A stretch of DNA of 39,019 bases from a virus (lineage: Duplodnaviria > Caudoviricetes), in the IMG/VR virus record IMGVR_UViG_3300037780_000117, positions 1-39,019 of that record; one strand, written 5' to 3'. Position 1 is the first letter of the stretch; each line of letters starts with the position of its first letter. A program made the position numbers and the translations under genes. Below the pieces are notes generated by a model, which was not told where the DNA came from, searched no databases, and saw only the letters and a program-made list of their open reading frames with translations. Shown here one piece after another: positions 1-39,019 of the stretch.

Positions 1-44
1 GTCTAGGTTCGCGCGGGGGTATTGAAGATCGACCCACCCCCCAC

Positions 45-410
45 TTACCGGGCGGCGGCCTCGATCCGCTGTTTCTCGCTGTCGTGCCAGGCTTTCGAAA
101 CGGCCTGCAGGTTCGCGGCGGCCCAGAAGAGCCGCTCGCACCCGCGGTGCGGCACGATGTGGTCCACCACCGGGCTGTTCGGCGCGGGGTGCCGTCCGAC
201 GAGCATCACGCCCGTCGCCTGGCACCGCAGGCCGTCGCGCAGCAGCACCTCGCGCCTGAGCTTCTGCCAGCGCGCGGTCTTGTACCAGGAGCGCCACGGC
301 TGCAGCGCGTCGCGCGTGCGGTTGCGCTCCTGCTCTCCGCCTCCGCTTGCGGGCGCCGGCACGCGCGCGGCCAGCGCGGCCACGCGCGGCGTCACCCGGC
401 GCAGGCGCAC
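45..410 (-). CDS. HNH endonuclease (terminase-associated, HK97 gp74-like)
   Basis: WYKTARWQKLR..RDGLRC..VVDHIVPHRG..LFW...NLQAVSKAWHDSEKQ; adjacent to terS across the genome end. Confidence 0.9.
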   Translation of the reverse strand: MRLRRVTPRVAALAARVPAPASGGGEQERNRTRDALQPWRSWYKTARWQKLRREVLLRDGLRCQATGVMLVGRHPAPNSPVVDHIVPHRGCERLFWAAANLQAVSKAWHDSEKQRIEAAAR

Positions 411-412
411 GC

Positions 413-760
413 TCAGAACTCCAGCAGAACCGCGTCGAGGCCGGAGCCGCTGGTGATCGTGACGGCGCCCACGAGGTAGGCCGCTATGGAACGCAGCGGC
501 ACCGCCACTTCCGCGCCGTCGGCGATGGAGCCGACCGCGTAGCCACCGGAAACGTCGACAGCGCCGATCCCCGCCACGGCCTCGGTCGTGGCATCCGCGC
601 CCTCGATCACCGGGCTCACCGGGCTGCCGGTGTCGTTGCGCAGGATCAGCACCGGCGCCTTGTCCGCGGTGTAGGTCAGGCTGTCGGTGCCGTTGAGCGT
701 GGTCACGGTCACGGCGCGCTTGCCCGCGCCCGTCATGTCGGTGGCAGTGATGGCAGGCAT
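413..760 (-). CDS. Putative virion structural/decoration protein (beta-rich, 115 aa)
   Basis: GAGAGGAGG RBS; T/A/V/G-rich beta-strand pattern; first gene after the predicted late promoter. Confidence 0.6.
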   Translation of the reverse strand: MPAITATDMTGAGKRAVTVTTLNGTDSLTYTADKAPVLILRNDTGSPVSPVIEGADATTEAVAGIGAVDVSGGYAVGSIADGAEVAVPLRSIAAYLVGAVTITSGSGLDAVLLEF

Positions 761-787
761 GGCCCGGCCTCCTCTCGCGATGTCAGG

Positions 788-828
788 AGAAACGAGAACG
801 CCCGGCAGGGCCTCTCGGCCGCCGGGCG
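788..828 (-). terminator. Intrinsic terminator-like hairpin (tR'-like)
   Basis: cgcccggc (799-806) / gccgggcg (821-828) stem followed on the minus strand by ttctcgtttct. Confidence 0.45.
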
Positions 829-844
829 CATCTCTGGATCATGG

Positions 845-900
845 CAGGGTTCTTACTTGGGGTTGGACTAAGCGTCAACCCCCAAATGTAGCGAACCCTG
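845..900 (-). promoter_or_regulatory. Putative late promoter within a long inverted repeat
   Basis: Minus strand TTGACG (873-878), 17 nt, TAAGAA (850-855); enclosed by cagggttc/gaaccctg and ttggggttg/caaccccca arms. Confidence 0.5.
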
Positions 901-1695
901 CTAGAGGTAGCGGCGCATGGCATCGAGCGTGCCACGCAAGGCGTCCTGCACGGCGGCGGCGTTCTTGGCGCCGCTCGCCCAGCCGTGCCGCTTGAGCACG
1001 GTGTCGACGGCCTGCTGGCCGAGGCACACGCCGTCCACCAGCCCGCGCACGGTGATCGAGCGGCGCGCGCCCTCCTCGCTGCCGCGCTCCGAGGGGCGGA
1101 TGCGACGCGGCTCCTTGGCGAGGCCCTGCGCGTCGAGCCACCGCTGGATCGCGCGCAAGCGGCGGATGTCGCGGACAGCGCGCTCGATCCACCCGCCCTC
1201 GCCGCGCGTGCCGCTCGAAAGGCTTTCCAGCGAAGCGAAGCGCACGCCGAGGGCGGCCACCCTCTCGGCCAGGGCAGCATAGGCGCGCCCGGCCTCGATC
1301 TGGCCGGGAGTGAAGATCGGCCCGCCGCTTCTCCCGCGGCGGTCGGCCTGCGCCTCCATCACGTCGAAGGCATCGCGCACCCGGGCCGCGCGGCGGCCTC
1401 GATAGCCCGAGGGGCGGTCGCGCGGGCCGGCCTCGGTCTGCACGGCCTCGCGGGGGGCGAAGGTCTCCACCTCGCCGCGCGCCGGAGCCACCGGGAGCTC
1501 GGGCCCGCATTCCTCCGGCGGGGTGCCGGCCGCAAGCAGCCGGGCGCGCTCGGCGTCGGCTGCGGCGCGGCGGTCCTTGAGCGTCTTTGCATCCTCCTCC
1601 GCCGGGCGGCGCCGCAGCGCCTCGCCATGCTCCCGCTTGGGATCGGGCGCCGAACGCAACTCAGGCACGGGCTTTTCGCGTATTTTGTGGCTCAC
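901..1695 (-). CDS. Putative late transcription regulator (Q-like position)
   Basis: GGAGG RBS; basic helical protein between the origin and the late promoter; function inferred from position. Confidence 0.55.
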   Translation of the reverse strand: MSHKIREKPVPELRSAPDPKREHGEALRRRPAEEDAKTLKDRRAAADAERARLLAAGTPPEECGPELPVAPARGEVETFAPREAVQTEAGPRDRPSGYRGRRAARVRDAFDVMEAQADRRGRSGGPIFTPGQIEAGRAYAALAERVAALGVRFASLESLSSGTRGEGGWIERAVRDIRRLRAIQRWLDAQGLAKEPRRIRPSERGSEEGARRSITVRGLVDGVCLGQQAVDTVLKRHGWASGAKNAAAVQDALRGTLDAMRRYL

Positions 1696-1736
1696 TGCTT
1701 TACCTCCACCATATCTTGTTTTTGCTCTTGTTTCTG

Positions 1737-2087
1737 ACGGGCTTGACGGGCTTGAAACCTTTCTTCACGGGCTTGAGATTTCAGAAGATCACCTCTCGCG
1801 AGGTGTAGAGAAAACAGAAGGTTACGCAGGAAAACGGGCCCGACGGGCCTGACGGGCTTGAGATTCCGACCTACGCGAGGAACTTTTTTCCGGACACATC
1901 TCCATCACAAAGCCAGCCCTCGCGCGCGCGCACGGGAGACTTTCCCAATCTCGGGCCCGTCGGGCCCGTCAAGCCCGGATTTTGCCGCAACCCATTGATT
2001 GCAAACGATCCCCCGCGCCCCCGCTTGCCGCAATCTCAAGCCCGTTGCGCCGATCTCCGGCCCGTCAGGCCCGCTTTTCAGGCCCGC
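1737..2087. repeat. Putative replication origin: converging 9-bp iterons ACGGGCYYG plus an IHF-like site
   Basis: Six direct copies at 1737, 1746, 1767, 1834, 1843, 1852; about seven inverted copies at 1952-2087; AATCAATGGGTTG on the minus strand at 1988-2000; directly downstream of the helicase. Confidence 0.75.
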
Positions 2088-2149
2088 CCAGCCATGAGCG
2101 GAAGCGGGCGTGAGCCCACGAGGGGCGCAACGAGGGGTGCGGGGAGCCA

Positions 2150-3874
2150 TCAGAAGTCGCCACCGTAATCGTCCGCGGCCAGGCTGGATCGGCGTTCGCC
2201 GCCGCTCTCGGCCATCCGCCGGGCGAAAGTGTCGGCAAAGCGGATCCCGCGATATCCCGTCACCACGTTCTTGCCTGCGGCGAAGGTAAGCCCGCTCGCG
2301 GGGTGCCGCCAGCGGCCGGCCTTGTCCTTGAGCCGGAGGCTCACCGTGCGCCCGCCCCAGCGGGTCTCCCCGCGGTCCTCCAGCCAGAAGTTGAACGCCT
2401 CGATCAGCTCGCGCGAGGCGATGAAATCGGTTTCCTGCCCGCTCACGACGGTCGCGTCGGTCAGGAAGGTGCCCACGGGGTCGCTCTCGGCGCGGTAAGC
2501 GCGGGTGGCATCGAGCACGGCCTCGGGCTCCTGGAGCCCGCCCTCGAGGTAGTCGAGCAAGCCCTCGATCATCCAGTTGAGAATGCCCGATCGCTCGGCC
2601 CAGAGCTTCTCACCGAGATCGGGGTCGCGCTCCTCGGGCGGGATCTGCACGTCGAAGGGCACCAGCAGCACGCGGCGCCAGATCCCCTCGTCGGTGCCGC
2701 GGATCTCGGGCTTGTGGTTGCCCGAAAGCGTCAGCTTGAAGCGCGGCTTCACTTCCACGAAATCCGAGTGCAGGGCGCGCACCAGCAGCGGCTCGCCGCC
2801 GGTCAACTCCTTGATGATCCCCTCGCGCAGCTTCTCGCCCTGCTCCGGCTCGCTGGCGCGCACCATGCGGGCGCCCATGAGCGGCACGAGGTCGGGCGTG
2901 GCATCCCCGCCGCCGCGGCGCGAGGTGCCGGTCAGGCTCTCGATCTTCGCGGTGGCGGCATAATCGCCCATCATCCGGCCCATGAGGTCCATCAGCACGG
3001 ATTTGCCGTTGGCGCCGTGGCCGTAGAGGAAAGCGAGCTTCTGCTCGCCGGTGAGCGCGGTCATGGAAAGGCCGAGCCAGCGCTGCAGGAATCGGCGCAT
3101 CTCGCCCGAGGGCTGCACCCGCTCCAGGAAAGCCGTGAAGAGCGGGGCGCCGGCGTCGGGGTCGTGATCCACGGGCACGAGCTTTGTATGGAGGCCCTCG
3201 CGGGCGTGGGGCACCAGCTCCACCGCGGCGACGGGGGCCATGCCCTCGGCGCGGGTCTGGGTGAAGCGCAGCACGCCCGAAAGCGTGTTCACCTCCAGCG
3301 GCTCGGCGTCGAGCGCCTCCACCGTGCGCGCGAGATGCACGCCGGCCTCGGTGAGCATGTTGGTGATCGAGTTCGAATTGCCCGCCGCCTTCGCCGCCCG
3401 GCGGTGCTCGCCCCGGCGCTTGGACAGGCGGGTGCGCATCTCGCCGCAGGCGGCCAGCAGCTCGCGGGCGCGCACCAGTTCCGCCCGATCCTCGGGCGAG
3501 GGCGCCTCCAGCGCGGTCACCCGGCGCTCGGTGGCGCGGGCCTCGGGCTCGGCCGCGAGGATCTCCATCTCGGTGTCGGCGAGGCGCACGTGGGGCACCT
3601 CGCGCTGCATCCGCTCGCTCACGGTCTGGGCGCGGGTGCGCACGGCGATGCGGTCGTCGTCGCGCAGCCAGCGCAGCCCGTCCCAGATGTGCCAGCCCAC
3701 GCGCGGCACGAAGATCGCGTCGGCGCCGTGGTAGAGGCGAAAGCGCGCGCCATTGCCGGTATCGTTGAGCGGAAGGGCGGCCGCCTCCCGTTCGGGCTCG
3801 GGCGAACCGTCCTCCGGCGGGGGCGGAAGCGCCCCGTCCTCCGGGGCGATCTGGTCGAACGGGTCGTCTGACAT
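2150..3874 (-). CDS. P4-family/D5-like SF3 helicase (D5_N + ATPase; no primase domain seen)
   Basis: LNDTGNGARF, WDGLRW, Walker A GHGANGKS, IKELTGGE, GNHKPEIRGTDEGIWRR; start MSDDPF. Confidence 0.92.
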   Translation of the reverse strand: MSDDPFDQIAPEDGALPPPPEDGSPEPEREAAALPLNDTGNGARFRLYHGADAIFVPRVGWHIWDGLRWLRDDDRIAVRTRAQTVSERMQREVPHVRLADTEMEILAAEPEARATERRVTALEAPSPEDRAELVRARELLAACGEMRTRLSKRRGEHRRAAKAAGNSNSITNMLTEAGVHLARTVEALDAEPLEVNTLSGVLRFTQTRAEGMAPVAAVELVPHAREGLHTKLVPVDHDPDAGAPLFTAFLERVQPSGEMRRFLQRWLGLSMTALTGEQKLAFLYGHGANGKSVLMDLMGRMMGDYAATAKIESLTGTSRRGGGDATPDLVPLMGARMVRASEPEQGEKLREGIIKELTGGEPLLVRALHSDFVEVKPRFKLTLSGNHKPEIRGTDEGIWRRVLLVPFDVQIPPEERDPDLGEKLWAERSGILNWMIEGLLDYLEGGLQEPEAVLDATRAYRAESDPVGTFLTDATVVSGQETDFIASRELIEAFNFWLEDRGETRWGGRTVSLRLKDKAGRWRHPASGLTFAAGKNVVTGYRGIRFADTFARRMAESGGERRSSLAADDYGGDF

Positions 3875-3878
3875 CCGG

Positions 3879-4082
3879 TCAGCCCATCCCCTTCGGAGGC
3901 GGGCGGCCCACGTGCCACTCCCGGCACACCGGGCAGCGATAGGCCGCCACGATCCGCCCGCGGGCGCGCATCCGGCGGGCAACCTTGCGGGCGCGGGCCG
4001 CGTCCAGCGCGTCCTTGCCCTGGCAGGCGGAGAGCACGCGGGTACGGCTCTTGCCCGCGCCCCAGCGCTCGGCCCCGCTCAC
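3879..4082 (-). CDS. Small Zn-binding protein
   Basis: YRCPVCREWHVG motif; GTGA coupling to the upstream gene. Confidence 0.65.
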   Translation of the reverse strand: MSGAERWGAGKSRTRVLSACQGKDALDAARARKVARRMRARGRIVAAYRCPVCREWHVGRPPPKGMG

Positions 4083-4513
4083 CGGGTCGCCCTCAGCGTG
4101 CCCTCGGGGTCGGCGCGGCGCAGGAAGGCGCGGCGCGAGGCCGGGTCGAGTTGCCCCCAAAGCGCGGCCAGCGCCCGCTTGCGCGCACGCTCGGCCAGCC
4201 CCGCGCGGCCCAGCCGCTCCAGCGCGGCCAGCGCGTAGGATTCCAGCTCAGGAGGGCTCGCGGCATCGGCCCAGAGCGCGGCCTCGGCCCGCGCGCCCTC
4301 GAAAAGCGGGGCCTCGGGGGTGCCCGCGCCGAGGATGTCGAGCGCGCCGGCCAGGAACTCCAGCGCCTCGCGGCGCGCCCCCGCCTCGAGGCAGGCGTCG
4401 AGCGCGCCCGAAAGCCGCCCCACCGCGCGGGCCCGGCCCATCTTCACCGCCGCCTCCGTGGCGAACGCCTGCGCCGCCGCCTCCTCGGCCAGCGAAACCG
4501 TCGTGCTATCCAT
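4079..4513 (-). CDS. Hypothetical protein
   Basis: GGAGG RBS, MDSTTVSLAEE start, coupled to neighbours. Confidence 0.65.
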   Translation of the reverse strand: MDSTTVSLAEEAAAQAFATEAAVKMGRARAVGRLSGALDACLEAGARREALEFLAGALDILGAGTPEAPLFEGARAEAALWADAASPPELESYALAALERLGRAGLAERARKRALAALWGQLDPASRRAFLRRADPEGTLRATR

Positions 4514-4784
4514 CGGACACCTCCGTGTTGCAGTGCTCGGCCAGCAGGCCCGCGATCCACCAGCGCGCATCGGCGGCGGCCGCGCGCATCTCGCCGCGCT
4601 CGCCCGCCTCGATCGCCGCGGCGAGCCGCGCTGCGAGCTTGGCCCTGTCGATCTCGTCACGCCCGGCCGTCGCCTCGGCGAGATCGCGCAGGCACTCCGC
4701 GATGATCCGGGCCCAGGCATCGGGCTCGGCCACCGGGGCCGCGGCCCAGATCCGGGCGCGCACGGCGTCGTGCACCTCAGCCAT
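4506..4784 (-). CDS. Hypothetical protein
   Basis: GGAGG RBS, MAEVHDAV start, overlaps neighbours. Confidence 0.6.
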   Translation of the reverse strand: MAEVHDAVRARIWAAAPVAEPDAWARIIAECLRDLAEATAGRDEIDRAKLAARLAAAIEAGERGEMRAAAADARWWIAGLLAEHCNTEVSDG

Positions 4785-5064
4785 CGGCGCGCGCCTCCGG
4801 CGGCGCGGCGCGCTTGGCGAAGAAATCGGCCAGCCAGGCGCGGCCATCGTCCTCGGCGCGGCGCAGGGCCACGGTATCCTCGGCGCGGTAGGCGGCGCAG
4901 AGTGTCTGCGCGTGGTAGCGCAGGGCCATGTCGGGCTCGGCGGTGAGCTGCGGCGCCAGCTCCCCGAGGATATCCACGAGCAGCCCGGTGCGTGCGGCCG
5001 AGATGCGCCACGGCGCGATCAGCAGCGCGGCGAGCGCCGAGACGGTGCGCGCGCGCACGCTCAT
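4777..5064 (-). CDS. Hypothetical protein
   Basis: ATGA overlap with the MTase stop; MSVRARTV start. Confidence 0.55.
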   Translation of the reverse strand: MSVRARTVSALAALLIAPWRISAARTGLLVDILGELAPQLTAEPDMALRYHAQTLCAAYRAEDTVALRRAEDDGRAWLADFFAKRAAPPEARADG

Positions 5065-5744
5065 GCCCCGGCTTCCATCAGCGAGAGCAGCGGGCCGGGC
5101 GGCGGCGGCGGGTAATCGCCCACGCGGGTCAGCCGGTAGCGGCACGGGCCGATCCAGCCCAGCCGGGTCTCGCACGGCGCGCCGATCCGCCAGATCACCC
5201 AGCAATACGACTGGTTCGTGCTCGCCTGCGCGTCGAGCCTGTCGGCCACCATCGGCACGCGCTCGGCGAACTGCAGCACCGCGGCCGGCGGGCGCCGGTC
5301 GAAAAGATCCTCGAACCGGCCGATACCTTCGAGAAACTGCTGCTTGACGAGCAGCGCCACGCCCTTGCGGGCACGCTTCAGCGCGGTGCGCGCGAAATCC
5401 CCGGCGCAATTGAACGGCGGGTTCGTGATGATCCAGTCCGCGCGGAATCCCATCGCGGCGTCGGCGCCGTTCCGCTCTTCCGGCCCGATGAAATCGAAGG
5501 TGCCGGCCTGCCCCGGCCAGCCGCGATCCACGATGTCGGTGGCGCGCACCCCGGCAAAGCTCTCGGCCAGCACGCGGGCCATGTCGCCCTCGCCGCAGGC
5601 CGGCTCCCACGCCCAGCTCCGGCCGAGATCGTCCGTTTCGGCGAGCCGCTCGAGGAGCGCCCGCGTTGCCCAGGGCGGCGTCGGGAAGAAATCGAGCCCC
5701 TCGCGCGGGGTCTGGCGGATGTTGAGCACGCGTCCCGGCATCAT
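5061..5744 (-). CDS. SAM-dependent DNA amino-methyltransferase (NPPF type)
   Basis: DFFPTPPW, WEPACGEG (SAM binding), IITNPPF (catalytic). Confidence 0.85.
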   Translation of the reverse strand: MMPGRVLNIRQTPREGLDFFPTPPWATRALLERLAETDDLGRSWAWEPACGEGDMARVLAESFAGVRATDIVDRGWPGQAGTFDFIGPEERNGADAAMGFRADWIITNPPFNCAGDFARTALKRARKGVALLVKQQFLEGIGRFEDLFDRRPPAAVLQFAERVPMVADRLDAQASTNQSYCWVIWRIGAPCETRLGWIGPCRYRLTRVGDYPPPPPGPLLSLMEAGA

Positions 5745-5944
5745 TCCCCCTTCGGCCAGTAGGCCGCCTGCACCACCTCCGCCGGCTCGCCCGAATGCGC
5801 GAGATCGGCCACCAGCACCGCCTCGCAGGCGAACCACACGTCGAGCGCGCGCACTCCGAAGGCCCGGGCGATCTCGCCCGCCTCCGCGCCGGCGCTGGCC
5901 CGATTGAGCCATTCCAGGATCATCTCGTCCTCCCTCCGGCTCAC
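5741..5944 (-). CDS. Small hypothetical HTH-like protein
   Basis: EIARAFGV motif; coupled overlaps on both sides. Confidence 0.55.
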   Translation of the reverse strand: MSRREDEMILEWLNRASAGAEAGEIARAFGVRALDVWFACEAVLVADLAHSGEPAEVVQAAYWPKGE

Positions 5945-6669
5945 CGGGCCGCCCGCAGGCGGTGCCAGCGGGCGTGCACCCGCTGCATCGGCTCGCCCCA
6001 GCGTTCGGCGAGGGCGGCGAGCTTCGCGTACCGGCCCTTGGTGGCCAGCACCGCGGCGTCGCGTTCCACGCTCCAGCCCGGCGGCGCCGCGGGGGGCGGC
6101 GGTGGCGGCGGCGAGGGCGGCGCGCGCCGTGCGGGCGCATCGGCCCAAAGCTCGCCGGTCTGCTTCCACGCGGTCACCAGCTTGGCCACGTGGCTTTCGG
6201 AATACCCGGTGGCCTCGGCGATTTCCCGGTACGTCTTCCCCTTGCGGGCCAGCGCGCGCATCTTCGCGTCGCGCGCAGCGGTGTCGGGGTCGCGCGGGCG
6301 CCCGGGCACCCCGCGCGGGCCGGGGTCGAACGGCGCCAGGCGCTTGCGCACGGCCGAGGCGCCCACGCCGAGCTCCCGGGCGCAGGCCGCCACGCTCATG
6401 CCGGCCCGGCGCATCTCGTGCAGGCGATCGAGGTCGATCACGCCGCGCTCGGGCACCGCTCCCGCCATGCCCCAGCGCGCCGCGTACTGGCGCACCGCCG
6501 AGACGCTCACCCCGAAGTGCCCGGCGCAGGAGGCCAGCGTCCAGCCGTCCTCCAGCAGCCGGCGCAGCTCGGAGCGCGAGATCGATCCCGAGGGAGAAAC
6601 GGTGCGCACGGCCGAGCCCGAGGGCACCGGCGGCAGGTCCGGAAGTTTCTCCGCCCGCGCGCCGCTCAT
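5941..6669 (-). CDS. Multi-HTH DNA-binding protein
   Basis: Three HTH-like segments (TLASCAGHFGVS, SVAACARELGVG, TYREIAEATGYS) plus a Pro linker. Confidence 0.7.
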   Translation of the reverse strand: MSGARAEKLPDLPPVPSGSAVRTVSPSGSISRSELRRLLEDGWTLASCAGHFGVSVSAVRQYAARWGMAGAVPERGVIDLDRLHEMRRAGMSVAACARELGVGASAVRKRLAPFDPGPRGVPGRPRDPDTAARDAKMRALARKGKTYREIAEATGYSESHVAKLVTAWKQTGELWADAPARRAPPSPPPPPPPAAPPGWSVERDAAVLATKGRYAKLAALAERWGEPMQRVHARWHRLRAAR

Positions 6670-7004
6670 GCCGCGGCCACCAGCCGGGAGAACACGTATT
6701 CCGGCCCGAAGATCGCCTGCGCGTGCAGCAGCGCGCGCATGTTCGCGCCGGTCGAGCCGTGCCACCAGTTGCGCGCCGTCTTCTCGTCCACGTCGAAAAC
6801 GAAGGCCACCTCGGTCGCGCAGCGGAAGTGATCGCGCAGAAAGCGCGACCAGCACTCCGGCGCGAAGCGGCGCAGCGCGTCCAGATCGACGGGCCGGCCG
6901 GAACATTCGCCGGAGCGCGCTCCGGCAGCATCCCCGGGCGACGGCGCCTCGCCTGGCGCGGTAGTCTTGGTGCATGACGCATCGTGCACGAGCACCAGCC
7001 GCAT
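6666..7004 (-). CDS. HTH regulator downstream of cro (CII-like position)
   Basis: EVAFVFDVDEKTARNWW motif; start may be GTG at 7028. Confidence 0.6.
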   Translation of the reverse strand: MRLVLVHDASCTKTTAPGEAPSPGDAAGARSGECSGRPVDLDALRRFAPECWSRFLRDHFRCATEVAFVFDVDEKTARNWWHGSTGANMRALLHAQAIFGPEYVFSRLVAAA

Positions 7005-7024
7005 CGTCTTCCGGCCGCCGGCGG

Positions 7025-7306
7025 TCACGCCGCGTCCTCCGCCGGGCAGCCGGCCTCGTCGCGGGCGGCGTCGAGCAGCGCCAGGAGCCGGCGCACCTCG
7101 TCCCCCTGCGGGCCCTGCGGGCAGAGATCGCGGATCGCGGCGACCACGCGGTCGGCGCGGTCGAAACGCGCCTGACCGGTGGTCAGGAAATTGGCCACCC
7201 AGTTGTTGCCCACGCCGGCACGCCTCGAAAGGGCAAAAGCCGACAGGCCCGGCGAGGCGGCCAGCAGTGCGCGCACAAGCGCGCGGAGATGATCTGCATA
7301 GGTCAT
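7025..7306 (-). CDS. Cro-like repressor
   Basis: SAFALSRRAGVGNNWV HTH; divergent from cI; probably leaderless. Confidence 0.7.
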   Translation of the reverse strand: MTYADHLRALVRALLAASPGLSAFALSRRAGVGNNWVANFLTTGQARFDRADRVVAAIRDLCPQGPQGDEVRRLLALLDAARDEAGCPAEDAA

Positions 7307-7313
7307 GAGATGA

Positions 7314-7355
7314 CATTTACCCAGTATACCGGGATATTGCAACCAGTTTACTGGG
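7314..7355 (-). promoter_or_regulatory. Lytic promoter with two 14-bp operators
   Basis: Minus strand TTGCAA-17-TAAATG; operators CCCAGTATACCGGG (7320-7333) and ACCAGTTTACTGGG (7342-7355). Confidence 0.7.
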
Positions 7356-7392
7356 CTTTCTATTCGGGAGCGCCGCAGCGCATGTGCGCGAC

Positions 7393-8058
7393 ATGACAAC
7401 CGCTGCTACCGAATCGCCGCCGCCGCCAGCGCGCGGCCCCTCCGCCGAAGCCCGCCGGATTGCGGAACTACGTGAAAAGACAGGGCTGTCCGCAAGCAAG
7501 CTGTCGGAGCAAGCTGGCCTTGGGAAGAACACCGTCGGGCAAATCGAAAGCGGGCAGATCCAGCACCCCACCAGCGAGGCGCTGCGCAAGATCGCCGCCG
7601 TTCTGGGCGTGGCGCCCGGTTACCTGCTTGACGGCGAAAGGCTGAACTCCGGCGGGCCCGGGATGTCGGAAAGCAACGTGACGCCATGGACTCCGGCGCG
7701 ATCGGGTGAGAGGCCCGATCTACACGAACGCCAGGCACGGCTGCCCGCGATCCTTGCTCCGCGCGCCGGCAAGGCCGCCCCGTTTCGGCTCGCCGCGGAT
7801 CTTCCCGGCTTCAACCTCGAGGCTGGGGATGTGCTGATCATCGATTTGAAGACACCGGCCCAGACCGGCGATCTGGTGATCGCTACCGTCGTCGACATGG
7901 GCACCGCAAGCAGTCGGACAGTGCTGCGCCGATTCCTGCCGCCCTACCTCGTGCCGGCAGACAGCTCGCGCACCGGGGATGTTCTGGTGGTCGACGGTGC
8001 CCGCACCGTGGTCATGGGTCCGGTGATTGCCAGCTTTCGCGCGCCGCAGATTGATTAG
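7393..8058 (+). CDS. cI: CI-like repressor (XRE HTH + S24-like C-terminal domain)
   Basis: IAELREKTGLSASKLSEQAGLGKNTVGQIESG; C-terminal GDVLIID..GDLVIA pattern. Confidence 0.85.
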   Translation: MTTAATESPPPPARGPSAEARRIAELREKTGLSASKLSEQAGLGKNTVGQIESGQIQHPTSEALRKIAAVLGVAPGYLLDGERLNSGGPGMSESNVTPWTPARSGERPDLHERQARLPAILAPRAGKAAPFRLAADLPGFNLEAGDVLIIDLKTPAQTGDLVIATVVDMGTASSRTVLRRFLPPYLVPADSSRTGDVLVVDGARTVVMGPVIASFRAPQID

Positions 8059-8534
8059 CGCCGCAGCGCACCGGGCTCCAGAACGGGAACGGTAACCTCA
8101 CCGGTTTCAGGAAAAAACACGCAGGTGTAGTGGTAAGCGCGCTCCAGCCCGTCCGCGCCGACGATCTGCATACGCTCGCCGAAGTAGAGCACGTTGCCGT
8201 TCGGCAGGCTCGTGTGATGCGATAGCCGCCCGATCCCGCGCCAGTTCCACCGCCCGATCGCCGAAGCCGCGGATTCGATCGCACGCCAGCACGGCGTTTC
8301 GGCCTCGTCGTACCAGTACGCTCCCCAGCAATCGTCAGGCGGCGCACAGTCTGCACGAGGCCCGGCAGACTGTTCCGGCGCCTCGGCCGCAGGATCGGCA
8401 CCTTCGTCGCGAATGACACCGCCGCCGGCCGTGTCCTCCGATGGGCCTACCAAAAACGCCAGGGCAAGCAGCGCAACAGCGATACCGCCGACGATCATCA
8501 GGCCCAGTTTGAGCGCTCGAAGCATAAATTTCAT
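8055..8534 (-). CDS. Membrane-anchored exported protein (possible superinfection exclusion)
   Basis: N-terminal hydrophobic helix, four Cys in the soluble domain, located in the immunity region. Confidence 0.6.
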   Translation of the reverse strand: MKFMLRALKLGLMIVGGIAVALLALAFLVGPSEDTAGGGVIRDEGADPAAEAPEQSAGPRADCAPPDDCWGAYWYDEAETPCWRAIESAASAIGRWNWRGIGRLSHHTSLPNGNVLYFGERMQIVGADGLERAYHYTCVFFPETGEVTVPVLEPGALRR

Positions 8535-8606
8535 GCGCTACCCCTAGCACGAATCCGCCGAAAATACCGCTGCGACATGCTTGCGCTCGGGCTACCGCCG
8601 GCGTTT

Positions 8607-8662
8607 CCCGGTTTACCGGTTGACATTCTCCCGCTAAATAGGGATGTTCCCGACAAACTGGG
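8607..8662 (+). promoter_or_regulatory. Rightward early promoter with three operators
   Basis: TTGACA at 8620-8625; CCCGGTTTACCGGT (8607), CCCGCTAAATAGGG (8630), CCCGACAAACTGGG (8649). Confidence 0.7.
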
Positions 8663-8678
8663 AACATGGAGACACCCG

Positions 8679-8873
8679 ATGCCACTTTGGCCCCACGAAG
8701 CCCGCGCCGAGATCCGCCTCGAGGAGGCGGTTGAGATCGTCACGCACCCCGAGTCGCACGCCCACCGGGCCACCGGGCGCGTGCTCGCCTGGGCCGCGCT
8801 GCGCGCCGCGCGCGGCCTGCCCACGAACACCCTGCGCCTCTACCGGATGCAGCGGGCGGGGGCAGGGGCATGA
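8679..8873 (+). CDS. Hypothetical protein (first early gene)
   Basis: GGAG RBS; MPLWPHE start; ATGA coupling. Confidence 0.65.
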   Translation: MPLWPHEARAEIRLEEAVEIVTHPESHAHRATGRVLAWAALRAARGLPTNTLRLYRMQRAGAGA

Positions 8874-9160
8874 GCTGCTCGCAGGCCACCCTCCGCGCGC
8901 AGGCACTGGCCGAGCTCGGCCACCTCGCCACGCCCGGCGAGCGCCGGGAATGGATCGAAAGCGCCTGCATCGATACCGGCGGCACGCTGATCCCGCCGGG
9001 CGCGGGCGGCTCCATGGGCTCCGCGCTGGCCGAGCTCGATCTGCTCGGCGTCTCCGCCCGCTCCGAGGCCGGCGCCCACGACAGCGAGGCCGATGCTGTC
9101 GACGCCGCGATCCGCGCATGGATGCAGGCCGCGCGCCGCACGCTGGAGGACGCCGCGTGA
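8870..9160 (+). CDS. Hypothetical protein
   Basis: Coupled ORF in the operon. Confidence 0.6.
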   Translation: MSCSQATLRAQALAELGHLATPGERREWIESACIDTGGTLIPPGAGGSMGSALAELDLLGVSARSEAGAHDSEADAVDAAIRAWMQAARRTLEDAA

Positions 9161-9357
9161 GCGGGGCGGTGCATCGTCGAGATCAGCGAGGTGACCGAGC
9201 CGTGATCCGCGATCCCCACACCGCAGCCCCCGTCTCCAGGCGGGCGATTCCCCCCGGCGAAGCCGCGCGGCCGGTCCCGGCTGCGGAACTGCGCGGCACA
9301 TTCCCCCACGCGCCCCTGCGGCTGCTCCGGCAGTCGTGGGGGCCAGCCGGAGTCTGA
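9157..9357 (+). CDS. Hypothetical protein (start 9157 or 9202)
   Basis: Fills the operon gap; GTGA overlap. Confidence 0.4.
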   Translation: MSGAVHRRDQRGDRAVIRDPHTAAPVSRRAIPPGEAARPVPAAELRGTFPHAPLRLLRQSWGPAGV

Positions 9358-9360
9358 GCG

Positions 9361-9924
9361 ATGAAATTCGAAGTAGGCGAAGAATACCCGACGCGCGGCG
9401 GCGGCCGGGCGAGGGTGTTGCGGACGGACGACGACGACCCGGATTTTCCGCTTGAAGTGAAAATGATTGATGGCCCGAATGCCGGGAAAACGTGGTGGGT
9501 CACCGCTGGGGGCCGCTTCTTCAGTGATGGCAGAAAGTGCTCCCTCGACCTGATCGCCCCCGCCGACGCGGAGCCGGAAGCGCCGGCCAGCCCGTTCAAG
9601 GTGGGTGATGAGTGCTTGGATGGCAATGGACGCCGCGGGCGCATCGTGGCGATTGCCGAGGGCGCGGAGTTCCCGGTGGTCTGGCTGCGGAAAGGATCGA
9701 GTTTTGCCCACTGTTTCCGCCTCGACGGCACCGTGCCTTGGAACGGCCACCACCTCGTGCCCAACGCGCCGAAGCCGCGCAAGGTGGAGGGGTGGGCCAA
9801 CGTCTACCAAGACGGCGAGCAAGAATACAAACTCGGTTACATGCGCGAGTCCCGCGCGGAAGCAGACGCATACGGCGACGGCCGCATCGCTTGCGTCCCC
9901 ATCACCTTTGAGGTGCCGGAATGA
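9361..9924 (+). CDS. Hypothetical phage protein with an internally duplicated domain
   Basis: FEVGEEYPTRGGGRARVL..DFPL repeated as FKVGDECLDGNGRRGRIV..EFPV. Confidence 0.8.
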   Translation: MKFEVGEEYPTRGGGRARVLRTDDDDPDFPLEVKMIDGPNAGKTWWVTAGGRFFSDGRKCSLDLIAPADAEPEAPASPFKVGDECLDGNGRRGRIVAIAEGAEFPVVWLRKGSSFAHCFRLDGTVPWNGHHLVPNAPKPRKVEGWANVYQDGEQEYKLGYMRESRAEADAYGDGRIACVPITFEVPE

Positions 9925-10685
9925 CCACTCTCTTCAAACTCACCGACGAGCACGGCTACACGCGGCAGGGCCATCCCAACGCCTTGCTGTGGGGGCCGGG
10001 CGTGACCCACACCGCCACCGGCAAGCGGCAGGAGCTGTGCACCGATGGTGTGATCCACGCCTACACCGATCCGCTGCTGGCGATGATCTTCAATCCGATC
10101 CACGCCAGCTACCACCCCGCTCGGCTCTGGCGCGCGGAGGGCGAGGTTATCGCATCCGACGCGCTCAAAGTGGGCGTGCGGTCGCTGACCGTGCTGGAGG
10201 AGATCGACCTGCCCGAGATCAGCACCGCGCAGCGGGTGCGGTTCGCGATCCTCTGCGCGTGGGAGGTCTGCGACGATCCCGCGTGGCGCCAGTGGGCCGA
10301 GCGGTGGCTTGATGGCACCGGCAGGAGCGAAAAGGCGGCGGCGTGGGCGGCGCTGGCGGCGGCGGCGGCGGCGCGGGAGGCGGCGGCGCGGGAGGCGACG
10401 GCGGCGGCGCGGGAGGCGGCGGCGCGGGAGGCGGCGGCGCGGGAGGCGACGGCGGCGGCGCGGGAGGCGGCGGCGGCGGCGGCGTGGGCGGCGCGGGCGG
10501 CGGCGCGGGAGGCGGCGCGGGAGGCGGCGCGGGAGGCGGCGCGGGAGGCGGCGCGGGAGGCGGCGCGGGAGGCGGCGCGGGAGGCGGCGCGGGAGGCGGC
10601 GCGGGAGGCGGCGGCGGCGGCGGCGTTGGGAAAACCGCTCGGTCTGGCCGCCATCGCTCGCCGCGCGATGCAGGAGGAAAGCTGA
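9921..10685 (+). CDS. Phage protein with Ala-rich (AARE)n C-terminus
   Basis: Globular N-terminus (LCTDGVIHAY) followed by a tandem repeat. Confidence 0.8.
   Translation: MTTLFKLTDEHGYTRQGHPNALLWGPGVTHTATGKRQELCTDGVIHAYTDPLLAMIFNPIHASYHPARLWRAEGEVIASDALKVGVRSLTVLEEIDLPEISTAQRVRFAILCAWEVCDDPAWRQWAERWLDGTGRSEKAAAWAALAAAAAAREAAAREATAAAREAAAREAAAREATAAAREAAAAAAWAARAAAREAAREAAREAAREAAREAAREAAREAAREAAREAAAAAALGKPLGLAAIARRAMQEES
10335..10627 (+). repeat. GCG/CGG/GAG coding tandem repeat
   Basis: Nine perfect GCGGCGCGGGAG units at 10500-10607 plus degenerate copies. Confidence 0.95.
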
Positions 10686-10858
10686 TGGACCCTCACACGC
10701 ACCCGATGACCCGCCCGACGATCTCGGAGCACCTGGACGCCCGCGAGGCCGAGCGCCGCCGGTGGAGGCGCGCGCCCGTGGTGGAGCTGATTGGCCTTGG
10801 CTTCGCGCTCGCGGGGCTGGGGCTGGCCGGGATTATGGCAATTGTGGGGGCGAGGTGA
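10685..10858 (+). CDS. Small membrane protein
   Basis: GGAGG RBS; C-terminal hydrophobic helix. Confidence 0.6.
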   Translation: MDPHTHPMTRPTISEHLDAREAERRRWRRAPVVELIGLGFALAGLGLAGIMAIVGAR

Positions 10859-11061
10859 TGGTCTGTTTCCGCGACCAAACCTTCTGCGCGTCCGATTGCA
10901 CGAATAGCCGTTGCCATCGCTATTTCGGCCCCGATGACCGGGTGGCGGCGCGGACTTGGTGGGGCAGCCCAGGCGCCCCGATAGCGTGGAGTGATTTTTC
11001 GGAGGGGTGCCCGGACTACCAGCCCCCACCGCAGGATCAAGCCGAGAAGGAGGCGGGGTGA
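10858..11061 (+). CDS. Small Cys-rich protein
   Basis: MVCFRDQTFCASDCTNSRCHR..CPDY; TGATG coupling. Confidence 0.7.
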   Translation: MVCFRDQTFCASDCTNSRCHRYFGPDDRVAARTWWGSPGAPIAWSDFSEGCPDYQPPPQDQAEKEAG

Positions 11062-11294
11062 TGGCTGGCGGATGTGTCGACGGCCGCCAACGCGTCGACC
11101 CTACAGCAATCCACCAATCGCTTGCTGAGCATGGCGTGGCCGTGGTGGGTCTCGTGATCCTGAGGAAGATTGCCGAGGCGGCTGACCAAGCTGACCCTGA
11201 TGATGGCGTGACGATCCGTGGCGCAACGCTCTACGACATCTTGGTCTGGCTGCGCGCCTACGAGGAAGCTGTCGAAGCGGAGCCCGACGCATGA
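11061..11294 (+). CDS. Hypothetical protein
   Basis: GGAGG RBS; TGATG coupling. Confidence 0.55.
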   Translation: MAGGCVDGRQRVDPTAIHQSLAEHGVAVVGLVILRKIAEAADQADPDDGVTIRGATLYDILVWLRAYEEAVEAEPDA

Positions 11295-11386
11295 CCGCCC
11301 CCGCTGCGATCCTGACCGCCCGCGCGGAGGCCCGCGAGAAGCTGGAGCCGGTGTGGAGCCGTCTCGAGGACGACGGGGCCTCATAG
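11291..11386 (+). CDS. 31-aa ORF in frame with the downstream Dam-like gene (leader or remnant)
   Basis: MTAPAAILTARAEAREKLEPVWSRLEDDGAS then TAG, followed immediately by GTG. Confidence 0.4.
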   Translation: MTAPAAILTARAEAREKLEPVWSRLEDDGAS

Positions 11387-12184
11387 GTGGTGTCGTTGCT
11401 ACGATACCACGGCGGGAAGGTCCGCTTGGCCCGGAAGATCGTCGGCCTTTTCCCGGCCCACGAGACCTACGTCGAGCCCTTCGGCGGCGGTGCCGCTGTT
11501 CTTCGTGCGAAGCCGCGTTCCCGTCTCGAGGTCTACAATGATCTGGACGGCGAAATCGTATCGTTTTTCCGCGTCCTGCGAGAGCGCCCGCTTGATCTCG
11601 CAAAGGCCGTGACCGCGACACCATTCGCGCGCGCCGAGCACGTGGAAGCCTACGAGGCCTCCGAGGACGCGCTCGAGCGGGCGCGCCGCCTCCTTGTGCG
11701 ATCCCATTTCGGCCACGGAACCAAAGGCCTTCACGCCCGGACAGGCTTTCGCGCCGCCGGCATCCGGGCGGGCACGTTGCCTGTCCACCTGTGGGCCGAC
11801 TTGCCCGCTGAAATCCTGGCGGCGGCGGAAAGAATGCGCGGAGTGGTGATCGAGCAGCGTCCGGCGCTGCAAGTGATGGAGGCCCACGACCGCGAGGGCA
11901 CGCTCCACTATGTCGATCCTCCATATCTTCACGAGACGCGCGGCCGGCATCGCTACGCCGTCGAAATGTCCGCAAAGGACCACGAGCGCCTTCTTGAAGG
12001 GCTTCTTCATCTGCGTGGCCATGTTGTCGTCAGTGGCTACGGCTCGGTGCTCTACGACGATGCGCTTCGGGACTGGCGGCGCATCGAGCTTCGCACTCAC
12101 GCCGACCGCGCGCTGCCCCGTATTGAGGTCATTTGGGCCAACTTCGAGAACGCCGGCCCCCTGTTTGCCGGGGGCGCAGAATGA
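11387..12184 (+). CDS. DNA adenine methyltransferase (Dam/D12 class)
   Basis: RYHGGK, YVEPFGGG, VYNDLD, YVDPPY. Confidence 0.92.
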   Translation: MVSLLRYHGGKVRLARKIVGLFPAHETYVEPFGGGAAVLRAKPRSRLEVYNDLDGEIVSFFRVLRERPLDLAKAVTATPFARAEHVEAYEASEDALERARRLLVRSHFGHGTKGLHARTGFRAAGIRAGTLPVHLWADLPAEILAAAERMRGVVIEQRPALQVMEAHDREGTLHYVDPPYLHETRGRHRYAVEMSAKDHERLLEGLLHLRGHVVVSGYGSVLYDDALRDWRRIELRTHADRALPRIEVIWANFENAGPLFAGGAE

Positions 12185-12894
12185 CCGCCCCCGCTGCGAT
12201 CCTGACCGCCCGCGAGCAGGAGCGCGACACGCTGCGCGCGCTGGTGGCTTGCGAAACCAGCGGCCAAGTGCGGCGGCGCCTGCGAGCGAAGGGATGGGAT
12301 GCGGTCTCGGTCGATCTTTTGCCCGCCGATGACGGAGAGGCGGAGCATCACATCGTCGGGGATGCCCGGCCATGGCTGCGCGGGGCGCCTGACGGGGAGC
12401 CGTGGGATTTGCTGGTGGCGCATCCGCCATGCACGCGGCTCTGTAACAGCGGCGTGAGGTGGCTGGCCGAGCGCGACCTGTGGGACGACATGCGGGAAGG
12501 CGCGGCATTTTTCTTGGAGTGCCTGAATGCCACCGCGCGCTTCGTCGCCGTCGAGAACCCCGTGATGCACAGACATGCCCGCGAAATCGTCGGGCGTGGC
12601 CCGGATTTCACGGTGCAGCCTTGGCAATTCGGCGATGATTTCAAGAAGCGCACCTGCTTCTGGACGCGCGGCCTGCCGCCGCTGCTGCCCACGTCAGACC
12701 TGGATGGCTCTACTGCTGCGGCCGAAGTCCATCGCGCGCCGCCGGGGCCGGATCGCTGGAAGAAGCGAAGCGCGACCTATCCGGGGATCGCCGAGGCTAT
12801 TGCGGACCAATGGGGCGGCTACATCGCCCGCGAGCAGGAGCGCGACACGGCGCTCGGGCGGGCGCTGATGACACACACAGGAGATACGAGATGA
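12181..12894 (+). CDS. DNA cytosine methyltransferase-like protein
   Basis: LVACETSG, AHPPC (motif IV-like), VENP (motif VI-like), QPWQFG. Confidence 0.78.
   Translation: MTAPAAILTAREQERDTLRALVACETSGQVRRRLRAKGWDAVSVDLLPADDGEAEHHIVGDARPWLRGAPDGEPWDLLVAHPPCTRLCNSGVRWLAERDLWDDMREGAAFFLECLNATARFVAVENPVMHRHAREIVGRGPDFTVQPWQFGDDFKKRTCFWTRGLPPLLPTSDLDGSTAAAEVHRAPPGPDRWKKRSATYPGIAEAIADQWGGYIAREQERDTALGRALMTHTGDTR
12207..12849 (+). repeat. 25-bp direct repeat (12207-12231 and 12825-12849)
   Basis: cgcccgcgagcaggagcgcgacacg, encoding AREQERDT at both ends of the gene. Confidence 0.95.
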
Positions 12895-13217
12895 CCCTGC
12901 TTACTGACAGCGCGCCGAAGGCTCGCAAGCACCATCGCTGCGACGACTGCGGCGGATGGATCGCGCCGGGCGAGGTCTACCGGCTATCGAAGATACAGGA
13001 TGATGGGACGGTCTACCCGTGGCGTCAGCACCTGGACTGCTTCGCAATGGCCCACGATGTGGACGTGGCAGAGGGGAACTGGTGCGAAGGCGGCAGGCCC
13101 CCACTTTGCCAAGACGAAGGCGTCCTCGAAGAACTCGATTCGTGGCGCGGGTGCTATCCGCACGTCGTCTGCCGGATCGAGCTACAGCAGCAGCTTTATG
13201 AGGCGCGGCGTGACTAG
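12891..13217 (+). CDS. Zn-finger phage protein
   Basis: KARKHHRCDDC..I.PGE.Y..HLDC. Confidence 0.75.
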   Translation: MTLLTDSAPKARKHHRCDDCGGWIAPGEVYRLSKIQDDGTVYPWRQHLDCFAMAHDVDVAEGNWCEGGRPPLCQDEGVLEELDSWRGCYPHVVCRIELQQQLYEARRD

Positions 13218-13311
13218 CCCGCCGCCCTTCACGCGCTGCGCGTGCGGCGCCGTGGCCATGCGCAGCGGGCCGGGCGGCTGGTGCTGCGATAGCTGCGGGA
13301 GGCGGAAGTGA
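13210..13311 (+). CDS. Tiny Cys-rich ORF
   Basis: RCACG...WCCDSC; overlaps both neighbours. Confidence 0.4.
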   Translation: MTSPPPFTRCACGAVAMRSGPGGWCCDSCGRRK

Positions 13312-13532
13312 TGACCCGCCCCGCGCCCGCGTTCGTGCCGAGGCTTCTGCCCGCCCCGGCGGCGGCGCACTATCTCGGCGTGAGCGTGAGCACGTTGCGC
13401 GGCCTGCCGATCCCGCGCAAGGTGCTTGGCGGCAAGCGGCTCTATGATGAGCGCGACCTGAGCGCCTTTGTTGATGGGCTGCCGGTCGAGGGCGAAGGGG
13501 CGAACTCATGCGACGAGGCGTTCGGGGTCTGA
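13308..13532 (+). CDS. xis: Excisionase-like winged-HTH protein
   Basis: PRLL..AAAHYLGVSVSTLR..GKRLYDERDL; directly upstream of int. Confidence 0.75.
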   Translation: MMTRPAPAFVPRLLPAPAAAHYLGVSVSTLRGLPIPRKVLGGKRLYDERDLSAFVDGLPVEGEGANSCDEAFGV

Positions 13533-14617
13533 TGGGCCGCCCCTATCTCACCAGCACCACCATCAATGGCGTGACCTACTGGTATTTTCGCCGGGGCGGG
13601 CCAAAGATCGCGGTCGGGAAGGAAGGCCGGGGGCATAAGGAAGGGCCGGGGCATCCGGATTTCGAACGCCGCTACGCCGAGCTTCTGGCAGGCGTGCCGC
13701 CGAAGCCCACGAGGGCGCAGGAGGGCACAATCGCCGCCGTGGCCGAGGCCGTGAAGCGGGGCACCGGCTGGCCCGCCTTGTCGGCTGGATACCGCGCCGC
13801 CATGGCCCGCCACCTCGATACGATCTGCGAAGCCTACGGGAGCGCCCGCATCGCCGATCTGCGCGCCCGGCACCTGCGCGCCGATGTCAGCAAGCTGGAG
13901 CCCCACGCCGCCAAGGCCCGGCTCAAGGCGTGGCGGATGCTCACCCGGCTCGCGACGGATCGGGGCTGGCTGGTGGAAGATCCCGCCGCCCTCGTGCGAC
14001 CTCCGAAAGCCCCGCGCAGCGCAGGGCACGCGGCGTGGCCGGTCGAGGCGATAGACCGATACCGCGCCCGGTGGCCGGTCGGCACGCCGCCCCGGCTCGC
14101 GATGGAGTTTCTGTATTGGACAGCCGCGCGCACGGTGGACGCGGTGACCCTGAGCCCTGCCATGATCGACGCGGGCGGGGTGCTGGTGTTCCGGCAGTCG
14201 AAAACGGGCGGGCTGGCCTATGTGCCGTGGTCCGCTCCGCTGCCCGCATGGGCCGAGGGGTTCAAGGCGGATCGCGCCGAGCTGCGCGCGTGTCTGCGCC
14301 CGGGCGTGTTCACGTTCCTGGAAACCGGCGGGAGGGTGCGCAGCGTCAAGGGGCTGTCGAATCTCGTGTCACGCGGTGCGCGCGGGGCAGGGCTGGAGGG
14401 GCTGACGGCGCACGGGCTGCGGAAGGCAAGGCTCACTCGCATCGCCGAGGCCGGCGGATCGGCCCATGCAATCATGGCATGGGGCGGGCACGCCACGCTT
14501 AAAGAGGCGCAGGCTTATGCCACCTCGGCGCAGATTCGGGGGCTTGTGATCGGAACAGAACAGGACCGGAACAGTGCCAAATCGCCATCCCTTAGTGCCA
14601 AATCGGGGAAAAGGTGA
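13532..14617 (+). CDS. int: Tyrosine integrase
   Basis: TAAR (R), QSKT (K), HGLRK (HxxR), WGGH, QAY (Y); N-terminal YWYFRR arm-binding domain. Confidence 0.93.
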   Translation: MGRPYLTSTTINGVTYWYFRRGGPKIAVGKEGRGHKEGPGHPDFERRYAELLAGVPPKPTRAQEGTIAAVAEAVKRGTGWPALSAGYRAAMARHLDTICEAYGSARIADLRARHLRADVSKLEPHAAKARLKAWRMLTRLATDRGWLVEDPAALVRPPKAPRSAGHAAWPVEAIDRYRARWPVGTPPRLAMEFLYWTAARTVDAVTLSPAMIDAGGVLVFRQSKTGGLAYVPWSAPLPAWAEGFKADRAELRACLRPGVFTFLETGGRVRSVKGLSNLVSRGARGAGLEGLTAHGLRKARLTRIAEAGGSAHAIMAWGGHATLKEAQAYATSAQIRGLVIGTEQDRNSAKSPSLSAKSGKR

Positions 14618-14757
14618 TGGATTATCAACCGCTTGCGGGAATGGTGGCGCGCTGGGGAGGACAGCAACAAACCGGCACGATCAAAGGCTTACGGTGCCAA
14701 ATGGCATGAGAGCCCCGTAATGCGAATCAATGGGCTGCAGGCCGGAGTGCCAAATCG
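14573..14757. other. attP: tRNA 3'-end core (14645-14661) with arm repeats and IHF-like sites
   Basis: Reverse complement TCCTCCCCAGCGCGCCA parses as T-stem + acceptor stem + G + CCA; RGTGCCAAAT at 14573, 14594, 14693, 14746; TATCAAccgcTTG at 14623. Confidence 0.8.
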
Positions 14758-14776
14758 AAAAAGCGCACCGCCCCGC

Positions 14777-14830
14777 TTGACACTAGGGGCCACTGCCCCT
14801 ATATTGATTGGCACAGGGGCACGGAGCCCC
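14777..14830 (+). promoter_or_regulatory. Near-consensus sigma70 promoter with palindromic operator
   Basis: TTGACA (14777), 17 nt, TATATT (14800); taggggc-cact-gccccta at 14784-14801; ggggc-acgga-gcccc at 14816-14830. Confidence 0.8.
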
Positions 14831-14851
14831 GCCTGCAAAGGAGACAAGCAG

Positions 14852-15106
14852 ATGACCGCCTATACCACGAGAACGAGCGAGCTTGGCGAGGTAACCTTCA
14901 CTGCGCCTGCGGCGACTGAAAACCGCGCCGGCTATGTGTGGATAGAGTCCGAGCATGGGTATCCCGCGCGCGACCGTCGCCAGATTTGCTACGGGGGCGA
15001 CTTCCGGGGCAACACGGTGACCGCCACGACAGGGAGCCTCAAGGCCGACGCGCAAGCGTGGCTGCGCGCGCGCCGCCGCTATCTGAGGAAAAATGGGCTT
15101 GCCTAA
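14852..15106 (+). CDS. Hypothetical protein (84 aa)
   Basis: AAGGAG RBS; MTAYTTRT start. Confidence 0.7.
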   Translation: MTAYTTRTSELGEVTFTAPAATENRAGYVWIESEHGYPARDRRQICYGGDFRGNTVTATTGSLKADAQAWLRARRRYLRKNGLA

Positions 15107-15107
15107 A

Positions 15108-15341
15108 ATGACCCCAACCGAGATCCGCGAGGCCCGGCGCGAGCTGGGCCTCACGCAAGGGCAGCTTGCCGCGCTGCTAGACACGGACCGGCAGTCGGTG
15201 CTGCGCATGGAGCTTGACCCCAGCGCTTCCACATTCCGCCGCCCGGCGCCGCGCATGGTGCGGCTGCTGCGCGCCTACTTGGACGGCTACAGGCCCGCCG
15301 ACTGGCCGGAGTGCCAAATCGAGAAGGAGAACGACGGATGA
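15108..15341 (+). CDS. XRE HTH regulator
   Basis: MTPTEIREARRELGLTQGQLAALL. Confidence 0.85.
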   Translation: MTPTEIREARRELGLTQGQLAALLDTDRQSVLRMELDPSASTFRRPAPRMVRLLRAYLDGYRPADWPECQIEKENDG

Positions 15342-15874
15342 GTGAACAGCACATTCAAAGCGTTGAACCGCCGGGGCATATCGGACTTGTCAGTGACGGA
15401 TTGGGCATGTGGGCCTTGTGGTCGCTATCTGCAGGAGACGACCCTCAAAGTGCCGTTCGCTACGTCCGCGCCGACATTCACACCGCCGAGATCGAGCGCC
15501 TAACCCGCGAGCGAGACGAGGCGCGGGCGCGGGCGGCGGGGGCGTATGAGGCAGCGGCACAAATCTGCGACGACGTGGGCGCCGAGGATGCGGCCCGCGT
15601 CATCCGCGGCGTGGTCAGGTCCATCGATGAAGATGCTCTTGTCGCCGCCGACGAAGACGCGATCGAGCGTGCGAAGCGGGAGGAACGGGAGGCGTGTGCG
15701 AGGGTGGTGGAGCGCTTCGCCGGTCACGCCGACCGCCAAGCCGAAGTGGACGACCCGATGAACAAAATTCTTTCCAAGTCCGATGCCCGGAGGCTGCGCA
15801 TCGTCGCCGATGCCATCCGCAAGATGTGGGGGCGCGACGAGAAGGCCGCCGAACCTAAGCCGCCGTCTGAGTGA
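15338..15874 (+). CDS. Hypothetical protein
   Basis: AAGGAG RBS; coiled-coil EIERLTRERDEA and EEREACA motifs common in phage early genes. Confidence 0.7.
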   Translation: MSEQHIQSVEPPGHIGLVSDGLGMWALWSLSAGDDPQSAVRYVRADIHTAEIERLTRERDEARARAAGAYEAAAQICDDVGAEDAARVIRGVVRSIDEDALVAADEDAIERAKREEREACARVVERFAGHADRQAEVDDPMNKILSKSDARRLRIVADAIRKMWGRDEKAAEPKPPSE

Positions 15875-17105
15875 ACCGCACGCGCGGCTTCTCCGGGGCG
15901 GGCGGCTGCTCCAGCGCCACGTCCAGCCGCTCCTTGAGCCCCCACCGATCCGAGACCACGGCCAGCCATTGCCGCGGCACGTCGAACGCGGCGCGGATGC
16001 CGTTGCCGAACTCGGAATAGCCGGGCACCGAGCCGTTGGCCAGGATGCCCGGCGGCTGCGCGCTGGTGTGATAGTGCCCGATGAGCTTGAGATATGGCGC
16101 CATGCCGGCCGAGCCGTATTGAAGCTGCACCTTGTTGCCGCCCCGAATGATCGGGAGCACCGGCCCGGCGAACCCCTGCCCGCCGCCGGTGCCCATCTTG
16201 TCGCCGTGCGTTACCAGGATCGGGCGGTTGTAGACTGGCAGAAGCGCATCGGGGCCGTCCGCGATCTGGATGCTCACGCGCTCGTCATCGGCGAAGTCCT
16301 TGGCCACCAGCCGAGCGATCATCGTGTCGTAGGAGAGCGCGCCGTATTTCTTGGCCGTGGGCTTCCGGGTGGTGCGGCCATGATTCCCCGGCACCGCCAT
16401 GACGTGCACCTGCCCGTATTCTTCGAGAAGCTGGCGCAGGCAGGCGACGTGCAGCGCCGCCGCACCTTCGACCTGCTCAAGGCTCGTGAGCGCGTTCGTC
16501 TCGCGGAGCTCGTCGTGGATGTCGCCGCTGATCTCGTCGCCGCCCATGGTGTAGAGCACGCCGTCCACGGTGGTGCCCGCCGTCCAGCGCCGGCCGATCT
16601 CGCAGGCCGCGTCCATGAACCGCTTGACGCGGCGGGCACAGACATCCGGATCGTAGCGGTTCCAGCCGTTGATCTCGGTAGGCTGGATCACCTCGCCGTA
16701 GTGCCGGTCGGAGTTGTGGACGATCAGCGTGGCGCGGCCGGGGCCGCCGGTGCGCGGCTTCCACGCCCATTCCGGCGCGCGGATCGTGATGCCGTCCAGC
16801 CCGCCGAGCTCAGACACCAGCCGCTGCATCTCGCCGATCTCGCGGGCCTGCTTCTGCGCGCGGCGGCGCCAGAACGCGGCGTCGTGCTGGTCGATCGGCT
16901 GGCGATCCGGCTGTGGCCTGGCAGCCTTCATCGCCTCGAACCCTGCGCGCACCAGCTCGGCGCGTAGCCGCTGCGCCGTGGCCGGATCGCAGCCGAACTC
17001 GGCGGCGACGGCCGAGGCGGTGCGCTTGCCCGCCCCGTCTGCGAGGGCCTGGGCCAGCTCCAGCTTTTCGGCTGCGGTGAGGTGGCGCCCTCTCACGCGG
17101 CCCAT
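15855..17105 (-). CDS. Calcineurin-like metallophosphoesterase with N-terminal HTH
   Basis: SDRHYGE, GGDEISGDIH, VPGNHG, THGD, GHYH motifs; N-terminal SAVAAEFGCD. Confidence 0.8.
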   Translation of the reverse strand: MGRVRGRHLTAAEKLELAQALADGAGKRTASAVAAEFGCDPATAQRLRAELVRAGFEAMKAARPQPDRQPIDQHDAAFWRRRAQKQAREIGEMQRLVSELGGLDGITIRAPEWAWKPRTGGPGRATLIVHNSDRHYGEVIQPTEINGWNRYDPDVCARRVKRFMDAACEIGRRWTAGTTVDGVLYTMGGDEISGDIHDELRETNALTSLEQVEGAAALHVACLRQLLEEYGQVHVMAVPGNHGRTTRKPTAKKYGALSYDTMIARLVAKDFADDERVSIQIADGPDALLPVYNRPILVTHGDKMGTGGGQGFAGPVLPIIRGGNKVQLQYGSAGMAPYLKLIGHYHTSAQPPGILANGSVPGYSEFGNGIRAAFDVPRQWLAVVSDRWGLKERLDVALEQPPAPEKPRVRFTQTAA

Positions 17106-17106
17106 G

Positions 17107-17388
17107 TCACAGCGCCTCGCCGCGCACCGGCTGATACCACGCCCAGCCGTCGCCGCTTGCCATGACGCACGACACGCCGGTCGGCGTCTCGAACACCAGC
17201 GTCCATGTGCCGGTGTCGGGGTTTGCCCAGGTCTGCACCTGCGCGCCGTTGGGCGCGGGCCCGGTGCTGACCAGGCTCTGCCCGAACTGCGAGTCGAGGA
17301 TGTTGGCGAGGTCGGCACGCTCGACGCAGACTTGCGCGGATGCGGCCACGGGCATACACACCGCGAGCGCGGCGGCTAGTCGTCTCAT
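17107..17388 (-). CDS. Small secreted two-Cys protein
   Basis: Signal peptide ending ASA-QV; C..GTWTLV..GVSCVMASG; AGGAG RBS. Confidence 0.75.
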   Translation of the reverse strand: MRRLAAALAVCMPVAASAQVCVERADLANILDSQFGQSLVSTGPAPNGAQVQTWANPDTGTWTLVFETPTGVSCVMASGDGWAWYQPVRGEAL

Positions 17389-17441
17389 AGCAAAATCTCC
17401 TGAGAATGAGCGGCGAGGGGTGGCAGCCCCGTGCCGCCGCG

Positions 17442-17702
17442 TTATTCGCGCGGCTCACCCATCGACATGGCAAGCCGCTGTTGCTCCCGCTGCGCTGTCA
17501 CGGCCTGCTGTAGCTGCCACGTCAGCACGCGGATCAGGTCGGCCTGCGCCTCGATGCCCATGGCCACTTGTTTGGCCATTTGATCGGAGTGCGCCCAGCG
17601 GTCGCGTGGCAAGCCCTTGCGCCGCCTCCGAGCGTATTCGGTGGCCGCTTCGATGTCCGCTTTGTGCGTCTCCATGATGTGCAGAAAGTCGTCCATCGTC
17701 AT
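17442..17702 (-). CDS. Hypothetical protein
   Basis: GAGG RBS; ATGA coupling. Confidence 0.6.
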   Translation of the reverse strand: MTMDDFLHIMETHKADIEAATEYARRRRKGLPRDRWAHSDQMAKQVAMGIEAQADLIRVLTWQLQQAVTAQREQQRLAMSMGEPRE

Positions 17703-18370
17703 AGGTTCATGGCCTCTTGCTTTGGTTGCGGCGGCGGTGCCAGATCAAGGCGCGGCTGCGCCATTTCCTTTCGGATGCGCTCGCAGGCGATGTCGAAATA
17801 GTCGGGGTCCAACTCGATGCCGATGAACTTGCGGCCCTCTCGGACGCAGGCAACGCCCGTGGTGCCGGAGCCCATGAAGGGGTCTAGGATCGTCTCGGCG
17901 TCGGGCAGGAAGCCGAGGCACCATTGCATGAGCGCGATGGGCTTTTGGGTGGGGTGTTGCTTGCCGCCGTCCATGTTCATCGGTCGAAAAACGAAACGGC
18001 GGGCAACCATGTCGAGATTGGTCCACGCCATCTCGAAGTCCGCAAAATCGCGTCCGGGGTTGTTTTTGCCCCAAACCAACGGGGCACGGGTCGGCGGGAG
18101 GTCAAAATAGTTGCCGCCCCAAACGATCATCGGCGTCTCTTCGCGGCGCCAAGCGTGGATCAGCGCGGCGGGCGGCGGGGCGTTGTCCCAATCTTTGCCA
18201 CCCATGCCACGCGATACGGCAAGGCGGTTCGATTTCGTTACACCAATCCCATACGGCGGGTCCGTCACCACGGCGTCAACGGCACCGAGCGTCGGCAGCA
18301 CCTCAAGGCAATCGCCCTGATAGAGCACATGCGGCCCGATTTCGACGCGCCGCACCCATGGTTCCGTCAT
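17699..18370 (-). CDS. DNA N4/N6 methyltransferase (beta class)
   Basis: GDCLEVL, VTDPPYG, HPTQKP, LDPFMGSGTTG. Confidence 0.93.
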   Translation of the reverse strand: MTEPWVRRVEIGPHVLYQGDCLEVLPTLGAVDAVVTDPPYGIGVTKSNRLAVSRGMGGKDWDNAPPPAALIHAWRREETPMIVWGGNYFDLPPTRAPLVWGKNNPGRDFADFEMAWTNLDMVARRFVFRPMNMDGGKQHPTQKPIALMQWCLGFLPDAETILDPFMGSGTTGVACVREGRKFIGIELDPDYFDIACERIRKEMAQPRLDLAPPPQPKQEAMNL

Positions 18371-18828
18371 CGCTTCCCCCTCACTCTCGCCCACCACACG
18401 CGGAGCCTGACCTCCAGCCAGTGAAACCGCCGCATGTTCGAGAAGATCGGCTGGGCGGTCCTGCCGAGCCGCCAGTCTTCGCTTGGCGAACGGTTGATGT
18501 TGCAGAGCGTCAGGCCGCGATACCGCAGGCGCGCGTGGTTCCGCCGCCGCCCGTCATGGGCGACGAAAAGGATTTCCACCACCCCGGAGCGCAGGGCCGC
18601 GCGCAACTCGCGCTCGCCGCCGACCATCTCCCGCGCCAGCCCGAGCGCGTAGCCGTCGCAGTCGTCGCGGATCGCCATGCCGGGCACACGCTTCGGAATG
18701 CCCCACACCTCGGCATAGCCGCCTGTCACCTTGTCGGGCGTCCAAACGAAGCCCTCGGCCCACGCCTTCGCGATGCCGATCTCGGCAGGCGTCCAGACAT
18801 CGCGGGCGGCGGAGAAGTTGAAGGTCAT
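18367..18828 (-). CDS. Hypothetical protein
   Basis: Coupled to both neighbours (TGATG, ATGA). Confidence 0.55.
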   Translation of the reverse strand: MTFNFSAARDVWTPAEIGIAKAWAEGFVWTPDKVTGGYAEVWGIPKRVPGMAIRDDCDGYALGLAREMVGGERELRAALRSGVVEILFVAHDGRRRNHARLRYRGLTLCNINRSPSEDWRLGRTAQPIFSNMRRFHWLEVRLRVWWARVRGKR

Positions 18829-20069
18829 CAGCCGATGTCCGGGCCGCGGTTCACAAGCTGATAGCTGGTGCCGCCGTCTGTGGTCACAATCTCGAACGCC
18901 GCCTTGCGCTGGTAGGCGGGTGGCACGATCACTGGCGCCTCAAGCGCCGCAGGAAAGTTGATCGTGGGCGTGCGGGCGAGGCTGTATTGATACACCGTAT
19001 CTGTGGTTTGGCCCACCACCCAGAAAAGCGTCCCATCGGGATGAATGAAAAGCCCATGCGGGTTAATATCTTGCGAGCTCACGGACACGGCGCCGACATG
19101 TGTCGCCGTCGAAATGTTCCATGCGGTGCCGAGTGTGAACTTGTTAACCTCTCGGCCGTCAGTGCCGACAATAAACATTTCAGTGCCATCAGGCCGAAAA
19201 TGCACTTCTTCGGGGTCGCCTTCTTGTAAAGATACAGAGAGCGTCCGAACGAATGACGCGGTGCTGACGTTCCAAGCGGTGCTCAAATCGTATTCGTGCA
19301 CGTCGCTGCCGCCGGTAATGTACATTTTGGTGCCGTCAGGTCTGAAAAATAGCCCGGACGGCGCAGTGCTTTGGCTGCTCACGCTGAAATTGCGGACGTA
19401 GCTGGCGCTGGAAACGTCCCATGCCGTCGAGAGCGAATACTCGTTCACGTCGTCGCCCGAAGATCCGACGATATACATCGCCGTGCCATCGGCCTTGAAT
19501 GCCAAGCCCGTGGGAAGGCTTTCTTGTGAAGAAACTGAAAACGAATGAACAAACGACGCCGTAGATATGTCCCATTTTACGGACAGGTCGTATTGATTCA
19601 CATCGTCTCCCCCACCGCCTGCGATATACATCTTTGCGCCGTCGTCTCCGAAAACAACATCGGTGGGCTGCAATTCCTCAGACGCAATGCTGAGACTCAC
19701 GCCGCTATATGCCGCCACGCCAAAATTCCAGCCATCGTCCCAATCGTGCTTGATAATCACGGTGGCGCGGTCCACCGTGTCGGGATTGGAAAACACGAAA
19801 TCCGTGGTCTGCTGCGATAGCGTGATCGTGAAAATGTCACCGACGCTGAAATCGACGGTCTGTGTCGCGCCGGTCAGGTTGGCGGTGGTGAGCGAGCCAC
19901 TCGCCTCGCTTTCCTTCGCCATCGCCTCATACGTCCCGGCCCCGGTGCCCACGGCGAGGCGGTCTTCGTCGGTGATGAGATACGGCTCGCCCGCCGCCAA
20001 GCCGTTTGAACCGGCGGCGCTGTCGATCTCGGCGCGGGTGCCGCGCTTGACGCGGAGAGGGGTCGCCAT
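18828..20069 (-). CDS. Fibre tip/receptor-binding protein: Mtd_N-like N-terminus + five-repeat beta-propeller
   Basis: LRVKRGT..LAAGEPYLITDEDRLAVGTG; five ~51-aa repeats with F.PDGT.MY.....YDLSTAW. Confidence 0.75.
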   Translation of the reverse strand: MATPLRVKRGTRAEIDSAAGSNGLAAGEPYLITDEDRLAVGTGAGTYEAMAKESEASGSLTTANLTGATQTVDFSVGDIFTITLSQQTTDFVFSNPDTVDRATVIIKHDWDDGWNFGVAAYSGVSLSIASEELQPTDVVFGDDGAKMYIAGGGGDDVNQYDLSVKWDISTASFVHSFSVSSQESLPTGLAFKADGTAMYIVGSSGDDVNEYSLSTAWDVSSASYVRNFSVSSQSTAPSGLFFRPDGTKMYITGGSDVHEYDLSTAWNVSTASFVRTLSVSLQEGDPEEVHFRPDGTEMFIVGTDGREVNKFTLGTAWNISTATHVGAVSVSSQDINPHGLFIHPDGTLFWVVGQTTDTVYQYSLARTPTINFPAALEAPVIVPPAYQRKAAFEIVTTDGGTSYQLVNRGPDIG

Positions 20070-20072
20070 GGC

Positions 20073-21206
20073 TCAGAACGTCCCCCCGTCCAGCGTCACG
20101 CCCGAGATCGTGCCGCCGGTGATGTTGACGCTGTTCGCGGCTTGGGTGGCGATGCTGCCGAGGCCCAGTGTGCCGCGTGCGGTGGCCGCGTCGGCGTCGT
20201 CCAACAGGGTCCGCGCGAAGGCGGTAAAGCCCGTGGTGGCGAAGCTGTCGGCGCCGTCCGCGTAGATCACCTCATTCGCCGCGACCGTCACGCCCGCCAG
20301 CGCGGTCAGCGTGGCGTCGAGGCCCTGCGCATCGGTGATGCCATAGCCCGCCAGCGTGGTCGGGTTTGTGCCCGCGGTGACGCGCCCGTAGGTGTCCACC
20401 GTCACGCTGCGATAGGTGTCGGGGCTTACCGCCGTGGTGGCAAGGTCGATGCCCGAGGCGCCCACCGTGATCCGGCCGGAGTCGACGGTCTGCACCGAGA
20501 ACTCCGAAGAACTGAGAACAAGCCCGTCGCCGGCGGTGTAGGTCGTGCCGCCGCCGAACACCGAAAAGGTCAGCGACGTGGTATCGAGCGTGATCGCGCC
20601 CGTGGTGGTCAGGACGAACTGCTTGCCGCCGCCGGCCGTGCCTTCCTCCACGAAGGTGAGCGCGCCGCTGGAAACGTCCGCATCGCTGTCGAAATCGCTG
20701 GCCCGCGGCCAGGACGAGGCGTCGGCGATGTAGATGCCGTTGGCGCTGCCCGTGGTCTGATTTTTCACGAGCACCCGGTCGCCCGCCACCACCGACACGC
20801 CGTCGATGGTCTGCTCGCCACTGAGAGTGATGTTGGCCGTGGTCGCCGCCCGGCAGGATGCCTTGAAGTCCAGCCCCGCGCTGATCCCGTCCACATAGGC
20901 TTTCGTCGCCGCGTCGGAATTGGCGGTCGGCGTGCCCACGTTGGTGATCCGATAGCCGTCGAAGCTGATGTTGCCCACCGGCACCGTCAGGTCGGAGAGG
21001 CTGTGGGTGTGATCCGCGTCGGCCTTGGCCGAGCCGCCGAGCGCGACAACTGACGTGGCATCGCCCTCGCCGTCGTCGCCATACCCGCCGTAGAGAATGC
21101 CCTCGTCGGGGTCGCCGCCCATGTTCCAAGCCAGCTCGGCGGTTTTCAGCGCGCTCGGCGCTCCCGCCGCGCCGGTCACGCGGCGCTTGATCCGAATATC
21201 TGCCAT
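20073..21206 (-). CDS. Fibre/decoration protein ending in DGGTF
   Basis: IRIKRR..APSALKTAELAW; DAATKAYVD; KASCRAATTANITLSG..GDRVLVKNQ..NGIY; PTTLAGYGITDA. Confidence 0.78.
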   Translation of the reverse strand: MADIRIKRRVTGAAGAPSALKTAELAWNMGGDPDEGILYGGYGDDGEGDATSVVALGGSAKADADHTHSLSDLTVPVGNISFDGYRITNVGTPTANSDAATKAYVDGISAGLDFKASCRAATTANITLSGEQTIDGVSVVAGDRVLVKNQTTGSANGIYIADASSWPRASDFDSDADVSSGALTFVEEGTAGGGKQFVLTTTGAITLDTTSLTFSVFGGGTTYTAGDGLVLSSSEFSVQTVDSGRITVGASGIDLATTAVSPDTYRSVTVDTYGRVTAGTNPTTLAGYGITDAQGLDATLTALAGVTVAANEVIYADGADSFATTGFTAFARTLLDDADAATARGTLGLGSIATQAANSVNITGGTISGVTLDGGTF

Positions 21207-21217
21207 ATTTCAATCCT

Positions 21218-21406
21218 CTAGAAGTTGCCGCCGTCCACGACTGTGCCAAGATCGCCCGCGTCACCCGGCGGGCCTTGCGGGCCGGGCACGCCGCCCAGCT
21301 CCACCACCTGCACGCCGGTTGCGATCTCCACCGCCACCCCGGCGGCTGTCTCCACGATGATCGCGCCGTCGCCGGTCACGATCTCGATTTCCTGCACCCC
21401 GCTCAT
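21218..21406 (-). CDS. Small collagen-like linker protein ending in DGGNF
   Basis: GVPGPQGPPGDAGD followed by VVDGGNF. Confidence 0.7.
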   Translation of the reverse strand: MSGVQEIEIVTGDGAIIVETAAGVAVEIATGVQVVELGGVPGPQGPPGDAGDLGTVVDGGNF

Positions 21407-21741
21407 GCGAGCCCCCGCGTAATCGGGTCGTCCACCGGGATCGTGAGCCGGAAGCCCATGTGGGTGTCGGGGTCGGTGTCGGTGCGCACCATGTCGAACA
21501 CCACCGTGCCCTCGGCCATGGTGGCGGTCTCGGCTGCGGGGATCTCGATATCGACGTGCTCCGCGTCCACCCGCGTGATCTCGCCGTCGGCGGTGGTGAG
21601 CGTGGCGAGGATGTCCGCTGCGTCCTCGGTGGCGCGCACCTGCCCGGTGAAGGTCGCGCCCTCGTCCACCGCGAGCTTGAGCCGCAGGCGATAGGTGTAG
21701 CCGCGAAGGATAATCGGGCCGTTACGGCGATAAACGGTCAT
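21403..21741 (-). CDS. Putative fibre adaptor (beta-sandwich)
   Basis: ILRGYTY..GQVRAT..LATLTT..VFDM pattern typical of genes preceding collagen fibres. Confidence 0.65.
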   Translation of the reverse strand: MTVYRRNGPIILRGYTYRLRLKLAVDEGATFTGQVRATEDAADILATLTTADGEITRVDAEHVDIEIPAAETATMAEGTVVFDMVRTDTDPDTHMGFRLTIPVDDPITRGLA

Positions 21742-21961
21742 CGCATTCGCGCTCCCATGTCAGGTTCGTTTGAAAGTCGCGGCGCAGGTTCCACGGCGCG
21801 TGCTCGGCCCGCCAGTCGATCTCGGCCTGCGAGAAGCGGCGGGGCTCTTCCACGTCGCAGAACTCCACCCCGGCGTAGATCACCGTGGGCTCACGGGCGC
21901 AGCCAGCCAGGAGGCACGCGGCGCAGATCGTCGCTGTCCATATCGTCCACTGTGCGGTCAC
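21722..21961 (-). CDS. o-spanin (Rz1-like lipoprotein)
   Basis: Lipobox LLAGC; overlaps the 3' end of the i-spanin in another frame; GTG start inferred. Confidence 0.7.
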   Translation of the reverse strand: MTAQWTIWTATICAACLLAGCAREPTVIYAGVEFCDVEEPRRFSQAEIDWRAEHAPWNLRRDFQTNLTWERECDDRLSP

Positions 21962-22133
21962 TCTGCCGGTCCCTTTCGATAGCGCCGAGCCGCCCGGTGC
22001 AGCTCGCCAATTCTGCCCTGAGCGCCGCAGCCTCCGCGCGCAGGGCGGCCGTCTCGCGGGCCTGCCACGCGAAGCCCCCGGCGAAGGCAATCGCCGCGCC
22101 GAGCGCCACTGAGGCCGCCGTGCGCCAGATCAT
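21891..22133 (-). CDS. i-spanin (Rz-like)
   Basis: N-terminal TM followed by coiled coil; follows the endolysin with an ATGA overlap. Confidence 0.72.
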   Translation of the reverse strand: MIWRTAASVALGAAIAFAGGFAWQARETAALRAEAAALRAELASCTGRLGAIERDRQSDRTVDDMDSDDLRRVPPGWLRP

Positions 22134-22933
22134 GTGCGGAGCGTCCGGAGCATCACCACCGCGAGCACCAGCGCGCCAGCGACGATGCACGCGGCCACCG
22201 CATACTGAATCGCCTCGCTGTCCGTCGCGACGAGCGCCGTCGCGAGGCCGCCCGCGCCGGTAAGCGAGCCGAGCGCGCTCTTGTTCGTGGCAAGGTCGCG
22301 CAGCACCGCGCTTGCGCGTTCCTCGCCCGGCGGGGCCTTGGCCGTGGCGTCTGCGCCGGGGCGCGGGTCGGGGATGCCCCCGACGCCTTGCGCGATCCAC
22401 ACCGCCCTGTCGATCACGCCCGTGTCATTGAACTGCACCCCGGCGCGCATCCCCATCACGCGGCGCGTCCAGCCCTTGCCGAAGGTGGGCCAGTGACGGA
22501 GGCGGCGCAGGAACGCCATGCGGCGTGCGCACAGGCTTTCGATCAATGCGGGCACGTCGCGGCCCGCCAGCGCGCCGAGGGTTTGCTGGCCGATGATGCC
22601 GTCTGCCGTGACGCCAAGCTCGCGCTGGAGGTCGCGGGCGGCGCGGGCCGGGCCGCTGTTCACGGCGTAGTCGAACACCGCGTAGTCGAGCCCTGCGGGC
22701 AGATCGTCGCCGCGCACTGCGTTCCAGTATTGGCCCCGGTAGATCGTCGCCACCTCGTCAGATGTGATGTTGGCGACGGGGCGGTTCGGTGCGCCCTTGG
22801 CGCGCAGGTAGCCGGTGAAGGTCGCCTGCGTCACGCCCATGTTTGTCGCGCCGCCGGGGTCTTCGGGGTGGTGGACGTAGCCGCCCTCGTGCGCGAGCAC
22901 CCACGGCATCACGCGTTCGAATGTCTCTCGCAT
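22130..22933 (-). CDS. Endolysin, GH108 family with PG-binding region and C-terminal hydrophobic helices
   Basis: HEGGYVHHPEDPGGATNMGVT, FDYAVNSG, DGIIG, FGKGWTRR. Confidence 0.92.
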   Translation of the reverse strand: MRETFERVMPWVLAHEGGYVHHPEDPGGATNMGVTQATFTGYLRAKGAPNRPVANITSDEVATIYRGQYWNAVRGDDLPAGLDYAVFDYAVNSGPARAARDLQRELGVTADGIIGQQTLGALAGRDVPALIESLCARRMAFLRRLRHWPTFGKGWTRRVMGMRAGVQFNDTGVIDRAVWIAQGVGGIPDPRPGADATAKAPPGEERASAVLRDLATNKSALGSLTGAGGLATALVATDSEAIQYAVAACIVAGALVLAVVMLRTLRT

Positions 22934-22942
22934 CGGTGTCTC

Positions 22943-23260
22943 CTAAAGCGCCTCGCCGGTGGTGATCCGAATTGCAATCGCCACGATCACGCCGCCTGCG
23001 GCCATCGCGCCCATGGCGATGGTGAAGATGGTTCCGATCCAGCCGCGTAGCGAATTGGCGTCCTCGATCCGGGTCTTCGCCGTTGCCCGGTCTTCGGCCT
23101 GCCCGAGCGCGTTGCTCTCCACCACGCTCGGCAGCCGCTGAAGGTGCTTCATGTCCGTTTCGATCCGGGCCATCCGGTCGGCGAGCTTGGCATCAACAAG
23201 CGATTGCGTGTGCGCCTCGATTGCCGCGAGCCGCTGCAAAATCCGGTGTTCGTCCGTCAT
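22943..23260 (-). CDS. Putative holin (C-terminal TM)
   Basis: Coiled coil + TM segment, directly upstream of the endolysin. Confidence 0.55.
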   Translation of the reverse strand: MTDEHRILQRLAAIEAHTQSLVDAKLADRMARIETDMKHLQRLPSVVESNALGQAEDRATAKTRIEDANSLRGWIGTIFTIAMGAMAAGGVIVAIAIRITTGEAL

Positions 23261-23305
23261 GGGCCGCTCCTGTGGTGTGTGGCGCGGCCCATGCCGCTTT
23301 CAGGC

Positions 23306-23800
23306 TCAGTCGTCCGGGTTTTCGTCGCCGTCGTTCGCGAAGCCGCCCGGCGCGCGGGGCGGGCTGTCCTCGCCGTTGTCGCCGTCGTTGTAGCCGCCGC
23401 CGCCGCTCGGGGGCTTCGGGGGCAGGCTGCTGCCGTCGTCGCCGTCGTAGGCACCGCCGGGGCCGGAGCCCACACCGCCGCCGGGGGCGCTGCTGTAGCC
23501 GGTCGCCGGGCCGGGATCGAACACGTCGCCGGGGCGCGGGTCGCCGGGCTTCCACTCGGGCGCGGCGGGCGCGGGCTCGCTGCCTTCGTCGCCGTCGTTC
23601 GCCAGCGCGGCGCGCACCGGGGCCGCCGGGGCGGGGTCGATCACCGCCGTGACGGTGGCGCGCGGCGTCGGTGCGGGGCTGGAAGCCGGGGCCACGGTGT
23701 CAGGCTCGGTGCCGACATTGGCGCCAAGGCCGGAAGGGGGCGAGCACGCCGCAAGCGCGCCCGCTGCGGCAAGCGCCGCGCAGGTCAGAAAAAGTCGCAT
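23306..23800 (-). CDS. Low-complexity Pro/Gly/Asp lipoprotein
   Basis: Lipobox LAAC; AGGAG RBS; four (N/Y)DGD motifs. Confidence 0.72.
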   Translation of the reverse strand: MRLFLTCAALAAAGALAACSPPSGLGANVGTEPDTVAPASSPAPTPRATVTAVIDPAPAAPVRAALANDGDEGSEPAPAAPEWKPGDPRPGDVFDPGPATGYSSAPGGGVGSGPGGAYDGDDGSSLPPKPPSGGGGYNDGDNGEDSPPRAPGGFANDGDENPDD

Positions 23801-23866
23801 ATCAAGCTCCTGTAGGGGTGTTTTCGTCGTGTGGTGCGAGGGCGCGCGGCCCCCTATTCGGGCGGA

Positions 23867-24529
23867 TCAGGCCGCCGGAATGCGGATGGTGTGGGCGATG
23901 AAATCCTCGGAATCGCCGCTGCCGGAGCCGTTGTCGGCAAAGATGTTCGGCATCGAGTTGGCTCCCGCGGAAGCAACCTTCCAGACTGCCGCTGCTCTGT
24001 GTTCGTTGCGCTGACCGCGCACGATGGAAGAAACGCCTGCGTCGAGATCTGAGGTGCTCCCGTAGAGGCCGTCTATTGACGAAGCGAAGCCAATCACCAG
24101 ATCGCCCGCAGCGAAACCGGCGAGTGAAGGGCCATCCACCGGAATATTAGTCTGGAAAACATCATATGTCGTGTGCGCCTCGGCCATGCCCACGACATTC
24201 GCGCCCGAAATCTCCACCAAGATGTTGATGTCAAGGCTGCGGTCGTAACGCATGGAGGCCGTCGTGCCGGTTGCGTATCCGGCGCGGATGATCGTGCTCG
24301 GTCCGTTGTCTCCGTCTGCCGAGAATGTCGCCGAGAACCCGGAAAAGCTCAGTGCGAAAGTTCCCAGGCCCGCATCGGCTGCCCCAAGCGCGAGAATTAG
24401 GTTGCCGGGGGTGACGCCTGAAAGTGTCACTGTGTCCTCTTCCCCCACCGCCGACTGCACGATCACCGGGGGGCGCTTCCCGCCGCCCGCCACCACCGGG
24501 CCGGGCATGATGATTCCGGGCAGCATCAT
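23867..24529 (-). CDS. Putative tail fibre tip/receptor-binding protein
   Basis: MMLPGII..GGG start, beta-rich, more AT-rich than flanks, follows the fibre gene. Confidence 0.6.
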   Translation of the reverse strand: MMLPGIIMPGPVVAGGGKRPPVIVQSAVGEEDTVTLSGVTPGNLILALGAADAGLGTFALSFSGFSATFSADGDNGPSTIIRAGYATGTTASMRYDRSLDINILVEISGANVVGMAEAHTTYDVFQTNIPVDGPSLAGFAAGDLVIGFASSIDGLYGSTSDLDAGVSSIVRGQRNEHRAAAVWKVASAGANSMPNIFADNGSGSGDSEDFIAHTIRIPAA

Positions 24530-25464
24530 TGCTCAAGCGCCCCGCCGGCGACGATCACCTCGCCCGTGGCCGAGCCGGTCAGCACCAGCACCGCAGGCGC
24601 CGTGTCCGTCACCGCCACCGTGGGCAGGCCGCCGCCCGCGCCGAAATAGTGCGTCCCGAAGGTGATGGTCCGCTCGGTGCTGGTGCTCGAAACGATCCGC
24701 ACCATGATCGACACGCCCGCGCGCAGGTTCGTCGGGTTGGCGATCACGCGGTTCGCCGTCACCGCCCAGGTGCACACCCGGTGCACGTCGAAGTCCGGGG
24801 TAAAATCGCCCGCGCCGGAAATCGCCACCGGGGCCAGCGCATCCGCGATCCGCCGCGGCGTCACCAGCCCCGTGCCCGTCAGGTCGGCCAGCGCCGCCGC
24901 CGTGGCCTCGTCGCTCTCGTAGAGATCGCCGAGGCTCACCACCCGGTTGAGCTGCGCGGTCGTCGCGGTCACGCCGTCCAGCTTGTTCACCTCGGCCGCG
25001 CTCGCCGTCACCCCAAGCGCCGCCAGCGTGGCCGCGCCGCCGAGCCGCTCCCAATTCGTCGCGTCCGTGCTCGGGTCGCCGGTCTCGCCGGAATGTGTCA
25101 GCTTCGCCCGGTAGGTCTGGAAATTCACCGGGCTCCACACCGCATCGCCCGCCGTGTAGCTCGCCGCGCTCACCCAGGCCGAGGCGCCGGCGGTCAGGGC
25201 AGCGGCGTCGCGGGCCGTTTCGGCGGCAGCGGCGGAGGCCGCGGCGTCGTCGGCGTGGCCCTCGGCGGCCGTCTTCTCGGATTCCGCGTCGAGCACGTCC
25301 TGCGCGATGTCGGCCACGCGGTCGGCCACCCAGGAAAACGCGCTGTTGAGATCGGGCAGCTCCGCGTCGAGCCATGCCAGGTACGCGTCGTTGTCGCTGT
25401 CGAACGTCGCCGGGCGCGTGGTGCTGGGCACCGCCGTGGGCAGCGTGATCACCGGGGTCGTCAT
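24526..25464 (-). CDS. Tail fibre protein
   Basis: ITLPTAVPSTTRPATFD start, Ala coiled coil, CBM5/12-like WVSAASYTAGDAV, C-terminal beta-sandwich. Confidence 0.72.
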   Translation of the reverse strand: MTTPVITLPTAVPSTTRPATFDSDNDAYLAWLDAELPDLNSAFSWVADRVADIAQDVLDAESEKTAAEGHADDAAASAAAAETARDAAALTAGASAWVSAASYTAGDAVWSPVNFQTYRAKLTHSGETGDPSTDATNWERLGGAATLAALGVTASAAEVNKLDGVTATTAQLNRVVSLGDLYESDEATAAALADLTGTGLVTPRRIADALAPVAISGAGDFTPDFDVHRVCTWAVTANRVIANPTNLRAGVSIMVRIVSSTSTERTITFGTHYFGAGGGLPTVAVTDTAPAVLVLTGSATGEVIVAGGALEQ

Positions 25465-26375
25465 ACGAAGCTCTCCACTCTGAGGTTGGCGGTGGTTTCG
25501 ACGTGATCCTGCATCACCACCCGGAAGTCCTTGCGCATCCCGTAGACCGCGAGGCCGGGCAGGGGCGCGGCAGGGCGCGTGATGTATACCGCCTCGGTCT
25601 CGGCAAGCCCGCCGAGCAGATCCCACCAGCGCTCAACCGCGGCGGTGGGCATCGCCACCGGCAGGTCGAGCACCTTGCTCACCGGGCCCTTGACGATGGC
25701 GTCGAACGTGCCGTCGGCAGCCTGCGTGACGCGCCCGAAGCTGCGATCGGTCAGCTCGGTAGACCAGCGCACCTCGAGCCCCTTGAGCAATCGGCCGGGC
25801 AGGATGCGCCCCACCCTGGCGGTGCCGCCCGGGTTCGAGATCGTGAGCGTGAGCGCGGCGCCCTTCACCGGCGGCAGCTCTTCGAGGAAGAGCGCGCGGG
25901 AGCGGGTGCGTAGCGGCTCGAAGTGATAGGACGTGAAATCCACGATGGGGGCGCGGTCCACCGTGTCGACGGTCTGATCCCAGATCAGCGTCGCGCCGTC
26001 GCGCACCTCCAGCGTGACCGTCGCCGCCTCGAGCCCGAAGAGGGCAAGGCCGGTGATGCGCTCCGGATAGGTGAGCTCGTACTCGATCGAGCCCGCTGCC
26101 TCGGCCACGTGGCTGAGCCCCACCTCGAAGGGCCGCCAGCGGTTCGTCGGGCCCTCGTCGAACCACACCGGCGGCACCTCGGGCTCCAGCGGGCTCGAGC
26201 CGATGTTGCCGTCGGTCAGCGAGGAATACACCCGATGCTCCGCCGCGATCATCGCAAGATCGCCGGTGTCGTAGGTGGTGCCGGAGGCCCATTCGGTCGC
26301 GTCGTCTTCCGCGATGGTCGAGCTCACGAGGTTCGCGTCGAGCGTGGGCTCGGGTTTCAGTATCCAGAAGCTCAT
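25461..26375 (-). CDS. Tail tip (distal tail-like) protein
   Basis: Follows the TMP; WASGTTYDTGD..VYSSL CBM-like motif, GPTNRW. Confidence 0.7.
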   Translation of the reverse strand: MSFWILKPEPTLDANLVSSTIAEDDATEWASGTTYDTGDLAMIAAEHRVYSSLTDGNIGSSPLEPEVPPVWFDEGPTNRWRPFEVGLSHVAEAAGSIEYELTYPERITGLALFGLEAATVTLEVRDGATLIWDQTVDTVDRAPIVDFTSYHFEPLRTRSRALFLEELPPVKGAALTLTISNPGGTARVGRILPGRLLKGLEVRWSTELTDRSFGRVTQAADGTFDAIVKGPVSKVLDLPVAMPTAAVERWWDLLGGLAETEAVYITRPAAPLPGLAVYGMRKDFRVVMQDHVETTANLRVESFV

Positions 26376-29300
26376 CAGCTGCGCTCCGGCGGCAGGCCCG
26401 CCACGTCGAATGCCTCGAGGATGTCCCGGGTGTCCTGCGCGTGGCGGGTGCGCTGCGCCGCCATTTGCTCGAGCCGGCCGAGCCGCGCCCCCATGTCCGC
26501 GCGCATGGCCGCCACCTCGGTGACCACGCCATCCGAGCCCAGCAGCTTGCGGGTGTCGTCGCGGCTGTAGTACCGCGCCGGCCCCTCGAGGCGGGCCTCG
26601 ATGCCCTGCTCGCCCACGATGCTGAGCGCACCGGCCCGCAGGCCAGGCGCGAAACCGCCGGTCGCGAAGCGCCGGGTCGCGAGGCTTGCGTCGCTGAACC
26701 GCGCCGAGGTCGGGGTGATCCCGCGGGCGGCGAGGACATGGCCGATGGCCTGCACGATCTGCGTGCCCGTGCGCCCGGCGGTGCTCACGCCCGCCGCCGA
26801 GGCGCCCTGCAGGATCTCCGATGCCGTGTCGTACACCCAGCGGCCGTCCACGCTCGGGGCGCCCACGGCCGCGAGCACCCCGCTGTAAATCGTGGAGTTC
26901 GGGGGCGCCCCATCGTTGCGGCCGGCGCCCGCAGTGCTGCCCCCCGAGGTGCCGACCGAGGGGTCGGATCCGCCTGAAACGCTGGTGCTGAAACCTTGGT
27001 TGAGCGCGCTCAGCAGCGCTTCCTTCATGATGTTCGTCGCCTGCACCTGGCTCGAAATGGCGGAGACGGTGGCGGTACGGCCCGAGTCCACCGCGGTGCG
27101 CACCGTCGCCACCTCGTCGGCCACGTCCGTCATCCGGGCGAGTTGGGCGTCGAGCGCGGCGAGCTGCGCGTCGCGGCTTGCACCGGCCTGGGCGATCTGC
27201 GCCTCGAGAAGCTGCACCGTCTGCTCCTCGGTGGTCAGCTGCCCCTCGGTCTGGCCGAGCAGCTGCCCGATCAGCGCGGAGGTGCGCGCGAAGTCCCGGC
27301 GATAGTCGGTCAGGCTCTGGAAGAGATCCTCCGAAGGCTCGGCCACCACGTCCAGCGCGTCGCGCAGCGCCTCCACATCGTCGATCCGCCCGGCGGCGCG
27401 GAAGCCTTCCAGCGTGGCCCGAGCCGCGGCCAGCGCGGCGCGCTGCGCCTCTTCCGGCGCGGCGCGGGCACCCGCGGCAGCCGAAAGCGCGCCGAACGCG
27501 TCGCGCGTCGTCTGCACCCGCCCCTCGGCCGCGCCGAGCGCCTCCTGCAGCCCGTCGAGGATCGCATCGAAGTGCCCCTCGATCCGGGCGCGATCACGGT
27601 CGAGCCTGCGGCGAAGGTTGTCGGAGGTCCGCGTCGCCGAGCGCGAAACCGCCTGCTGGCTCGCCTGTGCGGTACGGGTCACGCTCGCGGTCTGGCGCGC
27701 CATGTCCTCGGCCACCGAGGCGGCGAGCTGCTCGAGGCTCACGAAGGCCGGGGCAAGCTGCATCACGCTCGCTGCCGCGGCCTCCTGCCCCGCGCTCATC
27801 AGCTCGTCAACGAGGGCGCGGAACTCCGCGCGCGTCGCCGGTATCGCGTTGACGCCAAGCTCGGTCAGGGTGCCCACCAGCGCGCGGGCCTGCGTGTCCA
27901 GGCGCTCCGCCGCGGTGTAGAAGTTCTCGAAGAAGAACCCGGTCACCTGCTGGAAATCCTGCAGCGTCCCGAAGAGCTGCACGAAGCTCGAGGCGGCGTT
28001 GGCGCCCTCGAGCGAGACGTTGCGCAGCTCGAAGCCGAGCGCGGCGGAAACCTCGTTGACGGCGGTCAGGTCGCCCGCGAGCCGCGCAAGCGTGGCGCCG
28101 GCCGTTTCGCCCGGGCGCGCGAACGCCTCGGTGCCGAGCACGAGATCGGCCATGGCATCGGTCGCGCGGCCCAGCTCCGCGTCGAGCGCCGCGAGCGCCT
28201 CGCTTTCGCTGAGGCCCTTGGTGCTCACCTTGAACTTGAAGGTGAAATCCTCGAGCGCCGCGCTGCCCTCGCCCACCTGCGCGGCCATCGCTTCCACGTC
28301 GGCGCGCATCCGGTCGAATGCGTCGCCGAGCGGGCCGGCGATCTCGTCTTCCAGCGCCTTCGAAGATCCGCCTTTAAGCAGGCCGAAGAAACGCGAGGTT
28401 TTCTGGAAGCGCTCGCCGGTAAAACCGTCGGGGCCGAACTGGCCCTTGATCCCACTGTCGGTGATCCTCTTGGCGAATGCCTGCCCGAGGAACTGCGCCG
28501 CGCCGATCAGCGGCACCGCGGCCGAAAGCGTGCTACCGAGCGCCTTGAGGCCGCCGCCGGAGAAGAGCGAGCCGAGCCCGCTCGTCACGCCGCCGAGGGC
28601 CTTGCCGAGCCCGCCGGTGATGGCCGAGAGCCCGCCGCCCGAAAGCGCGTCCTTGAACATGCCGGAAAGCGCCTGCGTACCTTGCGTGCGCAGGTCGTCG
28701 AAGAAACCCCGGAAGCCGCCGCGCAGGTTGCCCGCCGCGAGCTGGTCGACAAGGCTGTCAAGCGAGCCCTTGATGCCGTCACTGGCTGCAGCGCCAAGCG
28801 CCTCGCCGAGGCTGCGCGCGGCGGCAAGCGCCTCGGGCGTGCTGCGATCGATGCCCACCACGAGACCCTGCACCGTGTCGTCGCCGATCTCGGCGAAGAC
28901 GCGACTGGGCGATTGAATGCCGAGGGCGTCCTTGGCCCACCCGGTGATGTTGTCGCCAAGCCCGCGCACCGAGTCCCGCAGTTCCGTCGCCTTGCGCGCG
29001 AGGCCCGCCTTGATCCCGTCGATCAGCTGCGTGCCGATCTCCAGGGCACCCTGGTAGAGATCGCGGCCGAGGTCAGCGAGCGCCTCGGGGATGCCCGCGA
29101 GCCACCCCTTGAATTGCTGCACTGCCTCTTTCGTGCGCGTCTCGAGTGCCGTCCAGGCGTTGCGCACCGTTTCGGAGACCGTCTCAAAGGTTTCTGTCAC
29201 CTTGTCCCAGTTGGCAATGACGAGCGCCGCGGCGGCAGCGACACCGGCAATGGCAAGGCCGATCGGGCCCGTGAAAAGCGCCAGGATCGGCGCGAGAGCC

Positions 29301-30202
29301 GCGATGCTCTTCACCACCAGTCCAGCCGCCACCAGCAGCGGGCCCACCGCCGCGGCCACGGCCCCGGCGCCTACCACCCATCTTTGCACGTCCGGGTCGA
29401 GCTGCTGGAAGGCTTCGGCTGCGCTTTGCACGCCGCGGGCGAGATCGGCCATCACCGGCAGCACGATCGCGCCGATGTCCTCCAGCGCGTCGCCGATGGC
29501 GTTGAGCGATTGCGTGATCGCGCCGCTGTCGAGCTCGGCCAGGGCTCGCGCCTGCCCGGCATACTGCCTCTCCAGCTCCGCGAGGATCGCGGCCTGTGCG
29601 CCCGCCACGTCTCCGGCCTCGGCCATGGCGCGGATCTGATCTTCCTGCTGCTCGGTGAAGCTCACGCCAACGCGAGTGAGCGCGGTAATTCCCTCCACCG
29701 GCTCGTTGAGCGCCTTGCCGAGCTGGATCGTCGAGCTTTGCAGGTCGGTGCCGAGCCGCGCGGAAAGATCGAGCGCCGCCTGCTGGGCCCGCTCGAACAC
29801 CTCGCCCTGTACGTTGCCGAAGGTGAGAAGGTTTGCCGTCACCTTGCCGAGGATTTCCTCGTCGCCGAAGAGGCTTTCGCGCTGGAGCTGCGACGCCATC
29901 TCCTGCAGGCGCTGCGACGTGAAGCCGGCGGTCTCGCCCATGGATTGCAGGGCGGCGTTGACACCTGCCACGGCGCGTTCCTGGTCGCGCGCGGCGGCCA
30001 CCGATTTCGCCGCCACGCCGGCCAGCGGTGCGGTGATCGCGAGCGAGAGCGTGCGGCCCGTGTTCTGGAGCGCGCGGGCCTGCCCCTCCATGCTCTTCTG
30101 AAACCGCGCCATGCGGCGCTCGGCCTCGGTCACGCCCTTCTCGAAGGCCGCCGAATCCATGCCGAGCACCACCCGAAGGGCGCCGATGATCGCGTTACTC
30201 AT
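26375..30202 (-). CDS. Tape measure protein
   Basis: 1275 aa, Ala-rich helical; IGALRVVLG start; GIQSPSRVF; FATGG..VGEQGIE. Confidence 0.93.
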   Translation of the reverse strand: MSNAIIGALRVVLGMDSAAFEKGVTEAERRMARFQKSMEGQARALQNTGRTLSLAITAPLAGVAAKSVAAARDQERAVAGVNAALQSMGETAGFTSQRLQEMASQLQRESLFGDEEILGKVTANLLTFGNVQGEVFERAQQAALDLSARLGTDLQSSTIQLGKALNEPVEGITALTRVGVSFTEQQEDQIRAMAEAGDVAGAQAAILAELERQYAGQARALAELDSGAITQSLNAIGDALEDIGAIVLPVMADLARGVQSAAEAFQQLDPDVQRWVVGAGAVAAAVGPLLVAAGLVVKSIAALAPILALFTGPIGLAIAGVAAAAALVIANWDKVTETFETVSETVRNAWTALETRTKEAVQQFKGWLAGIPEALADLGRDLYQGALEIGTQLIDGIKAGLARKATELRDSVRGLGDNITGWAKDALGIQSPSRVFAEIGDDTVQGLVVGIDRSTPEALAAARSLGEALGAAASDGIKGSLDSLVDQLAAGNLRGGFRGFFDDLRTQGTQALSGMFKDALSGGGLSAITGGLGKALGGVTSGLGSLFSGGGLKALGSTLSAAVPLIGAAQFLGQAFAKRITDSGIKGQFGPDGFTGERFQKTSRFFGLLKGGSSKALEDEIAGPLGDAFDRMRADVEAMAAQVGEGSAALEDFTFKFKVSTKGLSESEALAALDAELGRATDAMADLVLGTEAFARPGETAGATLARLAGDLTAVNEVSAALGFELRNVSLEGANAASSFVQLFGTLQDFQQVTGFFFENFYTAAERLDTQARALVGTLTELGVNAIPATRAEFRALVDELMSAGQEAAAASVMQLAPAFVSLEQLAASVAEDMARQTASVTRTAQASQQAVSRSATRTSDNLRRRLDRDRARIEGHFDAILDGLQEALGAAEGRVQTTRDAFGALSAAAGARAAPEEAQRAALAAARATLEGFRAAGRIDDVEALRDALDVVAEPSEDLFQSLTDYRRDFARTSALIGQLLGQTEGQLTTEEQTVQLLEAQIAQAGASRDAQLAALDAQLARMTDVADEVATVRTAVDSGRTATVSAISSQVQATNIMKEALLSALNQGFSTSVSGGSDPSVGTSGGSTAGAGRNDGAPPNSTIYSGVLAAVGAPSVDGRWVYDTASEILQGASAAGVSTAGRTGTQIVQAIGHVLAARGITPTSARFSDASLATRRFATGGFAPGLRAGALSIVGEQGIEARLEGPARYYSRDDTRKLLGSDGVVTEVAAMRADMGARLGRLEQMAAQRTRHAQDTRDILEAFDVAGLPPERS

Positions 30203-30542
30203 GCACGGTGCCTCCCAGGGCCAGCGTCGTCGCGCGGAGCCGCGCGAAGAGCTCCTCGTCTGTCATCTCCGGGCGGCGTCGGCCCCGGCCGCGTTCGGCC
30301 AAGGGCACGTAATCCGGAAACTTCTTGGGGTTGTTCACGCCCACGGCTACGAGCCGGGCCGTCTCCCAGGCGATCTGCGCGGCCATCTCCGCGTCCGTCT
30401 CCCGCAGGCGCGCGGCGCCGCGCAGCACGATCTGCGCCTCCCGCGGTGTCACCCGCCAGAACCGCTCGGCCGGCTGCCCGGCGGCCACCCATGCCTCTAG
30501 TTCGCCCGCCCAGCCTTGCGGGCCGGCGCCGCCCCGTTTCCC
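30195..30542 (-). CDS. Tail assembly chaperone T segment (reached by -1 frameshift)
   Basis: -1 frame open from GGGAAAC through PAERFWRVTPRE. Confidence 0.8.
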   Translation of the reverse strand, partial: GKRGGAGPQGWAGELEAWVAAGQPAERFWRVTPREAQIVLRGAARLRETDAEMAAQIAWETARLVAVGVNNPKKFPDYVPLAERGRGRRRPEMTDEELFARLRATTLALGGTVHE

Positions 30543-30874
30543 GAGGCCGGCTCCTGTGCCGCCGTTTCAGCCTGCGCGCCGAGGAAGGCGCGCTCGATCA
30601 GCGGCATCGCGGCAGGCAGCCCGCCGAGGGCGCCGATCAGGTTGCCGGCGGCGCGCTGGTCGATCTCGGGGTGATGCTCCACCAGCCCGGCCCAGAACAT
30701 GGTCCGCGCATCGCGAACCCGCAGGCCGGCCGGATCGGACATGCGCTTCACGAACTCGGTCATTCCGAAGCCGCTGGCCTCTTCGAGTTCGCAAAGCGCG
30801 TTGAAGGTGTATTGCAGGCGCCACGTGGCGCCGTCGGCCTCGAAGGTCACGAGGCCGCGGGGATTGTCCGTCAT
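30497..30874 (-). CDS. Tail assembly chaperone (G)
   Basis: LQYTFNALCELEE; lies between the tail tube and TMP genes. Confidence 0.85.
   Translation of the reverse strand: MTDNPRGLVTFEADGATWRLQYTFNALCELEEASGFGMTEFVKRMSDPAGLRVRDARTMFWAGLVEHHPEIDQRAAGNLIGALGGLPAAMPLIERAFLGAQAETAAQEPASGNGAAPARKAGRAN
30536..30542 (-). promoter_or_regulatory. -1 ribosomal frameshift site G GGA AAC
   Basis: X XXY YYZ in the correct phase (TCG GGA AAC). Confidence 0.85.
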
Positions 30875-30905
30875 GCGGATCTCCGGGTCGGGGGTGTGAA
30901 GGAAG

Positions 30906-30932
30906 GCCGGGGGCGCGGGCTACGCCCCCGGC
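30906..30932 (-). terminator. Stem-loop after the tail tube gene
   Basis: gccgggggcg / cgcccccggc; weak U tract. Confidence 0.45.
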
Positions 30933-30938
30933 GAGGCG

Positions 30939-31385
30939 TCAGGCCGCGACCGCCGCGGTAAAGGTCGGTTTGCCGGATATCTTGAGCGACAGCTCCACCG
31001 CGAAGAACTCGCCGAGTTCCGTCTGGTGCGTCACCGTCGCGATGCCCTGGAAGCCATACTTCGGGCCAGTGAACCCGGCCTTGTTCCACTCCCATTCGAG
31101 ATACATCAGCGTGCCGGCCATCGCGTCGTCGATCAGGTCGGTGTACTGCTGCGAAGTCGGGTCGATGAACACGGTGTTCGTCACCTCGCCGGGGTCGATC
31201 AGCCCCGCGCGGAACACGCGGTAGCCGCCCTCGGTGCCCTGGTGCGTCCCGTCCTTGATCTCGGGCTGAACGTTCGGCGGGCTGGGCGCGGTCGAGTAGC
31301 CCAGGTCGGTGAGCGTGCCCTGCGCGGTGCCGTCGTCGCTCCGCTTGAGCGTGATGCCCGTGTTGATCTGAAGATGATCGGTCAT
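30939..31385 (-). CDS. Major tail tube protein
   Basis: DGTH..FRAGLIDPGEV..LKISGKP. Confidence 0.85.
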   Translation of the reverse strand: MTDHLQINTGITLKRSDDGTAQGTLTDLGYSTAPSPPNVQPEIKDGTHQGTEGGYRVFRAGLIDPGEVTNTVFIDPTSQQYTDLIDDAMAGTLMYLEWEWNKAGFTGPKYGFQGIATVTHQTELGEFFAVELSLKISGKPTFTAAVAA

Positions 31386-31792
31386 GCTGCTGTCTCCTCA
31401 AGCCAGACCACGTTGATGTCGACGCTGCCGCGGTGGAGCCTGCCCACCGGGCCCGCCTCTTCGGTGCCCATGTCTCTCGTCTGCTCGATGGTCACCCGCT
31501 GCAGGCTCTGGCCCGCCAGCGTTCCTGAATATCCGTCGACCGCCCCGGCGGCAGCGCCGCGCAGGGCGATCATCTTGCCGTAACTCTCCGCCCAGACATC
31601 GATCTGCACCCGGGCCCGGTTCACGCCGCCGTTCCCGCCCTGGTGATACGTCGGCGAGTCGCCGATCACCTGCAGGATCACGAAAGGCGCGGCGGTTACC
31701 TCCGCCGGCAACAGACCCCAGTGCACGCGACCGCCAGCGAGCCCCTCCACACCGGGCGCGTTCATGATCAGCTCGGTCAGCGCCTGGTGCAT
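31382..31792 (-). CDS. Tail terminator (DUF3168-like)
   Basis: GRVHWG.LP..RVQIDVWA. Confidence 0.8.
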   Translation of the reverse strand: MHQALTELIMNAPGVEGLAGGRVHWGLLPAEVTAAPFVILQVIGDSPTYHQGGNGGVNRARVQIDVWAESYGKMIALRGAAAGAVDGYSGTLAGQSLQRVTIEQTRDMGTEEAGPVGRLHRGSVDINVVWLEETAA

Positions 31793-31796
31793 CGCC

Positions 31797-32237
31797 CTAC
31801 CGCCCGCCCTTGGCCGCGCGGCGCCGGGCCCGCACCACGGCGCGCTCCACGTCGGCGGCCAGCTCTTCCGTCACCGTGCGCAGGGCGTCGCGCTTGTGCG
31901 CATCCCAGGCCGGGCGCAGGTGCGGCTCGGCCGCCTGGTGGGCGTTGCCGAACTCGGTCTGCACGCCCTGCTGAGCGCCCTCCTGCCCGGGGCCCACGAA
32001 CACCTCGACGGGGCTCACCTTCGGCGAAACCGCGCGCTGCCGCTTGGTCAGGCGCGTGCCCACGCCGTAACTGCGCTTCAGGGCGCCGGTGCGCTCCGGT
32101 GCGTTGGCGCGCCCGGCGTCCGCGATCGGCTGGGCGGCCTTCTTGAGCACCCGGCGCGCGGCCGCCTTAGCCGAAACGGCCTTGAGTTCCATCATGGCCC
32201 GCTCGATGTCGCGCAGACCCTCGATCCGCATCTTCAT
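31797..32237 (-). CDS. HK97 gp10-like tail completion protein
   Basis: IEGLRDI..APERTGALKRS..EFG..PHLRPAWD. Confidence 0.85.
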   Translation of the reverse strand: MKMRIEGLRDIERAMMELKAVSAKAAARRVLKKAAQPIADAGRANAPERTGALKRSYGVGTRLTKRQRAVSPKVSPVEVFVGPGQEGAQQGVQTEFGNAHQAAEPHLRPAWDAHKRDALRTVTEELAADVERAVVRARRRAAKGGR

Positions 32238-32578
32238 GGCGCAACCGCCTCGCCGCGCCGGGCCGTCACCTCGAGGAAACGGCGCGGTGGCGTGGCCACC
32301 TCCTTGATCCCCTCGATGTCCCAGGCATATCCGTCGTGCACGATCCGGTCGGAGGTGCGGATGCCACGCGAGGCCGGCGAGCTGCGCAGCACGAACCGCG
32401 CCACCACCCCGCTTACCTCGCGACCGGCAGCCAGCCGCTCCGCATCCGACTGGTCGCGCCGCCGCGCCCAGAACGACGCGAGCGGCTGCCAGTCGTGCCC
32501 CGGCTCGTTGAGCCGGTTGCGGGTTTCCCGGCGGCGCTCGACGCTCACGCGCCGGTCGAGAACTCCCGCGCCGGTCAT
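32234..32578 (-). CDS. Head closure/head-tail adaptor (SPP1 gp16-like)
   Basis: AGVLDRRVSVE..W..RF.LR..DRIVHDG. Confidence 0.85.
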   Translation of the reverse strand: MTGAGVLDRRVSVERRRETRNRLNEPGHDWQPLASFWARRRDQSDAERLAAGREVSGVVARFVLRSSPASRGIRTSDRIVHDGYAWDIEGIKEVATPPRRFLEVTARRGEAVAP

Positions 32579-33147
32579 CAGGCCACCCACCGAACCCGAT
32601 GCCCGGCGCAGAGAGCCTCCACCCCGAAGGGCAGATCGGTCGCGCCGCCGGGCGTCACCGCCTCGCGATGCGCGTACCAATGCGCGACGAGGAGCCGCTG
32701 CGCGTGCACGAGCTCTGCTGGCACATCCGCAGCGGCGGCCGCGCCGGTGGTGAACGTCACCACCGCATGGCCCTCGGCGGGCCACGCCGCAGGGGCCCGG
32801 CGCAGCGAGGCGCCCGTGCGCGTTGCGATTACCGTGATCTCGGCGAGGTCAAGCACGGTCACCGTGCCGTCGACAGCACGCAGGCTCACCGCCGTGACTT
32901 CCGTCACCGGCGGCCAGCCGATACCGATGACTTCCGAACCCGCGGCGGCCTCGAGATCGATCTCCGCGCGGAAGCCCTGCGCGAGCAGCGCGCGCCCGGT
33001 GATCTGCTCGATCAGCGCAACGCCGGCCGCCATCAGGCTGGTGAGCAGCGCATCGCTGTAGTCGCCGTCGACGGCGCACACCTCGCGTGCTTCCTCGATG
33101 CTCAGAGGCCCCGCGGCGGGCGGTGTGACGCGCTCGTAGCTGATCAC
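32578..33147 (-). CDS. Head-tail connector (gp6/gp15-like)
   Basis: PLSIEEAR..IEQITGRAL..LLVAHWYAHRE. Confidence 0.87.
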   Translation of the reverse strand: MISYERVTPPAAGPLSIEEAREVCAVDGDYSDALLTSLMAAGVALIEQITGRALLAQGFRAEIDLEAAAGSEVIGIGWPPVTEVTAVSLRAVDGTVTVLDLAEITVIATRTGASLRRAPAAWPAEGHAVVTFTTGAAAAADVPAELVHAQRLLVAHWYAHREAVTPGGATDLPFGVEALCAGHRVRWVA

Positions 33148-33320
33148 CGGGCCGCCTCCTCCGCGGGGCGGCGGGGCACCGCGCGCTCCGGCCGCGACCG
33201 CCGCACCGGGGCGGCGATCCCTGCCGCGAGCAGCGCGCGGGCACGCGACACCTCCATCGCGAGCACGGTGTTGGCCCGGTAGCGGCCATGCGGCCGCAAA
33301 AGGCGCACGGTGAGCAGCAT
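33144..33320 (-). CDS. Small hypothetical head-associated protein
   Basis: VRLLR..ARALLAAGIA; coupled on both sides. Confidence 0.55.
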   Translation of the reverse strand: MLLTVRLLRPHGRYRANTVLAMEVSRARALLAAGIAAPVRRSRPERAVPRRPAEEAAR

Positions 33321-33520
33321 CAGCCCGCGCTCAGCGTCAGAACGCCGCTGTTCGCCCAAAGCGCGCCGGCCTTCGCCGGGTCGCTCGTGGGCAGGCCAGT
33401 GATCACCACGTCGGTGCCGTCCACGGTGAGCGCGACATCCGCGCCCAGTTCCAGGGAGCCACCGTCCTCGATCACCAGCTTGTCGCCGCCCTGCGGGCGG
33501 GAAACCTTCACGTTTGCCAT
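33320..33520 (-). CDS. Small head decoration/fibre-like protein
   Basis: GGAGG RBS; QGGDKLVI..LPTSDP..GALWANSGVL. Confidence 0.7.
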   Translation of the reverse strand: MANVKVSRPQGGDKLVIEDGGSLELGADVALTVDGTDVVITGLPTSDPAKAGALWANSGVLTLSAG

Positions 33521-33546
33521 CTCGGCCTCCGTTGGTTGGAATGGAT

Positions 33547-33568
33547 CGGGGGCCCCGAAGGGCCCCCG
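33547..33568 (-). terminator. UUCG stem-loop after the capsid gene
   Basis: cgggggccc-ttcg-gggcccccg; no U tract. Confidence 0.45.
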
Positions 33569-33574
33569 TCAGGC

Positions 33575-34840
33575 TCACGCCATCAGGATGTGCTTCACCG
33601 CGGTGGTGTCCGCGAGTTCGCCGTCGAGCCGGATGTACCCGGCCATGCCGAACCCGGGCCAGAAGTCCTTGTCCTGGATCGCGGCGATCAGCGGCGAGCC
33701 GACCTTGCGCACGTAGTATTTGCCGAAATCGCCGAAGATGATCGGCTTGAGGCCGGTGGTCATGGCGGGCATCGCCTGGTTGACGATGTAGCGCCGGCCG
33801 AGGATCGTGGCCGGAACGCCGTCGCGCACGTTGCCCTGCTGCCAGATGTACTGACCGTCACCGTCTTTCAGCTTGCGCAGCGCCGCCAGCGTCGAGTCGT
33901 TGAACATGAACGCGACCCGCGGCGCGCCGCGATAGGCCGGGTTCACCGAGTGCTCGAGGTCCATCAGCTCGTCGATGGTCACCGCGGCCGTCGCCGCGGC
34001 ATCGACGCCCTTGGTCGAGGCGGTCACGATGCCGTTCGGATCGCCGGTGCCGTCGCCCACGGTCAGCTCGAGGTTCGCGCGGCGCGCCAGCCGCTCGCCC
34101 AAGAGGCCGCCGATGATCGTCTCCATGTTGAACACGGAATCGTCCACCAGTTCCCTCGAGATGCGCAGCCATTCCGTGTTGAAGGCGTAGGCGTCGAGTT
34201 CCTTCTGCCCGAAGGTGGCGTCGCTGCCGCCGTCGTCGGTCAGCGTCGCACCCTCGGTGTGCTTCACCACGACGCTCGAGGTGTCGTCGATGGTCGGCAT
34301 CCTGATCTTGCCGCCGCCCGTCGTCACGATCTCCGAGGTCACGCCGGGGTCGTACATCGGCCCGTGCATCACCATCGTCTGAACGAGGATCTGCGCCAGC
34401 GTTTCCGGAACGGTGTAGCCGCCGGCGCTGTCGGTCGTGGTCTGCGCGCGGCTTTCCACCGCCGAATAGCCGGCGCGGAGCGCGCCGCGCATCTCGTCCG
34501 GCATCGAGCCGAGATCGCCGCCCGCGCGAAGGTAGGCGTGGAACGCGGAGCGGTAGTCGGGCCGGTCATCCTCCTGGACGCCGCGGGCCTCGCCCGGCGC
34601 GCCGGGGCGGCGCGGGTCGGCGGCTTCCTCGGCAGCCCGCTCGGCGCGCTCGAGGCGCTCCAGTCGCTCGGCGCGGGCGCCGAGAGCGTCGTGCTCGGCC
34701 ATCATCGCGTCGAACTCTCGCTCGATCTCCTTGGCGCGCTCCTCGGGGGTGTCGTCGTTGATCTCGTCGAACTTGGCGCGCGCCTGCGTGGCGATCCGCG
34801 CCTGCTGCTCGCGCAGCTCGATGATCTGGCTCGTCGGCAT
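33575..34840 (-). CDS. Major capsid protein (HK97 fold)
   Basis: Coiled-coil delta domain, GGYTVP, LRKLKDGDGQYIW, FGDF; AAGGAG RBS. Confidence 0.95.
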   Translation of the reverse strand: MPTSQIIELREQQARIATQARAKFDEINDDTPEERAKEIEREFDAMMAEHDALGARAERLERLERAERAAEEAADPRRPGAPGEARGVQEDDRPDYRSAFHAYLRAGGDLGSMPDEMRGALRAGYSAVESRAQTTTDSAGGYTVPETLAQILVQTMVMHGPMYDPGVTSEIVTTGGGKIRMPTIDDTSSVVVKHTEGATLTDDGGSDATFGQKELDAYAFNTEWLRISRELVDDSVFNMETIIGGLLGERLARRANLELTVGDGTGDPNGIVTASTKGVDAAATAAVTIDELMDLEHSVNPAYRGAPRVAFMFNDSTLAALRKLKDGDGQYIWQQGNVRDGVPATILGRRYIVNQAMPAMTTGLKPIIFGDFGKYYVRKVGSPLIAAIQDKDFWPGFGMAGYIRLDGELADTTAVKHILMA

Positions 34841-34868
34841 GGGGCTGTCTCCTTCTTGCCGGTCCATG

Positions 34869-34892
34869 AAAAAGGCCGCCCGAAGGCGGCCT
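34869..34892 (-). terminator. Intrinsic terminator between protease and capsid genes
   Basis: aggccgcc-ttcg-ggcggcct followed by a T tract. Confidence 0.65.
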
Positions 34893-34918
34893 GCTCGATA
34901 GGCTGTCGGCGCGGTGCC

Positions 34919-35521
34919 TCAGCCGTTCTCCCGCGCGCTGGCGAGGTAACTCTGCTTCATCCGCAGCCGGGCGCGCACGGCCGAGAAATTGGCGGCGCGC
35001 CGTTCGCGGCGGAAATCTTCGAGGCTGCGAAGCGCGATCTCGGTGCCGGCATAGGCGGGCGTCGTGACAATCGACACGTCATGCAGGCGGGCCTGCAGGA
35101 TACGTCGGAGCGGCACCTCGTCGGTGTCGTCCCATTCCTGCCTCTCCGGCCAGAACGCGAAGCTCATCTTGTCGAGGTCACCACGCTGCATCTTGTGGTA
35201 GATCCGCTGCACGTCGGGGTCGTTCTCCGCCAGCTCGGCGCGCATCTTGAGGCCGCGGCTGTCCTCCTCGAGGCTCAGCGTGCGCGAACGCGTCCGCGCC
35301 ATCACGGTGCTGTCGTCGTGGTTGTAGACGAACACCACGTCATCACCCCGGCCGAGGCTGTCGGCGAAAGCGCCGGGCGCGATGGCCTCGCGGAAGTAAC
35401 CTCCGATATCCGTCTCCTGGTCGAAAACGGCCGCGTATCCTTCGACGACGATCGCGTCGCCCTCGGCTCGCACTTCCGCCGGCAGGCGAACGAACCGGCC
35501 CCTTGCCTCGAACTCAGGCAT
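34919..35521 (-). CDS. HK97-family prohead protease
   Basis: EGYAAVFD, YNHD, KMSFAF, DVSIVTTPAY. Confidence 0.93.
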   Translation of the reverse strand: MPEFEARGRFVRLPAEVRAEGDAIVVEGYAAVFDQETDIGGYFREAIAPGAFADSLGRGDDVVFVYNHDDSTVMARTRSRTLSLEEDSRGLKMRAELAENDPDVQRIYHKMQRGDLDKMSFAFWPERQEWDDTDEVPLRRILQARLHDVSIVTTPAYAGTEIALRSLEDFRRERRAANFSAVRARLRMKQSYLASARENG

Positions 35522-36803
35522 CGCCTTCGTCCTCCTGTGATTGTCCATCGTCCTGTCCCTCTTCGCCAGCGCCCGCGCCGGCACCTCCGACCGCCGTGAT
35601 CGGCACGGTGGCGCCCTGGATCATCAGGCTGTCGCCACCTTCGAGCGGCGGGCGGTTTTCCAGCTGGCGCGCCTCGTTCGGCGTTTCGATGCCGTTCTGG
35701 ATCGCTTGCGCGTGGCCCTCCATGCGCGTTTTGAAGTCGCCGCGCAGAAGCCCGTCGACGTTGAACTCGCAGAACTGCCGGCCGCCCCGGCCGAAGAGCT
35801 TGAGATTGAGCTCCTGCTCGATCTGCTCGAGCCACCGGCGCAGCGTGTGCTTTACCAGCTGCAGATCCTGCTGCTCGGTGTTCGAATAGGTGCCGCGCGT
35901 CAGATCCTGCAGGAAGACCGGCGGCAGGCTGTAGACGCGGGCGATCTCCTCGACGGCGAAACGCTTGATGGCCTCGAGTTGGCCCTGCTCCGGGTTTGCG
36001 CCGATCTGCTTGATATCAAGGCCCTGCGGCAGCGTCAGCGCCATGCGGCGATCCTTTGCCGCCGAAGAGATCGCGGCCTCGAAATCCTCGGCCGCCCGCT
36101 GCAGCGCCGTCGTCGTTTGGAAATTGCCGGTCACGGCGAAGGGCGGCACCCCGCCGTTGCTGAAATACCGGGCCCCGTAGTTCGCGGCCGCGATCGAAAG
36201 CGCCACCGCCTCGCGGCAGGTCATGATCGGCGAGCGGGCGCTCAGCCCGTCGCTCTTGAGCATGTAGGTCAGGTCGAGCACCTCGGCGGCCTCGTACCTG
36301 AGCTGGCGCTTTCCCTCTTGGTAGTAGTAGCGGGTGCGCAGCGCACCCTCGATCCACTCCCGCTTGACCGTCACTTTCGCGGGGTCCAGCGGCCACAGGT
36401 TGATCACGCGGCCGTTCGCGTTCCGCTCGATGAACGTCACGCCGCGGCCGCCGGTGAGAACCGCCTCCATCCAGCTCTTGCGCCACGCGTAGCTTGTCGT
36501 CTCCGGGTTCACGGCGCCGTGCAGGATCTGCGCCACGCCCGCCCGCTGGCGCGTGCGGCTGCCGTCGGCGTCGCGCCGATAGGTGTGGAGCGGCAGCCCG
36601 GCCACGGTCGCCGCGATGAAGTTGACGGCCGCGAAGACCGCGGGAACGCCGAGCGCGGCGTCGATCGTTACGGTGACGCCCGACTCGCTTTTGCCGAAGA
36701 TCGAGTCGAGCCCGAGGATCTGCACCAGCCGCGGTTCGCTCTGCGCCGCCGTGAACGGCGCCTGCGCGCGCGACTCGCGCCGCTTGAACAGTCGGCCCAG
36801 CAT
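35514..36803 (-). CDS. Portal protein (HK97 family)
   Basis: AVFAAVNFIA..LPL, EIARVY.LPP, YSNTEQQ, LLRGD, TPNEAR; ATG overlaps the terL stop. Confidence 0.95.
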   Translation of the reverse strand: MLGRLFKRRESRAQAPFTAAQSEPRLVQILGLDSIFGKSESGVTVTIDAALGVPAVFAAVNFIAATVAGLPLHTYRRDADGSRTRQRAGVAQILHGAVNPETTSYAWRKSWMEAVLTGGRGVTFIERNANGRVINLWPLDPAKVTVKREWIEGALRTRYYYQEGKRQLRYEAAEVLDLTYMLKSDGLSARSPIMTCREAVALSIAAANYGARYFSNGGVPPFAVTGNFQTTTALQRAAEDFEAAISSAAKDRRMALTLPQGLDIKQIGANPEQGQLEAIKRFAVEEIARVYSLPPVFLQDLTRGTYSNTEQQDLQLVKHTLRRWLEQIEQELNLKLFGRGGRQFCEFNVDGLLRGDFKTRMEGHAQAIQNGIETPNEARQLENRPPLEGGDSLMIQGATVPITAVGGAGAGAGEEGQDDGQSQEDEGDA

Positions 36804-38521
36804 CAGGCGGTCATCCTGTAGCCGGGGTCGAGATCCCAGGGCGTCGGCACGCCTCCCGCGGCGGCCGGGTTGAGGTCCATGAGCATCGCCGCGTTGAAGA
36901 GCGCCACCAGCGCGTCGATCTTCGCCGTGCCGGCCCGCTCTTTCGTAATGAACACGTTGTTCCCCCTCAGTTCGGCCTTGGCGTTCGCCACGCACCACCG
37001 CATCAGCGCCTGATCGGAATGGGCCAGCGTTCCGTCGAAGAGCCGCCGCTCGAGCCCCTTGATCGCGCCTGAGAGCTTGTAGCCTTGGCCCACGCCCATG
37101 ATCTGGTCCTCCGCGAACCCGCGGGTGAGCAGTTCGTCGACCAGCGCCGCCACGCCCCACGGGTCGAGGCCGATTGCCCGCGCGTCGGGCAGCAGGTCCG
37201 CGTCGCGAAGCCGCTCGCAGATATCCGCGGCGGCTGCGACATGCGCGTGCGCCGTTTCGGTGATCGTCACCTCGCCGGCCGCCTCGAGGTCGCGCAGCAG
37301 CGGCGCGATCTCCTTGCGCTGCGCCAGCGCGGCCGAGGTGCACCACGCGGTCGACCAGGTAAGCCAGCGCCGGCTTCCGCTTTCGCGGCCGATCACAGAC
37401 AGGCCGAAGAGATCGTCGGCGCCGCCCACGTCCGCGCCAACGACAGCCACCTCGCTCCGCTCGATCAGCGCGGCGAGCGAAAGCGCGGGATCGGCGGTGG
37501 CCTGCCAGTAATCGGCGCCGACCCACCGCTCCGCGTGCAGCGCCATGCCGACTTCGACATTGAGGTGCTGCGTCGCCCAGGCGATCAGCTCCTGCGGCCC
37601 GTCGGCTTCCGCGCGCTTGTACGCCGACACCAGCCGGTCCAGCGTGATCGAGCGACCGAGGTTCGGCGTCACCATTGCCCAGGTTTCCGGCTCGCGCCAC
37701 GGCTGCGCGTCGTCGCGCTGCATTTCTTCTGGGAACTCGTAAAGCACCGGCAGCGTGCGCACCTCCGCGCCGGCTACCCGTCCATCGCGCACGCCGCGCG
37801 CGTACTGCAGTTCCGAGCGGAACACCCCGGCCGGCGGGTGGTCCGATTGCGTCGTGATCATCACCAGCAGCGATTCCGGAAACGGCAGCATCCCGCCGCG
37901 CACCTGGCGCAGCACATCCTCCGCGCCCGCCTTCGAGCCCAAGATGTGCACCTCGTCGATCAGGCAGAAGATCGGCTTGCACCCGGTGAGCACGTCCATG
38001 CCGAACGTCCGGATCATGAGCCGGGCCCCGGTCACCCGGTCGACGATCGTGCGCAGATGGTCGCGCACGTGAAAGCGATCCTGCAAGAAGCCTTCCGGGT
38101 CGGCCTGGATCATGCCGGCCGCCTGGGCGAAGGCGGTGTCGGCGATTTTCTGCGTCGGGCCGATGATCAGGAGGTCGGCGTTCCGCCGCTCGTTGAGCAA
38201 CATGAACACCAGCGCCAGCGCGGCCGAGCTCGTCGTCTTCGAGTTCTTCTTCGGCACCAGCACGAACACTTCGCCGACGCCGCGCTCGATGCCTTGCGCG
38301 GTGCGCTTCTCCGAGCCGAACACGGCTCGCACGATGGCCCGCACCCAGTCTCCGGCCGCCTCGGCAAGCGGCGGCTGGCCCGGCACGTCCGGGAGACGCA
38401 GCATGTCGAACACGCCCACGGCGCGGTCGGCGCGGCGGCGGTCGAGCGCCAGGTCGGCGATTGGCGGCGCACCTCGCTCGAGGCGCTCGGCCCAGTCCGT
38501 GCAGGCGAAATCCAGCGCCAT
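36803..38521 (-). CDS. terL: Terminase large subunit
   Basis: VPKKNSKT (Walker A variant), LIDEVH (Walker B), GADVGG.DD and KIDALVA nuclease motifs. Confidence 0.95.
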   Translation of the reverse strand: MALDFACTDWAERLERGAPPIADLALDRRRADRAVGVFDMLRLPDVPGQPPLAEAAGDWVRAIVRAVFGSEKRTAQGIERGVGEVFVLVPKKNSKTTSSAALALVFMLLNERRNADLLIIGPTQKIADTAFAQAAGMIQADPEGFLQDRFHVRDHLRTIVDRVTGARLMIRTFGMDVLTGCKPIFCLIDEVHILGSKAGAEDVLRQVRGGMLPFPESLLVMITTQSDHPPAGVFRSELQYARGVRDGRVAGAEVRTLPVLYEFPEEMQRDDAQPWREPETWAMVTPNLGRSITLDRLVSAYKRAEADGPQELIAWATQHLNVEVGMALHAERWVGADYWQATADPALSLAALIERSEVAVVGADVGGADDLFGLSVIGRESGSRRWLTWSTAWCTSAALAQRKEIAPLLRDLEAAGEVTITETAHAHVAAAADICERLRDADLLPDARAIGLDPWGVAALVDELLTRGFAEDQIMGVGQGYKLSGAIKGLERRLFDGTLAHSDQALMRWCVANAKAELRGNNVFITKERAGTAKIDALVALFNAAMLMDLNPAAAGGVPTPWDLDPGYRMTA

Positions 38522-38985
38522 CAGTGCACCTGTTCCTCGGGCGGCAACAGCTCGCCCCAGCTTCCCGCGGGCTTCCGCGCGCGCTCGGCCGTGCGCGCCT
38601 TCTTGCCTTCGGGTTTCGGTTTCTTCGCCGGCTTCGGCAGCCGGTCGATCTCGGCCTGGTCCGCGATCGAGCGCAACTCCTTCATCGCCGAGACATTGCC
38701 CGCGTCGGCTGCGGCCGAAAGCTGCAGGAGCGTTCGGCCCTTGACTTCGGCCGCGGCCATTTCACGAGCGTGGGCCACGTTGATCTTGCCGGAAGCGAAA
38801 TAATGCTTGCGCAGCGTCGGCACCGATATCCCGATCTCCTCTGCGATGCGCGGCAGCGTCCACTTGGCCACCAGCAAAAGCCTGATCTTGTTCGCGTTTT
38901 CCGCGGTCGGCACATGGTCGTTGCGCCCGGGCTTACCCCGGTTTAACGGCAACGGCTCTCCGAACAGGTCAAACTCACGGCCCAA
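38521..38985 (-). CDS. Putative terminase small subunit (HTH)
   Basis: RIAEEIGISVPTLRKHY, GNVSAM; coupled to terL; TTG start uncertain. Confidence 0.75.
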   Translation of the reverse strand: MGREFDLFGEPLPLNRGKPGRNDHVPTAENANKIRLLLVAKWTLPRIAEEIGISVPTLRKHYFASGKINVAHAREMAAAEVKGRTLLQLSAAADAGNVSAMKELRSIADQAEIDRLPKPAKKPKPEGKKARTAERARKPAGSWGELLPPEEQVH

Positions 38986-39005
38986 GAAAAAAAACTCCGA
39001 ATGAG

Positions 39006-39019
39006 AGATCGGAAGAGCG
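39006..39019 (+). other. Illumina TruSeq adapter remnant (artefact)
   Basis: AGATCGGAAGAGCG at the extreme end. Confidence 0.9.

What the first reader, a model, noticed from the sequence alone, without database searches (positions are those of the whole stretch)
18828..21741. Candidate daisy-chain fibre assembly: C-terminal DGG(N/T)F tags paired with Mtd_N-like N-terminal domains
Seen: four tightly linked genes outside the tail module, downstream of lysis. They encode a 112-aa adaptor, a 62-aa collagen linker ending VVDGGNF, a 377-aa fibre starting MADIRIKRR..ELA and ending TLDGGTF, and a 413-aa protein starting MATPLRVKRGT..GEP with a beta-propeller. Both DGGxF-ending proteins are followed by a gene with an (I/L)R(I/V)KR N-domain, and the last member has no DGGxF tail. 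Known: similar N-domains start the Bordetella phage Mtd and phage hyaluronidase fibres. Inference: DGGxF is a docking peptide captured by the next subunit's N-domain, building a swappable accessory head or collar fibre in gene order.
Basis: partly seen in the sequence, partly recalled or inferred. Interest (0 to 1): 0.8.

Follow-up and report, generated by a model that had tools for sequence, protein, structure and literature searches.

The report
Plug-and-socket joints chaining phage side fibres
Four neighbouring phage genes encode a ring-type anchor, a short linker, a fibre and a propeller-shaped tip that are predicted to snap together end to end through a short tail peptide and a matching cap, likely the same joint that links two parts of the phage T4 long tail fibre; binding and presence on the virus particle are untested.

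Summary
Observation confirmed. In IMG/VR, hydrophobic-DGGTF-stop occurs in about 5,000 stretches, against 18 for a scrambled motif and about 210 with a Lys codon in place of the stop. In gene pairs not used for selection, an Mtd_N-like gene follows 43/59 motif-ended genes but 39/452 others. A 3:3 model of the P4 cap with the P3 tail scores 0.91 against a best control of 0.05, with the interface on the last 11 residues. The 112-aa protein belongs to the T5 p132/LtfC collar family, so a ring-anchored side or collar fibre fits better than a head fibre; the attachment site is unknown. The four-gene cassette recurs with different tips. T4 gp37 starts with the same cap, gp36 ends in a DFG variant, and their binding is published. 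End-to-end joining is therefore known; I found the motif in none of 10 literature searches. This scan noted the pairing on at least nine other genomes. This locus adds the LtfC anchor and a hint of plug-socket specificity. No binding was measured.

The parts
21403..21741 (-). P1, 112 aa: LtfC/p132-family Ig-like beta-sandwich, inferred ring anchor
   Evidence: Pfam LtfC E 0.002, below cut-off; phrog_1084 E 1.3e-9; family profile A3 hits T5 p132 (7qg9) at E 1.2e-8; model pLDDT 85.6, VIA Z 8.1, rmsd 2.8 over 97 residues to 7qg9_R
21218..21406 (-). P2, 62 aa linker: beta-strand-like N-terminal part, six Gly-X-Y triplets, C-terminal plug DGGNF
   Evidence: sequence; same position and ending in L264 and L268-L271
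21221..21241 (-). plug 1 (VVDGGNF)
   Evidence: sequence; binding to P3 inferred, not modelled
20073..21206 (-). P3, 377 aa fibre: N-terminal socket, shaft, C-terminal plug DGGTF
   Evidence: shaft matches phrog_2647 head decoration (E 2e-42) and many tail-fibre PHROGs, and PDB 9nx3 and 23sh
21030..21206 (-). socket 1: Mtd_N-like domain of the KRR subtype (P3 residues 1-59)
   Evidence: 18.1 bits on a profile built without window sequences
20076..20108 (-). plug 2 (P3 residues 367-377, ending DGGTF): predicted interface
   Evidence: tail residues 26-36 of the 36-aa chain make the contacts in all three copies (plus residue 22)
18828..20069 (-). P4, 413 aa terminal subunit: socket plus beta-propeller, no C-terminal plug
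   Evidence: propeller DNA is 54-55% G+C against about 68% around it
19908..20069 (-). socket 2: Mtd_N-like domain (P4 residues 1-54)
   Evidence: Pfam Mtd_N E 3.8e-5; 26.3 bits; fold matches 1yu0 (Z 5.6) and 2c3f (Z 5.5); residues 1-11 and 14-18 contact the plug

Best explanation
The four genes likely build one accessory fibre in which each C-terminal DGGxF peptide is predicted to plug into the trimeric Mtd_N-like cap of the next protein. Inferred steps: P1 forms an LtfC-type ring on the virion and grips P2's N-terminal beta-strands by sheet augmentation, as T5-like LtfC does with LtfA. P2's short collagen trimerises and presents three DGGNF tails, which are caught by the P3 cap. The P3 trimer presents three DGGTF tails, which lie along the R-V-K-R strand of the P4 cap (modelled). 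P4 has no plug and ends the chain with a beta-propeller that probably binds a surface. Shown: the sequence anatomy, the cross-genome pairing and the homologies. Predicted: the P3-P4 interface. Inferred: the P1-P2 and P2-P3 contacts, the virion location and the tip's function.
For: Motif is stop-specific (about 5,000 versus 18 and about 210). Pairs not used for selection: 43/59 versus 39/452, odds ratio 28. Cap-first sample: 49/88 upstream genes end in GGx[FY]. Cap-bearing genes with their own plug are followed by another cap gene in 49/77 cases, those without in 5/80. Complex model: 0.91 versus best control 0.05, runs agree in at least 93% of contacts, partner pLDDT at least 94; this mark was reached by 116/157 solved and 2/215 mismatched pairs, counts that hold only roughly here. 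[quoted passage not shown] LtfC grips fibre N-terminal strands (PMC10713586 passages). The same four-gene cassette with other tips occurs in L268-L271.
Against: Adjacency is not strict. 42/113 DGGTF-ended genes have a non-cap next gene, 39/88 cap genes lack a strict upstream motif, and the close relative L264 has a 100-aa gene between the P3 and P4 homologues. Loci are related, so the p-values are inflated. The cap and LtfC profiles were partly trained on these loci. The complex controls were unrelated proteins, not motif mutants, and a pass could come from memory of a similar solved complex. In 6/62 middle links the upstream and own plug 5-mers are identical, so the motif alone cannot fix the order everywhere. 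BPP-1 Mtd scores only 1.3 bits on my cap profile. There are no virion data.
Confidence: 0.8

Rival explanations
1. The same joint forms, but not strictly in gene order: P3 also plugs into P3 and makes a variable-length chain capped by P4, like the bead-chain neck fibre of phage A-1(L).
For: P3 carries both a socket and a plug. A-1(L) gp81 repeats about 14 times between gp82 and gp80 (PMC10966104 section 8). Plug 5-mers are identical in 6/62 middle links.
Against: KRR-type sockets like P3's follow GG[N/H/F/A] tails in 17/17 cases and in 0/129 T/S-tail pairs (also 5/5), whereas P3's own plug is GGT. A-1(L) gp80-82 have neither the cap nor the motif.
Confidence: 0.1
2. DGGxF is a self-capping or trimer-nucleating end motif, and the cap is only a trimerisation domain. 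Their adjacency reflects shared ancestry of fibre cassettes, with no peptide capture.
For: The cap's best fold match is the collagen XV trimerisation domain (Z 6.3). Many pairs are orthologous cassettes.
Against: The predicted interface falls on the motif. Genes without a plug are rarely followed by a cap gene (5/80). The pairing holds in unrelated contexts, including T-even gp36-gp37.
Confidence: 0.07
3. The plugs are bound by another factor, such as a chaperone or the short coiled-coil protein, and P3 and P4 attach independently to the virion.
For: 18 of 43 listed non-cap next genes were flagged as short coiled-coil-like by a crude pattern, one of them wrongly.
Against: The four genes here are contiguous, with no such gene among them. 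In several loci the coiled-coil gene merely sits between the plug gene and a cap gene (one search list).
Confidence: 0.03

Closest known systems
Phage T4 long tail fibre, gp36-gp37 joint
   Same: gp37 begins with the same cap (47.8 bits) and gp36 ends in a D-F-G variant. Trimer-to-trimer end joining is published (PMC3004832, passages seen).
   Different: Here the chain starts at an LtfC-type protein plus a 62-aa linker, has two successive joints, uses DGG instead of D[FY]G, and lies after the lysis genes of an HK97-type siphophage. No PDB chain matched gp36 or gp37(1-66) significantly. The 2026 T4 preprint lists a distal-rod map (EMD 57037) with no PDB code beside it in the passage seen.
T5/DT57C lateral fibre collar LtfC (p132) with LtfA/pb1
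   Same: P1's family matches p132 (E 1.2e-8; Z 8.1). LtfC holds fibre N-terminal beta-strands (PMC10713586, passages seen).
   Different: P2 is a 62-aa stand-alone linker with collagen and a plug rather than a long fibre. Ring size and position are not shown here.
Mtd_N (PF18454): Bordetella phage BPP-1 Mtd and streptococcal phage HylP caps
   Same: Same fold; Pfam hits in 20/59 aligned caps at E up to 0.1. [quoted passage not shown] Upstream Bbp9 has three D-x-G-x-hydrophobic stretches (seen by eye).
   Different: P4 is below Pfam's cut-off and P3 has no hit. The C-terminal domains are unrelated. I saw no reverse transcriptase among the ORFs scanned, but not all ORFs were scanned.
Chain-like fibres of A-1(L) (neck) and A1002/GP4/VP1 (rope)
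   Same: Multi-protein fibres; the A-1(L) genes also lie away from the structural module (PMC10966104 passages and section 8; PMC13730344 abstract and passages).
   Different: Different modules: A-1(L) gp80-82 have no cap and no motif; A1002 uses dimers docked on a rope protein.

Membership tests
Mtd_N (PF18454) | Pfam score at or above the gathering cut-off of 26.3 bits | tested here: not met
   P4(1-60) 23.9 bits; P3 no hit
Mtd_N (PF18454) | Mtd/HylP N-terminal fold at the protein N-terminus | tested here: met
   P4 model: 1yu0 Z 5.6, rmsd 3.4, 52 aligned; 2c3f Z 5.5, rmsd 3.0, 56 aligned. HylP and Mtd fill Foldseek ranks 1-8, none at E below 0.001. The Z values are modest.
Mtd_N (PF18454) | Homotrimer | tested here: inconclusive
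   Three copies were imposed (pLDDT 94); trimer formation was not scored
T4 gp36-gp37 type joint | Downstream protein starts with the gp37-like cap | tested here: met
   One profile scores gp37 47.8, P4 26.3 and P3 18.1 bits
T4 gp36-gp37 type joint | Upstream protein ends in hydrophobic-D-x-G-x-aromatic | tested here: met
   P2 and P3; T4 and 6 of 7 relatives, one ending in V
T4 gp36-gp37 type joint | Measured trimer-to-trimer binding in the virion | not testable with these tools
   Prediction only
LtfC/p132 collar protein (PF23926) | Sequence and fold homology to p132 | tested here: inconclusive
   P1 alone: 19.1 bits against a cut-off of 27. Family profile: E 1.2e-8. Fold Z 8.1, tied with other Ig folds.
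LtfC/p132 collar protein (PF23926) | Dodecameric ring around the tail-tip protein that grips fibre strands | not tested
   The one complex job went to P3-P4
A-1(L) bead-chain neck fibre | Homology of subunits to gp82/gp81/gp80 | tested here: not met
   Cap and LtfC profiles give at most 3.3 bits on gp80-82, and there is no terminal motif

The most novel reading that the evidence does not exclude
Hydrophobic-D-x-G-x-aromatic plugs and Mtd_N-type sockets are a general, partly orthogonal connector code of phage fibres. GGN-type plugs select KRR sockets and GGT plugs select others, which fixes subunit order. The LtfC-linker-fibre-tip cassette is a mobile collar fibre that occupies the gene position of fibritin, before gene 13, in aquatic T4-like phages. 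The same code would explain the T4 gp36-gp37 joint and Mtd attachment.
Probability: 0.35. Interest if true: 0.8.

Novelty: new variant of a known kind. Interest (0 to 1): 0.62.

Why it matters
It gives a residue-level, testable answer to how T4 gp36 holds gp37 and how Mtd-type adhesins attach to fibres. It lets fibre architecture be read from gene ends in thousands of uncultured phages. It also points to a very small natural trimer-to-trimer connector (about 10 plus about 50 residues). The principle of end-to-end joining is not new, and this scan has already noted the pairing several times.

Tried and rejected
PDB sequence searches found no solved plug-socket complex with the P4 cap, the cap profile A1, the tail profile A2, T4 gp37(1-66), T4 gp36 or the P4 body. 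The cap profile also missed Mtd and HylP, so these searches are insensitive. Ten literature searches showed no description of the motif. One search was swamped by mtDNA papers, one search listed 40 of 165 papers (none on phage fibres by title), subscription journals are mostly missing, and no supplements were read. A1002 rope fibres and A-1(L) bead chains were rejected as the same family. PMC13252515, PMC12143355 and 10.64898/2026.05.12.724579 (passages) did not describe the joint; for PMC13419713 only 1,865 characters were held. The best cultured-phage hits to the P3 shaft that I opened (PSS2, X1) have no terminal plugs, so the shaft domain is not tied to the joint. 'Head decoration' from phrog_2647 covers only the shaft (residues 67-263) and was not taken as the location. 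No sigma-70 promoter was found in 17000-23500, and both terminator-like hits are on the opposite strand. No RNA holder was listed. The HylP upstream gene was not examined. The P1-P2 and P2-P3 complexes and motif-mutant controls were not modelled.

Full report
Setting. The window is a whole 39,019-bp contig of an HK97-type siphophage with terminase, portal, protease, capsid, head-tail connectors and tape measure. Its closest cultured capsids are from Rhizobium, Sinorhizobium and Labrenzia phages at 47-53% identity. Within the contig, DGGx[FY] occurs only at the ends of P2 and P3, and the N-terminal cap only in P3 and P4.

The motif is a C-terminal signal. An exact scan of IMG/VR for hydrophobic-DGGTF followed by TAA gave an estimated 5,000 stretches (extrapolated from 2 of 64 parts). 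A scrambled order gave 18 in the full collection, none followed by a cap gene. The same motif followed by AAA gave about 210.

Pairing across genomes. One search printed 124 matches. After duplicates and matches without a called next gene within 300 nt were dropped, 71 of 113 were followed by a cap gene. That count is partly circular, because profile A1 holds 57 caps from these loci. In the reverse sample, selected on a cap-internal pattern (120 matches, 91 evaluable, 88 profile-positive), 49 of 88 upstream genes end in GGx[FY]. Among neighbouring pairs not used for selection, 43 of 59 motif-ended genes and 39 of 452 others precede a cap gene (odds ratio 28). Many of the 39 end in variants such as DAGSF or DGGNW. 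After reducing all 768 pairs, selected ones included, to 415 at 45% identity, the figures are 34 of 71 and 17 of 344. Cap-bearing genes with their own plug are followed by another cap gene in 49 of 77 cases, those without in 5 of 80: the chain stops where the plug is missing, as at P4. Only one weak internal cap hit was seen. Against strict order: 42 of 113 and 39 of 88 are exceptions, and the close relative L264 has a 100-aa gene between its P3 and P4 homologues. The loci are related, so significance is overstated.

Structure. The P4 cap model (pLDDT 82) matches the human collagen XV trimerisation domain (Z 6.3), BPP-1 Mtd (Z 5.6) and streptococcal HylP1 (Z 5.5). Three P4(1-60) chains with three P3(342-377) chains scored 0.91, 0.91 and 0.89 against a best control of 0.05, with at least 93% contact agreement and partner pLDDT of at least 94. 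The mark was reached by 116 of 157 solved and 2 of 215 mismatched pairs, counts that hold only roughly here. The contacts are P4 residues 1-11 and 14-18 with P3 residues 367-377, and the most confident pairs join R6-V7-K8-R9 to D-G-G-T-F. This is a prediction with unrelated-protein controls only. That the basic residues neutralise the Asp and the C-terminus is my inference.

The anchor. P1 has a weak Pfam LtfC hit. A 29-row alignment of P1 with proteins found in the same position hits T5 p132 at E 1.2e-8. The fold search ties p132 (Z 8.1) with other Ig folds and also returns BppU-like baseplate domains and the R4C neck adaptor. In DT57C, twelve LtfC subunits ring the tail tip and take in fibre N-terminal beta-strands (PMC10713586, passages). 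P2's N-terminal half looks beta-strand-like, so I infer the same grip. In the sampled loci, 32 of 37 LtfC-like genes are followed by a short motif-ended linker and then a cap gene (the sample and profile are biased towards this). Of 37 genome loci picked by similarity to P3, four (L268-L271) carry the full cassette with the same DGGNF then DGGTF order and tips of 255 or 74 aa in place of the propeller; the rest show no cap gene. The propeller's DNA is 54-55% G+C against about 68% around it. In six T4-like loci the cassette lies just before the gp13 neck gene, where T4 has fibritin; fibritin binds gp13 (PMC12929629, passages). The attachment site is therefore open. My rough weights are tail-tip collar 45%, neck 40% and head 15%.

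Specificity. P3's socket is of a KRR subtype. All 17 KRR sockets follow GG[N/H/F/A] tails, and none occurs among 129 pairs with T/S tails; five further cassettes agree. P3's own plug is GGT, which could prevent self-polymerisation. Shared ancestry could give the same pattern, most of the T tails come from the selection, and 6 of 62 middle links have identical upstream and own 5-mers.

Known comparison. An earlier scan note (e1-9817250) pointed to T4, and I tested it. gp37(1-48) scores 47.8 bits on a cap profile built without window sequences, and gp36 ends QDFGYY. Of seven further records picked from a spread list, six T-even-type upstream genes end in D[FY]Gx[FYV] and cyanophage S-PRM1 does not. 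PMC3004832 states that trimeric gp36 binds the N-terminal region of gp37 (passage). PMC10743442 says the Mtd beta-prism presumably attaches to the tail fibre (passage). BPP-1 Bbp9, upstream of mtd, has three D-x-G-x-hydrophobic stretches (by eye; untested). A-1(L) and A1002 chains use other modules. The ten literature searches listed under Tried and rejected showed no paper naming the motif or its pairing, and no supplements were read.

Verdict. The feature is real. It works like the T4 gp36-gp37 joint, used twice in series on an LtfC-type anchor. It is a new variant of a known kind: the motif-level rule was not found in print, but this scan has already noted it on at least nine other genomes. 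Confidence in the plug-and-socket mechanism is 0.8; interest is 0.62.

Noticed in passing
L005:2523-2771, L020:2524-2703, L024:2310-2498 and similar loci: A short (55-90 aa) coiled-coil-like gene with no PHROG hit often follows the DGGTF-ended fibre in T4-like loci, sometimes sitting between the plug gene and the next cap gene. It may be a chaperone or an alternative cap.
   Followed up: partly
L031, L038, L057, L060, L074, L101 (genes after the match): Very short cap proteins (66-75 aa; 122 aa in L074) that consist of the socket plus a C-terminal hydrophobic helix ending in AxALG. In L041 and L057 a gene of about 110 aa follows. This may be a second docking system.
   Followed up: no
L005, L007, L020, L039, L060, L072: The LtfC-linker-fibre cassette sits directly before the gp13/gp14 neck genes, the position of fibritin (wac) in T4.
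   Followed up: partly
L001:4599-6125: BPP-1 Bbp9 carries three D-x-G-x-hydrophobic stretches, one at its C-terminus: candidate multiple docking sites for Mtd.
   Followed up: no
L264:7681-7983: A 100-aa gene of unknown function is inserted between the P3 and P4 homologues of the closest relative, which also has a different endolysin.
   Followed up: no
window 18978-19712: The P4 beta-propeller appears inserted inside a beta-sandwich-like tip domain (pattern recalled, not tested) and has lower G+C than its surroundings.
   Followed up: partly
L028, L051, L061, L100, L106, L113 and L046, L098: DGGTF also ends short genes before apparently non-structural T4-like genes, with no cap gene next; unexplained exceptions.
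   Followed up: no
window 15855-17318 and 17699-18397: An HTH-containing protein with phosphoesterase-like motifs (by eye) and an N6/N4 DNA methylase lie just downstream of the cassette in the same orientation.
   Followed up: no
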